This document shows positions 1 to 64,000 of a stretch of 64,000 nucleotides of DNA, piece after piece; position 1 is the first letter of the stretch, and each line of letters starts with the position of its first letter. The stretch comes from a virus: IMG/VR virus record IMGVR_UViG_3300041964_000099, positions 32,001 through 96,000 of that record. One strand, given 5' to 3'. The notes beneath the pieces are model-generated. The model searched no databases and was not told the origin of the DNA. It saw only the letters and a program-made list of their open reading frames with translations. Position numbers and translations under genes: made by a program.

Positions 1-32
1 TGTTTTTTGCGCCAACTCATTCATTTAGCAAC

Positions 33-1109
33 ATGCTGACATTTTCATCAACGCCACTCCCTACAGCGGTGTTAGAGGCGATCGTCCAGAGTCCAGTGCG
101 CAAACTGGGCGATCGCAGCTATGCCCTCGAATTGCCGCCCATGAGCCACGAGGATTATCAAGCCTGCAAGAAAGTCATGGTGGCTCTGCGGGGAATGTGG
201 AGCAGTTCAAAGCAGGCCCACCTGTTTAGCTATGACCCGACTGCGGCGATCGCCAGCCTGATTCAAGCTGGAACGTTCCCCAAAACCAATCCGCATCAGT
301 TTCACCCAACACCAGAAATTGAAATTGAAGACTTGCTGGATTTCATCGGCCTCTGTGATTGGCCCTGGCAGGAAGACATCACAGGATTAGAGCCGAGCGC
401 TGGAGATGGCCGATTGGCTCTAGCTGCTCAAAAACGCAGTCCCAGAGCGAAGCTCGATGTCGTTGAGATTGACCCATTCAATCGCGAAATTCTCGCGGGC
501 CTGGGCCTGCATCTAGTGGGCAGTGACTGGCTTAAAACCACGCTTGAGAAAGAATACGATTTTGTCGTCCTCAACCCGCCATTTAAGGGAACCCAGTACG
601 TTGACCACACTTTGAAGGCGTTCGACGCTCTAAAAATGTTTCGGCAGCTTGGGGCGATCGTGCCAGAAATAATGCTGTCAGACTCATCTCCAAAAGTGCG
701 ACGCTTTCGCAACCTCATTGCGGAGTGCGGCTGGTGGGAGCCAATCGGCGCTCCGTTTAAAACAACCAAAACGCGCTGCCTGATGATCCGGCTCGATCGC
801 CTCAGTCAGGCCGAGCGCGATCGCGGCTGGCAGCAGATGGGCGCATACGAATCGCGATACCACTGCGATATCGAGCAGGCACTCGAAACCGATGGGCAAT
901 GGTATGAATTCATGCAGTCGCTGGCTAAAGAGGAGTCTAAGGCCCACGTCAAAGCAATGCTGCCCGTCCGCCTGACTCAAGCCGTAGAGCGAATGATTCG
1001 CGAAGAATACTGCTGTTTTCTCTACAACGATCGCGTGAAGGCGCAACTGATGCGATCGCTACTGCGCGAGCTGGGCCTTGAGCCTGATCAACGCTGGCAA
1101 GCTGCTTAG
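33..1109 (+). CDS. SAM-dependent DNA methyltransferase (N6-adenine/N4-cytosine type), orphan
   Basis: Motif I LEPSAGDG, VEID and catalytic motif IV NPPF; no adjacent restriction endonuclease recognised. Confidence 0.8.
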   Translation: MLTFSSTPLPTAVLEAIVQSPVRKLGDRSYALELPPMSHEDYQACKKVMVALRGMWSSSKQAHLFSYDPTAAIASLIQAGTFPKTNPHQFHPTPEIEIEDLLDFIGLCDWPWQEDITGLEPSAGDGRLALAAQKRSPRAKLDVVEIDPFNREILAGLGLHLVGSDWLKTTLEKEYDFVVLNPPFKGTQYVDHTLKAFDALKMFRQLGAIVPEIMLSDSSPKVRRFRNLIAECGWWEPIGAPFKTTKTRCLMIRLDRLSQAERDRGWQQMGAYESRYHCDIEQALETDGQWYEFMQSLAKEESKAHVKAMLPVRLTQAVERMIREEYCCFLYNDRVKAQLMRSLLRELGLEPDQRWQAA

Positions 1110-1118
1110 GAAAAAACT

Positions 1119-1610
1119 ATGGGACTACGACAGCTCAATTGGGAAGAAGCGATCGGGCAGAAGGTGCGAATTTATCGCAACCTGAACAACGGCACGATGT
1201 CGATTCAGCAAAAAATTGAGAAAAGCTGGAAAGTCACCGGCCACATCACTGAAGCTGTGTTGAAAGATGTGCGCTTCGTCGTTTCAGAGGCAAGCCGTCA
1301 GCGAGTGATTCGTGAACGTTGCAAAAATGTTCACGCTTATGGTGAAGGAATTTTGGTCGGGATGCGTGATGAAACGATTTATGCGCCCTATCGCCTAGCG
1401 TACAACCCTTACACCGATTGTAAGTTCCTCGATCGCGAGTCACGCCAGACGATCGAGCGCTGCGCGTTTCTCGTGGTGCGCAACAACTTGGTCTTCGTCA
1501 GTGCGGATGCACTGCCCGCGAATGATCGATCGCCCGCTGCTCGCCGTAGTCCCAAGCTGCCGCAGTTCAACTTGATTCAGTTCCAGCAGTTTGCGATCGC
1601 TGCGGCTTAA
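1119..1610 (+). CDS. Conserved phage hypothetical protein
   Basis: VRIYRNLNNG...LKDVRFVVSEASRQRVIRERCKNVHAY resembles a family I recall as recurrent in phages; gene follows the MTase after 9 bp. Confidence 0.6.
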   Translation: MGLRQLNWEEAIGQKVRIYRNLNNGTMSIQQKIEKSWKVTGHITEAVLKDVRFVVSEASRQRVIRERCKNVHAYGEGILVGMRDETIYAPYRLAYNPYTDCKFLDRESRQTIERCAFLVVRNNLVFVSADALPANDRSPAARRSPKLPQFNLIQFQQFAIAAA

Positions 1611-1665
1611 GCCAGATCACGATCGCCAACAGCACGTAAAAAAATCCACTTACAACGTCAACCCT

Positions 1666-1965
1666 ATGCTGACGCATTTATCCTATTGCGGCTCTGATCA
1701 TGGCGTGCAGCTATACGATCGTTTCCGCTTTCCACTAAATTTCTCACGCCCTGACGAAATCTACCCTTACACCTGGAGGGCGATCGCCTTTGGTGGCCCT
1801 GGCCGCCCAGAAACCGTGCTGGTAGAGCGGCTGCACGACGGCTGCCAGCGCTGGCTTTCGACGCGGCTGGCGTCACATTATCTGCTGTATGACTATCACC
1901 GTGCGCAGCGGTTTAATGAACTTTGGGGGGAAAGACTGCGCAAATATCGAGCAAAAACTCGGTAA
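1666..1965 (+). CDS. Hypothetical protein
   Basis: ORF 1591-1965; the ATG at 1666 removes the overlap with the upstream gene. Confidence 0.45.
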   Translation: MLTHLSYCGSDHGVQLYDRFRFPLNFSRPDEIYPYTWRAIAFGGPGRPETVLVERLHDGCQRWLSTRLASHYLLYDYHRAQRFNELWGERLRKYRAKTR

Positions 1966-2096
1966 AACTCGATCGAGTTGTTCACGTTTACGGTGAGCTT
2001 GAATCAAATCACGATCGCCAACATCAAACAAGCAAAACTGCTGTTAGCGATTGGTACGCTTGTTCTACTATTGACATTAAATCAAGGAGTTGAATC

Positions 2097-2423
2097 ATGC
2101 AGATCATGGCAGAGAAAGACGGATTTCATTATGGAGACGTTAAAATTCAGCGGCTTAGCCTGCGCACTAAAGAATCGCCGCACAACCTTGCCGATCGCGC
2201 AGTGTTCGGCGATCGTCCCGCTAGCGGAACACTAACTTACACCAAAGGCTTGCAGCATTGGACTGTGACGGCGAGCGGCAATACCCTAACCAATGTCCTT
2301 CATGCCAGCTTGCACCGCGCCAAGGACATTGCGAACAAAGTTGCGCTTGGAGCATCTGATCCTGTGGATATTGCCGCTGATCTAGAAGCAGCAGGCTGGG
2401 AAGTTTACCCGGAGTTGCCATGA
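2097..2423 (+). CDS. Hypothetical protein
   Basis: AAGGAG RBS upstream; ATGA stop/start overlap with the next gene. Confidence 0.65.
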   Translation: MQIMAEKDGFHYGDVKIQRLSLRTKESPHNLADRAVFGDRPASGTLTYTKGLQHWTVTASGNTLTNVLHASLHRAKDIANKVALGASDPVDIAADLEAAGWEVYPELP

Positions 2424-2626
2424 GCCTAATGCAAGATTTAGAGCAATCGCTGAGTTTTTTGGGGCTGAGCTTAGTCGATATCAGCGATCGCCCTCCGTAC
2501 AACGAGCGCAAAGGTAAAACCTACGGTGTGTTCCAAGGAGCGCAAATGCTTTGCTCTTATGCCACACCTCGGCAGATCCGAGATTGGATGACTAGAAAAA
2601 TCAGCAGCAAAAAAAGCCATGAGTAA
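2420..2626 (+). CDS. Hypothetical protein
   Basis: Overlaps both neighbouring genes, consistent with translational coupling. Confidence 0.55.
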   Translation: MSLMQDLEQSLSFLGLSLVDISDRPPYNERKGKTYGVFQGAQMLCSYATPRQIRDWMTRKISSKKSHE

Positions 2627-2945
2627 AGCACCAAAACTATCTGAATACCAGCGCGACATCCTAGCTGCCATGCGGAGATGGTTTGACCAGAATCCTGCTC
2701 CAGTGAAAATTGGGGCGCTGGTTCGCCTCAAAGCAAATAGCGGTCTGTTGGCAAATCCTGAATGCGATGCGGTCATCATTGGAGCCACGACAGAATGCGC
2801 CCTTGATTTAGATGATGATCGCGAATACCTCAGCGATCGAATTTGGGTCTATTATGTGCAGCCGCTGCTGCGCGACAAAGACGGGGATGACTGGCAAGAC
2901 GGCAAGGCTGAGCCAGAAGACATTCTGTTTGTCTATTCGGAATGA
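2619..2945 (+). CDS. Hypothetical protein
   Basis: 108-aa ORF coupled to the upstream gene. Confidence 0.6.
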   Translation: MSKAPKLSEYQRDILAAMRRWFDQNPAPVKIGALVRLKANSGLLANPECDAVIIGATTECALDLDDDREYLSDRIWVYYVQPLLRDKDGDDWQDGKAEPEDILFVYSE

Positions 2946-3020
2946 TTTTGCGGGCCGCAGCCGCCGTAGGTTGTGGCTGCGATCGTTGACACTATCAACA
3001 TTCAATTTTGAGGAGTAGCC

Positions 3021-3533
3021 ATGTCCAGCGGATATAACGAGGAAATTGATGCAGCGATTATTGCCAAAAATTTAGAATCTGAGCTGATTGACGATTTGGT
3101 TAATGCCTATTTTGAGCTGTCTTCGTTTCCAGAAAGTCTGTCAGAATTTCCTGACTGGTTTCAAGAGAAGGTCGCAACAGAAGTACAGGAGTTTGACAAC
3201 AACACAGACTATGCCGAAAGCGGCGACGCGCAAGAAATCTTGAAGCGATACCCACAGTACGATTCCAACTTAAGCATTGAATCTTCCACAATCGAATGCA
3301 GCGTAGACCTTAAGGGGCTGCTGAGTTCAGTAGCCGCTGCTGTCCTTGAAAAAGCTGTTTACGCAGCACTTGATCAGCGGTTTTACACGATCTCCCAACT
3401 TGACTGGGATGAAATCGTTCAAGACTATCGCGATGGAGGCATGGAGATCGAATGGTCTCCAGACGATTCACCTTGGCCGGATTCGGAAGAACTTCGAGAA
3501 ATTATCACTGAAACTGTCACTGTAGAAGGATAA
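3021..3533 (+). CDS. Acidic hypothetical protein
   Basis: GAGGAG RBS; strongly D/E-rich 170 aa. Confidence 0.7.
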   Translation: MSSGYNEEIDAAIIAKNLESELIDDLVNAYFELSSFPESLSEFPDWFQEKVATEVQEFDNNTDYAESGDAQEILKRYPQYDSNLSIESSTIECSVDLKGLLSSVAAAVLEKAVYAALDQRFYTISQLDWDEIVQDYRDGGMEIEWSPDDSPWPDSEELREIITETVTVEG

Positions 3534-3538
3534 AGCCG

Positions 3539-4468
3539 ATGTCTTCAATTCAACCTCCAAATCAACATTTAGTTGGCAAAAAGTTCATCGACCCCGACGA
3601 CAGCCAAGGGCTGTTGGAAGTCGTTGAAGTGTGCAGCGCAGAGCCTGAATATGTGCTAGTCAGATTTATAGGCACTGAAACAGTCTGGCAGCAATCAACA
3701 GAGTCTGTTGAAGCATTGCTGCACAGTGTTGTAGCAGATCTTTCAAAACACGGAACGTTTGAAACTTTCGACAATCCCGATCGGTCTGCCAAACTTCATT
3801 ATTATTCTGAATATCTGTGCAATGGGTATCGATTTGAAATTGCTGAAGAAGAGGGAACCGATACCACCCCTTCCCTTTTCTCAGTTACTGCTATTGGCTC
3901 AACTCCTAGTGCTTCAAACCAACCAGGTTTACGCACGAAGATAAAAATCAATTGCAAAGAGCGTTGGGAGGCAAAAAGCTGGGGCGAAGCTGAAATGATA
4001 GCTTTCCCAAGGATTTACCGTCATGCGTTTCTGGCAGACGGAATTACTTACTCTCAGCTTGAGAAGCTGTATCAGCAAGGGCAAGCTCAGTTTGCCGTCG
4101 ATCACATCAACCATCGTGAAATTGTGTGGCGAGGCACACGCTATTACTGCGGCTGGTCTTCCGAAAAAACCGATACTACTCCAGGCTGGATCGTTTACGA
4201 CGCAGCCAAAGAAATCAATCTGTCGCTTATTGATGTGGCCGTTGTGCCGATGGCTAAAGCTGAGCGAGTGAAGTCATTCAGTCAGTATGAACAAGAAATT
4301 TCAGCACTGATTAAGTCTGCTACTCCTAGCGATTATCTTGTAGACCTTGATAAGCAAGATCTAGACGAAATCAAAGGTCAAATCTTGACTCATTTAATGC
4401 AAAATAATGGCCGAGTTTCTGACTCAGATGTTTGCGCCATTGTCCGTGAAATACTTGCCAAGCTCTAG
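3539..4468 (+). CDS. Hypothetical protein
   Basis: 309-aa ORF starting 5 bp after the previous stop. Confidence 0.7.
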   Translation: MSSIQPPNQHLVGKKFIDPDDSQGLLEVVEVCSAEPEYVLVRFIGTETVWQQSTESVEALLHSVVADLSKHGTFETFDNPDRSAKLHYYSEYLCNGYRFEIAEEEGTDTTPSLFSVTAIGSTPSASNQPGLRTKIKINCKERWEAKSWGEAEMIAFPRIYRHAFLADGITYSQLEKLYQQGQAQFAVDHINHREIVWRGTRYYCGWSSEKTDTTPGWIVYDAAKEINLSLIDVAVVPMAKAERVKSFSQYEQEISALIKSATPSDYLVDLDKQDLDEIKGQILTHLMQNNGRVSDSDVCAIVREILAKL

Positions 4469-4488
4469 AAGCAACAAGGAGAGAACCC

Positions 4489-5370
4489 ATGCCGATTAAA
4501 TTTATGTCCTACCTCAATACAGATGAAATATCGATCGAGGAGCTTCAAGCGCTCGCCAAAGAAGAAGAGATTGTTGCCCGTGCAGAATTTTCTGGCTCAG
4601 AAGGCTGCTTCGTTGAAGTGTGTCGCTGGAACCCAGCCACACAATGCTTTGAAAGATACTGCTTTGAAAAGTTTCTAGGGGGTGAGCTGGGTAATGATGC
4701 AAATGCACTTGATACCGCGATCGCCGTCGCCGCACAAATTGCGCCGCTGACGCCCGATCATCGACTCTTCAGGTCTATGTCTAGGTGGTCTGGCCTGCAA
4801 ATCAAAAGTGAATCATCTCCTGCTCCAATTCAACCTTCAAGAAAATTAAGCTTTATTCAATCGAGTAGAGCTGGATACTTTGAAGCTGCTCGAAGCAAAA
4901 TGCGAGGGCAAGGCATCGTAGACGATGTAATCCTCTTCGTTGAAGACGAAGAAAGCAGAATCGAAGCGATCATGACTTGGTATGTGCTTCCTAATCAAAA
5001 CTGGCCTTCTCCTGTTCTGGAACTGTTTGATGAAGCATGGAGAATGTTCAACGTGCTTCCAGACCTGTTTCAAAATCTCGCTGAAATCAGCAAAGCTCAA
5101 TCAGAACGAAGTATTCAACCTGCCGAATTTTGCAAGCTGCTGAAACAGCTTGGATTTGTAGATGAAACCATACAAGGCCCAACGGTCAAAGAATACGATG
5201 CCTTAAAAGCGGCTGCACATCATTATGGTGTGCAGTGGAAAGGATTCTTAAAAGACTGCTGGAGAACAGGTAAGTTTCCACAGGCGCTTGCAGGGCAGGT
5301 AGACGAGTTGCGGGCATTGCATCGTCGGCTGGGGGAATCCTGGCTGAATCCGTTTGAGCTGCGTCTGTAG
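4489..5370 (+). CDS. Hypothetical protein
   Basis: AAGGAG RBS; 293 aa. Confidence 0.7.
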   Translation: MPIKFMSYLNTDEISIEELQALAKEEEIVARAEFSGSEGCFVEVCRWNPATQCFERYCFEKFLGGELGNDANALDTAIAVAAQIAPLTPDHRLFRSMSRWSGLQIKSESSPAPIQPSRKLSFIQSSRAGYFEAARSKMRGQGIVDDVILFVEDEESRIEAIMTWYVLPNQNWPSPVLELFDEAWRMFNVLPDLFQNLAEISKAQSERSIQPAEFCKLLKQLGFVDETIQGPTVKEYDALKAAAHHYGVQWKGFLKDCWRTGKFPQALAGQVDELRALHRRLGESWLNPFELRL

Positions 5371-5455
5371 CTATCAATCTCATCCATGCCCGACTTGATG
5401 CGATCGAAAAACGGCTAGACAAAGATTAACAATTTCACTTATCAGGAGAACGCCC

Positions 5456-6367
5456 GTGCCTAGAAAACCCAAACTAACCAATGAGCAATTTTTAGCGCTG
5501 GTTAATTCAGTGCTTGAAGCACTGAATAAGCTTGACACCGATCGCACCTGGTCGATCTCCAGCGAAAGCGGCGCTCAAATCAGATTTGGAGCTAATGGTT
5601 CGCTTCTTACAAACATTTGGTATCGAGCGCAATCACACCAGTTGGTTATAGGTGAAGCTTCAAAGTTTACAGTTTCTGCCAACAAGCCGATCGATGAAAT
5701 TGCTCGCACCATTCACGTCAAATATGTCATTCCTGCCGTAGAACGCAGCAAGCAGTATTGGGCAAAACGACAGGAAGAGAAGGAGCTTGAGGACGCCAAA
5801 CACAAATTGGCCGCTGAGCTAGCGGCCTTGATTGGAGATGTGGTTACAGAACACCGTCCATACCATTTCAGTCATTTTTTGGGTGAGGGCTACCAAGGGA
5901 TTTATGTTTCAGGGAAAGTCAACTCGCTAGATTCGATCGAGTTGAACATCGTTCAACTCAAATCCAAAGAGCAGGCGATCGCCCTGCTGGAGTTTCTGAA
6001 AGAGTTGAACTCAGCCGATCGATCGGCCACCAAACAGCAGCAGCTCCAACGACAATTAAGAGATGGCAATATGAACGAAGGTATTGACAAAGCAGTAGAG
6101 GCAGCATCAGCAAGCGATCGCTTCAAGCAGAAAATTGCGACTATTCCGGTCGAGCAGCTTCGATCGGTACAGTTCGCGGTTGAAAGCCTGCCTGAGATGC
6201 CGCATCAAATCCTGGGCAGCGATCTGATAGAGCAAAAGGCAATAGACGCCAATTTAATCCGCTGGCTGATTCAGCGTGAGCTTGACACCAGAAAAGCAGG
6301 TGAACTGCCATATTCTTACGGGGAAATGTATTTGGCAATGGGCATTCCCAAAGAGTTTTTACGTTGA
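5456..6367 (+). CDS. Hypothetical protein
   Basis: AGGAG RBS, GTG start; 303 aa. Confidence 0.7.
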   Translation: MPRKPKLTNEQFLALVNSVLEALNKLDTDRTWSISSESGAQIRFGANGSLLTNIWYRAQSHQLVIGEASKFTVSANKPIDEIARTIHVKYVIPAVERSKQYWAKRQEEKELEDAKHKLAAELAALIGDVVTEHRPYHFSHFLGEGYQGIYVSGKVNSLDSIELNIVQLKSKEQAIALLEFLKELNSADRSATKQQQLQRQLRDGNMNEGIDKAVEAASASDRFKQKIATIPVEQLRSVQFAVESLPEMPHQILGSDLIEQKAIDANLIRWLIQRELDTRKAGELPYSYGEMYLAMGIPKEFLR

Positions 6368-6402
6368 TTCCCGGCAGCCTTACACACTCGATCGATTCCA
6401 CC

Positions 6403-6609
6403 ATGATTTACGAATTCAGAAATCTAAACACAATTGAAGACCGGAAGTTTGAAGCAGACAGTTTCATCGAGGCTCTAAGTTTGGTCAGTAAAGAATGGTT
6501 TGACGGTTCACCTGTTATTGATTTTGTCCGAGATGACAGTTCTAGGGTCACGCTTCTGAGCAACAACCCACACGCAAACGTGATCGGCAGAGTTTACTTT
6601 TGGGATTAA
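6403..6609 (+). CDS. Small hypothetical protein
   Basis: In-frame ATG at 6403 within ORF 6364-6609. Confidence 0.5.
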   Translation: MIYEFRNLNTIEDRKFEADSFIEALSLVSKEWFDGSPVIDFVRDDSSRVTLLSNNPHANVIGRVYFWD

Positions 6610-6664
6610 AGCGATCGACAGCGATCGATGTGATAACAGCTAGCTAACTCAAAAGGACAATCTT

Positions 6665-6973
6665 ATGAGCATTCAAACAGAAACTGTACAGCATCAAATG
6701 CCATATGCTTTTTCTGACCGAGCAGGATACGAAACAATTCAGCCAATAGTTTGTCCAGGCGATCAAATCACAATCACGAACTTCTGGGCTGATCCAGTCG
6801 TGGGCACGGTGCTACAAGTTTCGGAGGCTGGCTTGCTGTGGGTCGATGTGCCTGTTGCCACGAATGGAGGAGGCCCAGCGGTAGTAGTGTCGCGAAGCTA
6901 CGTGACTCGCATTGAAAGAGGCGAGTGCATCTGGGAGCGAAATCCAGCGATCGCCTGCGATAACAACGGCTAA
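6665..6973 (+). CDS. Hypothetical protein (possible SH3/KOW-like beta barrel)
   Basis: AAAGGA RBS; PGDQITI...GTVLQV...LWVDV pattern; flanked by ~46-bp direct repeats. Confidence 0.6.
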   Translation: MSIQTETVQHQMPYAFSDRAGYETIQPIVCPGDQITITNFWADPVVGTVLQVSEAGLLWVDVPVATNGGGPAVVVSRSYVTRIERGECIWERNPAIACDNNG

Positions 6974-6996
6974 ATCAAGAGAACAATCTTATTACT

Positions 6997-7593
6997 GTGC
7001 AGACCATGACAACCTCCTTACGCCTATTTGACACTGGCAACCAAACCGAAATTCTCGTTTTTCAAACCGATCGGCATGAGTTTAGATCTATTCCTGTTGC
7101 CGAGCAAAATCATCGGTTTTACAAGCGAAATCTGCAACAAACCTTTCAAACCTGCGTTGTCGATGAAGCGGACTTGTCCATCCAAGAAAAGCGTCTCAGA
7201 GATAACGCAAAGCGTCTGCCAGTCTACTTCACACAGGATTACGAAGTCTCTGCTAGCGTTCAGATAATTGAAGCAGACAAAGCGATTTTGACGTTCGAGC
7301 CGCTGGCACATCCCATCTGGCTGGAGAACGACGCAAGGCATCGAGCTTACAATCTGCCTGAGACGGCAGAAGTGTCGATGCCTGTGTCTAGTCTGCTCGC
7401 AGCAACAATTCGCGAATGGCGCATAGGCAAGCAAAAGCCCAGCGATACAGACGCACCCACGAAAATCACAGGCTACGTTTATAGCCTCATCAACACGAGG
7501 GTAGGGCTACAGGTTTCGTCAGTTAGCTGGCAAAGCGGAGCGTTTGGGGCAGGAATCACTTTTTGCCATGTTACGATTCGCCTCCCGTCCTAA
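6997..7593 (+). CDS. Hypothetical protein
   Basis: 198-aa ORF in the co-oriented array. Confidence 0.6.
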   Translation: MQTMTTSLRLFDTGNQTEILVFQTDRHEFRSIPVAEQNHRFYKRNLQQTFQTCVVDEADLSIQEKRLRDNAKRLPVYFTQDYEVSASVQIIEADKAILTFEPLAHPIWLENDARHRAYNLPETAEVSMPVSSLLAATIREWRIGKQKPSDTDAPTKITGYVYSLINTRVGLQVSSVSWQSGAFGAGITFCHVTIRLPS

Positions 7594-7628
7594 AAAAAAT
7601 ATTATCTATCACCTGCCAAGGAGTTTGC

Positions 7629-7862
7629 ATGTCAACCAATTCAGAAACGACCGTCATTAAAACACCCGAAGGAGATGGGGAGCTAACCAACGAAGGTAAG
7701 GGGGGATGGCTTGTCAATCTTCCTTTTGCGAGCTTCAGATATGTTGGAACACGCGCCCAGGTTCGGCAGCTAATCAAGAGAAGTATTGACCAATATCAAG
7801 AGGAAGCAAAAAACAATGACGACGCAACAAAACTGGAACGCCATTCACTATCAACCCGATGA
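7629..7862 (+). CDS. Small hypothetical protein
   Basis: AAGGAG RBS before the ATG at 7629. Confidence 0.6.
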   Translation: MSTNSETTVIKTPEGDGELTNEGKGGWLVNLPFASFRYVGTRAQVRQLIKRSIDQYQEEAKNNDDATKLERHSLSTR

Positions 7863-8229
7863 CAACTCAACCATCGACAAATACGCTCGCATCCATTCGA
7901 TGCAAGATGTCTGGTACAAGTTAAAAAACTTGTTTCCAATCATTCAAGAACACTGGCTAGGAACGTTTGAAGCGCGTCGCTATGGGCACATTGCTGGCCT
8001 GATCGAACACGACGATCGATTTGCTGCAATTCGTGACCCAATGGGGCCGAAAAATAAAGAAGAATGGGTTCTTTTGGCTCAAGCAGTGATGGAAGCGATG
8101 TATGGCGTTCAGCTAACAGAGCAGGAACTGTATGAGCAAAAATCTTTTGGGCCTTATGACCCCTACAAGCTGCACAACCAGAGAGTTCAGCAGCAGATTG
8201 AAAACCGCTGTTCAAACAAAGAAAAGTAA
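7816..8229 (+). CDS. Hypothetical protein
   Basis: GAGGAAG upstream of the ATG at 7816; coupled to the next gene. Confidence 0.6.
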   Translation: MTTQQNWNAIHYQPDDNSTIDKYARIHSMQDVWYKLKNLFPIIQEHWLGTFEARRYGHIAGLIEHDDRFAAIRDPMGPKNKEEWVLLAQAVMEAMYGVQLTEQELYEQKSFGPYDPYKLHNQRVQQQIENRCSNKEK

Positions 8230-8231
8230 CC

Positions 8232-8729
8232 ATGAATCCCAACGATCACCCCACTATGATCACGCTGATCGGCCAAGTCCGCAAAATTTGGGACGATCAC
8301 TATGCCGCCAACAGGCGCAAATTTGGAGAGCCGGAAGAAGAAGAGTGTTATTTTCATTTGACGCCTTGTTACCGATGCTCAGCTCCTTCCTGGCAGGAAC
8401 CCTGTCCGTGGTGTCACTTTTACCATATGGGCCGTGCTGATGCGAACGAAGCCGAGCAGAATCGCGAGAAAAATCGCCTTCCATTTGAACGATTCAAAAG
8501 CGCCGTAGACACGCATGGCAATTTTGCTGCGCTCTACTTCCGTTGCCACCACAACCCCAAACAATCGGCGATCGATGCGGCTGCGGCGCTGACTGACTGC
8601 CCCACTCCCGAACAAATTTGGGAAGCCGTCACAGGCTTAAACCCTGAGCAGCCGCGATCGGTTTACCCCATCCCCGTAGACCAGCGGGAGGCTCTGTTAA
8701 AACAGCGGTTAGAAGACGACAATTTCTGA
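8232..8729 (+). CDS. Hypothetical protein with CxxC...CxxC zinc-ribbon-like motif
   Basis: CYRC-x7-CPWC; stop overlaps the next start (TGATG). Confidence 0.6.
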   Translation: MNPNDHPTMITLIGQVRKIWDDHYAANRRKFGEPEEEECYFHLTPCYRCSAPSWQEPCPWCHFYHMGRADANEAEQNREKNRLPFERFKSAVDTHGNFAALYFRCHHNPKQSAIDAAAALTDCPTPEQIWEAVTGLNPEQPRSVYPIPVDQREALLKQRLEDDNF

Positions 8730-9109
8730 TGAACAATTCCCCAAAAGCTCTGTTTCCCTCAATCAACGGTGAAGTCAACCCTGACAATCTAATCTGCTCT
8801 GGCCTGATTCCAGCGGAATTGAAGGGCAAACCCTGCCCCTACTCAATCAACGGACGGTTGCCCGACCTTGTTCCACTTGATGAAACCGATCCCAATTACA
8901 GCTCTGACAAAGGCAAGCCTGGAGACCTTTGCCCACCCTGCGCAAAACAACAGCTTGCTCATTTGGGCCACTGGCAAGGGCATCAACAGCAAGCGTTTCC
9001 TGAAGACCTCTTGCCCCTACGGTTGTTCAAGTGCCGCATGTGGTTTTGGCTGGTTATTCCTGGGCTGCATGATGCAGAGCCAACAAAGCTAAGCGAAAAC
9101 AACTCTTAA
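8729..9109 (+). CDS. Cys-containing hypothetical protein
   Basis: CSG..CPY..CPPC..CRMW; coupled start. Confidence 0.6.
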   Translation: MNNSPKALFPSINGEVNPDNLICSGLIPAELKGKPCPYSINGRLPDLVPLDETDPNYSSDKGKPGDLCPPCAKQQLAHLGHWQGHQQQAFPEDLLPLRLFKCRMWFWLVIPGLHDAEPTKLSENNS

Positions 9110-9127
9110 AAAGGAAAGTGACCTAAC

Positions 9128-9607
9128 ATGGAACCGAGCAAAGTAACAATTTTCACGCCCTCGGAAGAGATCATTTTTGAGAAGACCCTACAAGATGGCC
9201 GGGTTGTAACGGTTCATCCAGCCTATGAAAACGCCAAAGTATTTAGGGTCAAATGTGGAGACAAATTCACCCGCGACTCTTATCAAAAACTCGCTGGCGT
9301 CAGAGGGGGAGGGTTTTGCCTTCCCTTTGGCAAAGATGCGGCGTTTGCAATGTCGCCCGAAGAGATCGATCAATTTAATCAGCAATGGCAATCATACCTT
9401 GACCGATTAGATGCACAGCATTTAGCGCAATCTGCTGCTCGCCGCGCTGCATTGGATCAAGTTCATCCCCGACTTAATTGGGCGATCGATACCTACGGCA
9501 CTTATGAAGAGGCCCAGCGCCAAGAAGATACGTTTGCCGCTGATTTGTTGCTGCAATTTGAATCAGGCACAATCGGACTCCCTTTGAACGATTCAGAGGG
9601 AGATTGA
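9128..9607 (+). CDS. Hypothetical protein
   Basis: AAAGGA RBS; 159 aa. Confidence 0.6.
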   Translation: MEPSKVTIFTPSEEIIFEKTLQDGRVVTVHPAYENAKVFRVKCGDKFTRDSYQKLAGVRGGGFCLPFGKDAAFAMSPEEIDQFNQQWQSYLDRLDAQHLAQSAARRAALDQVHPRLNWAIDTYGTYEEAQRQEDTFAADLLLQFESGTIGLPLNDSEGD

Positions 9608-9666
9608 ACAGTGCTAGAAGCTAGATCATTGATAGCTGCGATTGCGATTCTTTATCGTCAATAACC

Positions 9667-10725
9667 ATGCAATCGTCACAACTACGACTCAATCTCTTCT
9701 CAGCTTCCTGGGAGGAGTTTTTTTTAGATGCGATCGATTTATCCTCCTACGATCGCATCGTTATTTTTCTCTCCGGCGGTAAAGACTCAGTTTGCTGCTT
9801 GCTGATTGTCAGATATCTATTAGAGAAGCAAGGACTGCAAGACAAAATTGAAGTCGAAGCATGGCATCACTGCGTAGATGGGCGCGAAGAAGGCTTAAAT
9901 CTGATGGATTGGGCCTATACAGAGTCCTACTGCCAGAAGCTCTGTGATGCCTTCAATATCAAGCTCTACTTCTCGTGGCTTGAAGGAGGCATGGCGCGAG
10001 AACTGGTCAGGGAAAACCAAGCCAAATCGCGCACCTGGTTTGAAACGCCAGACGGTCTTATGTGTGCCGGTGGTAACTCAAAAGACCTGACTACTCGCCT
10101 GAATTTTCCGCAAACCAGCAATGATCTTAATGTGCGCTGGTGTAGCCCTTACTTAAAAATTGATGTAGGCCGCATCGCTGTTCGCAATCAAAAACGGTTC
10201 AAAGGCAGCCGGACGCTGCTAGTTTCAGGCGAGCGAGCAGAAGAAAGCCCAAAACGAGCCAAGTATTTGCAAATTGAGCCGGATGAAACGCATTGTGCCA
10301 GCCGCTATGTCGATCGCTGGCGACCCGTGCATCACATCGACCAGGTGATAGTTTGGCAGATTATTCAATATTTTGGCGTCAATCCAGCGCCGTCGTATCT
10401 GCTGGGTTTTGGCCGCAAAAGCTGCCGCAACTGCATTTTCAACGGAGATGACGAATGGGCCACGCTGCGGCAAATTGACCCAGAAGGCTTTGCCCGCATT
10501 CTCGCGTTCGAGTTGCTATTCCAAAAAACCATCTTCAACAGCAAGTTGCCGTTTGAGGAGCGCACGATCGAGGCCCGCGCCAATCGCGGCACACCGTTCC
10601 CAAACATGCAGCCCGACGACATTCGCGCTGCCCTCAGCTCCACATTCGATCGTCCAATCCTGCTACCTCCTGACAAATGGAAGTTGCCCGCAGGCGCGTT
10701 TGGCCGTAACTGTGGCCCCACTTAA
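9667..10725 (+). CDS. PAPS reductase-family (PP-loop adenine nucleotide alpha-hydrolase) protein
   Basis: SGGKDS PP-loop, RWCSPYLK, SGERAEES..RA, WRPV, and SCxxC near the C-terminus. Confidence 0.8.
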   Translation: MQSSQLRLNLFSASWEEFFLDAIDLSSYDRIVIFLSGGKDSVCCLLIVRYLLEKQGLQDKIEVEAWHHCVDGREEGLNLMDWAYTESYCQKLCDAFNIKLYFSWLEGGMARELVRENQAKSRTWFETPDGLMCAGGNSKDLTTRLNFPQTSNDLNVRWCSPYLKIDVGRIAVRNQKRFKGSRTLLVSGERAEESPKRAKYLQIEPDETHCASRYVDRWRPVHHIDQVIVWQIIQYFGVNPAPSYLLGFGRKSCRNCIFNGDDEWATLRQIDPEGFARILAFELLFQKTIFNSKLPFEERTIEARANRGTPFPNMQPDDIRAALSSTFDRPILLPPDKWKLPAGAFGRNCGPT

Positions 10726-10730
10726 ACACT

Positions 10731-11000
10731 ATGGGAAAAAGAATACCGATCGAAATCAAGTTTGACAAGCTGCAAGCCCTGACCAGAGAAACAATTTGCC
10801 GTGAAGCTCAAAAGCTAGATTACGACGGCAAAGTAGACATCTATCGAAATCGAATTGTCACTCTCAAAACAACAGCGAAACAAATCATTTCTAAAGTTTT
10901 GGAAGAGTACAAACAAGCCTCGATCGAGCTGTTTGGAGAGGAAGATTACACAGATCAAGAGCTGGCTGACTTTAACTACCTCAAGTCGTTAGTTAAATAA
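10731..11000 (+). CDS. Hypothetical protein
   Basis: 89 aa, starting 5 bp after the PAPS-family stop; lies between repeat copies 1 and 2. Confidence 0.6.
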   Translation: MGKRIPIEIKFDKLQALTRETICREAQKLDYDGKVDIYRNRIVTLKTTAKQIISKVLEEYKQASIELFGEEDYTDQELADFNYLKSLVK

Positions 11001-11127
11001 CCAGCGCATTCGATCGCAACTGTGGCCCCAGCCAGCTTTCAAACAGCAAATCAACTCGATCGAGGCAGTGTCAACCGGCGCTGCCTCGATTTTGTTCAAG
11101 TTCAAGTCAACCGCATTGGAGGTTTAT

Positions 11128-11859
11128 ATGTGTTTGCAATCTGATCAACTGAAAAGCCCATTACTCGCCATCAGCTACAGCAAGCCGGAAACGCACCACG
11201 GCTACACTTCCGCAAAAATGTCGGCCTGTCCTGCATGGCGAGACGAGAGCAACGATATTCGCTGCTTCAGCAAATACCGACAATACCCCGATCGTTTCTA
11301 TCAGTCTCTGCGGCTGCAAACCTATGTGTCAGCGGACTCAAAGAGACAGTATGCCGATTCTAAAATCGCATACTTCGATCCCTACTCAGTCAATGCCGAG
11401 GAAGCGGAAATGATGCACAAAACATTGCAGCGGATTCGGCGGCAAATGTCGAAGTTCAATGACAAATTTGCCTACCCCGAAACCTTTGGAGGCGAAATAA
11501 ACCGACTTGCTTGGATAGTTGGGGCAAAAGAAATTTGGATTTGGCGAACAGAAAAAACGGGCGTATCACTGAAGCCAGCCGACGCGATCGAGGTCATAGA
11601 CCAGGACTGGATGCACCTTCAGACTGAATGCCAAATCAAGGCCGGAACCTATGACGGCGTAGTGAAATGCTTCACAACGGCCCCAGTTGAATACGACGGG
11701 TTTGGCACAGTAGCGCCGGAGACCCGCGAGATCAAAGGGCAGACCGTCCGGCTAGTTGAGATTGAAGGCCGCTACTATCGCTGGCAAGTCGATCGCTATC
11801 GCAGCGGACTGTACCTCACGACTCGCACCGAAGCAGAGATGACGCGCTATCTCAAGTAG
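11128..11859 (+). CDS. Hypothetical protein, paralog A1
   Basis: GGAGG RBS before the ATG at 11128; aligns end to end with 11998-12723 (YPDRxYQSL, KIAY, WIWxTEKTG, CQIKAGTYDGVVKCxTTAP, VEIEGRxYxW). Confidence 0.75.
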   Translation: MCLQSDQLKSPLLAISYSKPETHHGYTSAKMSACPAWRDESNDIRCFSKYRQYPDRFYQSLRLQTYVSADSKRQYADSKIAYFDPYSVNAEEAEMMHKTLQRIRRQMSKFNDKFAYPETFGGEINRLAWIVGAKEIWIWRTEKTGVSLKPADAIEVIDQDWMHLQTECQIKAGTYDGVVKCFTTAPVEYDGFGTVAPETREIKGQTVRLVEIEGRYYRWQVDRYRSGLYLTTRTEAEMTRYLK

Positions 11860-11871
11860 TGCTGGAAGCCG

Positions 11872-11940
11872 ATGGCGATCGGCTTCCAGCACAAGGCACA
11901 CCCCTACCGGCTGGAGCTGCATCAGTTTCACTTCCGCAGC
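11872..11940 (+). pseudogene. Truncated copy of gene 12720-13043
   Basis: IGFQHKAHPYRLELHQFH matches IEFQYEGHPYRLDLHQYH of gene 12720; truncated at repeat copy 3. Confidence 0.7.
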
Positions 11941-11997
11941 GCATTCGATCGCAACCGTGGCCCCAAGTTTTTCATTCAATCAACTAGGAGATTAACT

Positions 11998-12723
11998 ATG
12001 TCAGACGACAAAAAGCATCTAAAACCAATAATCGCTATTTCCAAAGGCCAGCCAGAATCGCATTACGGTTCAGTCCATGCAAAGATTGTGGCCTATCCTG
12101 CTTGCCAAGAAGAAGATGGAGTTGTTTATGGCTTGGGCAATAATTATCGATACCCTGATCGAGCTTATCAATCATTGGGAATGCACACATGGGTGTTTTC
12201 AGATACAAAGTCCTGTGGAGAATGCAAAATTGCTTATCGCGATGTCTATGAAATAGATTTTGACGACATGGAACGAATGAGCAAGACGATGCGCCGCATT
12301 CGCCGCCGTATTACTCAATATGTCGATAAAAACGGCTATGTTGAGACTTTTGGGCATCGTGTAGCGCGATTTGCTTGGGTTTTGAATGCCACACAAGTTT
12401 GGATTTGGCAGACAGAAAAAACCGGCATTTTGCTCAAGGTCGATGATGCGATCGATATCCTTAACCAAACTTGGGAGAATTTGCATATCGACTGCCAAAT
12501 CAAAGCTGGAACCTATGACGGCGTAGTGAAATGCTACACAACTGCGCCTGCGGACTATGACGCCTTTGAAAGCAAAACGATCGAACATTACAAAATTAAA
12601 GACAAGACAGTTCGCGTCGTTGAGATTGAAGGTCGGCATTACAATTGGCACGTCAGCCGCTATCAAAGCGGAATGCACATCACGACGCGCACTAAAGAGG
12701 AAATGGCTCTCTGTGTTGGATGA
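11998..12723 (+). CDS. Hypothetical protein, paralog A2
   Basis: TAGGAG RBS before the ATG at 11998; paralog of 11128-11859. Confidence 0.75.
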   Translation: MSDDKKHLKPIIAISKGQPESHYGSVHAKIVAYPACQEEDGVVYGLGNNYRYPDRAYQSLGMHTWVFSDTKSCGECKIAYRDVYEIDFDDMERMSKTMRRIRRRITQYVDKNGYVETFGHRVARFAWVLNATQVWIWQTEKTGILLKVDDAIDILNQTWENLHIDCQIKAGTYDGVVKCYTTAPADYDAFESKTIEHYKIKDKTVRVVEIEGRHYNWHVSRYQSGMHITTRTKEEMALCVG

Positions 12724-13043
12724 AAACTATCACTATCGAATTCCAGTACGAGGGCCACCCCTATCGCCTGGATCTGCATCAGTATCATTATCACTTCTAC
12801 GAAAAGCGAGCGCTCACCGTCTGGGAGGGCGCTTTATTTTTGGCAGCCGTTACAGACCCGACCACGTTTGAGCGCATCAACCCCAGCCGCGAGCTGGCCG
12901 TTGCTGCGCTGCAAGCCATCAAAGTGTTGCCCGCTGCTCAGCGGCGCAGGATTGCACGACGGGCGATCGATCGCGTCGTTGCTCTCCTCACTGAGGACTA
13001 TGTGAAAAATCTGCAAATCTGCCAATCGATCGGCGTACTTTGA
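12720..13043 (+). CDS. Hypothetical protein (gene B of the duplicated A-B unit)
   Basis: ATGA overlap with A2. Confidence 0.65.
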   Translation: MKTITIEFQYEGHPYRLDLHQYHYHFYEKRALTVWEGALFLAAVTDPTTFERINPSRELAVAALQAIKVLPAAQRRRIARRAIDRVVALLTEDYVKNLQICQSIGVL

Positions 13044-13071
13044 CCACTAATTCATTCAAGGAGTTCATTCA

Positions 13072-14196
13072 ATGGCAACAACACGACGAACAAAACGCGC
13101 GACTCGCGAAGAATTGCCAGATGAGCTGGCAAACAGCTTTTACGAGTTTGAATGCGTCCAGTTTCTCCAGTCAAAGCACAATGCTTGGGTTGCTACTATT
13201 CCCGCTAGACAAATTCACAGCTTATTTGCTCTGCGCGAGGCTCGCGCTAGTAATCCGCTGGAATGGTGGCAACGTGGTATCAATTTCAGTCGAGTCAAGA
13301 AACTGGTTAAGTATGTGATCGATGCGATGCTGTCTAACCGCCAGAAACGTTACATTCTGCCTTGTGTCACAGTCGCCATCAATGGCGATGTGGACTTTGA
13401 AGAGTATTTTCAAGATCGCAACGATCGGCACAGCGGCATTCTAAAAGTTCAATATGGCGCAGTGTTTTGCTGCGTTGATGGACAGCATAGGCTGTGCGGG
13501 CTGGGAGATTCCTTTAGCGCTCAGCCTGACCTGATGCAGTGTGAATCAATTGCCGTGATGTTTTTTGTTGACTTGGGAGGGCACTTCAAGGAACAAGCTT
13601 TTCTCGATATCAACACAAATGCTGTCCGGCCCAGTCCGTCAATTTTTGCATTATTCAACCACAATGACCCGATCGCAGAAGCGGCGCGGCAGGTGGCGAC
13701 GACAATTCACGCTTTCAAATTAGTGACCGACATGGAAAACACGAACATCCGGCCACGCGACACTTTGAACATTTTCACCCTCAATGCAATCAACGCCGCT
13801 TGCAAGGAATTGTGGAAAGGCATTGAGCTTGAAGAAAATGTTGATCTAGTGGCCGAGACCTTACAATTTTGGTCGATCGTAGAAAAGCACATGGGTGCAT
13901 GGAAAATCATCAGAAGTCTTAACGTCAACAAGTCATTATTTCTATCTGACTACATTGCCTGCAATGCCTTGACTTTGATGGCATTGGGAATGCTGGGCAA
14001 TGTGCTGCGAAAGGAAGGAACCGATTGGGAGTCGGTTCTTCCGCGCCTCGCAACTGTTGACTGGGGGCGGCACAACCCTGAATGGAGAGATCTATTTATC
14101 TTCAACGGCAATCTGGTTAAAACTCAGCAAACATGCCGTGCCTTCGCGACCTGGCTCTACGGCCACGTCAAGACCAGCGATAAACCCGCTGAATAA
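13072..14196 (+). CDS. DGQHR-domain (DndB-like, ParB/Srx superfamily) protein
   Basis: Literal VDGQHRL motif; QRGINxSRV, YILP, EQAFxDINxNAVRPSxS and FTLxAI segments typical of DndB-like proteins; AAGGAG RBS. Confidence 0.85.
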   Translation: MATTRRTKRATREELPDELANSFYEFECVQFLQSKHNAWVATIPARQIHSLFALREARASNPLEWWQRGINFSRVKKLVKYVIDAMLSNRQKRYILPCVTVAINGDVDFEEYFQDRNDRHSGILKVQYGAVFCCVDGQHRLCGLGDSFSAQPDLMQCESIAVMFFVDLGGHFKEQAFLDINTNAVRPSPSIFALFNHNDPIAEAARQVATTIHAFKLVTDMENTNIRPRDTLNIFTLNAINAACKELWKGIELEENVDLVAETLQFWSIVEKHMGAWKIIRSLNVNKSLFLSDYIACNALTLMALGMLGNVLRKEGTDWESVLPRLATVDWGRHNPEWRDLFIFNGNLVKTQQTCRAFATWLYGHVKTSDKPAE

Positions 14197-14257
14197 GCAG
14201 AACATCAGAACATCTATCTGATTTTCAAAAAGTTCTGAAAATTGTAGTCTAGTACCC

Positions 14258-14295
14258 TTGTTTTGATTGTATGCAACTGCATACAATCAAAACAA
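14258..14295. promoter_or_regulatory. Perfect 18-bp inverted repeat with a 2-nt centre (38-bp palindrome)
   Basis: TTGTTTTGATTGTATGCA-AC-TGCATACAATCAAAACAA in the intergenic region; function unknown. Confidence 0.6.
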
Positions 14296-14372
14296 TTCAC
14301 TCAAGTTGTTCGCAATTCACAACCTGTAACGATGCAAGGAAGCGCGATCGCGCTCCTTCTGAACCTAAATTT

Positions 14373-14840
14373 ATGACTGACTGGACAAAACGCAACGAAG
14401 CATCTTCAGTTTCATTCCGTGATGCTAAAGTCAAAAGCTCGCTGGTCAATCGTGGTCGGCCTGGAGCGATTGCCAAGCGAGACCTGACCCGCTTCTACCT
14501 GCTGCTAAATCACGCACTTGAGACAGTTGAGCTAACCCCTGAAGAAGCGATGCTGCTCTGTGACGCGCTCAATGGCTTGCGGTTTGACTTCAACATCGAT
14601 CCAAGTCGATCGCTATTTTCTGAAATTCAAGATGCGATTGAGACCGATGATCTTGCTAATAAATGGCAAGTTGATGGCAGCGGCCTGCTGATGAAGATCA
14701 AAAGCTGTTCCACATTACAGGCTGTTGCGATTATTGACGCGATCGAGCGATTTTGGAGTGCTCCGAAGCAACCCTTGAAAGGACACGATGAAAGACTTAA
14801 GTGTGTTCGACTCATCCGAGGAAATTCCACCTCGAACTGA
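14373..14840 (+). CDS. Conserved hypothetical protein
   Basis: In-frame ATG at 14373; LCDALNG...EIQDAI..D.LA.KWQVDG..L...AIIDAIERFW pattern that I recall from mobile elements. Confidence 0.65.
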   Translation: MTDWTKRNEASSVSFRDAKVKSSLVNRGRPGAIAKRDLTRFYLLLNHALETVELTPEEAMLLCDALNGLRFDFNIDPSRSLFSEIQDAIETDDLANKWQVDGSGLLMKIKSCSTLQAVAIIDAIERFWSAPKQPLKGHDERLKCVRLIRGNSTSN

Positions 14841-14933
14841 GGTTGCATTGCTGCGATTTCGTGGCGACGATCCTTACTGGGTTCGGGGCTATGAAATTTT
14901 CGACCCCAGCCTAGAGCATTCAACCAACAAAGG

Positions 14934-15194
14934 TTGTATGTCGTTAAAGTTCCAACGATTCGATCGAATTTGGTCTATCTAGTTCGTCAAGGGCAACAGG
15001 GGAAGCCGATCGCTTACCCACTTTCGCAAATCAGAAAAATTCAGCCAGGGAAACACTACTGGACTCACGCTGAAGTTTTTGGGACTGTAAGCGAGACGCA
15101 AGGGGTCTCGATCACAGTCACAGCTCACGAAGCGGAGCCAGAGGATTTATCGCTAGCTGACGACTTAAACAACAACGAAAATGAAGAATTCTGA
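14934..15194 (+). CDS. Hypothetical protein (may be the 3' part of a gene starting at 14788)
   Basis: Weak TTG start; ORF 14788-14982 would join it with one added base near 14925. Confidence 0.4.
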   Translation: MYVVKVPTIRSNLVYLVRQGQQGKPIAYPLSQIRKIQPGKHYWTHAEVFGTVSETQGVSITVTAHEAEPEDLSLADDLNNNENEEF

Positions 15195-15591
15195 GGCAAC
15201 TGATATGGAAAAGAGCTGTAATACTTGCTATTGGGGAGCGGTTATCTGCGGAACCCGCACGGTCACAGGTCAAGAGCGGCTGGACTGCTACAACGAAGAC
15301 TCAGATGCAGTGTTTGAGTTCCTTGAGCAGCATGGCTGCGAAGATGGCAGCAACGTTACGCCTGAATGGGGCGCAGAATGTCCAGGCTGGATTGAAAAAA
15401 TAATCGAACCTGACCCAGAGCCAGAGCCAGAGCTGACGCCGGAGGAACAAGAGAAGCTGCGGCTATCTGCCGAAGTGTCCGATCGCGCCTACCTGATTTC
15501 GATCGGCCACATGACTGAAGAAGGAGAGCTGACAGATAGTTATTATCACGCTGCTGATTTTGCATATGACGCTGCCAGAGAGCGGCGATAA
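15181..15591 (+). CDS. Hypothetical protein with Cys cluster and acidic linker
   Basis: CNTC..C..C..C motifs; EPDPEPEPE linker. Confidence 0.6.
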   Translation: MKNSEATDMEKSCNTCYWGAVICGTRTVTGQERLDCYNEDSDAVFEFLEQHGCEDGSNVTPEWGAECPGWIEKIIEPDPEPEPELTPEEQEKLRLSAEVSDRAYLISIGHMTEEGELTDSYYHAADFAYDAARERR

Positions 15592-15611
15592 CGCAGTGAG
15601 GAGCAAAATTT

Positions 15612-15794
15612 ATGATTGAAGGTGTTCAACCATTTTTTGTGGGCGATCGGGTTGAGTGGATATCGGAAAGTCGTCTTGCAGGCAAAAAAGGCAAGATTAC
15701 AAATTCCGGCAGTATTTGGAGTTTCGTAAAAATTGACGGTTCGGAACAGGAAGAGTACACCAGAACCGCCCTACTTAAGCTGGTGGAAACGTAA
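15612..15794 (+). CDS. Small KOW/SH3-like hypothetical protein
   Basis: VGDRVEW..GKKGKI..VKIDG pattern; GAGGAG RBS. Confidence 0.55.
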   Translation: MIEGVQPFFVGDRVEWISESRLAGKKGKITNSGSIWSFVKIDGSEQEEYTRTALLKLVET

Positions 15795-16026
15795 TCGCGT
15801 CTTCACTTCCGTCAATTTCCTCCACATCCAATACCGCCAGCGCAGTTGCTAAGCAGTTTGTCTCAAGCAACTTGCGCTGTTGTTTGCCATACGGTTTTTC
15901 AAAAACTTGCCAGCAGCCTTGATGCACTAACCAGCGATCACCGCAGGTTAGATAAGCTGCTTTGGTTTTGAGAAGGCGGGCGATCGCCTCCTCAGATAAA
16001 GTTTCAGGGTGCGATGAACAAGACAT
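15775..16026 (-). CDS. Hypothetical protein on the opposite strand
   Basis: Fills a gap with no long + strand ORF; protein-like composition. Confidence 0.4.
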   Translation of the reverse strand: MSCSSHPETLSEEAIARLLKTKAAYLTCGDRWLVHQGCWQVFEKPYGKQQRKLLETNCLATALAVLDVEEIDGSEDAITFPPA

Positions 16027-16205
16027 ATCAATTAGCTAGGAGGATTATGACTCGCACAACACGCAAAAAGCGCTATCGCAAAATTGAACGCAACCAGCGC
16101 CGCTTAAACCCAGCCCCAAAAGAAACGCCAGTGGAGGAAGCATCTAGAGTCGGCGAAGAGTTCGTATTTGGGGTTGTCAGGTTGATCAATTGGTTCAGAA
16201 GCTAA
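16014..16205 (+). CDS. Small basic hypothetical protein
   Basis: AGGAGG RBS precedes an internal ATG (MTRTTRKK); ends just before a hairpin. Confidence 0.45.
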   Translation: MNKTYQLARRIMTRTTRKKRYRKIERNQRRLNPAPKETPVEEASRVGEEFVFGVVRLINWFRS

Positions 16206-16212
16206 AACGATC

Positions 16213-16239
16213 GCGCCCCACCTATTTCAGGTGGGGCGC
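16213..16239. terminator. Hairpin between convergent genes (probable bidirectional terminator)
   Basis: GCGCCCCACCT-ATTTC-AGGTGGGGCGC, 11-bp perfect stem. Confidence 0.7.
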
Positions 16240-16254
16240 TGCTGAAAATGAACA

Positions 16255-17055
16255 TTAGCCGACGATCGAGGCTGGATTTACATCTTCAATTGCAATGTTT
16301 TTTGCAACCTCAAAAAGATTGCCAAACGCATCGGTCACACGACGATATTGATTCACAAACCTGCGATAGTTTGTGTGGTTGATATCAGCCAGAAAACGCG
16401 CTTCAACAATGCTGTCTGGATTATCTGGCTCTAAGGTATCAAGCAGCCGCAGCAAATCCGGCAATTCAGCAGGGCGCACATAGTCTTCCCGCCGAAAGGT
16501 TACAGCCTCCACAAGGTTTCGCCTTGGCGTCATGATTCGTGAGCTTTCAGTCATGGCGACTTGCTTTTGGTTGGAAACTCGTACCAGTCCTTGCCGCCAC
16601 TCTGGATGCTCTAAGAACTCTCCCAATACGTGATAAATAGGCAAAGATATGTACAGTTTGCCGAGCTGCAATCCTGGAACAGCTAAAATTTCGCTTGGAA
16701 ACGAATTGGTTTGCATAAGTCTCCTCTCAAATTGAATGTCTTGATAGTTCTTTATGTCGATCGTAATAGGTCTGCCGCATTGCGGCCATGCAAAGCGTAG
16801 CTGACTTACAGACCGGCCTGAAGCAATCATCTGCTGGGCAAAAAAATGATTGTGTTGATGCAGCAAGCGAGCATCAGTACGATCGCGGCAGTGAAAAGTA
16901 ATACTTTCCACGTTTGAAGTGGCTTCAGCGCAAAACAGCCTTGTAGCCAGGTCAGTTTCTCCCAGCTTCATCAAAACTGCAACACACTCCGCCTTAAATA
17001 GCTGGCCGTGATGTAGCGTTAAATCGCGTGGATACTCAAATTTCAACTGCTTCAT
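16255..17055 (-). CDS. Hypothetical protein co-transcribed with the repressor
   Basis: ATGA overlap with the repressor stop; 266 aa. Confidence 0.7.
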   Translation of the reverse strand: MKQLKFEYPRDLTLHHGQLFKAECVAVLMKLGETDLATRLFCAEATSNVESITFHCRDRTDARLLHQHNHFFAQQMIASGRSVSQLRFAWPQCGRPITIDIKNYQDIQFERRLMQTNSFPSEILAVPGLQLGKLYISLPIYHVLGEFLEHPEWRQGLVRVSNQKQVAMTESSRIMTPRRNLVEAVTFRREDYVRPAELPDLLRLLDTLEPDNPDSIVEARFLADINHTNYRRFVNQYRRVTDAFGNLFEVAKNIAIEDVNPASIVG

Positions 17056-17720
17056 ACTCGCTTCCCTTCTCTTCTACTTGATCCGTTTTTGCGCTTTCCA
17101 GCGCTCATCAGCTCAGCTACTGACCACTCCTGCCCACCTGGTTTGGTCAGAATTCTCGCCAAACATTCAGCCTGATGCAACGTAATTGACGCTCCGCCAA
17201 GCAAGCTATCAATTACGGCTGGCTCTAGCAGCACGTCCTCTGCAAACGCTTCGATCCGCTGCCTACCAGCAAGGTGACTCCAGGCGCGATCGGGCTTTGC
17301 CATCTCACCCACAATTAACTGGGCAATCGTCAGCTTTGACGAATCGATCTGCATTTGATCGATCAGCAGTTGCACCAGCTCAAATTTTTCTTCTTCTGAA
17401 AGAGTGGAAGCCCATGCCGCAACTCGCGACACGGTTAAAACTTCCCCCTGCGGCGACGCTCCGAAATTTTCCAGCAAAACTGCAAGTGTAATGTCGCCGT
17501 GCAAATAGAGTTCAATCTGGGCCACAGTTGTGCCCAAATAATCTGCCAGCTTGATGCGAGCGCCGCGCATTCGATCGCCTCTGGCCCAGCGTCGCAAAGT
17601 GTCGCGAGAAATTCCAATCAGCTTGGCAGCTTCCGCCTCACTGCGATTTCCGCGCAGACGTTTGATTAAATCAACTTGATTTTTGCGACGGGGATCGGCA
17701 GATGAATTCATGTCTTTCAT
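17052..17720 (-). CDS. XRE-family HTH phage repressor (CI-like)
   Basis: LIKRLRGNRSEAEAAKLIGISRDTLRRWARG..LADYLG is an XRE-type HTH; divergent from a Cro-like gene; no peptidase S24 domain seen. Confidence 0.8.
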   Translation of the reverse strand: MKDMNSSADPRRKNQVDLIKRLRGNRSEAEAAKLIGISRDTLRRWARGDRMRGARIKLADYLGTTVAQIELYLHGDITLAVLLENFGASPQGEVLTVSRVAAWASTLSEEEKFELVQLLIDQMQIDSSKLTIAQLIVGEMAKPDRAWSHLAGRQRIEAFAEDVLLEPAVIDSLLGGASITLHQAECLARILTKPGGQEWSVAELMSAGKRKNGSSRREGKRV

Positions 17721-17729
17721 TAAAGCAAC

Positions 17730-17821
17730 ATCGGCAGAAAATCTACACCCCTGGCCTGAAATTAATCGCTTGAAGTTGAGCTGTCAATCAAACAAGTCAA
17801 CCAATCGGCAGAAAATCTACA
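17730..17821. promoter_or_regulatory. Two identical 18-bp direct repeats (candidate operators)
   Basis: ATCGGCAGAAAATCTACA at 17730-17747 and 17804-17821, between the divergent genes. Confidence 0.7.
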
Positions 17822-17839
17822 TATCCTGTCGAAAACCTG

Positions 17840-17869
17840 TTGACTTTGCCAGAAGCGCGTGCCTATACT
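17840..17869 (+). promoter_or_regulatory. Sigma70-type rightward promoter
   Basis: TTGACT-18 bp-TATACT, upstream of the Cro-like gene and the FtsK operon. Confidence 0.65.
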
Positions 17870-17905
17870 GACCTCAACCAGTCGAAATCCGTCAAACCCG
17901 TACCA

Positions 17906-17940
17906 CAGACAGGTTCAGACAGGTTCAGACAGGTTCAGAC
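17906..17940 (+). repeat. 10-bp tandem repeat, 3.5 copies
   Basis: (CAGACAGGTT)3CAGAC in the predicted leader. Confidence 0.9.
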
Positions 17941-17957
17941 AAGTTGTTTAAGCTGCT

Positions 17958-18260
17958 GTGATGAAGACGATCGATGTGACTGCCGGTGCAACTTCTGTCC
18001 TGCCTCAAAGCTGGGCAGAAGTTGCACAACAATACAACGTCCACCCCAAAGCAATCGAGCGCGATCGCGCTGCACTCGGTCGCCACAACGACCCGATTAA
18101 TAGAGATTTACTGAAGGAAATTGGCCTGATGCGGCGCTGGCTAGCGTTAGGCAATGGAGGCCGGAGCCGATTTAATCGCCCAAATTTTATTGATTTGAAA
18201 AATAAGGGATTACTTGAAGCCCAACTACAGGCAGCAGAAGCCTGTCAAGCCAGCAAGTAA
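17958..18260 (+). CDS. Small HTH protein (Cro- or excisionase-like)
   Basis: WAEVAQQYNVHPKAIERDRAAL is HTH-like; first gene after the rightward promoter. Confidence 0.55.
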   Translation: MMKTIDVTAGATSVLPQSWAEVAQQYNVHPKAIERDRAALGRHNDPINRDLLKEIGLMRRWLALGNGGRSRFNRPNFIDLKNKGLLEAQLQAAEACQASK

Positions 18261-18277
18261 TTTCAAGCTGTCCGATC

Positions 18278-18919
18278 ATGTCTGAAGGCGTCCTTCAGAC
18301 AGCTTCACCCCAGTTCACCCTAGTTCACAAGGAGTTTGATGAAATGATCACATCCTTACAAACCAGCGCTCAAAATGCTTGCGACTACCGTGAGCGTCTT
18401 GAAATGTTGACAACGGCGATCGAAGAAGACGGTCTATGGGACAACGCAGGCAAGCCAATTCGTTCCGAAGAAATTCGGGCGATCGCTCAAGTAGCCACGG
18501 ACATTACATCTGAGCTGACAAAATACTGCCCTGTGGAAGGCTGGATACCACTTGAGCCAGAAGAATTGAAAAGCCACATGATGAATGCCGCCCAAGAAGT
18601 TTTAGACGGTTATCGCTATTTCAACGGTCGATTACCAGACAGTCATGAGTCTCAAGTCCAAGAGCGAGTTTATTTTCTGCTTGGAAAGGTTAAGCCGCTT
18701 CATGTCCGACTGGCAGATTGGCTCAGCCGCATCAACCCCGCTGTTCTAAAAACACTGGCTGTACTTGTTTTGGCTGTTTTATGTCTCGCGCTTTTTCATC
18801 CTACTGGTCAACCCAGCCCTAGCAGCTTCTCCTCTCAAGTTCAACACCTTGGCAAAAACGCATTGAAAAAATTCTGCGTTACGCCAAATGATGTGCCCTT
18901 GAGCTTTGAACTGGACTAA
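18278..18919 (+). CDS. Membrane-anchored hypothetical protein
   Basis: Helical N-terminus; C-terminal TM segment LAVLVLAVLCLALF. Confidence 0.7.
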   Translation: MSEGVLQTASPQFTLVHKEFDEMITSLQTSAQNACDYRERLEMLTTAIEEDGLWDNAGKPIRSEEIRAIAQVATDITSELTKYCPVEGWIPLEPEELKSHMMNAAQEVLDGYRYFNGRLPDSHESQVQERVYFLLGKVKPLHVRLADWLSRINPAVLKTLAVLVLAVLCLALFHPTGQPSPSSFSSQVQHLGKNALKKFCVTPNDVPLSFELD

Positions 18920-18989
18920 ACCAGTCTGAAGCTGTCCAAATCCTCTGATGTCACCCACTTCACTTCGTTCCACTATCTACCGTTAAGTC

Positions 18990-19655
18990 ATGACAGGTTT
19001 TCAAACATTTTCAGCTCAACAAATCTACGCTGCACATCGCATCCTCGCCAAGGATGTCGAAGCGATCGCCGAATACCTGGGATTTGCCGAATCTCGGTTT
19101 AGCAATCTGCAAGTAGAGCAAATTATCAAATTTGTAAAGGAGGCAAAGCAACACGGCAAAACGATCAACCAGTTCATCGCGAGTCTGAAGTCTGCACAGG
19201 CAGAACAGGCAGAACAGCCACAACAAGAAGTGACGCCGGACTTTGGCGGCGACCAGCCAGCCGTAAGCACTGAGTCAGCCCTTGCAAAAGTTCATTTGCA
19301 ATCGAGACAGGATGCACTGCTCGCAGGAGTTGGCGCACAGCTTCAGGAATTCAAAGATTTTGGCAAAGGCAAGCAACTGGTCGTAGAGCTGCTGAATGGC
19401 GATCGCGTTCCTGCCAGCGAATTAGAGCAAGCCATTCTCGATAATGCAAAAGCTTCACTGGCAGCAGCAGCTAAGGGTTTTAACTCTTTTTTGTCGCGCG
19501 ACGGGGGGAAGCTGCAATTTATGACAGCGGATACCCAGCCGCTGACGCTGACAGATGCGATTCAGGCGCACCTCGATCGAAACAACCTCAAGTTGGCAGC
19601 TCTACCAGCAGACCAAACAGTAGATGTCCAAAGCCTGCCCGCAGCAGCCCTATAA
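18990..19655 (+). CDS. Hypothetical protein (N-terminal HTH-like, Ala/Gln-rich)
   Basis: VEAIAEYLGFA segment; 221 aa. Confidence 0.65.
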   Translation: MTGFQTFSAQQIYAAHRILAKDVEAIAEYLGFAESRFSNLQVEQIIKFVKEAKQHGKTINQFIASLKSAQAEQAEQPQQEVTPDFGGDQPAVSTESALAKVHLQSRQDALLAGVGAQLQEFKDFGKGKQLVVELLNGDRVPASELEQAILDNAKASLAAAAKGFNSFLSRDGGKLQFMTADTQPLTLTDAIQAHLDRNNLKLAALPADQTVDVQSLPAAAL

Positions 19656-19672
19656 GCAGAGAGACCGCCCCG

Positions 19673-20374
19673 ATGAAACCCAACTGGATAGGTTCTCTTC
19701 CCCCCTCAGTTTCACGCCCGTTGTGTGGCGTGGTTTTGGCCGTGGCCTGCATCGGTGGCGGCCTGGAACTTGCAAAGCAAGCCTTTGGGCTTGACGTTCC
19801 GCCGTTGAAGCAGACGGCAGTTCCAATTGCTGCAACCGGCCTGTTTGTAGGCATTTGGTTTTCGACCGAGAAAAATCCTTCAGAAGAATTCGTTTCTTCT
19901 GAAGAAGCTGCGGCTGCTCCACCCTCCCCAACCGGCTCGCCGGATGAAAATACTCGTGCGATCGATCTGTACGTGGGATGGGCCAACACGCTGCCAGAGG
20001 ATCGAGCCGTTCAAGCGATCGATCGACTGGCTCAAGTTGCTGCAATGCGTGAGGAAATTAAAAAGCAGCCGTTGCCGCAACAGACACGCCTGTATGGGGA
20101 AATGCCCTGGCAGACGGTCGATCGATTTGTCGTGCCACAGCAAGCCGAACTGCCACCGGCTTCAGCCCCAGCAATCACTTCCCCTGTACGTGAGGAAAAA
20201 ATCAATGAACCTGTTAATCGAAGTTCAGCAGCAGCGCCCACAAGTCCTCAGTCCTTCCGGCTCGAAGAACCTTGCGGCGCGGCCTCAAATGGTTCAACTC
20301 CAGCCTCAAGCGCACAAAAGTTTGAAGCCGTCTTCAACTCAGATACTTGGGCTGATGAGTCGATACCCGTCTAA
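19673..20374 (+). CDS. Two-TM membrane protein with Pro-rich tail
   Basis: Hydrophobic segments LCGVVLAVACIGGGL and AVPIAATGLFVGIWF. Confidence 0.7.
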   Translation: MKPNWIGSLPPSVSRPLCGVVLAVACIGGGLELAKQAFGLDVPPLKQTAVPIAATGLFVGIWFSTEKNPSEEFVSSEEAAAAPPSPTGSPDENTRAIDLYVGWANTLPEDRAVQAIDRLAQVAAMREEIKKQPLPQQTRLYGEMPWQTVDRFVVPQQAELPPASAPAITSPVREEKINEPVNRSSAAAPTSPQSFRLEEPCGAASNGSTPASSAQKFEAVFNSDTWADESIPV

Positions 20375-21207
20375 GCGATCATTCCACCGCTGGGGGTTTC
20401 GCATTGGAGCGCTGGCGATCGCCTTGTGTGCGATCATCCTGCCCAGCTTGAGCGGAACTCATGCAATGGCCGCTGAGCCAAATTCAACAAAACTCGTCAG
20501 TTGAGATCGAGGTAGGGATGCAAATTGAACTAAGAAATGTAGGGAGCATTGTTTTCAACACGGGCGCAGAAAATCAAACTGTCTGGCCTGAAATGAGAGC
20601 GCAATTAGAGCCAGCGCCCTCACCATTGCCATCCCTACCCGCTGCATCTCAAAAGCAAATTGCTGCTTCAGACACATCGCCGCCATCAGCGGCGATCGTT
20701 CCCGCTCCTGCCGGGAAAATCGTTCAACCGCTGCCAACGCCGATTCCAACTCGGCCAGTCGTGCCGATGCAGCCGCCAACGCCACCACCGAGCGTTTTGG
20801 CGTTCCGCGCTGCCAAGCAGCGGCAGCAGATGCAAACTTTTTTGCCGCCACCACCGGCAAGTTTGCAGTTGCCGCCACCGCCCGCAAGCTTGGAGCAGTT
20901 GCAATTAGAACCAGAAAATGTAGAGGAAGAAAATAGCAATTCTTTCTGGTTTGGATTTCTGGATTCTTTTATTGACATTTCACTCATAGTTTTAACCATC
21001 TTGCTAGCTGGCGTAATGGCAATGCGATGGTATGAGGAAAGATCCCAGCCTGAATCGCAAACTCCGGCTCCAACTTCAACGCCACGACCCCAACGCCGAC
21101 CCCAACGCCGACGCCCAACGCCGACCCCAACTTCAACGCCAACCCCTGCGGCTGGCTCTCAGCCTGTTCCAGTTCCAGCAATCCCAATTCCGCAAGGAAG
21201 ACAATGA
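20355..21207 (+). CDS. Secreted/anchored Pro-rich membrane protein (frameshifted in this sequence)
   Basis: Sec-type signal peptide MSRYPSKR..ALAIALCAIILPSLSGTHAMA/AEP in one frame; removing one A from A4 at 20489-20492 joins it to ORF 20461-21207 (Pro-rich stalk, TM ISLIVLTILLAGVMAM, PT repeats). Confidence 0.6.
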
Positions 21208-21680
21208 CCATCAATCCACCTGATGAATGGCGAGAGTGGACAAACACAGTGCATGTCTACAATGAGCCTGTCCCAGAAGAATCGCCAAATCCGCAGCAGA
21301 ACCCTGAAAATAACGCGAAGCCCATTGCGATCGCGATTACTACCTTTCAGTGGCGAGCGATTTTTATGGAAACGTTTTTCTATGCCACAACAGCTTTTGT
21401 CGCGTTCTGGGTGATAGAGAAATTTCTAGGTTTCCTGCTGACTGCTGCCATTGTCTTGATGTCCGTGGCGCTGGCCGCCGCGTTCCTAGTGTATTGCCAT
21501 CGCAGCGGGCCGCTGATTGTGCGAGCCGTGCGGCTTAGCCAGCTTTCTCAGACAGTGAACCTGCGCAGAGACTGGGATGAGTCTATCCATCTCCTGTACC
21601 AGGTCGCCGCGCAATTCGTTTTCCTGTGCGAATTGGCGATCGCCCTGGCAATTGCCTTAAGTTTGACAATTTTGTTGTGA
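21204..21680 (+). CDS. Multi-pass membrane protein
   Basis: About three hydrophobic segments; ATGA coupling to the upstream gene. Confidence 0.7.
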   Translation: MTINPPDEWREWTNTVHVYNEPVPEESPNPQQNPENNAKPIAIAITTFQWRAIFMETFFYATTAFVAFWVIEKFLGFLLTAAIVLMSVALAAAFLVYCHRSGPLIVRAVRLSQLSQTVNLRRDWDESIHLLYQVAAQFVFLCELAIALAIALSLTILL

Positions 21681-21686
21681 AGTGAA

Positions 21687-23240
21687 ATGCTGGCCCGATC
21701 GCTAAATGCAAGTGAGCAAAGATGGCTGTATGAAGCTGTTCAATATGCTTTGGCAACAAAGCAGACGCCAAAAAACTTTGAAGCGCTGTTAGTTGACAGC
21801 TTTCCAGAAGAGTTGCTGCCACAAGCCAAAGCGCTTTCAGTTCAGCATTATCAACACATTGTTAGCACTCAGCCGCAGTTAGTTGCTAATCCAGAGACTC
21901 CATATGAACCCCCCCTAGAAAATCAGCCGCCTGCACATAGCGCTTCTGATTCTGAACCTGTTTATGAACCAGTCTATGAGCCGCAGACTGAAGAAAGTTA
22001 TCAGCAGTACACCACAACTACAACGACAGCGCCCGCAGATGCAGCAGAACCCGATCCGCGTCCCTACTCAGAACCATTCCCGTTAGACCGCAATCCGACG
22101 CGAGAGGAACTTGAGGCAAAGGGGCAAGAACTGCTGTGGATTTGTCGCCGCCGTCGCGCTTCTTGTCTGCCGGTGAACCTTCTCAACAGCGCTCGGTTCT
22201 ATGAATTTCAGATTGTGCCAGACATAGAACAAAACGTTGCCGTTGACGCAGTTATGAAGCTGCAACAAGATTTTATTGTTCATGCTGGCCTTCCCCAATC
22301 GACCTTGCTAGAGCGGCAGTCTGGCTCAATCGGGATTCAAGTGCCAAAAGTGGAATGGGAGCCGCTGCGCTTCCTCAATCACTTTACGCCCAAAGTTATG
22401 CCGCCACAGCCAGAGCTGCCCCTCACGGCCTACATTGGCTTGGATAAAAGGCTGGAATGGATTAAGCAAAGAATTTTAGGAGTGGCGCTAGGTGGTGCGT
22501 TTGAAAGCGGCAAAAGCTGCTGGATCAAGCAAGTTGTTTTGTCGCTGATGGCAAGTCGCAACCCCAATGATTTCAAGGTCATCTTCGTTGATGTCAAGCC
22601 TGAAGGCTATGACATCTTCGATCGATCGCCCTGGTCGCTGGGATGCGACGATTTCTTGTCAACTGAGAGCAACAAATTAGATTGCTTGAGAGCAAAATGC
22701 TCAATTAAAGACCCAGGAGATTTTTACACTTTTCTGCAACTGGCCCTAATAGAAGGGGCTGAACGACAAACGTTGTTTCGCGCACACGGAACAAACAACC
22801 TCTTGGATTTCAACCAGGTGCAGCCGAACATGGCGCTGCCACAGATCCTCGTGATTGTTGATGAAACAGGAATGACGCTCGGCTCACCTGGCAGTAGTTG
22901 GCGCAAAAAAATTGGCCCGCTCTCGATCCAAGCTGTCAAAGCGCTGCGATCGTCAGGGTTCTGCTGGGTTTTTGGTGATCAGCGTCCGGCCAATCGGGTC
23001 ATCCCCGAAGACGTTGACACCAACCTGACGCTGCGAATTGGTTTTCAGGTTGGGGATAAAAATGACAGCGAAATTGTTTTAGGCCGGGGCTACCCCCAAG
23101 CCATGTATTTGCGAGGGCATGGTGATGGCTTTTGTCGCAGTGGCGGGGAATTGCAGCGCTTTCAATCTGCGCTAGTCAAGGACTCTGACATCCTCTCATT
23201 CCTGAGATGGAGCACTCAAAAATATCGAAATTTAGGCTAA
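21687..23240 (+). CDS. FtsK/SpoIIIE-family P-loop ATPase (DNA translocase-like)
   Basis: Walker A GAFESGKS, IFVDVK, Walker B LVIVDE, DQRP, RIGFQV..DSEIVLG, YLRGHGDG; no N-terminal TM or C-terminal gamma domain seen. Confidence 0.85.
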   Translation: MLARSLNASEQRWLYEAVQYALATKQTPKNFEALLVDSFPEELLPQAKALSVQHYQHIVSTQPQLVANPETPYEPPLENQPPAHSASDSEPVYEPVYEPQTEESYQQYTTTTTTAPADAAEPDPRPYSEPFPLDRNPTREELEAKGQELLWICRRRRASCLPVNLLNSARFYEFQIVPDIEQNVAVDAVMKLQQDFIVHAGLPQSTLLERQSGSIGIQVPKVEWEPLRFLNHFTPKVMPPQPELPLTAYIGLDKRLEWIKQRILGVALGGAFESGKSCWIKQVVLSLMASRNPNDFKVIFVDVKPEGYDIFDRSPWSLGCDDFLSTESNKLDCLRAKCSIKDPGDFYTFLQLALIEGAERQTLFRAHGTNNLLDFNQVQPNMALPQILVIVDETGMTLGSPGSSWRKKIGPLSIQAVKALRSSGFCWVFGDQRPANRVIPEDVDTNLTLRIGFQVGDKNDSEIVLGRGYPQAMYLRGHGDGFCRSGGELQRFQSALVKDSDILSFLRWSTQKYRNLG

Positions 23241-24181
23241 TGAACAAAGTATCGCGACGAAGATTTCTGCGTATTGGTGGCGCTTCAGTAATCGGGCTAA
23301 CAGCCTTCACTGAAGCTGAAACTTTGCAGCCGCAGGAAGAATCAATCAGCAGTTCTGTGCCGCTCGACGCGCACGAGCAATCGCTATTAGTCCCTCTAAA
23401 TCAACCTGTTGCTTCGCCTGCTGCGGCCAGGTCGCCCGCTGCCCCTGCGCCTGCGCCGCGATCGCCCACGACGCCACCCCCACCCCCACCAGGCAGTGAA
23501 TTTCGGCGACAAGGGAGGCGCGTTGTGCCTGTGGTCGATAACGATCGACCACAGGCGCGATCCTATACTCCGGCCAAAGGCATGACGCCAGAGATTGAAA
23601 GTCGGGTTTGGGCCGCCTTCCAGCGGGTAATTATGTTCGCCGAAGGAACCTGGTATCGGGGCAGCCCGCATAACGGTTACTTAATCATGTACACAGGCAA
23701 AAATATCAGAGATATCCTGCCGAACTTTCAATATGAAAAGCATCCCTATTTCCTAGTGCCAGCAAATCGCCGCAGCTCTGTAATACCCTGTGGCCTGATT
23801 AAAGGCAGGCGTGTGTGTAGCTGGGCCAGCGGTATTGGGCAGTTTATGCCCGATACGTGGACGGAGTTTTGGCACAAATATCCCAAAGTTTGGTTTCAGT
23901 CGATTCCAGAATTTGGAGCGCAAAATCAAGACCGCATGATCCAAATCCTCGCCGGAGAGTGCGGCGCGTATTGGGCGCTGATGCGCGGCGTGGCGATCGC
24001 TGCTGGCAAAGCAGAGGTGAACCGCGATAATTTGCGCACAGCCATTGTCAAGGCCAGTCCAACTTGGGCTGGTTTGCCAAATTGGTTAGACGAAAGTGCC
24101 CTTGATCAGAATGCTAAGCCGATGGCGGAGCTGGAGAGACTGTTTTATCGTGAACTCAATGATTTACAGCGAGCAGTTTGA
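23240..24181 (+). CDS. Lambda-R-like lysozyme/lytic transglycosylase with twin-arginine (Tat) signal
   Basis: ATG overlaps the FtsK stop (TAATG); SRRRFLR plus a hydrophobic stretch; Pro linker; FAEGT catalytic Glu, GY..M, HP, SxASGxGQF..TW, F..QNQD. Confidence 0.75.
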   Translation: MNKVSRRRFLRIGGASVIGLTAFTEAETLQPQEESISSSVPLDAHEQSLLVPLNQPVASPAAARSPAAPAPAPRSPTTPPPPPPGSEFRRQGRRVVPVVDNDRPQARSYTPAKGMTPEIESRVWAAFQRVIMFAEGTWYRGSPHNGYLIMYTGKNIRDILPNFQYEKHPYFLVPANRRSSVIPCGLIKGRRVCSWASGIGQFMPDTWTEFWHKYPKVWFQSIPEFGAQNQDRMIQILAGECGAYWALMRGVAIAAGKAEVNRDNLRTAIVKASPTWAGLPNWLDESALDQNAKPMAELERLFYRELNDLQRAV

Positions 24182-24678
24182 TGTCTAGAGGCGTTGATGC
24201 GTTTTGGTATAACGCTAGAACAGTTGCACTAATCAGCGCCGCCTTTGCGACGATGGGCGCGACGATCGCGTTGACCTACCTGAGCTGGTGGCTTGCCCTT
24301 TCGACCGTCTTGTGGCTGTGGCTGGTTTGGGCGATCGGTGTTGGCTGCGGTTTGATGCTTGCAATTCGGCTGCATCATCTTCGCTCTAGAGCCTCACCAG
24401 CCTCGATCGCGCAACCTAAGCTGGTAACAGACGCTCAGCCAGTCCAAAGGGTCTCTGACTCGCTTCCGACCCCACCCAGGCACGTTTTACGCTCAGCGAT
24501 CGCAGAGCTGACTGAAAAAGCAATCAGCCTCGAAGGGTTCTGCGTCTATTGCCAAGCGTCGGCTCAAGACTTGCTCGATCGCCCCTACGATCCGAGCCTA
24601 CACGCTGAAGACTGCCCGATCCCAATCGCGCACAAGCTAGTGCAACTGGAGGCCCAAGCCACCCATAAACAAAACTAA
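24178..24678 (+). CDS. Two-TM membrane protein with C-terminal CxxC...HxxxC metal site
   Basis: Hydrophobic residues ~15-62; FCVYC...HAEDC; coupled to the lysozyme stop. Confidence 0.65.
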   Translation: MMSRGVDAFWYNARTVALISAAFATMGATIALTYLSWWLALSTVLWLWLVWAIGVGCGLMLAIRLHHLRSRASPASIAQPKLVTDAQPVQRVSDSLPTPPRHVLRSAIAELTEKAISLEGFCVYCQASAQDLLDRPYDPSLHAEDCPIPIAHKLVQLEAQATHKQN

Positions 24679-24711
24679 GTGATTGATATTTGTTAGAAAG
24701 TATGTAAACCT

Positions 24712-24954
24712 TTGATCGATCCCGATTCCAGGATTCAGGCCATGATTACTGCCTCCTCCCTCTTAGATCCTCCGCCCATCGAAGCTGACAACATCAGTGA
24801 TAACGAAAATAGCGAAACCAATGTTTCACTATCCGTCGATGTGCCACCAAATGTACGCACGCGAATTCGGATTCAAGCAGCTCTTAAAAATGAGCCAATA
24901 AGAAACGTTGTCATTCGATATTTAGAGCAAGGACTTTCAGCCGACGAAGGCTAG
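24712..24954 (+). CDS. Ribbon-helix-helix (CopG/ParG-like) protein
   Basis: VSLSVDVPPNVRTRIRIQAALKNEPIRNVVIRYLEQGL fits the beta-strand/helix/helix pattern. Confidence 0.65.
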   Translation: MIDPDSRIQAMITASSLLDPPPIEADNISDNENSETNVSLSVDVPPNVRTRIRIQAALKNEPIRNVVIRYLEQGLSADEG

Positions 24955-25425
24955 ACAATAAAACCTCGCCGCCCGATCGCTGAAACCCAGACCAAGGGCG
25001 CTCTACCGATGTCACCCAGGTAGAAGCGCACACAGCAAAAAAACCGCTTTGTGGGCTTCTGCCCTTAAGCTCGAAAAACTCAAAAGTAAAAGACGGCCCT
25101 TCCCCTGATGTCACCCAGTCGCAAGGCCGCCTATCGGTTCCTTTCACTTTGAAACCATGACTAACACCTTAGCCGATCCAAACGGAATCGAGCAAGGAAC
25201 GCAGCTACGCAAAATGGCTGAATTCCTTGCTGTACATAGAAAAAAAAATTTTTTCTATCGCAAAAACCTTCAAAGACCCTTGACACCGTATGTAGGTAGT
25301 CAGGGCTTGAAGGTTTCTTTTTTTAAGAATTCCTTTCGAGTGCTGCTGATACATTACGGCGTCAAGTGTTCTTCAGGAACATTATTGCAGCAAACGGCGT
25401 GCATTCGCGGGCCATAGGACAGTAA

Positions 25426-25459
25426 AAGGCCACCGTTGTCATCACACAACGGTGGCCTT
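25426..25459 (+). terminator. 14-bp stem hairpin with downstream T-rich tract
   Basis: AAGGCCACCGTTGT-CATCAC-ACAACGGTGGCCTT followed by CGCTTTTCTT. Confidence 0.6.
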
Positions 25460-25514
25460 CGCTTTTCTTGTCTCAAGTCATTCAGTATCCAGTCATCACA
25501 GAAGGAGAACCAGC

Positions 25515-25910
25515 ATGGCTCATGCTGACGCTGCCACGTCTCATTGTCCAAATATAGCAACAGTTTGTAAACTCCCCCGCAAATCCAAAGGGCTTAGGGT
25601 GCAACAAGCGGCTGAACCGCCCAAAAAGCGCACCCTAAACGCTGCCGTACTGCTGAGAGATGCCGCCACACTGCCTGACGCCGAAATTGAATCTCTGATC
25701 GAAGCGCTGCACGGGCTGCTCGATGCTCGAAAGCTCGAAGCTGAACCAGAGCCTGAGTCCGGTGGCGATCGCCAAAGCACAGCCAGCAAGGGGCAAGGCG
25801 GTCACTTTGTTCGGAAAATGATCAACAACTGCGGCCCCTATCAATATCTGCGCTTCCGCAGTGGGGGAAAATACCGCTCTGTCTACCTTGGCAAAGCTAA
25901 GGAGGCGTGA
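25515..25910 (+). CDS. Hypothetical protein with C-terminal GPYxYLR..GKYRSVYLGK motif (probable nucleic-acid binding)
   Basis: AAGGAG RBS before the ATG at 25515; motif I recall from cyanobacterial mobile elements. Confidence 0.6.
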   Translation: MAHADAATSHCPNIATVCKLPRKSKGLRVQQAAEPPKKRTLNAAVLLRDAATLPDAEIESLIEALHGLLDARKLEAEPEPESGGDRQSTASKGQGGHFVRKMINNCGPYQYLRFRSGGKYRSVYLGKAKEA

Positions 25911-26308
25911 TGGAGAAGCCAGAACGTGATGAAGTGCAAACGGCACTAGCAATTGTTAAGCTGCATCCCGGCATCACGCGAGAGTCGCTGGCCGTCCAGC
26001 TCGGCTATACCCCAACGATCGAGCGGGCTGGGCGCGATGGCCGAATTCCTCGCGCAAAGATCACCCGAATTGTTGAAATCCTGAAGCAAAAACATAAGGT
26101 TCAAATCGTTGAACCAAAATTCAAGGATTCTCACGCTCAGCTTCGGCTGTACGCCCACGGCGCAAAAATTCCGCAGCCCAAACCGATATTTCAAAGCAGG
26201 GTTGAACCTGCCTGCAATGTCTATGTTGACCCTGCAATTAAAGGGAGCTGGAAGCCGCCGAACTCCTCACGCCAACGCCAACAAATCAATCACAGGAGAC
26301 AAGCATAA
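25907..26308 (+). CDS. Winged-HTH-like hypothetical protein
   Basis: HPGITRESLAVQLGY pattern; overlaps both neighbours. Confidence 0.55.
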   Translation: MMEKPERDEVQTALAIVKLHPGITRESLAVQLGYTPTIERAGRDGRIPRAKITRIVEILKQKHKVQIVEPKFKDSHAQLRLYAHGAKIPQPKPIFQSRVEPACNVYVDPAIKGSWKPPNSSRQRQQINHRRQA

Positions 26309-26769
26309 TGCGCGGAATTTTATGGGCTGTACTGGTTCAACCAGAGCAACTGGAAATCGATCGACGCTATCCTTGCGGCGATCCCCACCACATCACCCTG
26401 AAATATGATGTTGAGCTTGGCAGAATTGAGGCGCTGAATTGTCTGGGCACAGAGTTTGACGCGATCGTTTGGGCTGAAGCTGCTAACAATCGCATTCAAG
26501 CTTTGCAGGTAAAAGTGCCTGGTTTTATTCCTTCAGAGAATCCGTTCCCGCACATTACGGTGAGCTACATCGAAGGAGTTGAGCCATGCGAATCCAACCA
26601 AATGTTGGCGGACTATGCAAGTAATCCGGCGCTCAAAGCGATGGCTGAGGCTCGCGGCCAAATCCGCTTTTTTGACAAGTCGCGAATTGTGAAATGCCGA
26701 ATTGAGTTTCAGGAATTTCCTCCAACTGAAACTAATGCGATCGAATTTCAAACAGATATTTGCTCTTAA
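26308..26769 (+). CDS. 2H phosphoesterase-family protein
   Basis: Two HxT motifs, PHHITL and PHITVS, about 60 aa apart. Confidence 0.65.
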   Translation: MRGILWAVLVQPEQLEIDRRYPCGDPHHITLKYDVELGRIEALNCLGTEFDAIVWAEAANNRIQALQVKVPGFIPSENPFPHITVSYIEGVEPCESNQMLADYASNPALKAMAEARGQIRFFDKSRIVKCRIEFQEFPPTETNAIEFQTDICS

Positions 26770-26776
26770 AGAAAAA

Positions 26777-26806
26777 CCCCAGTAGTCCTGGCCGGGATTA
26801 CTGGGG
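26777..26806. terminator. GC-rich hairpin upstream of the initiator gene
   Basis: CCCCAGTAGTCC...GGATTACTGGGG (one G-T pair), preceded by an A-tract. Confidence 0.45.
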
Positions 26807-26886
26807 CCACAGAACTATCAAATCAAGATCATGACACAAACCAGCTTGAAACTGCTTCCGCACAGCCTGACGGCGAGGAGCAGGAA

Positions 26887-28038
26887 ATGACACAAACCAC
26901 ACCTCAACCCAAAGACAAACCGCACTATCGGTTTTACCTTGAACAGATAAAAGAAGACTACGAACAAGGCAATTTAACCGCGAAAGGAGCGCTACTCATG
27001 GCTCTGCGGATCATGCGGAGACCGGGGCATCAGCTCAGAATCACGAACATGGATGACTTTGCCAAGATCATTGGCTGCAATGCCCGCACCTGCTACAGCT
27101 CAATTAACAGGCTGAAAGAAGAGAAGCTAATTGAGTGGAAAGATGTCGCGGGCATTGATATCTGGATTCCCGTCAGGAAAGAATCAGCCGTTGCTAAACG
27201 CAAAATTGGCATTGATCAAACGATCAGTGGCACTGATCAAACGATCAATCCTACTGATCAAACGATCAGTGGCACTGATCAAACGATCAATGACACCCCC
27301 TTAGAATCCTTGTCAGAGGCCGATTCTAGCGATCCCCCCAATTCTTTCTCAGATAATTCTTCAATTTTTTCTCAAAGAGAGAGAGAAAGCGCGGAAGATT
27401 TTGAAAAATTAGAACAGCCGTCTGCTTCGTTGCCGGAACAAAACGAACCCCCCACAATCCCAGACAACACGGGTGGAGACCAAAGTTCCGCCGCGCCTGC
27501 TGCGGCCCCGTTCGACTGGAAAACTTATCACTGGGCTGGATACGAAAAGGCTGGAGATGGTGGCAGCGATCCTAAGTTTTGGGATTGGGCCAGAGACTTT
27601 GTTGTTGGACTGGCTGAAAAACGCGCAAATTCAGATAGCCCGATCGGTGAAATTGATGCCTATACCCGCAAGTGCATCCAGACCCGTGCAGCAGCAGGGT
27701 ATGAAAAATATCTGATTTCGATCGGGGTTTTAGCACCTCCTCAAGCCCCACCCCAAGCTGCAAGTCAAACTGAATCGGTGAGAGGTCGCGGCATTCATTG
27801 GTCTGAATCAGGCAGTTGGGAAAATCCTCCCAGTGATTTGAGCGAGGAATTTGCCCTCTTTAAGATTCATTGGTCGCGTTTAGAGCTGGGCTGGAAGAAT
27901 CCGGCCTTCCTGGAATGGATTGAAAAAGCTCAGGCCCTGCAAGCTTTCCGTTGGGATAACTACAGCAGTCTGCACACCTTGCCGGACTGGGCTGTAGCGA
28001 AGCTAGCTCACGATCTTTCAAACACAAAATTCCTATGA
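26887..28038 (+). CDS. Phage replication initiator (lambda O-like architecture)
   Basis: N-terminal wHTH (FAKIIGCNARTCYSSINRLKEEKLI); internal 21-bp iterons; AGGAGCAGGA RBS. Confidence 0.7.
   Translation: MTQTTPQPKDKPHYRFYLEQIKEDYEQGNLTAKGALLMALRIMRRPGHQLRITNMDDFAKIIGCNARTCYSSINRLKEEKLIEWKDVAGIDIWIPVRKESAVAKRKIGIDQTISGTDQTINPTDQTISGTDQTINDTPLESLSEADSSDPPNSFSDNSSIFSQRERESAEDFEKLEQPSASLPEQNEPPTIPDNTGGDQSSAAPAAAPFDWKTYHWAGYEKAGDGGSDPKFWDWARDFVVGLAEKRANSDSPIGEIDAYTRKCIQTRAAAGYEKYLISIGVLAPPQAPPQAASQTESVRGRGIHWSESGSWENPPSDLSEEFALFKIHWSRLELGWKNPAFLEWIEKAQALQAFRWDNYSSLHTLPDWAVAKLAHDLSNTKFL
27211..27294 (+). repeat. Four 21-bp iterons; probable replication origin
   Basis: AYTGATCAAACGATCARTSVY x4 at 27211, 27232, 27253 and 27274, followed by an AT-rich stretch at ~27340-27380. 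Confidence 0.75.
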
Positions 28039-28490
28039 GCATTCCAAAAATTCGCTTAAAGGCTGATTGCCCCTTGGCAAAGCTGAACGAAATTTTCCCC
28101 AAAGGTGTGCCGGTCGGCTCTACTGAGCCATTGCTTCTTGTGCAGAATCAGCCTTGCTTAGCGCTGTTCCTACGAACTCCGACCGCACGCTTACATGATG
28201 AGCTGATTGATCAAGTTCTAGCCGCACTTCAAGATGATGCCGTTCCTGTGAGCATCACGCTCACAGTAGCAGAGGCGGCGATCGTGCCAATTTTGCCTGA
28301 ATGGGTTGAGTCTCCTGAAGAAGAAGCCCACGGGTTAATTCAGCAGTTTGAAGCGTGGAACTCATTGACTGCCGAGCAGCGTACCAAAACAGTGCTGGCA
28401 GCCAATCGCCTCGTTGCGCTTGACTCAGGCCCAATCAGCTTTCCACTCTGGCTGAAATTGCTCAATTGGAGAGATTCTAAATGCCAATAA
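28035..28490 (+). CDS. Hypothetical protein
   Basis: ATGA coupling to the initiator. Confidence 0.65.
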   Translation: MSIPKIRLKADCPLAKLNEIFPKGVPVGSTEPLLLVQNQPCLALFLRTPTARLHDELIDQVLAALQDDAVPVSITLTVAEAAIVPILPEWVESPEEEAHGLIQQFEAWNSLTAEQRTKTVLAANRLVALDSGPISFPLWLKLLNWRDSKCQ

Positions 28491-28786
28491 GAAGTTTGAT
28501 GCAAGTAGGCGCGGTCGCCCACCACATTCCAACACGGCTGCTGTTAATCGTTGCTGCAATTGAAACCTATGCCAAGAAGTGCTGGCTGTGGGATGCTCCC
28601 CGACCAGGAGGCAATCGCTATCCAGTCGAGGAGTGTGAATTGGCACGGCTGGAACATCTGACTGCGGCAGTTTTAGTCATGGGCCAAACCTTGATTTCAG
28701 TAGTGCGGCAAGGCGATCTGATTATTCTCAGCAACGACCATCGCCGCATTGGAGTGCGGCTCAACCATTCAGGCAGGAGGAACTAA
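28481..28786 (+). CDS. Hypothetical protein
   Basis: Overlaps the upstream stop; own stop overlaps the next ATG. Confidence 0.5.
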   Translation: MPIRSLMQVGAVAHHIPTRLLLIVAAIETYAKKCWLWDAPRPGGNRYPVEECELARLEHLTAAVLVMGQTLISVVRQGDLIILSNDHRRIGVRLNHSGRRN

Positions 28787-28962
28787 TGCGCTACTCAGAG
28801 CTTGAGCAACTGCTGAAACAAAACCTTGATCCTAAGTTGCGGATTGATCTGCAACTAACGATGAGGAAGCTATCAGAGCAGGACATGGCGGCGCTGAATG
28901 ACGCGATCGCCCTGCTGCGCGAATCAGCTTCAATGGAGCCGATACCGAAACAACCCCTATGA
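28786..28962 (+). CDS. Small hypothetical protein (58 aa, below the ORF-track cut-off)
   Basis: MRYSELEQLLKQNLDPKLRIDLQL...; AGGAGG RBS; TAATG and ATGA couplings on either side. Confidence 0.55.
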   Translation: MRYSELEQLLKQNLDPKLRIDLQLTMRKLSEQDMAALNDAIALLRESASMEPIPKQPL

Positions 28963-30213
28963 CTTTGGCTGATTGCGAGGCTATAAAGGAACAGATCAGG
29001 CTATTGTCACCCCAGCCTGACGAAAATCTCCATGCGCCATCGTCAAGACCTTGCCTGCACAGCGATCGGGCAGAAAATGCTGCGTCAACTGATGGCAGCA
29101 CCGCTCGGCCTAAGCACGAAGGCCATCGCCGATCACGCCGTCGAGACGGAAACCCTGACGCGCCGCCGTCTCTACCAGCTTGTCGGGACAGGCTGGGTAA
29201 AAGTGAAGGGCGACAATCCGCTGACCTGGCAGCCGTCTCAGAAGCTGATTGCCCAGCCACCGAGCTGTCCGAACCTGGCGACGGCCTAACCGCCCCAGCC
29301 GTACCGCCTTATCCGATCGGCAAAAAGCTGCAACGACATTCCAGCGGCCATGTGTATGAGATTCGTCACGCCTCCGCTACCCATGCAACCTTAAATTGTG
29401 AGCTGGGTGGCAGGGTTATCTCATCGCTGCTGACCTGGGCAGAAGTTGAAGCTGAATTCGATGTTTTGGCCGACCTGTTTCGATCGGCTGGTTTTGAATG
29501 CCTGCGAATCAAGAAAACGCTGCATGTCCTGATTGGCACTGCTCAGCAGATTGATGAACTGTTCAAGCACTGCTGCTCAACAAAAACGATTCAGGCAGGC
29601 CGGATCAAAGGCGTGCAGACCTTAGTAGGAAAGCGCTGGACATATTTAGGCGGCTGTTTTGCTGGCGAGAAAGGCCGAAAGTATGCCGATATTTATGAGC
29701 TGCTGCCAGAAGGCACGAAGCTGCGGCCTGTGCGCTACTCCTATCAAGGCCGAATGGTCAGCTACCGCAAGCAAAATTATGTGCTGGGGCAGAAAGTGGT
29801 GGCCTGCGCGAAATGGTGGTTCCGCGAGCTGGAGCGCGATCACATCACTTCGAGAGTTCCTGCCCCAAACAATCCTACAAGCGATCGCCTTCAGAAAATC
29901 GCACAACTTGAAGCTGAATGCGATCGCATTCAGGCTGAAGGCGAAATTGCACCTGCAAACTGCTGGCTAGAGCGCCCCCCCGTGCCACAGCAACAAAGAC
30001 AATCGGCAAGTCTTTTACCGCTCGAAGCAAGCGATTTTTAAGGCTGTCCGGCCTAAACCTGGCAGTCCCAAGATGGTCAAACGTCGCTACGTTGGCATGG
30101 CTGGCAGCGACGAAGACATCGCGGCCCAGGCCGCGATTAAGCGCCGCAATCAACTGCGGCAGCTCCGGCTTCAAATTCAACAGCTAGAAAAGGAGACCTC
30201 GATCGATGGGTGA
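28959..30213 (+). CDS. Multi-domain protein with wHTH, broken by three single-base indels
   Basis: wHTH is encoded in the +1 frame at 29032-29289; after C7 (29975-29981) the +1 frame gives RQVFYRSKQAIF..KRRYVG..AIKRRNQL and ends at 30213, overlapping the next ATG. Confidence 0.55.
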
Positions 30214-30655
30214 TTCAAAACGACGCAAATTGACAGATCCCAACTATGGAAGGCCACAGTGGTTGTGGAAGTCGCCGCCGACAGAAGACGATTTGCGCCG
30301 ATGGGCGCGAATTGTTCCTGAAGCTTTATCAATTGAGATTGCCTACAAAATTCGCACGAAAGAACTTGTGCCGCCTGAAAATGCCAGGATGCCCGCTGAC
30401 TGGCCGTACTATATGCGCTGTTTGGAGGTTTATCCCCCTGCAAATGACTGGATTGAGCAAGAAATCTACAAGCTAATTCAGCAAAAGTTAGTGCCCGAAT
30501 TTCGATCGAGAGATCAGGCGTATGTGCGATTACTGCTGATTTTAGGAGCGGCCCAAGCATTTGCTGAGATCTGTGAAGTCGATGACCGCAAATTTTTAGG
30601 AAGCTTAAACAATGCCCCTAATTTCATATCAGCCCTGGAAAGCCGAAAAAGTTGA
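30206..30655 (+). CDS. Hypothetical protein
   Basis: MGDSKRRK start, AAGGAG RBS. Confidence 0.65.
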   Translation: MGDSKRRKLTDPNYGRPQWLWKSPPTEDDLRRWARIVPEALSIEIAYKIRTKELVPPENARMPADWPYYMRCLEVYPPANDWIEQEIYKLIQQKLVPEFRSRDQAYVRLLLILGAAQAFAEICEVDDRKFLGSLNNAPNFISALESRKS

Positions 30656-30992
30656 ATTGGCCGAATGTTTTCAGACAATTCGCCAAATTCGCAAGTACCC
30701 AATCAAAGTGGGCGATCGCCTGCATCACTGGCAGCAGCAGCGTAGCCCAAAGCGCCGCAAGCTAGGCGAGTCAATCTGCACAGAGATAAAGCCAATTTCC
30801 ATTTCAACGGAAGGAACAATCTGCCTAGACAGCAAACCACTAGACATTTACGCCGCTCGCATCTTCGCGATCGCCGATGGTTTTGAAAATTTAGATACTT
30901 TTTTCAACTTTTTTCAACAAGGTTATAGCTTTCCTTTTAGCGGAGTTGTAATTTGTTGGAAAGAGTTTGAAAAGTGGCAGGAACAAAGCTAA
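30612..30992 (+). CDS. ASCH/PUA-like domain protein
   Basis: QTIR..RKYPIKVGDRLH..QRSPK...FAIADGF...FF..Y..PFSGVVICW. Confidence 0.6.
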   Translation: MPLISYQPWKAEKVELAECFQTIRQIRKYPIKVGDRLHHWQQQRSPKRRKLGESICTEIKPISISTEGTICLDSKPLDIYAARIFAIADGFENLDTFFNFFQQGYSFPFSGVVICWKEFEKWQEQS

Positions 30993-31023
30993 TTTTTGCC
31001 CCTAGAAAAAGACATAATATTCT

Positions 31024-31209
31024 ATGAGACTTACTGAAGACGCCAGACGAATGCTATCCACGATCGCGAATAGCGCTGAAACAAATCCGATCGAAATGAT
31101 CCATGCGTTAATTCATGAGGCGTACTATCGCCCTCACGGAGATTGGAACGAAATTTTAGCCAATTTCCGATCGCGATCGCAGTCAACCCCAACTGGAGAA
31201 TCAGAGTGA
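31024..31209 (+). CDS. Small RHH-like protein
   Basis: MRLTEDARRMLSTIA..NPIEMIHALIHEAY. Confidence 0.45.
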   Translation: MRLTEDARRMLSTIANSAETNPIEMIHALIHEAYYRPHGDWNEILANFRSRSQSTPTGESE

Positions 31210-31514
31210 CAAATTTACCGATTGAACCTGAACAGAAAAATGAAATTCCGCTTGGAATTGCGGCTGAACGCCTCTTCTACGAGGCGCTAAACCAAGAGCG
31301 CACGGTTATCCTGCCGATGCTCCCTCCCGATAATGATAAGGGTCTTAAACCGGGAGAAACGGCTCCAGCGACCGGAGGTTTGCCCGCCAACTGTAGTGGT
31401 TTAGTGATTGCCGCTCACTGTTCAAGCGCTGATGCAAAAGAATTGATATCGATGGTTCTCTACTGGCAACAGAAACGCATCCACAGAGCAGAAGCTCAAG
31501 CACAAGCAAATTAA
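31206..31514 (+). CDS. Hypothetical protein
   Basis: GGAG RBS and a GTG at 31206 overlapping the previous stop. Confidence 0.5.
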   Translation: MTNLPIEPEQKNEIPLGIAAERLFYEALNQERTVILPMLPPDNDKGLKPGETAPATGGLPANCSGLVIAAHCSSADAKELISMVLYWQQKRIHRAEAQAQAN

Positions 31515-31528
31515 GCGGGGCAATCGTT

Positions 31529-31966
31529 ATGCCAATGATTCGCAACCTTTATCCGAAAAATTGGGATACGATCGCCCGACGCATTAAGCGAGAAGCCAAT
31601 TGGCATTGCGAAAGTTGCCAGCGGCCCTGCTTAATGCCGGGAGAAGACCCCTGTGATTTCTGGATTGGGCTGAACTGGTCAATTGGCGCGATCGCCCAGG
31701 CTGTTTCTGACGAGCGAAATCAAATGCAGTTTGGCAAGCTGAAGCGGTTTGAATTGGGCGTGGCCCACCTCAACCACAACCCACCCGATTGCTCGCGAGA
31801 AAACTTGATTGCGCTCTGTACTGTTTGTCATACGCGCATGGACTTGCAGGCAATAGGCACAAAACGACGGCTCAAGCTAGAACGCAACGGGCAACTTAAC
31901 CTATTGACTCCGATGGTTGATAACGACCCTGCCAAAGTTCAACTGCCGATCGAGGGGGTTATTTAA
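31529..31966 (+). CDS. HNH endonuclease-like protein
   Basis: YPKNW..IARRIK..CESC...AHLNHNP.DC..ENL.ALC..CH. Confidence 0.7.
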   Translation: MPMIRNLYPKNWDTIARRIKREANWHCESCQRPCLMPGEDPCDFWIGLNWSIGAIAQAVSDERNQMQFGKLKRFELGVAHLNHNPPDCSRENLIALCTVCHTRMDLQAIGTKRRLKLERNGQLNLLTPMVDNDPAKVQLPIEGVI

Positions 31967-32047
31967 TAGGGCATTGCCGATTTAATTGTGAGAGGTTGGC
32001 ATCCTCAATTTGATGTGAGTTCAAAACAACTAATTTGGAAGGTAAAA

Positions 32048-32407
32048 ATGCGGAACAACGAAGCAATCATTGCGATTCATGCGAAGGCAATCGAGTATTT
32101 TCGAGCTGAGATGATCAACCTAGTTCTAGCGGAAAGCCCAGCACCTATTCTCCGAAACTGGATAGAAGCGATCGATGGAGTTGAGCAAGCAATGAAATTT
32201 CTCACCTCAAAGGATAACGAGGATGAGGATGAGGATGAGGATGAAGACGAAGAGGAAGACGAAGAGGAAGACGAAGATGAAGACGAAGAGGATGATGATG
32301 GGGGTCTAATGCTGACATTTGCTGTTACACAAAACTCAGTAGAGTTAGGCGCAGAGTTCAAAAAAGCTGCTGAATGGATTAAAAAGCTTGGCAGTTTATC
32401 AATATAG
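32048..32407 (+). CDS. Hypothetical protein with a ~29-residue poly-D/E tract
   Basis: GAAGG RBS before the ATG at 32048; acidic repeat at ~32213-32300. Confidence 0.6.
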   Translation: MRNNEAIIAIHAKAIEYFRAEMINLVLAESPAPILRNWIEAIDGVEQAMKFLTSKDNEDEDEDEDEDEEEDEEEDEDEDEEDDDGGLMLTFAVTQNSVELGAEFKKAAEWIKKLGSLSI

Positions 32408-32440
32408 TCGATCGAAAAGAACAACGATTAAAAGAAGTCA

Positions 32441-32809
32441 ATGAAAAAAAAGAAGCGTAAGGCAACACTCGATGATTTAAGGCGAGGTCGGGCAAAACTC
32501 AAAAACTCCACTGAAGATACACTCGACCCTAATAATGTGATGCCACGGCAGTGTGAAACCTGCCCGTGGAGACCCGATCGCGGCATTCTCAGAGGCCAGC
32601 CAAAGCAAGCAATGCTGGGTTTGATAGAGCAAGTATTAACGATTGCTAATCAGCCCTGTCATAGTCCAGGCTTAGTAGGTAAGCCTGAGAATCAAATTTG
32701 CCGAGGGGCACGCGATTTTCAGCTTCTAGCCTATTTTGCAATGGGGGAGCTGACCGCTCCAACCGATGAAGCTTGGCGTGAAGCGCTCGAAAGACGGCAT
32801 GAAAAATGA
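32441..32809 (+). CDS. Cys/His-rich hypothetical protein
   Basis: CETCPWR...CHS...ICRG, possible metal-binding site. Confidence 0.6.
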   Translation: MKKKKRKATLDDLRRGRAKLKNSTEDTLDPNNVMPRQCETCPWRPDRGILRGQPKQAMLGLIEQVLTIANQPCHSPGLVGKPENQICRGARDFQLLAYFAMGELTAPTDEAWREALERRHEK

Positions 32810-32849
32810 ATCTCAGTCAGACTTTTAGACCGCAACTCTAGGAAAGCCA

Positions 32850-33311
32850 ATGACAAAAGACAATCAACCCCCTTTCGATCCCAAACTTAAAGAAGCCATT
32901 GCCGAAATGGAAGCGATCGCTAAGAAGCACGGCATCGCCGCCCTATTCTGCCTCGCTTCTGAGACTCACGGAGAATTCAAAGCTTTCTTTCCTTCCTGGT
33001 CAATTATTCAACTAAGAGAAAAAGAAGGAGAGCAGAGATTCAGAGTTCAAGTTAAAAAAGATCAGCACGATCTTGAGCAGGTTAATGCAAGTCTTCATCT
33101 CGCTTACAGCTTGCGCGATATGGCAGGCGTGCAATACCAAAACTTTGAAACAATTTGCACTGTGTTGACCGAAAAACTCAATGTTGAGCATGTGCCGTTT
33201 CATGGCAACCAGGATTTTGATGGCTGGCAACAGCCAGATTTAGGCCCAGCTCCTGCAAGAATCATTGATTTTAATGAACAAAGGGGGAAAGGTTTTGGCA
33301 GCGGAAAATAA
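32850..33311 (+). CDS. Conserved phage hypothetical protein
   Basis: DPKLKEAIAEMEAIAKKHGIAA...GEF pattern; AGGA RBS. Confidence 0.6.
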   Translation: MTKDNQPPFDPKLKEAIAEMEAIAKKHGIAALFCLASETHGEFKAFFPSWSIIQLREKEGEQRFRVQVKKDQHDLEQVNASLHLAYSLRDMAGVQYQNFETICTVLTEKLNVEHVPFHGNQDFDGWQQPDLGPAPARIIDFNEQRGKGFGSGK

Positions 33312-33318
33312 GCTTGAA

Positions 33319-33474
33319 ATGACGATCGACGGCAGCGATATTTACCTGCATTTTGCCGTCAGTTCCCCCGAAAAGGCGAAAGAGCTGTTTGACCAGATTG
33401 CCGCCGCCGCTTCTAAATTTCATGTCAGCAATCGAGATAATACGGATGAAATTTCAACGATCGACCCCAAATGA
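33319..33474 (+). CDS. Small hypothetical protein
   Basis: In-frame ATG at 33319 within ORF 33265-33474. Confidence 0.4.
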   Translation: MTIDGSDIYLHFAVSSPEKAKELFDQIAAAASKFHVSNRDNTDEISTIDPK

Positions 33475-33799
33475 GACTTATCCTATTATTCGCTTCGTCT
33501 CCCTGGAAAATCGCTGGGAGCTGGGTTTTTGTCCAATGATGTTTGGGATTCGCGTTTGCCTTTCGCAAGTAAATAGCCCTCTCATCACTCTGACCTATTG
33601 TGCTGGGCCTGATGAAGGCTTTGCCCTTCTGCTACTGGCAACACTTGTAGTCATTTTGCAGCCATATCCTGAAACTGTAACGGAGCGTCAACTGCAAGAT
33701 GATTTTCCCCGCTACAGCATCAAGCCCATTAACCTTGATCCGGTCTGCTGGCCCCGACTGATGGAGATGTCAGAAGCAGTTGGGGCAAAAACAACATGA
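33446..33799 (+). CDS. Hypothetical protein
   Basis: In-frame ATG at 33446; ATGA coupling to the next gene. Confidence 0.55.
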   Translation: MKFQRSTPNETYPIIRFVSLENRWELGFCPMMFGIRVCLSQVNSPLITLTYCAGPDEGFALLLLATLVVILQPYPETVTERQLQDDFPRYSIKPINLDPVCWPRLMEMSEAVGAKTT

Positions 33800-34098
33800 A
33801 CCAACTAGCTTTACTTGCTCGCTGGGCTGCCCTTCGGCCAGCCGACTATGCCGATTTTGTAACGCGGATGCAAAGCTGCCAGTTGCAGCGGCAAGCCCAA
33901 GCTGAGCTGCTGCTGACGGCTGTTGAAGCGGCACTGGCTGAAGGATGGGATTGTCAGCTTAAACCGGCTGCCAGCGGTTGCCATGCCCTAATTGGCCTGG
34001 GCTACTGCCAAGATGCAGACGTGGCCCTTGCAGCCCTGACCGCACTGATTCAGAACCTCGATCGAAATCCAATTAAACAAATAAATGTCCAAAATTAA
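33796..34098 (+). CDS. Hypothetical protein
   Basis: Last + strand gene before the inverted repeat array. Confidence 0.55.
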   Translation: MNQLALLARWAALRPADYADFVTRMQSCQLQRQAQAELLLTAVEAALAEGWDCQLKPAASGCHALIGLGYCQDADVALAALTALIQNLDRNPIKQINVQN

Positions 34099-34196
34099 AC
34101 ATTTATTGTCCTAGTCTGTATTTGCTACAGGCTAGAACCAGCAAGGCTTTTGGCCTTGACACTAAATGTTTAATTTTGGACAAATAAATGTTTAAT
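34072..34196. repeat. Array of four 18-19-bp sites, two direct and two inverted, around two small hairpins
   Basis: ATTAAACA(A/T)(A/T)TA..TGTC at 34072-34090 and 34094-34111 (+) and at 34157-34174 and 34178-34196 (-); includes a perfect 19-bp IR GTCCAAAATTAAACATTTA. Confidence 0.8.
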
Positions 34197-34207
34197 GTGC
34201 CGAAAAA

Positions 34208-34564
34208 CTAAGCAAGCTTCAGCAAAGGTTGCACAACCCGAATCAAAGCCGCTTCCGGCTCTGGAGCCATCGGCACATCAATTCGGCAATAGCGATAAGA
34301 ATCACCTTGGCTAGATTCTTCCATGATCATGCAATCAACAAACTCGACCTTGACCGACCAGTGTTGCTGACATAGCAGCAGCGCCCCAGCCCAAAATGCC
34401 AGGTGTGGCGTGACGTTGAAATCTGAAAGCAGCAGGCGATAGTAGTGATCTGGAGTTGTGCCCTCGCTCAGCACCGAAACTGATTTGTTGAACTTCTGCG
34501 GCAAATGCAGTAATGCTTCAACCAAGCTGGATTGAGCATCGTTGAGGCGATGGGAAGCGTACAT
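34208..34564 (-). CDS. Hypothetical protein
   Basis: 118 aa, divergent from parA. Confidence 0.5.
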   Translation of the reverse strand: MYASHRLNDAQSSLVEALLHLPQKFNKSVSVLSEGTTPDHYYRLLLSDFNVTPHLAFWAGALLLCQQHWSVKVEFVDCMIMEESSQGDSYRYCRIDVPMAPEPEAALIRVVQPLLKLA

Positions 34565-34857
34565 AGCGAATCTCAGGGAAGCGATCGAGGCGAAGCTTGA
34601 ATCGAAATTTGCTACCTGCGCTGCTGCAAAAACTCTGTATCGTTGAGTTTCGGTCGCAGCAGCAATCCTTAAAAAAAAATGAAAAAATCTTGCTCCGATT
34701 CTGGCATTTCAATCGCCCGATGGCGATAGGAAATTCGCGGAACTCTACCCAAATTTAAGGGTGTCTCGCCTTGGAATTGCCTTTAGTTTACAGCCGCATC
34801 TAGTCATGTCAAAATGATTCAGCCTAATCATGATTAAATGATGAGGTTTATAAATGT

Positions 34858-34896
34858 CATCATTTAGAGGTTTAGTCATTTAGGAGTTTCATCATG
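34858..34896 (+). promoter_or_regulatory. Centromere/operator-like 16-bp repeats overlapping the parA RBS
   Basis: CATCATTTAGAGGTTT (34858), AGTCATTTAGGAGTTT (34874), CATCATG (34890). Confidence 0.6.
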
Positions 34897-35691
34897 CACA
34901 CAATTGCGGCCTTGTCGCTCTCAGGCGGCCAGGGCAAGACCACAACGACGCTGTTTCTGTCCAAAATTCTTGCAGGTCGAGGGCTTCGAGTGTTGGCGAT
35001 CGATGCCGATCCTCAAGCTAATCTGACAACGTTTCTTGGTCAGCACATTGAGCCGACCGATCCAACGTTGTTAGAGTTCATGCGCGGAACGGTGAAAGAA
35101 ACTGCTGATGCCGTTTACCCAACGTCTACGCCCAACTTGGCGCTCATTCCAGCAGATGACGGCCTGGAAGGGCTGCAAGAATATCTGTCTGGTACAGGAA
35201 TGGGGGCACTGCTGCTAAGACAGCGATTGCAGAAACTTCAGTCAAGTTTTGACTTATGCCTTATAGATTCGCCACCCCAGGCGTACTTGCTGACCAAATC
35301 AGTCATTGGCGCGAGTGATAGTATTGTCATTCCCTGCGAGCTAAATGGAAAAGGATTCGGCTCATTAATTCGCTCCCTGACTGTGCTTTCACAGCTTCAA
35401 GAGATGGATGCAACTCAAGCTGAAGTTGTTGGCATCATGCCATTTCGCGATCGCTGGTTCGGACTGAATCGATCGAAGGATTCGCAATTTTGGCTCAATC
35501 AAATGATGGATTTGCCAGAAGTGCAATCAGAATGGATGCTGCCCACACTACGCGAATCCGTTCGTGTTCCTGAAGCAATTAGCAAGCAATCTATGCTGGC
35601 TGAAACGCAGCAGCTTGACTATCCCTTTAGCGTGTTGAGCGAGCGTTTGATGGCAAAACTGGCTGTGGCGTCGGAGGTTGTTCATGTCTGA
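34894..35691 (+). CDS. parA: ParA/Soj-family partition ATPase
   Basis: Deviant Walker A SGGQGKTT, IDADPQANLT, IDSPP, D.IVIP; no N-terminal HTH, consistent with type Ib. Confidence 0.92.
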   Translation: MHTIAALSLSGGQGKTTTTLFLSKILAGRGLRVLAIDADPQANLTTFLGQHIEPTDPTLLEFMRGTVKETADAVYPTSTPNLALIPADDGLEGLQEYLSGTGMGALLLRQRLQKLQSSFDLCLIDSPPQAYLLTKSVIGASDSIVIPCELNGKGFGSLIRSLTVLSQLQEMDATQAEVVGIMPFRDRWFGLNRSKDSQFWLNQMMDLPEVQSEWMLPTLRESVRVPEAISKQSMLAETQQLDYPFSVLSERLMAKLAVASEVVHV

Positions 35692-36046
35692 TAACAACAT
35701 GGCTGATTTAATACGCCAGCGGCATCGCAATTCAGTTCCTCCTCGTGAGATGCCGATGACAGCAGCTCCACCACCACCACCCGCTGAGCCGCCCTCACCT
35801 GAAGTGGAAACCAGTATCAGTACCTTGCGGCTCGATAAAGAACTGAAGGCTGAGATGCTAAACCTCTGCAACAGTGAAGACCCGCGCCTGACGCTGGAAG
35901 TTTTGGTTGAAGGGCTGTATCTCAGTGCCCAGGCAAACGGCCATGTTGAAAAAGCATTGGCGATCGCCCGCGATCGTCTCAAGCAGCGCAAGCAGGCCGG
36001 AGTCCAGAAGCGGGCGAAGACCTATGCTCAAAACCTGCAATCATGA
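35684..36046 (+). CDS. Small partition partner (centromere-binding, RHH-like)
   Basis: Overlaps the parA stop; unstructured Pro-rich N-terminus followed by ISTLRLDKELKAEMLNLC. Confidence 0.7.
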   Translation: MSDNNMADLIRQRHRNSVPPREMPMTAAPPPPPAEPPSPEVETSISTLRLDKELKAEMLNLCNSEDPRLTLEVLVEGLYLSAQANGHVEKALAIARDRLKQRKQAGVQKRAKTYAQNLQS

Positions 36047-36080
36047 CTAATTGACGGAAGTGCAATTTTTCACAGCTTCT

Positions 36081-36142
36081 ATACCTCTACATGATGAAGT
36101 GTCTAACTTTAATCATGTAGAGGTTTCATCATTTATAAGTGA
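36081..36142. promoter_or_regulatory. Downstream copies of the par 16-bp motif
   Basis: Inverted copy ATACCTCTACATGATG (36081-36096); direct copies AATCATGTAGAGGTTT (36111) and CATCATTTATAAGTGA (36127). Confidence 0.6.
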
Positions 36143-36232
36143 TTACATTCTTAAATGCTGTCATGATGACATGATCGGGTCATGCCAAAGTTTAGGGTGC
36201 GCGTTTTGGTCGATGTAGCGTCACGTTGCACC

Positions 36233-36808
36233 CTAAGTTTTGCCGTGATTCTGCCTGAAGACAGCCATCAAGTCATTCGGATTCTGAATTGCTTCCCGCA
36301 GATCGGCGTACTTGCGCTCGATCGCCATCAGCCAAAAAAGCTCAGTTGGATCGCCCCGATAGAGTAGCCAGCGATTGTCAACCCGCTCAAAAACGTAGAC
36401 TAAATAGACTCCGAGCTTTCGAGCAGCTTGGCTAGGGCTGTAGCTAAGGCTGGAGAGGTTGAGATCGATCTTGAGAATTGGACGAAATTCGCCCGTGGCT
36501 GAAATTTGATAGCTAAAGCAAAGCAGGTGGGTGTACGGGGGTGTGAGAAGCTGCTTCCACAGATCGACTCGCGATCGCCGTTCGTCACTCCATTCGAGCA
36601 TGTCACCATCGGGGATGAAGAACTGCTGTATTTTGTGAGCTGTTGCAAGAGGATCTGCTCTACTTTCTCCACCGGCACTGCTGCTGATGTCAAGGTAGTG
36701 TGTGGCGATTTTTGTGAGCGGGTGGCAGCCGCTCCAGGCGTAATCCGGCGAAGGTTTTCTCGAAGCACGCAGACCAAGGAACGTCGAAAGTCGAGCATAG
36801 AGTTTCAC
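36233..36808 (-). CDS. Hypothetical protein (reading frame uncertain)
   Basis: GTG abuts the upstream stop; competes with overlapping ORFs 36400-36798 and 36506-36832. Confidence 0.35.
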   Translation of the reverse strand: MKLYARLSTFLGLRASRKPSPDYAWSGCHPLTKIATHYLDISSSAGGESRADPLATAHKIQQFFIPDGDMLEWSDERRSRVDLWKQLLTPPYTHLLCFSYQISATGEFRPILKIDLNLSSLSYSPSQAARKLGVYLVYVFERVDNRWLLYRGDPTELFWLMAIERKYADLREAIQNPNDLMAVFRQNHGKT

Positions 36809-37090
36809 TTACTGAGTAGGCTTGCCCATTAGTGTGGCATACGCATTGAGGCGTGCCGTGGGCGTAAGTCGAACAATTGCGGTTCCTGCACCCATTGCAC
36901 CGATCCATCCCAGTGCTTTAGCAGGAGTGAAGTCTTGCTGTACCGATTGCCGTGAGGCCGGTACAACCACACACAAAATCACGAGTAAGTGTAATCCCAG
37001 CTCGATCGGGTCAATTTTTTGACCAAAGATAGAAATGGCAGTGCGTGAACGATTCGGGCACTCGGTTGGGCAGGAATTTGGTTCGGTCAT
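36809..37090 (-). CDS. Small two-TM membrane protein (holin candidate)
   Basis: 93 aa; two hydrophobic segments; sits at the distal end of the tail operon. Confidence 0.4.
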   Translation of the reverse strand: MTEPNSCPTECPNRSRTAISIFGQKIDPIELGLHLLVILCVVVPASRQSVQQDFTPAKALGWIGAMGAGTAIVRLTPTARLNAYATLMGKPTQ

Positions 37091-37156
37091 GGGGTGACAT
37101 CAGGATTGCAATACTCTTAATGTGCCCAGCGGCCAAACCAACAGCGCTCAAAGGTT

Positions 37157-38566
37157 CTACCCAAGCCAAGCTTTGAGGCAACGAGGCGCAAACACATGGT
37201 AGTAAGCAAGATTGCGAGCATCGTTGTTACTTGGAAAGTCACCGTAGCGGGTGTAAAACCTTGTTTGCATCAACAGCTTGCCCTCAGCGATCGCTGTCTC
37301 AGTATTCAAAACCTGATCGAGCTGAACATTACCATCGTCATTTAAGACGCCATCAACAATTTCAGTTGCATTAACTCCAGCCTGAACTGCACTAATCTGC
37401 AACTGCTTAAACTGAGCTGACTGCATTTCTTTCCAGGGCAAGTTATTCTCAACCGCTTCTGAGTTGCTGTTGTAATCTGAATTAGCTTGTGCCCGAAAAA
37501 CCTGAAATCTTTCGCCTGCCAACAATGCCGCAGAAAAAGCAATACCCGAAAAATAGCTCTGATAGGGAGATTTTGTAATGAGGGCATAAGGCGAGAACGG
37601 CTCAGTTAAATCGACCCAATATCTCGGAACAATCCGAGCTGTATCCAGTGGCTCATGCTGTACAACGCTGATCCCTCCTAGAGTTGGATTAATCAAGCTG
37701 GCAAAATCAAAACTAGGTCTTGTAATGTCCGGCAGAACCAATGACTGCTTCACCAAACCGCGATCGCGATAAATTGGCGGCAGACTTTGCGAATCGTCAT
37801 CTCGATCCGTTGGATAGCGCGGCAGCAAATTAGCAGTGTAAGCGCTCCATTCTGGCGGGTAAGTCGTTGCGGGAGAGGGATGCCGCTGATCTGAATTTGC
37901 GGTGCGCGGCTGAAAGCCCAAGTGCGTTTGCTCATGGGTTCGGATCACTTGATCGCGGCGATTAAGCAGCCAGGTAAATAGCCTTAAGTTGTAGCTGGGA
38001 TAAAGGTTTTCTGGATTGACGATCATCACGCTGCCAATCTGCACAATTTTTTGCTGTTCAGAAATCCAGGTCAGCCAATACTGTCGTCTCGTCTGCCTCG
38101 CATCGAGCAGCATTGGGGCTGTGCCCAATTCTTGCAGCGTCGTTAAAGCAGTAACGCTCTGATCAGTCATCAGCCAAATCTTTGAGCCGCCAACCTCATA
38201 CATTCCATTCGTAGCGTTGTCATATTCCACTACCGAAGTCTGAAACAAGACAGTGATGTTGCCTGGATTGCTCGTTACCAAAGTACGGCGACGATGCTGC
38301 ACTACTGTTTCTCTAACAGGAATGGTTTCGGCCCCAACTCCCCACCAGTGCCCGTTTGTGTCTTGCAGCAGCGTTAAATTGTTGCGACTGGGCGCAACAG
38401 TGTTGAGTAGGGTCACGTTGAAAAGTGTCGATCGCCCTTGCAATGGATCTGCCAGTTGAACTGAAATTACCTGCCCCACCGTGCCATAACCTGTGCCGAT
38501 CGCCACAGATTGATAGCTGTCGATTGTCCGGCCCGTGACAGATCGAACAAGCTGATCGCTAATCAT
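37157..38566 (-). CDS. Putative minor tail/virion protein
   Basis: The ATG at 38566 overlaps the upstream stop (ATGA); position in the tail module. Confidence 0.55.
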   Translation of the reverse strand: MISDQLVRSVTGRTIDSYQSVAIGTGYGTVGQVISVQLADPLQGRSTLFNVTLLNTVAPSRNNLTLLQDTNGHWWGVGAETIPVRETVVQHRRRTLVTSNPGNITVLFQTSVVEYDNATNGMYEVGGSKIWLMTDQSVTALTTLQELGTAPMLLDARQTRRQYWLTWISEQQKIVQIGSVMIVNPENLYPSYNLRLFTWLLNRRDQVIRTHEQTHLGFQPRTANSDQRHPSPATTYPPEWSAYTANLLPRYPTDRDDDSQSLPPIYRDRGLVKQSLVLPDITRPSFDFASLINPTLGGISVVQHEPLDTARIVPRYWVDLTEPFSPYALITKSPYQSYFSGIAFSAALLAGERFQVFRAQANSDYNSNSEAVENNLPWKEMQSAQFKQLQISAVQAGVNATEIVDGVLNDDGNVQLDQVLNTETAIAEGKLLMQTRFYTRYGDFPSNNDARNLAYYHVFAPRCLKAWLG

Positions 38567-39564
38567 GCCCAGGCCCACCAAAGATAGTCTTGAGCGCTAT
38601 TGATCGACGAGTGATTGCCAACTTGAAATCCGTTCGCTTGAAATTCGATCGCTAGACTTCCAGGGGTTGAAATGGTTTCCGAAAAAGTTTGATTCGCAAC
38701 TAGATAGCGATTGCCACCCCGCAGCCGATTGAACCAGAACCAATCCCCCGTAGTAATCGATCGCAGCAAAACTAGATTGGGGGTCAATCCGGCGTTGACG
38801 ATCGGGCCTGGGCTGAGGTTTGTGCCAGTGTAGCGGCCAGAAGCAAAAACGCCAGGAACAGGGGCAAACAGATAGGCCACATAGTTTCGACTCGATTGAG
38901 AAAAGGTTGAACCAACCGAAAATTGCGTAGTAGTTGGTTGCGTGCTATTCCAGTAAGTTGCGCTTGAAGCGGGAGCTGAAGAGTTAAAAAACAGTGCGTT
39001 AGAACTTGCGTTGTCCAGCGAAGCGCAATATGCGGCCATTGCCCCGCTTAGACTTGTATTCTTCACCCAGATTAGCGTTGGGGCAACGCCTAAATTGTGC
39101 GTTAGAACTCGCGTTGAGCCATTACCGAGCCAGGTCACGATCGCTGTTCCAGCGCTGGGATCTAGCCTCCAGGCCAGCGAAAGATAATCGAAGTTGTTCG
39201 CTCCGTAACTCGGCGTTGAGAAAAATGTGTACCCATTCGCATAGGCTTGCAGTTCGGGCGAATCAGTCGTGACTCGATTTATGGTGTTGGACGGATCAAT
39301 GATCATCGTCCAGTTCTGCGGCTGATTGTTGAGGCGATGCGATCGAGCGCTTGAACTAAGGCATTTTGTCCAAACGATGCCAGGGTTAAACCCGGTATTG
39401 AGCGCTAGAAAACTGCCTGCACCTCCATCTGAGGAGTTGCCGCCAAATCCGGCATAGCTGGCGATCGCCAGTGAATTCGACCGCAAGATAGTGGCCGCCG
39501 ATCGATTGCGAGAATCAATTTTTCCGGTGCGACGACGCGATCGCCAAAGCAAGATGTCTGACAT
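38563..39564 (-). CDS. Virion structural protein (THNLGVAPTLIWVKN-type domain)
   Basis: WLGNG..THNLGVAP.LIWVK..YVAYLFA..G.YTG..P.LVLLR..W pattern that I recall from cyanophage fibre-associated proteins. Confidence 0.65.
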   Translation of the reverse strand: MSDILLWRSRRRTGKIDSRNRSAATILRSNSLAIASYAGFGGNSSDGGAGSFLALNTGFNPGIVWTKCLSSSARSHRLNNQPQNWTMIIDPSNTINRVTTDSPELQAYANGYTFFSTPSYGANNFDYLSLAWRLDPSAGTAIVTWLGNGSTRVLTHNLGVAPTLIWVKNTSLSGAMAAYCASLDNASSNALFFNSSAPASSATYWNSTQPTTTQFSVGSTFSQSSRNYVAYLFAPVPGVFASGRYTGTNLSPGPIVNAGLTPNLVLLRSITTGDWFWFNRLRGGNRYLVANQTFSETISTPGSLAIEFQANGFQVGNHSSINSAQDYLWWAWA

Positions 39565-39914
39565 TATTCGATCCGGTTAATGTTCGCGCCAACGATCACT
39601 TCTCCAGCCACAGACGCGACTGCTCGCACCGTAATATTTTTCTGGCGTAGTCCACCTTGAAAACCTTGAAAACCTTGGCGCGACGGCAATGCAACTCGCC
39701 CTAAGCAAATCAATACATTGGCAGCGTTGTAATACTGGAAGATCAAATCGGCTTGAGCAAAGTAGTTATTAGCAGCCGATAAAAACAATTCCTCCGGCAG
39801 AGTTGGATGCAATGCACAGATCAACGTGCCGGGTTGAGTTTCGTCGGTGTGCTGCACGATAATTGGAGCGCCATCAAGTGAACCGCTTGGAAATTGAGCC
39901 GAAAGCGTTGCCAT
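39564..39914 (-). CDS. Small tail-associated protein
   Basis: Coupled gene; SGSLDGAPI.V...GT motif that I recall from phage structural modules. Confidence 0.55.
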   Translation of the reverse strand: MATLSAQFPSGSLDGAPIIVQHTDETQPGTLICALHPTLPEELFLSAANNYFAQADLIFQYYNAANVLICLGRVALPSRQGFQGFQGGLRQKNITVRAVASVAGEVIVGANINRIE

Positions 39915-39922
39915 ATCAACCT

Positions 39923-42900
39923 CTACGAAAAAACTTGAGATTCTAATCCAGCTCCACTGCTGCCACCACCACCAGCACCAACCGGACTCGACGATCCGTT
40001 GTTAGGTAATCGCAACATCAACGTGCCGTTGTTGTTCCACAGCGCGATCTGATTCGCGCCGGTTGATGGAGGGCTGACCGTCGAGGTCAAAACAAGGCCG
40101 TTTGCATTGCCGACTGCTCCCGTCGCGCCCTGCGCCCCCTGCGCACCCCGCAAAGCGTTCACCTGCCAGTAAGCCGGATCGGGCGGCGAATTGCCCTCGC
40201 TAGGGTCGGGGTTGATGTAAACGTAACTGCCGTCATCTACCGTGCCCAAATTGAAATCAACAAAATCCAGCTTGCTGTAAGTCGCGAGCGGGTTGTAAGT
40301 TCCACGCGGGTTAAAACTCTGCCCAGTTGCCCCTTGAGTGCCGTTGCGGGCCATTCGCTGCCAGTAGGCAACATTGGGCGGTGCATTGCCGCTGCTGGCG
40401 ACAGGATTGAGATAAAGATAGCTGCCATCGTCAGCAGATCCGGCATCCAAGAAAACCAAGTCGTTATAGGCGTAGTTTCCGATCGGGTTGTACGTTCCTG
40501 CTGGCCGAATGCCGTCGAAAACAATTTGCCAGTTTGAGCCTGCGTCTGTGCTGGGGTCAGCGTTGTTGTTAATCGTCAAACTTAAATACAACTTGCCTTG
40601 ACGCCGTACCACGTCATGCACGGCATAAGTCGCGATCGCCGACCAGTCATTGCGAAACCGCAAACCCCTAGCCAGGGGCAGCCAGTTTGTTCCGTCGTCA
40701 AATAGCGGATCAATATTGGTGCTGGGCTGAACCGCAAACCAGCTTGAATTCCCGGCGCTAACAACGCTGGTGGCGACAAACGTATCAGAACTATTCCAAC
40801 TGCCCTTCAGAAAAATTCCTGGGTCGCCTTTATCCCCTTTGAGGCTAATCACCGAAACCCAGCCGCTAAGTTGCTTAAAGTACAGCAGTCCGGCCTGGGG
40901 ATGCGGGTCTCGAAGAAAATAGTAATCCCCTGGCTCGCCAATGCTGTTGCTCGGTTCCGTTGAACCAAACAAAATCTGTGAACCGTCATCCTTCAGCCAG
41001 CGCCCTGCTTCATTTTCAGCAATATCGCTAGGTCGAATCGATCGATCGCCGTCGTCTGTTTCCGTCGATTCAGGGTGGAAACGGTAAGGATTGCCTTTCT
41101 CGGCCAGATAGCGCGATTGGTAAGGGCTGCGATCGCCCGCTGGCACGGCTCGCATATTGACGATGGAAATCACCGGCTCTGCCCAAACCTGAGTACGCTG
41201 CTCTAACCGCGCCAAACTCGACTGTGCAGTGTGAATGCAGCCAAGAAGCTGTGAATCATGGCTGAGGCTCGTTATCGTTGTGCCGTCGTAGGCAAAGGCA
41301 AAAGCAACTTGAACCCCAGCCGGATAATCGCCCGCCCCGCTGACAACCGCAGTTGCGCTCACAGGCGCAAACAAACTGAAGCTGTCAGCCACAGTCGGCA
41401 GCGTCACGATCGTGCCAGAAGCCCACGACGGCAAGTTAAAGGTCTGGCTCGCGCCATCCACAAAACCCAAATTTGGGAATTCTCGCACTTCGGCCCCAGA
41501 GCGAACGTAAACCGTAACGCTGCTGGCATTCAGCTTGGCGCGGCTGGCAAGTCCGGCAATTCGATCGGGATAGTTAGCGCGAACCTGAGCCGTCGTCCCG
41601 TTGCTTGGGTAGTTCAGTGTGATTTGCAGGCTACCCGCAGCCGTCGTTGGGGCACTAAAGGCACAAGGCGCAGAGACGCCGCTTTGAGTGGAAACGATCG
41701 CCCGCAGCACTTCACCAGATTGAATTGCCCCAGTGCGCAAGTAGATCGCGCCGTTGCCATTGATCACAATGGTCTGAGCGGTCTGATTTGCCAACAGGCC
41801 AAAAATTTGCGATGACCCCAGCGCTGGAAAGTTCCGCCGCCCTACCATGCCTTCACGAGACAAGGCTAAGGCACTCAGTCCGGGATAAGGCACAACCCAG
41901 CCGCGATCGAGGACTGGATAAATCCAGTCGCCCATTGCGGCCCCAACCGGACTGTATTCCCCGACTTGAGCATAGAAAAATGGTTGAATGCTGAGGACGC
42001 TGCCCGCTACCGTTGCCGTCTGAAGTGCAATCAAATCAAACTGCGGTCGGACTTTCAACACATAAGCTTCTCCCGTGCGCAAATCGTCTGGAGCAATTAA
42101 ATCTGTACGGCCAAATTCAAAACTGCGTTCCAAGTCAACATTGGCAAAGGCTTCACCGCTGTCAAACGTTGTGCGAAGCGTGCCGTCGCTGGGTTGGGCA
42201 TAGCCGCCAAACGTCACCCGCAGCAAATGATCAAAGGCGGAAAATTGAGCAATGCCGCTCAGCTCAACATTCAGGCCCACCCGCTGCCCCGCATCGATCG
42301 ACACGGCATCAGTGTTGTAAAGCCAAAACTCCAGCGCTCGCCCGACATCGCCGGTCATCGCGTAAGTTGGCAGCCGCAGGCGCGTCACATCCAGCAAATC
42401 TAGGGGCTGATCGCAGCCACCCCCATCCGTCGTACTCGTAACGACAGCGCTAAAGCTTCCAGGCTTCCATAGCCATGCGCCATCGACATCCGCTAGAACG
42501 GTTTCCCCATTAGGAACAGCCGTACTGTCGGTTTCATACTCAAAAATTTTGCCTTCTAAGCTCGTGATCGCCCGCAGCATCCCTTCAACCGGCAGCAGCG
42601 GCAGATCATTTTCTGCATCGATCGTTTCAGACAGCTCGAAGTATTCATCGCCATCTAGCAGCAAGGTAAGCGGCATGGCGATCGGCTCGCCCTGTGCATC
42701 CACACTGTTGAGCGCTGCCACCTGAACAAAGCTGCTGGCCGTGTTTGAGGTTGAAGCGGCCAGAATGTAGCGCTGCCAGGATTCACCCCCTAACCGCACG
42801 CTGCTGGGCAAAGAGATGCGCAATCTGGATGCAACTGGAATCGTAATCGGGCCAACGATCGGCGACAGAAGATTCACCCCGGCAGGATTTTCACCCACCA

Positions 42901-43006
42901 AGGCAAAGTACAGAGTATGGCTAGCCGTCGTCTGGCCTTCTTCGATCGTTAGCCAGCTCGCCTCAAACGGCAAGCTTGATCGTCCAGATGCAAATTGATA
43001 CCGCAT
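39923..43006 (-). CDS. Tail fibre/receptor-binding protein with carbohydrate-binding-like repeats and collagen-like segments
   Basis: Four or five W/Y..Y...D.V...G..Y repeats near the C-terminus; GDKGDPG and GAQGAQGATG triplets. Confidence 0.7.
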   Translation of the reverse strand: MRYQFASGRSSLPFEASWLTIEEGQTTASHTLYFALVGENPAGVNLLSPIVGPITIPVASRLRISLPSSVRLGGESWQRYILAASTSNTASSFVQVAALNSVDAQGEPIAMPLTLLLDGDEYFELSETIDAENDLPLLPVEGMLRAITSLEGKIFEYETDSTAVPNGETVLADVDGAWLWKPGSFSAVVTSTTDGGGCDQPLDLLDVTRLRLPTYAMTGDVGRALEFWLYNTDAVSIDAGQRVGLNVELSGIAQFSAFDHLLRVTFGGYAQPSDGTLRTTFDSGEAFANVDLERSFEFGRTDLIAPDDLRTGEAYVLKVRPQFDLIALQTATVAGSVLSIQPFFYAQVGEYSPVGAAMGDWIYPVLDRGWVVPYPGLSALALSREGMVGRRNFPALGSSQIFGLLANQTAQTIVINGNGAIYLRTGAIQSGEVLRAIVSTQSGVSAPCAFSAPTTAAGSLQITLNYPSNGTTAQVRANYPDRIAGLASRAKLNASSVTVYVRSGAEVREFPNLGFVDGASQTFNLPSWASGTIVTLPTVADSFSLFAPVSATAVVSGAGDYPAGVQVAFAFAYDGTTITSLSHDSQLLGCIHTAQSSLARLEQRTQVWAEPVISIVNMRAVPAGDRSPYQSRYLAEKGNPYRFHPESTETDDGDRSIRPSDIAENEAGRWLKDDGSQILFGSTEPSNSIGEPGDYYFLRDPHPQAGLLYFKQLSGWVSVISLKGDKGDPGIFLKGSWNSSDTFVATSVVSAGNSSWFAVQPSTNIDPLFDDGTNWLPLARGLRFRNDWSAIATYAVHDVVRRQGKLYLSLTINNNADPSTDAGSNWQIVFDGIRPAGTYNPIGNYAYNDLVFLDAGSADDGSYLYLNPVASSGNAPPNVAYWQRMARNGTQGATGQSFNPRGTYNPLATYSKLDFVDFNLGTVDDGSYVYINPDPSEGNSPPDPAYWQVNALRGAQGAQGATGAVGNANGLVLTSTVSPPSTGANQIALWNNNGTLMLRLPNNGSSSPVGAGGGGSSGAGLESQVFS

Positions 43007-43027
43007 TCGCCTGCGTTGCTCAAAGGC

Positions 43028-43223
43028 TTACGCCTTCAGTGTTCCCGCTTTAACGGAGACGTACACTGCTTCGGGTTGGACGGCTCGCGCCCCTGGTAAT
43101 CGTGTTTTCAACCCTGTTAATTTTCAACGTCAAACCATTGCGAGTGCGCTGGGCCTGGGGCGAAATCAAATTCAGCAAACGCACCCATTCAAGTGCGGCT
43201 TGCTGTTGAGAGCGAGTAATCAT
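43028..43223 (-). CDS. Small hypothetical protein (57 aa as written, 64 aa if T4 at 43121-43124 is T3)
   Basis: The ATG overlaps the upstream stop (ATGA); the alternative tail KLTGLKTRLPGARAVQPEAVYVSVKAG reads more protein-like. Confidence 0.4.
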
Positions 43224-45892
43224 GATGCAAAATTCCTTCGAGTTACTAATGAAAAAGGCATGAGGTCTTTGAGTTCGATCGTTAAACCGCGCGGATTATT
43301 GGGCGGAGAATCATTCGGCGATCCCACCGGCTGATCCTGTCGGTTATTGGAACGACGGCGATAGTGAGTAATCGGAATCTTGCGATCAATTCCGGCCTTC
43401 ACTTGCGATACGTCGGCTGTCAACATTGCAGGCCCACCATCAACACCGCCTTGAATTTTGATCGTGTGATCAACGCTCAAGATGCGAGTGCGATGCGTTT
43501 CTCCCTGCACGTTCAGCCGCGCATAATCTAGGGGCCGCAGCCGCACATTAAACGGCACATCAAACTGATAGCTAATTGAGTTTTGCAAGTCACGAATTAG
43601 CAAGTCAGTTTCAGCATGAGCCAAAGCTTGTGCCACCGTATCGCTTGGCGTACTGATGCTGCCGCCGATCGTGTCTTTGCTTGTCCAGCCTGGAGTGCAG
43701 ACAAAGTGCTCGTACTGCTTAGGACTTTTTTTCGTGCGCGGATCGCCTGATTTGTCTTCAGGCTCATCCCGTTCTTTGTTTGGCGGCTTGCGAGTAGCAG
43801 CCGGTGGGCGATCTGTGTTCTCAGTAAAACTTTCACGGACAGCTTTATCGTTAAAGCCCGCGCCCTGTGCTGAGTCTTCCTTGCGCCACTCTACATAAGC
43901 ATCAACATCCAGCTCGCTAGTTCGAGTGAACTTAAATGCTTCTTGATTGTTGTTGACGCCGGACTTGGTAAAGCGGCTGGGGTAAATTATCCGCTTCACG
44001 CGCACATCTGATTCTTCCCCGGTAATCAAAGGTGGCAGTCGTGTTTCAGGCGTGTCGCCGCTATCTGGATTCGGCATTGATGCGAACGAATTCGTGTAGG
44101 TACGTTCCTCGATCACGAACATCGCTGGCGACCAGGTAGGGTCGCGTACCCAATGCGTTGTGCTGCTGCCGTCACGATTGCAGCGCTCCCACGAAACATA
44201 GGCCGGTTGTTCCTCGGCATCTTCGTAGTATTGCGAGTAAGGCTCTAATATCAAACCCGATCGCTCACACAGGTTGATGCGCCGGAACTCATACATCGAT
44301 CGCCGCACTGGATCATCACTCAGCGAAATTGTTTCAAGCTGATCATCTGACTCAGTTTTGAAGCGACCAAGCCGCCAACCTGTTGCGGTATAGCCAATGT
44401 AAAAGCCATAGGTCGGATCATAGATATAGTCCTTCCGCTTGTACTGCACTGGCCCCCAATAAGTGTCAGGAGCACCATTAATTTCCCCGTCCGGTTTCAC
44501 AACTTGCAAAGCGGTATAAGCCCAGCCATACAGCCATTCTTCATCCATGACCGGCTGCCCATCTTCGCTGGTAGCATGTCGCAATGTTTTGGTTGTGCCG
44601 CTGGTATCCCAATTCAGCGAAAGCGTCTTCAGAGCCGTTGTTTCATCGGGTGGTGTGGCCCAATCTTTGTCGCCAGTCGCGAGCGTGACTCGCTTGGGCG
44701 ATCGCGGTATCCATTGCGGGCGCGGTATCGGACTTTGATCTTGATCATCATCGCTATCCCAGTCGCCCGTCAGCTCCCAGTTATCGTATTGAACTGCATA
44801 GCCTTTATAGTCTGGGCTGTGTTTCGGGCTGCCTTGATATTGGATTTTTAGGTCATTCAAGTCGTAAATCCAGCGGCGACCATCTTGAACAGGCCGCGCA
44901 TAAACCGCATTCGGATTCGTGTAATCGAGATAGCAGCGGTTCTGCCGAACATAGTTTTGAGCTTCCTGACTCCAAACTGCCGTAGCATTCAGCGGCGAAT
45001 CATTTGGAACTTCAATTGACCAGTTGGCAATGTAGCCCCGCGCAGAACCGGCTGATTTCGGCGCGACAAATTTCACTCCCACCTGTGCGGCTAAAGCGGC
45101 GATCGTCACGCCACCCCCCAGCACGCTAATGCTCGGTGGATTTAGCTGACAATTGCCGGAATCTTCACCGTTCAAAACCTTTGTCGTCACCAAATTGCTA
45201 CGCAAACGTGAGGAACGATTGTATTCATCCTTGGCCCATTTTCCGGTCAAGCTGACCTCAAATTCCCACAGGCCCGACTCCTCCAATGATTCCTGCAAAT
45301 CATCTATAGCAAAGCCGCGATTAAACAGTGTCAGCTCAGTGTCTTTTTGCAGCCGCGTGCGCAGCTTTTCCGCAGCTTGACGATCGATCGTTGCCAAACT
45401 CAATGAGCCAGAAGGCTGTTCTTCAAGTGATTCACTCCAGCGAATTTCACCTTTAACAGGCAAATCTTCCAGCACTTTAACCAGGGAAGACGGCACATAG
45501 TCTGTCGGCACGACATCGATCGTGCCTGCAATCACAGCCGATCGCCCTACAGCCAAGCGCCGCCGATCGCGCAACCGTAGCTGAATCGTTGCAGGCTCAC
45601 CTGCAATTGCAAACGTATTAACCGCAGGTGTTGCTGATTCCGCAGGCAGAAAAACCTGACCATCAAATTGAATTTGGTCGATCGATCGCCAGTTATCCGG
45701 CAAAGCGATCGTTGCAGTGTCGCCATCCACTGCGGTAATTGTTCCGGGCACTTGAAACGCATCCCATTCCAGCACTGAATCCAGCACAGGAGCAAGTGAA
45801 CTCAAAGTTGCGATCGGCGTGATCCGGCGATTGCCTAGTTTTGCAATTGGAATGGCGACACTGGGCGTCGCGGCGCGGCTCAAAGTCCACAT
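43220..45892 (-). CDS. Large minor tail protein (baseplate hub/Tal position)
   Basis: 890 aa; second gene after the tape measure; assigned by synteny only. Confidence 0.55.
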   Translation of the reverse strand: MWTLSRAATPSVAIPIAKLGNRRITPIATLSSLAPVLDSVLEWDAFQVPGTITAVDGDTATIALPDNWRSIDQIQFDGQVFLPAESATPAVNTFAIAGEPATIQLRLRDRRRLAVGRSAVIAGTIDVVPTDYVPSSLVKVLEDLPVKGEIRWSESLEEQPSGSLSLATIDRQAAEKLRTRLQKDTELTLFNRGFAIDDLQESLEESGLWEFEVSLTGKWAKDEYNRSSRLRSNLVTTKVLNGEDSGNCQLNPPSISVLGGGVTIAALAAQVGVKFVAPKSAGSARGYIANWSIEVPNDSPLNATAVWSQEAQNYVRQNRCYLDYTNPNAVYARPVQDGRRWIYDLNDLKIQYQGSPKHSPDYKGYAVQYDNWELTGDWDSDDDQDQSPIPRPQWIPRSPKRVTLATGDKDWATPPDETTALKTLSLNWDTSGTTKTLRHATSEDGQPVMDEEWLYGWAYTALQVVKPDGEINGAPDTYWGPVQYKRKDYIYDPTYGFYIGYTATGWRLGRFKTESDDQLETISLSDDPVRRSMYEFRRINLCERSGLILEPYSQYYEDAEEQPAYVSWERCNRDGSSTTHWVRDPTWSPAMFVIEERTYTNSFASMPNPDSGDTPETRLPPLITGEESDVRVKRIIYPSRFTKSGVNNNQEAFKFTRTSELDVDAYVEWRKEDSAQGAGFNDKAVRESFTENTDRPPAATRKPPNKERDEPEDKSGDPRTKKSPKQYEHFVCTPGWTSKDTIGGSISTPSDTVAQALAHAETDLLIRDLQNSISYQFDVPFNVRLRPLDYARLNVQGETHRTRILSVDHTIKIQGGVDGGPAMLTADVSQVKAGIDRKIPITHYRRRSNNRQDQPVGSPNDSPPNNPRGLTIELKDLMPFSLVTRRNFAS

Positions 45893-45925
45893 AGCGGTTC
45901 TAAGTCGTAACTCGCTTAGAATTCC

Positions 45926-46477
45926 CTACCCTAGCCGTCTGCGCTTGCCCCGCTCTTGAAACTTGAGAACAAACCCTTTTCCATAAAGCTTTTGGCCTGT
46001 CCCGACCGTTCCAGCCGATTCGTTCAGTTCAATAATGCGGCCCGTGCGAACTGTATAGACTTCCCCTGTTGTTTTGTCCAGCCAGTCTTCTACCTCTGGC
46101 CGCACAAAATCGATCAGCGTCACCGGCACATGCCGCCGTCGATTCGGTGTTGTGCAGTCAAATCCAATCCGCTCAACCAGCATCAACTTGCCAAATTCAG
46201 GATCAGTCACCGTGGCGTCAAACCCCAAACGCACCAGTGGAGACGGTGCAACCTGCGTCGTCAGCGTGTCTACATAAGTGGGTGCAGCCTGCATTGTCCG
46301 CTGCGGCACATACTTTTCTTGATGCACGTTCAGCCGTAAGTAAAAATGGCCTTCAAACGTCTCAAACCAAGTCTCCGGCACTCGAAATAAAGCCGGATAT
46401 TCCGGCTTGCACCGCAGCAGTAAGCGGCGAATTGGCGTTTTAGGGTCGAGAGCAGAATCAGAGCAAATATTCGTCAT
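45926..46477 (-). CDS. Distal tail (Dit-position) protein
   Basis: ATGA coupling directly after the tape measure; assigned by synteny only. Confidence 0.5.
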   Translation of the reverse strand: MTNICSDSALDPKTPIRRLLLRCKPEYPALFRVPETWFETFEGHFYLRLNVHQEKYVPQRTMQAAPTYVDTLTTQVAPSPLVRLGFDATVTDPEFGKLMLVERIGFDCTTPNRRRHVPVTLIDFVRPEVEDWLDKTTGEVYTVRTGRIIELNESAGTVGTGQKLYGKGFVLKFQERGKRRRLG

Positions 46478-49400
46478 CGTCGGGCCTGTCGAATTTTACG
46501 AGCGAGTGCATAGCTTTGGGCGTTGTAAATTTGTTCTACCTGCTGCCCTAATCGACCGCTGGCAACATCACCAGCGGTAAAGGTGTTGTTGTTCTCGATC
46601 GTCTGCGTAAACTGCATTGTGCCCAGTGATTGCAGCATCGAATTCACACCGTTTAGGGCCTCAAGCACTTGCGGCGACTCCATTGCACCCGCCAATCTAG
46701 GGGTGCTAGCTGGCATCAAAGTGGGCATCGGTGGCAGTGCCATCGAGGGCGCTTGCGGAATCAACCCCGCTGGCAGCATCACCGGCATCTGACTGCGGCC
46801 AAACCCGCGATCGAGCATTTGGTTTGCAGCCTGGTTGCTGGTTGTGCGCAACGTTGCCATGCTGCCCAGGCCCAGCTCAGACAGCAAATCTTGCTGCAAG
46901 TCGCGATTCGCGCGGTTTCGATCGCGAGGGTTGAGCGTGCCAATCAAATTGACTTGAGCATTTAGCCGCGCAGCCTGCTGATCACTGCGCTGAGCCGCCA
47001 GCTCAAACGCCTCAAGCTGCCGCGCTGCTGCATCCTGCTGCCGTAGCGTGCCTCCTTGCTCGCGCAAAGACTGGCCCTCCATCATGCTTGCAACCACCTG
47101 GCCGCGAGCGGCCTGAATCTGCGCCGCCGTCGCTTCTGGATTGGCCTCAGTCGTGGCAAGGTCAGCGAGGGCTTTGGCCGTTGCAGACTGGTTGCGAATT
47201 TGAGCAATTCGGTTCTCAGACATCTCTCGATCGCGAGCAAGCTGCTGTTGCCGCTGGTTCAACTCGGTAATGCTGCGCTCCATCTGCTGACGGCGATCGA
47301 GGGTCTGAAGCTGAATTGTTGCGGTCAGACGCGCAATATCGCGCCGCTGAGCTTCGCTGTTGGTCGTTGAACTCAATGCACTCAGCTCAGCGTCAATCAA
47401 TCCCTGATTGGCCTGTAGAAGCGTCTTGCGAGCATCTAGAAGGCGATTTTGCTGCTCATAGCTGCGTGAAATCAAGTCAATTTGGCGCTGCTGCTGCTCT
47501 AGCGCCATAATCTTGAACTGATCTTCGTTCTGCTGCTGTAGAAGCTGATCTTCCAGCCTGGATTGCAGAGCTTCGCGTACCTGCTGCTGCCGCTGATACT
47601 CTTTCTCAGCGAGGCTCAGCGTCAGGTCATGAGTGCGCTGGCGTGAGCTGCGAATATTCCGCTGTCGATCCTCTTCAGCATCAGGGTCAGAGAAGGCAGG
47701 CATGGCTTCAAGCTCAGCCAATTTTTGCTCCTCAATTGCCAGCTCATCTTTTGCCGTTTGCGTCGCAGCCGCAAGCCGCTGCTCATTTGCCTGCCGCGAT
47801 CGAATCGCCCCACTGTTCAACCCTTCCTGAATTGCAATATTGGTCAAGGTTTCGGTTTCCTTGACCGCATCTAGCAGCTTCTGGCGAGCATCTTCAGCAA
47901 TTTTGAGCTGACGATCGTAAAAATCTTGCTGGGCCTGCACGCGCCGTTTAGCAATGTCAGCTTCTGCCGCTGCCAGCCGCTCTTGACCTTCGACATCAGT
48001 AGCCGAAATCCGAGCGCGTTCCTGCTCAACAATCGCCTGTTCCCGGTCAAGTTGAGCTTCGGTCAAAGCGAGCGATCGCTCGGCGTACTCACCTCGCGAC
48101 ATTTCACCTTGAGCCTTTTCCCCTTCTAAAATCGTCTGCTGCTCTTGAGCATCTTCACTAGCGGCCTGTCGAAGCTGATCGAAAAATTGATCTTGAGCTT
48201 TCCGGCGCTGCTGCAAAATTTCAGCCTCAGCCGCTGCCAGTTTTTCTTGGCCTTCAAGATCAGTTGCAGCAAGTTGACTGCGCTGCTGCCGTACCAGCTC
48301 CAATTCTTTATCAAGGCGAGCCGTGGTCAAGTCGATCGACGCTTGAGCATATTCTTCTTGGCTCATTTTCCCTTCGGACTGCTGAGCTTCCATAAGCTGA
48401 AGCTGCTCATCAGCATCCTGCTGAATTGCTGAGCGCTGCTCTTGAAAGAAACGATCGCGAGATTCGCGCCGCTGCTGATAAATGGCTGCCTCACGAGTTG
48501 CGAGCGCTTCCAGCCCCTCTTTATCATTCGGGTCAAGCTTTTGCCGCTGTTCTTCAATAATTGCTAGCTCCTCATCCAGTCGGGCCTGAGTGATGTCTAG
48601 CGTGGCCTGGTTGTAGGTCTCATCGTCCATCAAAGCTTGAGCGCGACGGCCCTCAAGCTGCGTCTGGGCTTCTTCAAAATCTTTCAACCGCTGCTCACGT
48701 TCTTGCTGCCGCAGCTCGGCTGCATTGGTTGCCTGTTGTGTCAGAATTTCCTGCTCGCTGTTGGCTGTGCGGCGAGTATCTTCGGCTTGAGCTGCATTCG
48801 ATGCCGCCTCAGTCTGGCTGCGATCGGCCCGTAGTGACTCAATTTGCTTCGTGAGGAGATCGCTATCAGTAGCGCTCAAATTGCCCGCATTTAGCTTCGA
48901 TTGAGCTTCACCAATTTGAGCATCAATTAGGGCTAAGGCTGACTGCAACTCTTCGGCCCGCAGGCGATCGCGCTCAGCTTTATCGGCTCGAAGCTGTTCA
49001 AGCCGCTGCTCTAATCCTTTGCCTTCGATTTCAAGAAGCTGCCGCTGCTTGGCCGCTTCACCCATCGTTTCATCTGCCGCAGCCTGCTCAATAATCGACT
49101 TTTCCCGGTCGATCGCTTCTGCATCACGCTGATTTGCTTGCTCGCGAGCGCTGGCAACGGCCTCCTGAGCTTTAATTTGAATCTCAGCAGAAACGTTGGC
49201 ATTGTTGGCAAGCTGCTGATAGCGTCGGGCTGCTTCCTCACTGCTAATTTGGCCTAGCTTGACCTGGGCCTCTGTAACTTCAAACAGTTCCTCAGCTTTC
49301 TGTGTTGCTTGCTCACTTGTGCCAACTCCTTTAGCAATAAACTCTAATGCGGCCTGGGCCTTGCCGCCAAGCTGTTCCATTGTTGTGCCCAGTCTTGGCA

Positions 49401-52400
49401 ATTCTGGAGGAGTAATTTGAGTGTTTGGAATCTCCTCAAGTTCCGATCGAATTGACTTCAAAAGCTGTAGCTGAGCGGCTAAATCTTGCTTCTGACGAGC
49501 ATTAACCGGATTCTGCTTCTCCAAATAAGCAATTTGGGCATCGACATCTTCTTTGCGCGTTTTGATAATGTCTTCGCGCAATTTAATTTGTTCGCCTAAC
49601 CGTTTCGATTCGGCAGTATTGCCCGCAGCATTCGCTTCAGCCTGCTTATTGCGTAAATTAGCTAGCTCTTGTTCTTCAGCAACCGTCTGGCTCCAGTTCG
49701 CTTGCAGCTTACTGCGATACTCGTCCGCCTGCCGCATCGTAACATCGAACGCTTTCCCTTCATCCGCCAGCCGCGATTGAGCTTCTTCTTCAACAAAAGT
49801 TGGCCCTTTGTCGCCCTGCATGGCGTTGAAAACGTTCAAGTTCTGCGAAAAGTCAGCCAGCTTCGACAGCCAGCTCGCATTTTTCTCTAAATCGTCCAGC
49901 CGCTTTTCAATGTAGGTACTGACTGAATCATTCAGAGCGGCAGCACTGTTGGCCGTTGACTTAAGCTGTGATTCTAAAGTGCTAAGTTTCTGGCTAGTTT
50001 CAGCGACCGCATCACTGTAGTTGGAGACCGCATTTTTGCTTGCTTCTGTCAGTTTGGTGTACAGCCCGATCGCCTCGGTCACAGTGGCGATCGCCGCCGT
50101 CAGCAGCAGCACAGGGCCAAACTCCAGCGCCATTGCTCCTAGTGCCTTGCCAATCCCTGCAAATGCGCTAGAAATGCCCTTCCCAGCCACAACAGATAGC
50201 GACTGCAAATTTTTCAGGTTCAGCGCTGCCAACTCGCTTGATTTGAGCAGCCCTTTTTGCGCGGTATCGGCTCGAAGAATGCTGCCGCCAAACTCCTGAA
50301 TGCTGGCCCCTGCCCCGGTTGCCTGTTTGCCAACGCGATCGAAGCCTACTTTTTCTAAGCTTTGCCCCAACTGCATAATGCTTTCGCCGGAAAGCCGCGT
50401 AACCGCACCACCAACCTGCTCAAATGTGCCTCTCAGCCGCTGCATCGGTGTGACTGCACTCGTGGCCTGCTGCTGAATTTGCATAAGCTCGCGCTTGCGA
50501 TTGGCAAGCTCTGCCCCTTGATTTTTGCGGGCGGCAAAAATGCTGTCAATTTCCTGCTGAACCGCTTTCTGCTGCTCGGCTATCTCTCGAAACTGAGCGC
50601 TGTTGCGCACCGGATCGACCTTAGACTTTTGGCCGTTGAGGTCAGCAAGTTGAGCTTTGCGATCAGCGATCGCCTGTTTGAAGTCAGCAGCTTGACTTTT
50701 CAGTTGAGCGGCAAAATTGCTGCTATCATTTTTCATCGCTGCCTGTTTGTTACCAAAAAATGAGGCAACTTCAGACGAAGTATCGCGAATTCCTTGAGAA
50801 AAATCTCGCAGTGACTTAGTAGCTTGAGCGGCCCAGCTCGTAACTGATGCAGCAGCTTTCACTGAGAAAGTTTTAATCATGTCCATCATGGCCGGGAGTA
50901 GCCCCGCTCGAATTGCTACCCCTAAGCCAAAAATCACGCCGGTGGCAACAACAAACGGGTCGGTCATGAAGTTGTAAATCATGCCGCCCAATTTCTTCAG
51001 CCCTTCCGCCACGGCCTGCAACGTTAAAAGCAACCCTTTGTTTTTAAGGATGAAATTGTCAAAAATGTAGAACGCTGCAAACACTCCAGCCGACAGCAAA
51101 CCAAATGACATAAGCTGCTGCCGCGCCATTGCTCCGGCTAATTTTGCTGCCTCTGTAAATTTGGTGTTGATGAATGTGGCATTGTCGATATTGTTGGCGT
51201 AGACCGAAACCGTGCTAGAAACCTGCTGAATCGCTGGGGCCAAATTGCGGAATGCACCCCCGGCGACATCAGACGTTGCAACGAGGTCAGCAAACCGCCC
51301 AATCAATCCCGGCACTTGTTTGGTGAGGTTGAAAAACACCTGATCAAGGCCGGGAAGCACACGGGTTAAACCTGCGAACTGAATTCCTATCCCGGCAAGT
51401 TGCGGAATCATGCCCGCAAACACGCCACCCAGCGGCCCCATCCGGCTCGCCACTAAGCCAGCCAGCGCCGGAATCGCATTCAGGTGCTTACCCAGCATCA
51501 AAAAGCCTGCGCCGCCAAAGCCAATTTGTTTGGCAAGGGTCGCAAAAGTGTTGATCAAGCCATTCGATCGACCTGTCAGGAGAAACAGCACCTCACCCAC
51601 TCCAGGCAATGCCTGAAATAGCGTTCCAAATCCTCCTGATAAGAACGTAACGGCCTTGTGCAGCACAAAGGCTTGCAGCGCAATTTTCAAGAAAGGGCCA
51701 CCCAAGGCGTAAGCTTGTGTGGCAAGTTGAGCCATCACGTTAATGGCTGGCTGCACGATCGGAATCACCGTCTTGATCGCATTGGCAAACTCAGTAATCG
51801 CGCTCGCGAGCGACTTAACTAGGTACTGAGGAACTTGACCTAGCAGTTCTGCTGTTGAGTTGTACAGCATTGCCAAGGCATCGATCGCCTGCTCTGCTGC
51901 GACAAATATCTGCCCCACCAAGTTGCCTACTGTGTCGGCAACTGCATCAAGATTCTGGTTGAGATATTGATAAAAGTCATCCAGCCGTTTTACAATCGGG
52001 TCAAGCAGCGGCTCCCCAGCTTTGCGGCCAATTTCGTCAAATACCTCCTGAATATTTGACGTAATACCTGAAACGCTTTTCGCACTTAACGCATTACCGG
52101 CCCGGAAAGCTTCAAGTCTCTTGGTCAGATTTTCAAAAATTGTGCCTTGACTTTTCCAAGTTGCAACCTGCTGGTTCGTAATCCCCAAACTCTTTGCCAG
52201 CACCGAGTTCATGTCGATCGTGCCACTCAGAATTGAGGTGATTTCCTGACGGGCCTGCCCCATATCGAGGCCAAGCGTACCCATCGCCGCAGCCGCCGAA
52301 AGAGTTAAGTCAGCGGCCTGATCGAGGTTGATGCCAATCTGCGCCGACTGTCCGGCAATAATTTGGAACGATTCAATAAGCTGGTTTGACGTGACGCCCA

Positions 52401-54096
52401 CCAGCTCTAGCGAGCCTTCCCGCAGCTTGGCAATCGAAGCATTAATCGGCCCTTCAAGTGCCTGAATTGCCTGAGTCGGATCAGCGATCGCCGATCCATC
52501 CATTCCCATGACTGAGTTTGTCGCAACCAAACTGCTCTGTGTGGCAAGCAGTTGCTCGCGCAATCGCACGTTTTGACCAATCAGCATGTCAAACGGGCCA
52601 CCGACCACAAACTGCTGAAGCGCTTGAACGCCAGAGCTGAAGAAAGCCATCTGCTGAGTGACTTCAAAAACCTTATCGGTAACGCCACCCACAGCGCCCT
52701 GAATTGACTGGAAAACAGATAGCGGTTCGTTAAAGCCAGCAATTCCACCAAAAACTTGGCTGACCGCACCGACTGGGTTTGCAAGCTGACTCGGAATCTG
52801 CTCGACAAAATCAACGGTATTGCGAATCGTTTCGTCAATTTTATTCGCTGCTGCACCAACGCCCTGTAACGATTTCTGTAAAAATCCCTGTCCAAACGCT
52901 GTGCCTAGTCGCGCCCCAAGTCGGCTCCCAATATCTCCTAATAAACCGTCTGTACCTTCATCCAGCTTGCCAAGTGACTGTAAAAGCTGTTCACGAATTG
53001 GCTTCAATGCGCCACTCTCGCCAGAAAATGCTTTTTTAATCAATGCCTGCAACGAAGCCTGAACGGGTTCTTCAAGCTGTACTAACTGGCCGCCTAAAAG
53101 CTCTTGCACCCCTGGCAGTGCGCCTTCTAGCACTTCCTTAAACGGTGACGGCACATTGCTTAAGTCAACTTGTTCAAATGCCGTTGTTAAGGCGTCATCT
53201 ACGATCGTTGAGAACTGAAAGCCTTCTGCTACATATTCGGCAATCATGCCTCCAGCTTTTTCAAAATCGCCCTGACTGCCGAGCGTAATTGCGTCAGCAT
53301 TTTCATATGCTGTTCGCAAACCATCCTCAATCTTTCCAGCAATAACAGTTTCTAGTGCATCGAAAACGTTGCCTTCTAGAAGCTGCTTTATTTCTGGCGG
53401 CAATGCTGCACCTTTCACCAAACCGCCCAGCGCTCCGCCTGTGATTTGATTCACTCCAGCCGGAAGCTGTGCCTCAATCAGGCGATCGACACCGAAATTT
53501 AATAGCGGGGAAAGTGCCTCACCAAACAAGTCTTTACCAGCCAGTCTTTTCCCAAAAACTTCCGGCAGTTGGTCAGCAAATGAATTTGTCCAGTCCTCAC
53601 CAATTCTTTTGACATCTTTGAGCAGCGTTTGAGCAATCGATCGTGAAAAGCTCTGAGTTTTTTGCTGAATTTGGGTTTGTGTGCCCATCAGCTCATTCAA
53701 AAGCTGGCCCTGGCTTTCTGTGCCCAAAGCACCCCCTAGCGCTGGCTTGATAACGCTAGAAAGTCCGCCCATCAACTCACTTAAGCTGGCGATTTTTTCA
53801 ACGGCTTCATCTGCCTGCTGGCCCAGGCTTGTAATGAGCTGCTGCGATGCAGGCATGTTTAAGATGCGCTGAAGTAGCCCGATCGCCTGGTTCAGCTCTG
53901 CCAATCTGCCGATCGCGCTGCCGCCCAAAGCCGTGAAAACGGTACTTAGCCCGATCATCTGAGTTTGCAGCAGACCCACGGATGTGCCTAACGCTGCTAC
54001 CTGAGTGCCGGTTGATTTAAAGATATCCGAGGCTCGATCGCTCGCCTGGATAACAATGTTGACGGCACTAGAGCGCTCAGTTGCAGAGATTGCCAT
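46474..54096 (-). CDS. Tail tape measure protein (2540 aa)
   Basis: N-terminal VNIVIQASDRAS; tape-measure core (LIGQNVRLREQLLATQ...ELVGVTSNQL); hydrophobic mid-region; long Q/E/A/R coiled coils. Confidence 0.88.
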   Translation of the reverse strand: MAISATERSSAVNIVIQASDRASDIFKSTGTQVAALGTSVGLLQTQMIGLSTVFTALGGSAIGRLAELNQAIGLLQRILNMPASQQLITSLGQQADEAVEKIASLSELMGGLSSVIKPALGGALGTESQGQLLNELMGTQTQIQQKTQSFSRSIAQTLLKDVKRIGEDWTNSFADQLPEVFGKRLAGKDLFGEALSPLLNFGVDRLIEAQLPAGVNQITGGALGGLVKGAALPPEIKQLLEGNVFDALETVIAGKIEDGLRTAYENADAITLGSQGDFEKAGGMIAEYVAEGFQFSTIVDDALTTAFEQVDLSNVPSPFKEVLEGALPGVQELLGGQLVQLEEPVQASLQALIKKAFSGESGALKPIREQLLQSLGKLDEGTDGLLGDIGSRLGARLGTAFGQGFLQKSLQGVGAAANKIDETIRNTVDFVEQIPSQLANPVGAVSQVFGGIAGFNEPLSVFQSIQGAVGGVTDKVFEVTQQMAFFSSGVQALQQFVVGGPFDMLIGQNVRLREQLLATQSSLVATNSVMGMDGSAIADPTQAIQALEGPINASIAKLREGSLELVGVTSNQLIESFQIIAGQSAQIGINLDQAADLTLSAAAAMGTLGLDMGQARQEITSILSGTIDMNSVLAKSLGITNQQVATWKSQGTIFENLTKRLEAFRAGNALSAKSVSGITSNIQEVFDEIGRKAGEPLLDPIVKRLDDFYQYLNQNLDAVADTVGNLVGQIFVAAEQAIDALAMLYNSTAELLGQVPQYLVKSLASAITEFANAIKTVIPIVQPAINVMAQLATQAYALGGPFLKIALQAFVLHKAVTFLSGGFGTLFQALPGVGEVLFLLTGRSNGLINTFATLAKQIGFGGAGFLMLGKHLNAIPALAGLVASRMGPLGGVFAGMIPQLAGIGIQFAGLTRVLPGLDQVFFNLTKQVPGLIGRFADLVATSDVAGGAFRNLAPAIQQVSSTVSVYANNIDNATFINTKFTEAAKLAGAMARQQLMSFGLLSAGVFAAFYIFDNFILKNKGLLLTLQAVAEGLKKLGGMIYNFMTDPFVVATGVIFGLGVAIRAGLLPAMMDMIKTFSVKAAASVTSWAAQATKSLRDFSQGIRDTSSEVASFFGNKQAAMKNDSSNFAAQLKSQAADFKQAIADRKAQLADLNGQKSKVDPVRNSAQFREIAEQQKAVQQEIDSIFAARKNQGAELANRKRELMQIQQQATSAVTPMQRLRGTFEQVGGAVTRLSGESIMQLGQSLEKVGFDRVGKQATGAGASIQEFGGSILRADTAQKGLLKSSELAALNLKNLQSLSVVAGKGISSAFAGIGKALGAMALEFGPVLLLTAAIATVTEAIGLYTKLTEASKNAVSNYSDAVAETSQKLSTLESQLKSTANSAAALNDSVSTYIEKRLDDLEKNASWLSKLADFSQNLNVFNAMQGDKGPTFVEEEAQSRLADEGKAFDVTMRQADEYRSKLQANWSQTVAEEQELANLRNKQAEANAAGNTAESKRLGEQIKLREDIIKTRKEDVDAQIAYLEKQNPVNARQKQDLAAQLQLLKSIRSELEEIPNTQITPPELPRLGTTMEQLGGKAQAALEFIAKGVGTSEQATQKAEELFEVTEAQVKLGQISSEEAARRYQQLANNANVSAEIQIKAQEAVASAREQANQRDAEAIDREKSIIEQAAADETMGEAAKQRQLLEIEGKGLEQRLEQLRADKAERDRLRAEELQSALALIDAQIGEAQSKLNAGNLSATDSDLLTKQIESLRADRSQTEAASNAAQAEDTRRTANSEQEILTQQATNAAELRQQEREQRLKDFEEAQTQLEGRRAQALMDDETYNQATLDITQARLDEELAIIEEQRQKLDPNDKEGLEALATREAAIYQQRRESRDRFFQEQRSAIQQDADEQLQLMEAQQSEGKMSQEEYAQASIDLTTARLDKELELVRQQRSQLAATDLEGQEKLAAAEAEILQQRRKAQDQFFDQLRQAASEDAQEQQTILEGEKAQGEMSRGEYAERSLALTEAQLDREQAIVEQERARISATDVEGQERLAAAEADIAKRRVQAQQDFYDRQLKIAEDARQKLLDAVKETETLTNIAIQEGLNSGAIRSRQANEQRLAAATQTAKDELAIEEQKLAELEAMPAFSDPDAEEDRQRNIRSSRQRTHDLTLSLAEKEYQRQQQVREALQSRLEDQLLQQQNEDQFKIMALEQQQRQIDLISRSYEQQNRLLDARKTLLQANQGLIDAELSALSSTTNSEAQRRDIARLTATIQLQTLDRRQQMERSITELNQRQQQLARDREMSENRIAQIRNQSATAKALADLATTEANPEATAAQIQAARGQVVASMMEGQSLREQGGTLRQQDAAARQLEAFELAAQRSDQQAARLNAQVNLIGTLNPRDRNRANRDLQQDLLSELGLGSMATLRTTSNQAANQMLDRGFGRSQMPVMLPAGLIPQAPSMALPPMPTLMPASTPRLAGAMESPQVLEALNGVNSMLQSLGTMQFTQTIENNNTFTAGDVASGRLGQQVEQIYNAQSYALARKIRQARR

Positions 54097-57072
54097 TTAA
54101 TTGCCCTCCGCAGGCGGATTGTCCTTGTTCTTCCGCTGCTGCTCCTGATGCTTTTTGTATGCCGCTCTAAATGCTGCACTGGCCTGCTGTGCTTGACGTG
54201 GAACCAGCGATCGCCGCTTGTCTGCCTTCAGTACCTTGATGTACTTCTCCATCAGTTCATCCTGCTCAGCGATGCTCAGCGAAACAAAATGCTCTGCATG
54301 ATTGCGCGGGTCGCGATCGTCAGCAGGATTTGGCTTGGGATACTTGAGAGGGCGACCCTGAGCTGAGCGGCCTTTTGTGGTTTGAGAAACAACCTTGCGG
54401 TTCAGTTCGTTGGCCTGGAAGCTGCGCTGAAGCTGATCTACAACATCACCCGATTTGAGGTAAGACTCGATCGAATGCGAATCGACATCGCCGCCAGGGG
54501 TCGTTTTGCCCTCGCTGCGCTGGAATGGCAATCGCGAGAAAGGATCGCGATCGCCCATCACGTTCACCTCATTGATTTGCTTGGAATACAGCCCAAATCC
54601 CGGTGTACCCAAGGTTGCAAGCTGCACTCGCTTAGCAATTTGCGGGCCATTCGGCTTCATCTGCATCAAAATCTCAACCGCATCTCGCGCTACGATGCCA
54701 CCCGTGTCATAGGCCACGATGTTGATCGGCAGATGGGATGCTTTTGAGCCGGTGGGTGTGCCTTGCCGATGAACGCGATCGCCATAGGCGTACAGTTGTG
54801 CGGCCAGCCGTGTCGAATCGTTATTCTTGCCGCCAGTCAGCGCACTCTTGAGCGTGCTGCCAAACCCTTTGCCGAGATGGTGGCCGAGATATTCTGGCGA
54901 ATTCACGTCTTTAGTTTCGGCAGGCCCAGCCCGATCAACCACCTCAAATGGAACTGCATAGTTGCTCGTGGTCATCCAGCCGCGATCGCCTTTTGCTTCA
55001 CGATTGCTGGCAGCTTGCAGCCCTTGAGCCAGTTCTGCACTAGAAACACCTGTACCGCCCACAGTGAACAGCAAATTAGAACGGGTCACGTTAGGCACTG
55101 TTGCGGCAATCGCATCAGATTGCCGTATTGCTTCACGAGCAGCGATCGGAAGGTTGCGGGTTCGCTCATTACTCAAAACTTTGTAGGTCGCTTTGGTCAC
55201 TCCCATTGCCAATGCGCCGCCTACAAGCGATGCTGACAGCGGATCGTCTTGGGCTAGCTCGCGAATCTTGCTGGCCTGACCCCAAAGCTGGCTGGCACTT
55301 TTCAGCCCTGCTGTTTTCAGCGCCATTCCGATCGCCCGATTGCGAGTTGTCCGCTGCTTGGCCTGACGCTCTGAGCCGCTGAGACTGGAGGTGTAATAGC
55401 CGAAAGCCGTTCGCAGCCGCTCGCGCACGCCACCATCTTTCAAATAATCATCAACTTCATGCCCCGGCACAGTCGAAACCCAGCTTGCAAGGCGTTTTGG
55501 CAGTGCAGAGAAAGGATCTTGTGAAGAAGTCAGCGTTTGGTTGCGCATCGTGCGCCACAGCCGATCGTTTGCAAAGCCAAAGTTTGCTGACCCCATTCGC
55601 ACCAGGTTGATGCGGTCGAGCATGTCTTTGCCCTTCACCCCTTTGCCGTCTTGCGACTTCATCCGCGACAAAATCTCGATCGCTTCGTCAGTAACATTGC
55701 CTCCCGCGCCGTGAGCCAGCAAGTTCAAGTTGGCCTCTTTGTAGCGACGGCCATGAGCGTAGAGCGATGCCGCCAAATCAACCGCAGCATCGTTGCGCCC
55801 ACGCTGCAAATTCTGCAAGTAGCGACCCATTCCCTGCCTTGCGACATGGCCCAGGTAAGCCGGATTGTATGAGCCATTTGCCAAGCGAGGACTGGCCGCC
55901 GTTGGCTCGATATCAAACTCCTTCGACTGCACCGGAATGACGTGCTGAGTCTTGGCAAACCAGCGCTCTTGCGGGCTACCGTCCTGTGGCGTCATCAAAT
56001 CACGAATCCGCTCACTTCGCGATCCGGTGCTGGCAAAACCGCCTACGGTAAATAGCAAATCTGGCTTGTTCGTGCGCTCGATCGGGTGTGACTCAGCCCG
56101 CTGCATCGCCATCTGCGCCGACTCGTTTAGCCCTTCCTTATATTTGGTTCGCATCTCCTGATAGCTGCGGGTGGAAATGCCTGCCAGCAGTGCAACCGTT
56201 AAAATGCTTGCCGTCTGAGGGCTAGTTTTGGTGAGTCGGCCAATCTTCTCAATCTGGCCCCAAATCGAACCAGGGTTGAGACTGCTGCCGCTGGCTTTGC
56301 CGCCTTTAAGTACCTGTGTTGCCGTGGATAAAGCCTTTTGAGCCGATCGCCGCTGTTCCCTCTGCTTCTCCAGCGTTTTGCGCAGCCGCTCCTGACTTTC
56401 AGGATCTCTGTCCAGCGTGCGCAACGTTTCTCGCAACGATTCAGCCTTGAAGTGATTGGCTAGATAAACGCCGCGATCGCGAGCTTCTTGCTGAAGCTGC
56501 CGAATGGTCTGCGTACTGTAGCGATCAGAGTTTCCTGACTGGCTGGCCGTATGCAGTTGAGCCGTCAGCTTTTCAATTTCAGCGTGTTCCGTCGCCGAGG
56601 ACACTTTAGAGAGATTTAACTGGCAGTTATCAGTCGGCTCAATGCAGCCCATCCCGCATGGCAGACCGTTCTTGCACTGATTCGGCTTGCGGCGATCGCG
56701 GCCCCGATCGAGTCGTAGCCGCTCATGCAGCACCGAAGCCAAATACTCAGGACTGGCATCTAGCCGCACATTCAGCGAATCCAGTAGCGGTGCAAACTCA
56801 TCTATGTTGTCGGCAATCCAGCTATCGCGCCGCGCCTGTTCGACAAATTTGTATTGCAGCTTGTCAGTTTCAAGGTTGGCCGTGAAATCCAGCAGCTTCG
56901 TGCCATCGCGAAATATGCCCTCAATCAGCGATGGCTTTGGTACATCCAAATCTAAGATTGCCACCTTCCTGCCGTAGACTCGCTCTAACATCGAATCAAG
57001 TAGCCGAGCAAGCTGACCCTTCAAAGCAGCTAGCTTAGAGGCCGCAGGAATTTTCAAGGCAGAGACAGACAT
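54097..57072 (-). CDS. Large multidomain protein: Cys motif, Rho-N/HeH-like domain and two degenerate alpha/beta-hydrolase repeats
   Basis: Likely start MSVSALK (57072); CKNGLPCGMGCIEPTDNC; TIRQLQQEARDRGV; two ~330-aa repeats with LLFTVGG, elbow-like AHGAGG/AYDTGG, MGS/LGT, DPFS, and HEVDDYL/HSIESYL. Confidence 0.6.
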   Translation of the reverse strand: MSVSALKIPAASKLAALKGQLARLLDSMLERVYGRKVAILDLDVPKPSLIEGIFRDGTKLLDFTANLETDKLQYKFVEQARRDSWIADNIDEFAPLLDSLNVRLDASPEYLASVLHERLRLDRGRDRRKPNQCKNGLPCGMGCIEPTDNCQLNLSKVSSATEHAEIEKLTAQLHTASQSGNSDRYSTQTIRQLQQEARDRGVYLANHFKAESLRETLRTLDRDPESQERLRKTLEKQREQRRSAQKALSTATQVLKGGKASGSSLNPGSIWGQIEKIGRLTKTSPQTASILTVALLAGISTRSYQEMRTKYKEGLNESAQMAMQRAESHPIERTNKPDLLFTVGGFASTGSRSERIRDLMTPQDGSPQERWFAKTQHVIPVQSKEFDIEPTAASPRLANGSYNPAYLGHVARQGMGRYLQNLQRGRNDAAVDLAASLYAHGRRYKEANLNLLAHGAGGNVTDEAIEILSRMKSQDGKGVKGKDMLDRINLVRMGSANFGFANDRLWRTMRNQTLTSSQDPFSALPKRLASWVSTVPGHEVDDYLKDGGVRERLRTAFGYYTSSLSGSERQAKQRTTRNRAIGMALKTAGLKSASQLWGQASKIRELAQDDPLSASLVGGALAMGVTKATYKVLSNERTRNLPIAAREAIRQSDAIAATVPNVTRSNLLFTVGGTGVSSAELAQGLQAASNREAKGDRGWMTTSNYAVPFEVVDRAGPAETKDVNSPEYLGHHLGKGFGSTLKSALTGGKNNDSTRLAAQLYAYGDRVHRQGTPTGSKASHLPINIVAYDTGGIVARDAVEILMQMKPNGPQIAKRVQLATLGTPGFGLYSKQINEVNVMGDRDPFSRLPFQRSEGKTTPGGDVDSHSIESYLKSGDVVDQLQRSFQANELNRKVVSQTTKGRSAQGRPLKYPKPNPADDRDPRNHAEHFVSLSIAEQDELMEKYIKVLKADKRRSLVPRQAQQASAAFRAAYKKHQEQQRKNKDNPPAEGN

Positions 57073-57194
57073 AAAGATGAAGGGATCAAGTGCTGCGTTT
57101 AGCGTTCCCAATCCCGCTATGGCTCTCGCTGCGGTAAGTGTCAAGGCAGGCTGGGCACTCTGAAAACAACGTTTACCACTCTCTCCCTCCCCCA

Positions 57195-57821
57195 ATGGCT
57201 GCTCCCACCTCTGTTACGCTCACGATTGCGGGTCGCTCTTACGCTGGCTTAGTCAGTGATATGGATGCTCTATTCATGACCGGCTTGTTGCTGCCAAACC
57301 TATTTGAAATTCAGGAGCAAGAAGCTGGCCTGCAAGCAGCTTTTCAAAGCTTCAAATCCGAACATGCTGCACTGCTTGAATCTGCCACCACTGACGATGA
57401 GCGCGATTCCCTGGTTAAAGACCTGTTTGAAACTTGGGGTGAGCGGCTGCTAATTCGCCTCACTTCTAACCTGGCAATTCGGGCAAGCTTTGCTCAGCGG
57501 ACTGAAGAAATCTTTCCAGACATCGATCCGACCCTAGTTGCTTACAAGCACTGGGTTGATCGCGACGGCAATCATCACGATCGCTCGCGAATTCGGCTAT
57601 CGCTTGAAGACGCGATGGAAATTGTCAAAACAGTAATTGAAGCTGAAACTTCACAACTCAAAGCTTCCACGACTCCGGCCCGTGCTACCGATCGCCCTAA
57701 GCCTGAAGGTTTTGGTAAACCAGTCACTAAAAAGTCTGGTCAATCCGCTCAGATTGCTGCACTTGAGCGCCAAATCGCCGACTTGAGAGCAGCCGATTCC
57801 GAAACACTTGCTACTGTCTAA
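57195..57821 (+). CDS. Hypothetical protein (tail assembly chaperone-like size and position, but on the opposite strand)
   Basis: In-frame ATG at 57195; helical, with C-terminal PEGFGKP and a coiled coil. Confidence 0.6.
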   Translation: MAAPTSVTLTIAGRSYAGLVSDMDALFMTGLLLPNLFEIQEQEAGLQAAFQSFKSEHAALLESATTDDERDSLVKDLFETWGERLLIRLTSNLAIRASFAQRTEEIFPDIDPTLVAYKHWVDRDGNHHDRSRIRLSLEDAMEIVKTVIEAETSQLKASTTPARATDRPKPEGFGKPVTKKSGQSAQIAALERQIADLRAADSETLATV

Positions 57822-57850
57822 TTCCACCTCTACCTGAACGTCCTGCCACC

Positions 57851-58847
57851 ATGTTTTTATCTCTTCGCGATCACGCCGAACTTGCCAGACTTCGGCTGAG
57901 AAAATTAAAGCACTTCTATCCAGAGCTGTCCTGTTTCACTGTGGCACTTTGCGGCGAAGAGTTTAGACTGGTGGCTCATACCTTTGAGCAAGTTGAATGG
58001 TTTGACAGCGTTCGCTCAGAATTTCTTAAGGATGCCTGGATTAAGGGCGGCATCAAAGTCATCAGTCTTTATTGCAGAACCGTGCTTGTAGATCTCATTT
58101 CAGTATTTTCACCCGTAGAATTGAAAGATAGTTCTTTGAGTGATGAAGCAATGACTACGGCAGAAGCAGCAACGATTCAAACTGACATCCAAACTGGTTT
58201 GGGAAATTCAGACGTTTCTCAGCCAGTCACGCTCGTGCCACTTGCAACGCTGGCAGAACGGGCAAACATCTCCATCGATCAGCTTCTCCCGATGGTGGGC
58301 AACCAGATCTTTGCCGGCTGGCGACCAATCCTACATCACCAGTGATGCCGCTAAAACGCTGGCTCAATCGATCGCCGAGCAAGATGTTGCTCGGTATCAG
58401 GAAGAAAGAATTAGCTACCTGCTGGGTGCAATTGAACCTGCGTCAATGTCTCAGACTGCTGCTGCAACTGAAACTGGAAATGGCAATGGTGCTGTAGCAA
58501 CAGAAAAAGCTTCGCGAAAAGCACGCGGCCCACAGGCGCGGCGCTTCAAAAGTGAAGCCTTTTCCGTTGCCAGAAAAGGTGACGGTGCTATCAAGCCAAC
58601 CGAAACCTTGAACAATTTGCTGACGGCTCTGAACGTTACTGATGAAACCAGCCGCGTCAGCATTTTGCAAGATATTGCCGCTCAGAACGAACACGGCAAA
58701 AAGTACGTCAGGGATCTCCGAGCAGGCTTAACCGCTGCCGGTATTACTGAGGACGAAGAACTAAACACGCTCTCGCAGCGCATTATTAGAACGGCTGGGG
58801 TTCAGTACCGCAGATTGCTCAGCGATCAAGGCGAACCTGCCGAGTAA
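57851..58847 (+). CDS. Hypothetical protein with HTH-like segment, split by one extra base near 58312-58320
   Basis: ORF 57851-58345 (..LATLAERANISIDQLL..GNQIF) continues in the +1 frame as AGDQSYITSDAAK.. to 58847. Confidence 0.5.
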
Positions 58848-58862
58848 CAAGTAGCTTTCAAC

Positions 58863-58897
58863 AAAAAGCCGATCGCTTTAAGGGCGATCGGCTTTTT
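58863..58897. terminator. Bidirectional intrinsic terminator
   Basis: AAAAAGCCGATCGC-TTTAAGG-GCGATCGGCTTTTT between convergent genes. Confidence 0.8.
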
Positions 58898-58951
58898 AAT
58901 TGGGTGTGTGCGACCTATTGGCAGCGATGTTTTATTCTGCCTCAGTTGGCC

Positions 58952-59383
58952 TTAAAACACCAGTGTCAAATTGCTATTTGGCAAAGCCCGAACGGGTAGC
59001 CGGAACTCGATCGCCCAAATGTTGAGACGATCGATTTGCTCGCTGTTAAATCGGCTGCTCAAGCCCAATATCGTTTGATTCCAATAGTTCAGAAGCCGGA
59101 CAGCATCGATACTGTCCGTCGATCTCTTACCAAACTCAACAGCAAGCCAGGTCAAAACAGGCGATCGACTTGACATCATTAGCATTGCGATGTCGCTGAT
59201 TTCAAAGCGTGTAAAAAAACCGTTCCAGTCGGGCGGAGTGAACGCTACAGGATTTAGAAACGCTTGTACCTGTGGATCGTCTTCTGTGGCGACTTCCCAA
59301 AGCTCCGTCTCTGCGGTCGGAGGTGCTTCGGAAGCATAGCCTGTAATCTTGCCGCTCGCATCTCTGCGCACATATGGCTTCAT
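58952..59383 (-). CDS. Tail fibre assembly chaperone-like protein
   Basis: MKPYVRRDASGKITG..EDDPQVQAFL.P..PDW..F pattern; ATGA coupling to a fibre-like gene. Confidence 0.55.
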   Translation of the reverse strand: MKPYVRRDASGKITGYASEAPPTAETELWEVATEDDPQVQAFLNPVAFTPPDWNGFFTRFEISDIAMLMMSSRSPVLTWLAVEFGKRSTDSIDAVRLLNYWNQTILGLSSRFNSEQIDRLNIWAIEFRLPVRALPNSNLTLVF

Positions 59384-60147
59384 CCCCACTCCCCTCTACC
59401 GTGAATGTATCCCTGACAGTAGACAGCCGTTGTAGCGTTGGCTGATGAAACAAAGAAGCGTACCTGCCGATTGACATCGGTCAGAACTTCGATCGGTGTC
59501 CGCACCAGTTGGTTCGCATTGCTTCGACCTTTGGCAACGGCAGCGGCAGCTTCGGGAGATCCTGTGTACACATCGATCGCTGCCGTAGCGTGAACGTGAT
59601 CCATGATGAAAATTGCCCGCACCCGAATACTGTTAGGCACGGTGAGGGTGATTAAATTTGCGGTGTCAATGGATGCGTTGCTGGTGTTGTAGTTTAGATG
59701 TGAAGTGGAGAAGTTAAACTCGTTCCCATGCTGAATAAACGGCCAGAACTCCGAAGAACTGTTGGTAATCAGTGACCCGATAATTCTCGCGCTCCATCCG
59801 CTCGGAGCATTTGATCCGGCAGGGTTCGCATCAAACCCAAAATCAACCGCTCCGGTCGTCAGATTGCAAATGATAAAAGCGTGGTAGGTGCTTGAGGAGT
59901 TTCGCGTATTGTTTGCAAACAGGCCACCATTTCCATCGCCCGCAGCCCAAGCCAAATCGAGCCGCTTCATCATGGTCGAAGTGTTGACCGCAATAACTCT
60001 GCCAGTCGGAGTGATAACAACAGCTCGCCCTGCTGTGAAACTGATTCCGACTGTCGGAACGGCAGGGCTGCGGATCAGTCTCAATCCTTCCGGCGAGCCG
60101 ATCGGAATTGATAGTAAACTGCGGTTGATTGCATTCTGAACTGGCAT
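59380..60147 (-). CDS. Tail fibre-associated structural protein
   Basis: KRLDLAWAAGDGNGG..STYH.F..DFGF..P.GW..IGS...FIQ pattern that I recall from phage fibre modules. Confidence 0.6.
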   Translation of the reverse strand: MPVQNAINRSLLSIPIGSPEGLRLIRSPAVPTVGISFTAGRAVVITPTGRVIAVNTSTMMKRLDLAWAAGDGNGGLFANNTRNSSSTYHAFIICNLTTGAVDFGFDANPAGSNAPSGWSARIIGSLITNSSSEFWPFIQHGNEFNFSTSHLNYNTSNASIDTANLITLTVPNSIRVRAIFIMDHVHATAAIDVYTGSPEAAAAVAKGRSNANQLVRTPIEVLTDVNRQVRFFVSSANATTAVYCQGYIHGRGEWG

Positions 60148-60157
60148 TTTACGTCGA

Positions 60158-61237
60158 TTACACTACGTCGATATTTCCGATCGCGCTAACCACTTGCCAC
60201 GTGGTATTAGCGACAATGCAAATCAGCTCAACGCAGTCGCGGAAGTGCGTCGAGTCCAGTCTACCCCCCGTGCCTACGGTCGAAACAGTGTCACCAAAAA
60301 ACACCTGCTGACCAGCATTCTGCGCAATCCGCCAGCCGCCTGCGCCCTGACCTGTAACGCGAATTATTGTATCGACTGCCGCAGTCGAGGGTAGCGTCAG
60401 CGTCACTAGAGCTGCGTTATTGGCGCGATAGCCAGTGTTCACAGCGATCGCCTGAGTTGTGCCCGTTACTGCGATAAATGACAGTGCGATGAAAGGCAGC
60501 GGTTGCCAGCTTTGATCGCCGCGCAAAAAGCTGCCGCTGTTGGCTGTGCCGCTGCCTAATCGAGCCGTGGCGATCGTGCCAGAGACGATATCAGAAGCGG
60601 TGATCGTCGTGTCGCCGATCGAAACCCAGTTTGAATCAGTTGAGGCAGGCAGCGCTGACAAGATGAAGGACAGTCCCACATCGGTTTGCTTGGCGACATC
60701 CCCCACCTGCACGTTATTCAGCGCAAGCCGCGCCGCTTGATCCGCGACAACTTGAATAGAGGTGATCGCGATCGATGGGATGACCGCAACGGCAAGCTGA
60801 CCGTTACTGTCCAGCACGGGCACGTTTCCGGCTGCCGTACCCGTGTTCACCGTTGCTGCTGTGCCTAATCCCAGCAGCGATCGCCCTGTCGTGGCGTCCA
60901 GCTCCTCAATTACTCCGGCTCCAGCACTGTTGCGTCCAAGCAATCGCCCAGTTGCCGAAACGTTCTGAATTTTGGCGTAGGTGACGGCATTCAGGGCGAT
61001 CGTCGGATTCGGGTAGCTGCCCGTCAAGTCGCCGCCTGCGTTGCCAGTCGGCGGCACGCCCGTTACCCAGGCAGGCAAGCCGCCAGTAATCCCTAAAATG
61101 CTGCCAGCCGCACCGATTGCCAGCCGTGTTAGAAATCCATTGCTATCGCGGTAGTAGATATCGCCGGTGGCATCACTGCCGATTATCGTTTCGATCTGGC
61201 CGCGTAACTGGTTGTTGTAAGAATTAGCAATTACCAC
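60158..61237 (-). CDS. Tail fibre-like protein
   Basis: GDIYYRD, GGDLTGSYPNP, AVTYAKIQ, QAARLAL..GDVA, and a C-terminal TLTLP..GWRIAQN domain; the GTG at 61237 overlaps the upstream stop. Confidence 0.7.
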   Translation of the reverse strand: MVIANSYNNQLRGQIETIIGSDATGDIYYRDSNGFLTRLAIGAAGSILGITGGLPAWVTGVPPTGNAGGDLTGSYPNPTIALNAVTYAKIQNVSATGRLLGRNSAGAGVIEELDATTGRSLLGLGTAATVNTGTAAGNVPVLDSNGQLAVAVIPSIAITSIQVVADQAARLALNNVQVGDVAKQTDVGLSFILSALPASTDSNWVSIGDTTITASDIVSGTIATARLGSGTANSGSFLRGDQSWQPLPFIALSFIAVTGTTQAIAVNTGYRANNAALVTLTLPSTAAVDTIIRVTGQGAGGWRIAQNAGQQVFFGDTVSTVGTGGRLDSTHFRDCVELICIVANTTWQVVSAIGNIDVV

Positions 61238-61647
61238 AGGTCTAAGTGTCCCAAAATAATAGTGGCCTGCCAAAGCAATGCGCTCAGCGCCACAATTTCA
61301 ACTTGTGCGCTCGGATCGATCGACTCTGCTCTGCCGGTGATGCCGATTGTTGTCGTCACACTTCCTGCTCGAAGCTGTTGATTCGGATTTTGAGTGATTC
61401 GCCAGTTGCCTACGCCCTGGCCGACTAGAAGAATGCGATCGCCAATTTGAGCAGTAATTGGCAAATTGAGCAGCAACAATGTTGGTGAATTTAGAACGTA
61501 GGCATGGTTGACTTGCATTTGATGAGATGCGTTCAGCGACTGCCAGTTAAGGTTGCTGCTGCTCGGTACTATCAACTGCTCGACTGGGATCAAGTGTTGC
61601 CGCCCGTCGATGCGTACAACAAATCTTCTATCAGGGCTGTTAGTCAT
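61231..61647 (-). CDS. Stand-alone paralog of the fibre C-terminal domain
   Basis: LNLPITAQIGDRI..GQGVGNWRITQN..Q..G matches the C-terminus of 60158-61237. Confidence 0.65.
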   Translation of the reverse strand: MTNSPDRRFVVRIDGRQHLIPVEQLIVPSSSNLNWQSLNASHQMQVNHAYVLNSPTLLLLNLPITAQIGDRILLVGQGVGNWRITQNPNQQLRAGSVTTTIGITGRAESIDPSAQVEIVALSALLWQATIILGHLDLW

Positions 61648-62512
61648 AAATAGACACCTCCTGAAGGCTAAAATCCAATAGTTGCGGCGTAATCACCTGA
61701 GCAACTTCTTGTAGGAAACCTGTCAGTGGTGGCGTCTGAGTCAAGACCCCATTCACCCCTAGAAAAACTGGCTGATTTGGCAACCAGTTCCACTCAGGCA
61801 ACGTAATTGGCCCGTGAGTATGAACTTGATTGGTGGTTTGCCCTTGAATCACTGAGGCTGTAAGCAGGCCCAGTACCGAATAGGCATGGTTGAGATTGCT
61901 GCTATCGGCATAAACAAGCTGATAGTCCTCAACAGCAACCATTCGGCCAGCTTCGATCGTCTGAGCCGCGCGAATCGGTTCAGAAATTGTGCCTGTCATT
62001 TCTGAAGGGATTGGCCCAGAAACAACATCGACCGATCGCATCAGTGTTGACCGGACAATCAACTCTGCGGCCTCTGCCAGAAAAACTGAAGCAAAAGCAA
62101 AATCGTAGACAAGCAGCCAGTCGTTATTTTCAACTTCTGCAATGGTGATCTTGCCTGTTGCTTTAATCTCGCGAATGTCTTCATCTAGGCATTCTGGATT
62201 AGCCTGCAAATGCTGCAACATGCGCAGCATTAAGGTCTCAGCTTGGGCTTTAGGCAAATCAGTGTAGCTCTTGCTGCGATCAAAGCGGTACATCACTTTA
62301 TAAGCAAGCCGCATCTGCACCCAAGAAATATCACCAACTCCATCGGCCAATTCAACGATCGCAATATTGTCCGTCACCGGATCTTCACGAGCAATGGAAG
62401 GAGGCTGATTGACATCTTCCACATTGGCCGGAAAATTAAGGCCCCAGTCATTAATTCGCAAATTTTTGGCGAGATATGCCTTATAACGAATGCGAAGTGT
62501 TTCAGGGGTCAT
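61640..62512 (-). CDS. Head-tail/tail-completion-like protein fused to a cement/fibre-like domain
   Basis: N-terminal ~150 aa sit in tail-terminator position; C-terminal AAQTIEAGRMVA..YAD..VLGL..W..PVFLG.NG.LT.T.P domain. Confidence 0.5.
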   Translation of the reverse strand: MTPETLRIRYKAYLAKNLRINDWGLNFPANVEDVNQPPSIAREDPVTDNIAIVELADGVGDISWVQMRLAYKVMYRFDRSKSYTDLPKAQAETLMLRMLQHLQANPECLDEDIREIKATGKITIAEVENNDWLLVYDFAFASVFLAEAAELIVRSTLMRSVDVVSGPIPSEMTGTISEPIRAAQTIEAGRMVAVEDYQLVYADSSNLNHAYSVLGLLTASVIQGQTTNQVHTHGPITLPEWNWLPNQPVFLGVNGVLTQTPPLTGFLQEVAQVITPQLLDFSLQEVSIYD

Positions 62513-62518
62513 GGTTTC

Positions 62519-62953
62519 CTATTGATTGCGATGGTCGCCCTTACGTCGCAAAATTAATGTCCAAGTCAGCGTTTCTTCTGTGATGCTGATGAAATCGCAC
62601 TCGATACCACTGATAACAACGCTGCGATCGGCGTTGAGAACGCCATCAACAAAGTAAGTAATTCCGGTATCCACAAGCTGATCGCGAGTTAAAAACCGGG
62701 AAATACCTCGAAGCTGAAAGTCGTCTACTTCCAACACGATGTTGGAATTTTGAAACGCTGCGCTTAAACGAGGTGAAACCGTTTCAATTTGCGCGGCCAC
62801 AGTCGTGAATTGCGTCACAAAAACCGAGCTGCCGATCGGCCTAACTCGGTGCTGCAAAATCAAATTGCGAGCGGTGTGAACTCCAAAATCTTGACTGAGC
62901 GGCGGCATACTATCTCGCAATGCCACCATTTGCCGTAGAAAATCTGAATTCAT
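62519..62953 (-). CDS. Head-closure/head-tail joining protein
   Basis: 144 aa, directly after the DUF4054-like adaptor; assigned by synteny. Confidence 0.5.
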   Translation of the reverse strand: MNSDFLRQMVALRDSMPPLSQDFGVHTARNLILQHRVRPIGSSVFVTQFTTVAAQIETVSPRLSAAFQNSNIVLEVDDFQLRGISRFLTRDQLVDTGITYFVDGVLNADRSVVISGIECDFISITEETLTWTLILRRKGDHRNQ

Positions 62954-63285
62954 AAAGTGAATCCTGTCGTAGTCGGCAAGGAATCCCTCAGCGCTCTATA
63001 TTCCTGGCCGTAAATGGTGCGATCGAAATAGTCTACCTGCGAAAGTGAAGAAGCAACCTGCCCTTTGGCGATCGCCGTGGCTCGACTGACGGTTTCAGTG
63101 GTCTGCTGCCACTCACACTCTAGGAGGTGAGCCGCATACAAAATTACGCCTTCTTCCTGTTCGTCTTCCCAGACCGTTAGCGGGCACTGCCGCTCGCCGC
63201 GATCGAGAGCGCGACGAACGGCAGCGGGTGCAACCGTGGCAAAGCGAGGATATAGCTCTAAAAATTGCTCCTCACTAATCAGCAT
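62950..63285 (-). CDS. DUF4054-like head-tail adaptor
   Basis: FLELYPRF..V...V.LYAAHLL...T.YGQEY..LR pattern. Confidence 0.7.
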   Translation of the reverse strand: MLISEEQFLELYPRFATVAPAAVRRALDRGERQCPLTVWEDEQEEGVILYAAHLLECEWQQTTETVSRATAIAKGQVASSLSQVDYFDRTIYGQEYRALRDSLPTTTGFTL

Positions 63286-63508
63286 TTTCCGCGCGAGCCG
63301 CCGTCCCTAACTTTTTGAGCATAGGCCGCAGCTTATCAGCCACGCGATCAGCGATGCGCTCAACGTCTTCATCAGACAATTTGAATTCGGGAGCTTCGCC
63401 GACAACCAATTCAGCCGAGTTTGGCATCAAGCGTTCAACAATTTTATCGACCATTTCTTGCTGTGCATCGTTGGACTCAGCAGCAAGTTCGTTGGCATTT
63501 CTAAGCAT
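63275..63508 (-). CDS. Small hypothetical virion-module protein
   Basis: LSDEDVERIADRVADKL helix; coupled gene. Confidence 0.5.
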   Translation of the reverse strand: MLRNANELAAESNDAQQEMVDKIVERLMPNSAELVVGEAPEFKLSDEDVERIADRVADKLRPMLKKLGTAARAENAD

Positions 63509-63510
63509 GA

Positions 63511-64000
63511 TTATTGGTCTCCAGATTGACGGCTCAGCAAAGCTTCGATTTCAGATTTACGAAGCTTACAGGCTTGAGAAATGCCGTCGCGATCGTCTTT
63601 GGTAATGCAAAGATCGAGCCAATCTGGATCGCTTGCCTGGTCAATGATGTCCAGCGCTTCGCTCATTTCATAGTCTGCGCTAGTGCCAGTAATCCGCCCA
63701 CCTTCAGCAATTTGCGGCAGAATAATTCTGACGATGCCTCGCTTTTCAGCCGATGCAAAATAAGGCGACTTCTGCATCTCCAGATAAGCTTCTGTGCTGA
63801 CAATGTTTGCACCAGGAGCAAGAAACGGCACGATCGGATTCATTTCTACGCCTGGTTCAGCGACTTTGCCTTTCGCGCTTGCAGGCGACTCAACCGTAAC
63901 CGGGGTAGCAAACCGCATCGGGCCATTGCGCTTGGCAAGCGAGGGATTCAGGATGATCGTGACGTGAGTGTAGGCCGGGGTCGCGGGAGCAGTAGCGGGA
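63511..64000 (-). CDS. Hypothetical virion-module protein, 5' end outside the window
   Basis: The frame of ORF 63511-63918 stays open to the window edge (PATAPATPAYTHVTIILNPSLAKRNGPMRF...). Confidence 0.55.
   Translation of the reverse strand, partial: PATAPATPAYTHVTIILNPSLAKRNGPMRFATPVTVESPASAKGKVAEPGVEMNPIVPFLAPGANIVSTEAYLEMQKSPYFASAEKRGIVRIILPQIAEGGRITGTSADYEMSEALDIIDQASDPDWLDLCITKDDRDGISQACKLRKSEIEALLSRQSGDQ

Follow-up and report, generated by a model that had tools for sequence, protein, structure and literature searches.

Why would a virus of filamentous cyanobacteria carry, among its early genes, an FtsK-like ATPase beside an exported wall hydrolase and several small membrane proteins? 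We addressed this question in a 64,000-nucleotide stretch (the window; positions 32,001 to 96,000 of IMG/VR record IMGVR_UViG_3300041964_000099) of a 121-kb virus whose host group is the filamentous cyanobacteria. The early operon at 17958-24678 consists of nine plus-strand genes, tightly spaced or overlapping, and all the elements described in the initial annotation were found at the positions given there. Its predicted products suggest an apparatus that carries DNA through the cell envelope and does without a relaxase. Our preferred reading, which we hold tentatively, is that of one envelope-embedded DNA-translocation module whose likeliest use would be non-lytic passage to neighboring cells.

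Operon layout and control region

The operon lies behind a promoter that faces a minus-strand gene (17052..17720), as first described. The 222-aa product of this gene has HTH matches at residues 20-50, to Pfam HTH_3 (2.1e-5) among other families, and is a candidate repressor of the operon. The promoter itself is a sigma-70-like site, TTGACT-18-TATACT (17840..17869, plus strand), recognized by consensus match only (10/12 positions); it is the best among nine promoter-like sites within 15.5-28.5 kb, a count that does not exceed what shuffling predicts. In the space from the regulator gene to the -35 hexamer, the exact 17-bp direct repeat TCGGCAGAAAATCTACA is found twice on the plus strand (17731-17747 and 17805-17821; two matches observed against 0.21 expected), an arrangement from which we infer an operator-like function. 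The leader ahead of ORF1 holds four tandem copies of the 10-bp unit CAGACAGGTT (17906..17945, plus strand), a candidate protein-binding site that may be either regulatory or clt-like.

ORF5 to ORF9 are translationally coupled. ORF5 and ORF6 overlap in ATGA, 6 nt separate ORF6 from ORF7, the TAA of ORF7 (23238-23240) gives its last A to an ORF8 ATG at 23240 (TAATG), and ORF8 and ORF9 overlap in TGATG. The reported overlap between the start of the muralytic gene and the FtsK stop codon is therefore real at 23240, and there is a second in-frame ATG at 23207. Downstream, two further small plus-strand ORFs of 80 and 86 aa (24712..25417), without family matches, are uncertain members of the operon; they precede a strong plus-strand hairpin with a T-rich tail (25426..25459; 14-bp stem, 8 GC pairs), which is probably the end of the transcription unit.

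Besides ORF7 and ORF8, five products have transmembrane (TM) segments, in keeping with the several TM and Pro-rich proteins originally noted, and of the 21 ORFs with a hydrophobic segment in the whole genome, 5 are in this operon. ORF2 (18278..18919; 213 aa) consists of about 148 aa followed by a C-terminal TM anchor (hydropathy segment 149-179), with no family match. ORF4 (19673..20374; 233 aa, 11.6% Pro) has an N-terminal TM or signal anchor and a weak lipobox-like LAVAC, while ORF5 (20461..21207; 248 aa, 19% Pro) has a single TM segment at 162-191 and a basic, Pro-rich tail. ORF6 (21204..21680; 158 aa), immediately before the ATPase gene, has three to four TM segments and showed no detectable relation to the 4TM N-terminal domain of FtsK by hhalign. 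ORF9 (24178 or 24181 to 24678; 166 aa) begins with two to three TM segments and ends in a domain of ca. 100 aa, again without a family match. ORF3 (18990..19655; 221 aa) is soluble, lacks TM segments and gave only sub-threshold family matches. ORF1 (17958..18260; 100 aa), also soluble and HTH-like by eye only, found no family match in the four family libraries searched; its position is that of a Cro-like gene or a DNA-binding adaptor.

ORF7, an FtsK-type ATPase

By its sequence and predicted fold, ORF7 (21687..23240; 517 aa) is a soluble dsDNA motor of the FtsK type whose catalytic motifs are intact. It is made up of a 3-helix bundle (residues 8-61), a disordered linker rich in Pro, Thr, and Glu (62-125), and an alpha+beta motor (126-517), in which Walker A (GAFESGKS), Walker B (VIVDE), and a QRP motif were recognized, the catalytic motifs sitting in invariant alignment columns. 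At the sequence level it matched FtsK in the PDB (3.8e-11), TcpA (6e-6), and phrog_1358 (1.8e-26). Its AF2 model (pLDDT 86) matched the FtsK-dsDNA structures 6t8g/6t8o in Foldseek (4.6e-23, target TM-score 0.78, ca. 400 aligned columns), and TcpA (0.63) and EccC/EssC (ca. 300 columns) less well. The description of ORF7 as an FtsK/SpoIIIE-family ATPase devoid of TM segments and gamma domain was thus borne out; a C-terminal wHTH is likewise absent, and there is no identified clt-like target. Kinship with TraB was not: in the tree, ORF7 falls within a small clade of TM-less proteins adjoining TcpA/TcpB (SH-like support 94), apart from the Streptomyces plasmid FtsK-like (presumed TraB) protein and also from E. 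coli FtsK.

The initial annotation had raised packaging and ESX-type ATPases as alternatives. ORF7 is not the packaging ATPase, because the phage has its TerL, portal, and prohead protease genes at other positions, and it is not ESX-like in architecture, having a single domain and a longer match to FtsK. We consider it very improbable that the operon is no DNA machine at all, being instead a protein secretion module of the EssC/EccC kind or an early superinfection-exclusion or defense module. The top NCBIfam match of the ATPase is indeed the T7SS EccCa domain (6.5e-13, well short of its cut-off), the second-best library match has three ATPase domains, and PADLOC matched the FtsK-like C-terminus of SspH (2.1e-14). 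However, ORF7 has a single motor domain and neither an FHA domain nor a TM segment, the multi-domain clade is separate in the tree, no T7SS partner or substrate family was found in the operon (Pfam, PHROGs, NCBIfam), and the other PADLOC components are absent. To our knowledge, T7SS are known only from monoderms and mycolata, a range at odds with a diderm cyanobacterial host.

ORF8, an exported GH104 hydrolase

ORF8 (23207 or 23240 to 24181; 324 aa, or 313 aa from the ATG at 23240) is, as read from its sequence, a GH104 lytic transglycosylase with a twin-arginine export signal, which upholds the claim of a Tat-exported wall hydrolase. After the signal (SRRRFLRIGG) come a hydrophobic region, a linker rich in Pro, and a domain of the lambda R type whose catalytic Glu sits in a FAEGT motif. 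ORF8 matched the endolysin family phrog_90 (1.6e-10) and, in the ESM Atlas, a cluster auto-named "Muramidase (Phage lambda lysozyme)" (0.95). In BLASTP, it aligned with residues 10-128 of lambda R (4e-4), the SEGT of R falling on AEGT, and better with a Calothrix plasmid GH104 (3e-8; hhalign probability 88.5%), with which it has in common a two-Cys insert, CxxIxGRRVCS, absent from lambda R. Its catalytic domain is therefore related to that of lambda R, but ORF8 differs from R and from SAR/Sec-exported endolysins in its twin-arginine signal, its linker, its insert, and the location of its gene in an early operon, translationally coupled to the ATPase gene.

These relationships raise the possibility that the operon is a mosaic in which ORF8 and ORF9, perhaps with ORF4-ORF6, form a lysis system and the ATPase has an unrelated accessory role, an explanation we regard as somewhat unlikely. 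A lysis role for ORF8 is possible since it carries the only recognizable muralytic domain among the ca. 148 ORFs of the phage and since ORF9, whose start overlaps the ORF8 stop, is holin-like in topology (two to three TM segments, then a basic stretch). Moreover, the nearest annotated phage relatives of ORF8 (in Synechococcus phage S-T4 and Pseudomonas phage DDSR119) are, like phrog_90 and lambda R, labeled endolysin or muramidase, and ORF4 and ORF5, being Pro-rich proteins of the envelope, recall some spanins. On the other hand, these genes belong to an early rightward operon between the cro-like gene and rep rather than to the late-gene end, the ATPase gene stands between ORF6 and ORF8 and is coupled in translation to the latter, and an enzyme with a Tat signal needs no holin for its export. 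Family searches found no holin or spanin match, and an unrecognized endolysin may exist elsewhere, as the genome is poor in Pfam matches. The genomic context of GH104 genes, described below, also speaks against lysis.

Recurrence on Nostocales plasmids and in other phages

We report here that the pairing of FtsK-like and GH104 genes recurs on Nostocales plasmids; a full-text literature search found no description of their FtsK-like/GH104/M23 module. In all 14 Nostocales plasmids carrying a GH104 with the insert, pCC7120beta included, a membrane-anchored GH104 is encoded near a soluble FtsK-like ATPase (ca. 100 nt to ca. 2.4 kb away), among small TM proteins. The colinear order, read in three plasmids (two of Calothrix and pCC7120beta), is small TM proteins, M23 peptidase, TM-anchored GH104, and soluble FtsK-like ATPase, with examples in pCC7120beta (170.5-180.3 kb) and Calothrix NIES-4105 plasmid1 (382.6-393.4 kb). 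The VirD4-type coupling protein gene lies ca. 50 to 115 kb from the module in each of three plasmids tested. Thus, the closest detectable relative of ORF8 is a plasmid GH104 that is always beside an FtsK-like gene, whereas among 34 IMG/VR loci with GH104 relatives, none had an FtsK-like motor within 8 kb, the insert, or the RR motif (all 0/34).

The plasmid modules resemble the phage operon in the soluble ATPase with a long non-TM N-terminal region, the adjoining membrane-targeted GH104 with its insert, the many small TM proteins, and the filamentous cyanobacterial hosts. Nevertheless, the plasmid ATPases and ORF7 belong to different clades, the gene order is reversed (GH104 before ATPase in plasmids, ATPase before GH104 in the phage), the plasmid GH104 has a TM anchor where ORF8 has a Tat signal, and the plasmids add an M23 peptidase. 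Cyanophage CrV-01T offers a second parallel, with a Cro/C1 gene followed by genes for two soluble and three small TM proteins and then a soluble FtsK-like gene (gp053). Like ORF7, gp053 and the FtsK/SpoIIIE-like proteins of Bastille-like Bacillus phages and cluster J mycobacteriophages are TM-less and single-domain, but they fall in other clades, and a GH104 adjacent to the motor gene, as beside ORF7, was found in none of the large-phage loci examined.

Among the proteins of the ORF7 operon, homologues were detectable only for the ATPase in CrV-01T and for the ATPase and hydrolase in the plasmids. The proposed co-conservation therefore stands for the grouping of ATPase, GH104, and small TM proteins on 14 plasmids and fails for the membrane proteins, none of which is detectably shared; similarly, the synteny with CrV-01T extends to an FtsK-like gene grouped with small TM proteins downstream of a Cro-like gene, the remaining proteins lacking detectable homologues. 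Since the ATPase clades differ and no membrane protein is shared, we describe the modules as compositional analogues and make no claim of orthology.

Large temperate phages commonly carry FtsK-like accessory genes (the phage collection contains 124 such records), and an FtsK-type dsDNA motor could act on the element's own DNA within a single cell line, either by drawing in the remainder of the genome once its leading part has entered on infection or by clearing or segregating plasmid-prophage copies at closing septa, into hormogonia or akinetes. The operon genes are early and adjoin rep (26887-28038), with a ParA-type ATPase among the genes further along, and PMC8597652 cites a proposal that the SpoIIIE-like genes found in Bacillus phages serve to partition phage genomes into spores. 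We nonetheless consider this role unlikely, as segregation has no need of a wall hydrolase that is exported or of Pro-rich proteins that span the periplasm. In addition, ORF7 has no gamma domain for activating a Xer-type recombinase, the tyrosine recombinase gene is ca. 50 kb away, and such a motor gene is absent from the related large cyanophages CL131 and PaV-LD.

A possible route across the envelope

In the translocation module that we favor, an ORF7 hexamer would be anchored at the inner membrane via its 3-helix domain and long flexible linker, with at least one of the TM proteins holding it there. ORF4 and ORF5, Pro-rich and single-pass, would span the periplasm, the exported ORF8 transglycosylase would locally open the peptidoglycan, and the motor would then drive double-stranded DNA of the element through the envelope with no need for a relaxase. 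The least certain step is the last, in which the element would pass non-lytically to neighboring cells within or between filaments; transfer between cells is plausible, and septa may be a route.

The window had been reported to lack relaxase, VirB4, and T4SS genes, and Pfam searches extended this to the whole 121-kb genome (ca. 148 ORFs; thresholds from E<=1e-4 to 0.1, varying by search), where no relaxase, VirB4, VirD4, or T4SS gene was found, although this absence is weak evidence because the genome is very poor in Pfam matches overall. Consequently, no gene was found on the element that would make the ATPase a coupling protein. Of the earlier interpretation, what stands is a genuine FtsK-type dsDNA motor accompanied by an exported hydrolase, in a pairing that recurs; the clustering with TraB or FtsK does not.

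Comparison with known conjugation systems

If it does serve non-lytic passage, the module would resemble Streptomyces TraB/Spd or Thermus TdtA in function while being a member of neither family. The closest functional analogy is TraB/Spd of Streptomyces plasmids, which likewise relies on one FtsK-type motor plus small membrane proteins, with neither relaxase nor VirB4, in a filamentous host and with a divergently transcribed regulator gene. Unlike TraB, ORF7 has no N-terminal TM domain, C-terminal wHTH, or clt recognition, and no Spd homologue was detected. Furthermore, the host envelope is diderm, the module adds a Tat-exported GH104, and the carrier is a tailed phage.

The Tcp locus of Clostridium perfringens pCW3 (TcpA/TcpB, TcpD/E, TcpG) likewise encodes a wall hydrolase and small membrane proteins along with an FtsK-like ATPase. 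In the tree, TcpA/TcpB is the named branch closest to the ORF7 clade, and TcpA was recovered in the PDB searches as well. However, Tcp also requires the relaxase TcpM, the VirB4-like ATPase TcpF, and TcpH, none of which was found in the phage; TcpA has TM helices and ORF7 does not, and TcpG is a glucosaminidase, whereas ORF8 is a predicted GH104 enzyme.

Virus genome and operon architecture

The virus genome, an IMG/VR record, comprises 121,302 bp (98% complete according to CheckV), with bases 32001 to 96000 in the window. Portal and major capsid protein are encoded, along with the large terminase and the prohead protease, and so are a sigma-70 factor and a ParA-type ATPase. The majority of its ORFs have no Pfam match. 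By portal similarity, the nearest isolated relatives are large phages, first Aphanizomenon phage CL131 and Planktothrix phage PaV-LD (both from filamentous cyanobacteria) and, after them, Synechococcus phage S-CBS4. A Rep protein weakly similar to DnaD/O is encoded at 26887-28038, and a tyrosine recombinase (Pfam Phage_integrase, 1e-28) lies outside the window on the minus strand (G000:C1:2295-3344, in whole-genome numbering); the latter may be an integrase, or else resolve the dimers of a plasmid prophage in the manner of Cre/Xer. The genome also codes for a DndB-family protein (1.3e-69) and a weakly PAPS-reductase-like protein, both upstream of the regulator gene (13072-14196 and 9667-10725), and for a GGDEF diguanylate cyclase domain (6.4e-45) among the ORFs of G000 1-47194.

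The region 17958-24678 is occupied by nine plus-strand genes (ORF1 to ORF9), separated by gaps of 6 to 86 nt or, in three cases, overlapping (ATGA for ORF5/ORF6, TAATG for ORF7/ORF8 and TGATG for ORF8/ORF9). Upstream, TTGACT-18-TATACT (17840-17869), the closest match to a sigma-70 promoter in the region, is faced by the divergently transcribed gene of a 222-aa HTH protein, and two exact 17-bp intergenic direct repeats (17731-17747 and 17805-17821) flank this divergent promoter region. The operon leader carries four tandem 10-bp CAGACAGGTT repeats (17906-17945), and the first convincing terminator, a strong hairpin with a T-rich tail, is found at 25426-25459. Hydrophobic segments occur in the products of ORF2, ORF4, ORF5, ORF6 and ORF9, and just 21 ORFs genome-wide, these five included, have one; ORF4 and ORF5 contain 11.6% and 19% proline, respectively. 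None of the TM proteins had a match in Pfam, PHROGs, NCBIfam or PADLOC. The initial annotation, made from sequence, had described the operon accurately, in its genes, overlaps, promoter and TM or Pro-rich products, including the ATG of the muralytic gene placed over the FtsK stop.

Two smaller features were seen in this region. A 49-codon ORF in another frame (20355-20504, plus strand) fills the gap between ORF4 and ORF5 and overlaps the ORF5 start; its product resembles a signal peptide, with a basic N-terminal region followed by IGALAIALCAIILPSL and THA. This product might add a sixth small membrane protein to the operon, or ORF5 may truly start with a signal peptide by way of a frameshift or a sequencing error. 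The exact 10-mer GATGTCACCC is present at 18947, 25008 and 25107 on the plus strand and at 37092 on the minus strand; two of these copies fall in the 200-nt gap 24955-25156, and the others lie shortly upstream of ORF3 and of a 93-aa late gene. The count of 5 does not clearly exceed the chance expectation (shuffled sequences average 2.3, and 9 of 100 shuffles reach 5).

ORF7 is a predicted FtsK-type motor

From its sequence and structural model, ORF7 is predicted to be an active FtsK-type dsDNA motor. A sequence search of the PDB recovered FtsK motor structures (3.8e-11), TcpA (6e-6) and YukB (9e-4), and the match among PHROGs was phrog_1358, "FtsK/SpoIIIE-like" (1.8e-26). The Pfam FtsK_SpoIIIE model gave a borderline score of 23.3 bits for a cut-off of 24 (26.7 bits when neighbouring in-frame stretches are summed), and NCBIfam EccCa was sub-threshold (48 bits versus a cut-off of 509). 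The AlphaFold2 model, built from a 70-sequence alignment (mean pLDDT of 86), consists of a three-helix bundle (residues 8-61), a disordered linker (62-125) and the motor (126-517). The top Foldseek matches of this model were FtsK motor-dsDNA complexes (E of 4.6e-23, target TM-score of 0.78 over ca. 400 columns; rmsd of 3.1 Å to 6t8o_A), with TcpA next (0.61-0.65) and EccC/EssC aligned over only ca. 300 columns. Both elements of the FtsK/SpoIIIE core are present, namely, a RecA-like beta domain with its motifs and an alpha domain, and the Walker A (GAFESGKS), Walker B (VIVDE) and QRP (DQRP) motifs fall in invariant alignment columns.

The N-terminal 4TM domain of FtsK is absent from ORF7, which has no hydrophobic segment at all, and neither a gamma wHTH nor a match to Pfam FtsK_gamma was found. 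The protein ends at residue 517, right after the last motor helix (499-512), and the FtsK alignment stops at 502; there is no second ATPase domain and no room for a gamma domain. Sequence, model and Foldseek therefore bear out the earlier description of an FtsK/SpoIIIE-family ATPase devoid of TM and gamma domains, which would need partners for membrane attachment and for the choice of its DNA target. The idea that ORF6 and ORF7 are a split FtsK was discarded (hhalign probability of 1% between ORF6 and FtsK 4TM domains).

The initial annotation had named packaging and ESX-type ATPases as identities that would speak against a DNA-transfer role, and ORF7 is neither. The phage codes for its own TerL (phrog_5989, 9e-29), portal and prohead protease, separate from ORF7 (110-118 kb and 98-99 kb of the whole genome). 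A type VII ATPase (EssC/EccC) is contradicted by the single motor domain, the lack of TM segments and a structural match shorter than that to FtsK. A PRD1-type membrane packaging module was also rejected, since this tailed phage has its own TerL and portal and its ORF7 is a complete FtsK motor, not a small A32-type ATPase. As for known defence systems, the sole match (PADLOC) was to the generic FtsK-like end of SspH. That the module serves protein secretion or defence seems to us very improbable.

Phylogeny and relatives of ORF7

When all 1.84 billion representatives were scanned with HMMER for relatives of ORF7, 6,853 matches resulted, only one of them close (P0006, 38% identity). In a FastTree phylogeny of 179 motor domains, ORF7 grouped with proteins that have one motor domain and no TM segment, in a clade of 12 members (SH-like support of 97). 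The members read (P0006, P0008, P0010, P0041, P0042, P0050, P0110 and P0028) have a common plan of helical N-terminal domain, mostly Pro/Gln-rich linker and motor. This clade adjoins TcpA/TcpB and some giant multidomain proteins and is apart from the one that includes gp205 of mycobacteriophage Baka and E. coli FtsK together with an FtsK-like protein from a Streptomyces plasmid. Since the deep nodes are weak and the branches long, only the local ORF7 clade is reliable. ORF7 does not qualify as a TraB motor, in that it has no wHTH and lies outside the clade of the Streptomyces protein (counted as TraB-like from its plasmid context alone), with the reservation that the nodes separating them are deep. 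The tree position does not decide the function of ORF7. The motor might serve internalisation or segregation of the genome, a use of a dsDNA motor that we consider rather improbable here.

No protein close to ORF7, to the ORF8 hydrolase domain or to the clade profile came up in a word-index search, and metagenome scans gave no matches. No close viral relatives appeared in viral scans with ORF7, the portal, P0041 and P0042, and 80 distant viral FtsK-like loci had no further protein in common with the operon.

A parallel layout was found in the Cylindrospermopsis cyanophage CrV-01T (MH636380.1, L087:4548-9440), whose host is also filamentous. There, the genes after Cro/C1 specify, in order, an HTH-like and a soluble (216 aa) protein, two small TM proteins, another soluble protein (138 aa), one more small TM protein and, finally, a soluble FtsK-like protein of 672 aa. 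The layout is analogous to that of the operon, with sequence similarity in the ATPase alone.

The ORF8 hydrolase and the lysis question

ORF8 begins with MNKVSRRRFLRIGGASVIGLTAFTEA, a predicted textbook twin-arginine motif with its hydrophobic region; by eye, the putative Tat signal shows SRRRFLR, followed by IGGASVIGLTAF and then by TEA. A Pro-rich linker and the catalytic domain come next. The source database's gene call (P0158, 199 aa) lacks both signal and linker, and the omitted part (23207-23581) is in frame upstream, in an open frame whose start overlaps the ORF7 stop. No Pfam match was obtained, but the domain is similar to the endolysin family phrog_90 (1.6e-10) and to an ESM Atlas cluster automatically named lambda-lysozyme muramidase (0.95), and BLASTP aligned ORF8 with residues 10-128 of lambda R (4e-4), with the SEGT of R opposite AEGT. 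A bridge to lambda R also exists through a GH104 protein of Calothrix plasmids (3e-8, then 4e-22). ORF8 is thus probably a GH104 lambda-lysozyme-type lytic transglycosylase, with the catalytic Glu in the E-G-T motif; the fold assignment rests on sequence, a single-sequence AlphaFold2 model having reached a pLDDT of 38.

ORF8 could instead be the endolysin, and the operon would then be a mosaic that includes a lysis cassette. The only matches of ORF8 in the phage collection are a muramidase/endolysin of Synechococcus phage S-T4 and an endolysin of Pseudomonas phage DDSR119. Because no second muralytic family was found among the ca. 148 ORFs, the last genes of the late operon match no PHROG and the topology of ORF9 is holin-like, this reading stays alive; ORF8 and ORF9 are nevertheless located in the early operon, whereas a canonical lysis cassette is expected in the late region. 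No holin or spanin family was matched in the operon (Pfam, PHROGs), although holins are too diverse for this negative to count. On balance, we regard an endolysin role as doubtful but worth keeping in mind. If correct, lysis by a Tat-exported endolysin that is cotranslated with a DNA motor would itself be uncommon.

A module of similar composition on Nostocales plasmids

A tblastn search of PLSDB with ORF7 touched two Calothrix plasmids, which provided the entry point to a plasmid module. They carry a packed operon of small, mostly TM proteins followed by an M23 peptidase, a hypothetical protein and a soluble 722-aa FtsK-like ATPase. The hypothetical protein is a TM-anchored GH104 (33% identity to lambda R, 4e-22) and the best detectable relative of ORF8 (3e-8, hhalign probability of 88.5%); the two have an insert absent from lambda R (CGLIKGRRVCS in ORF8, CAPINGRRVCS in Calothrix). 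The module was delimited at L102:1095-11839 (AP018291.1), L104:24036-34491 (AP025019.1) and L105:6268-17055 (NC_003240.1, pCC7120beta). In pCC7120beta of Nostoc PCC 7120 it is colinear with that of Calothrix, with an ISNsp5 element splitting the GH104 gene from the ATPase gene. The module's GH104 was detected on 14 Nostocales plasmids and its FtsK-like gene on all 14, ca. 100 nt to ca. 2.4 kb away. Among 34 IMG/VR loci that carry GH104 relatives and served as a control, none had an FtsK-like motor within 8 kb, the insert or an RR motif. The VirB4 Pfam model had no match in the three plasmids tested, where the gene of a VirD4-type coupling protein was ca. 50-115 kb from the module. Therefore, the module is not simply the coupling protein of the plasmids' T4SS. 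Literature searches turned up no account of the operon type, nor did full-text searches for the plasmid module.

What recurs on mobile elements of filamentous cyanobacteria is a composition, in which many small TM proteins accompany a soluble FtsK-like motor and a GH104 of one subtype that is targeted to the membrane, and not a demonstrably orthologous operon, because the plasmid and CrV-01T ATPases sit in a different clade from ORF7, no membrane protein is detectably common to the phage operon and these modules, and the module is absent from CL131 and PaV-LD, which are related phages. Beyond the ATPase and the hydrolase, neither BLASTP nor hhalign gave orthology with the CrV-01T or plasmid modules. 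Of the co-conservation asked for in the initial annotation, the pairing of GH104 with an FtsK-like gene stands, while the other proteins are not detectably homologous. Apart from this, a Pseudanabaena PCC 7367 plasmid (L088:6846-10954) has genes for a soluble FtsK-like ATPase and a KAP-type P-loop NTPase with overlapping start and stop in one operon, which suggests that the Nostocales-plasmid ATPase clade has been put to another use here, possibly in defence.

Proposed role and comparison with known transfer systems

Our tentative proposal, to which we give somewhat less than even weight, is that the operon specifies a single envelope machine around a dsDNA pump. With its N-terminal domain and linker, the ORF7 motor would attach to the TM proteins; the Pro-rich proteins would span the periplasm, the putatively Tat-exported transglycosylase would open the wall locally, and the DNA of the element would be moved without a relaxase. 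Transfer between the cells of a filament, which the initial annotation had put forward, is the most attractive use of such a machine, albeit an unlikely one on present evidence. A wider claim, equally speculative, is that a temperate tailed cyanophage or phage-plasmid spreads non-lytically along or between filaments by means of a relaxase-free FtsK-type dsDNA machine, and that the GH104 and FtsK-like module of the plasmids, pCC7120beta included, is an undescribed DNA-transfer system distinct from the MPF_C T4SS.

To our knowledge, relaxase-free FtsK-type transfer has been demonstrated only in actinomycetes (TraB) and, in another form, in Thermus (TdtA). If a virus of filamentous cyanobacteria had a comparable module, it could also spread by a second, non-lytic route, and this would bear on the question of what passes cyanobacterial septa. 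The plasmid module occurs in the model strains Nostoc PCC 7120, Anabaena variabilis ATCC 29413 and Fremyella/Tolypothrix PCC 7601, which are genetically tractable, so that the transfer hypothesis is directly testable.

In a T4SS with VirD4/TcpA coupling, the ATPase would be accompanied by a relaxase and VirB4. The absence of relaxase, VirB4 and T4SS genes noted earlier for the window extends to the ca. 148 ORFs of the genome, where the Pfam relaxase, CagE_TrbE_VirB and T4SS-DNA_transf models had no match (divergent members could escape them) and the VirC1 match is the ParA-type ATPase. The Tcp locus bears a looser functional likeness, the phage operon being without its relaxase and VirB4-like protein. 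The Streptomyces TraB/Spd system is the closest in function, but the phage ATPase differs from TraB in having no TM domain, no wHTH and no place in the TraB clade. The phage operon thus belongs to the FtsK motor family through ORF7 and to GH104 through ORF8 and is a member of neither the TraB/Spd nor the Tcp system.
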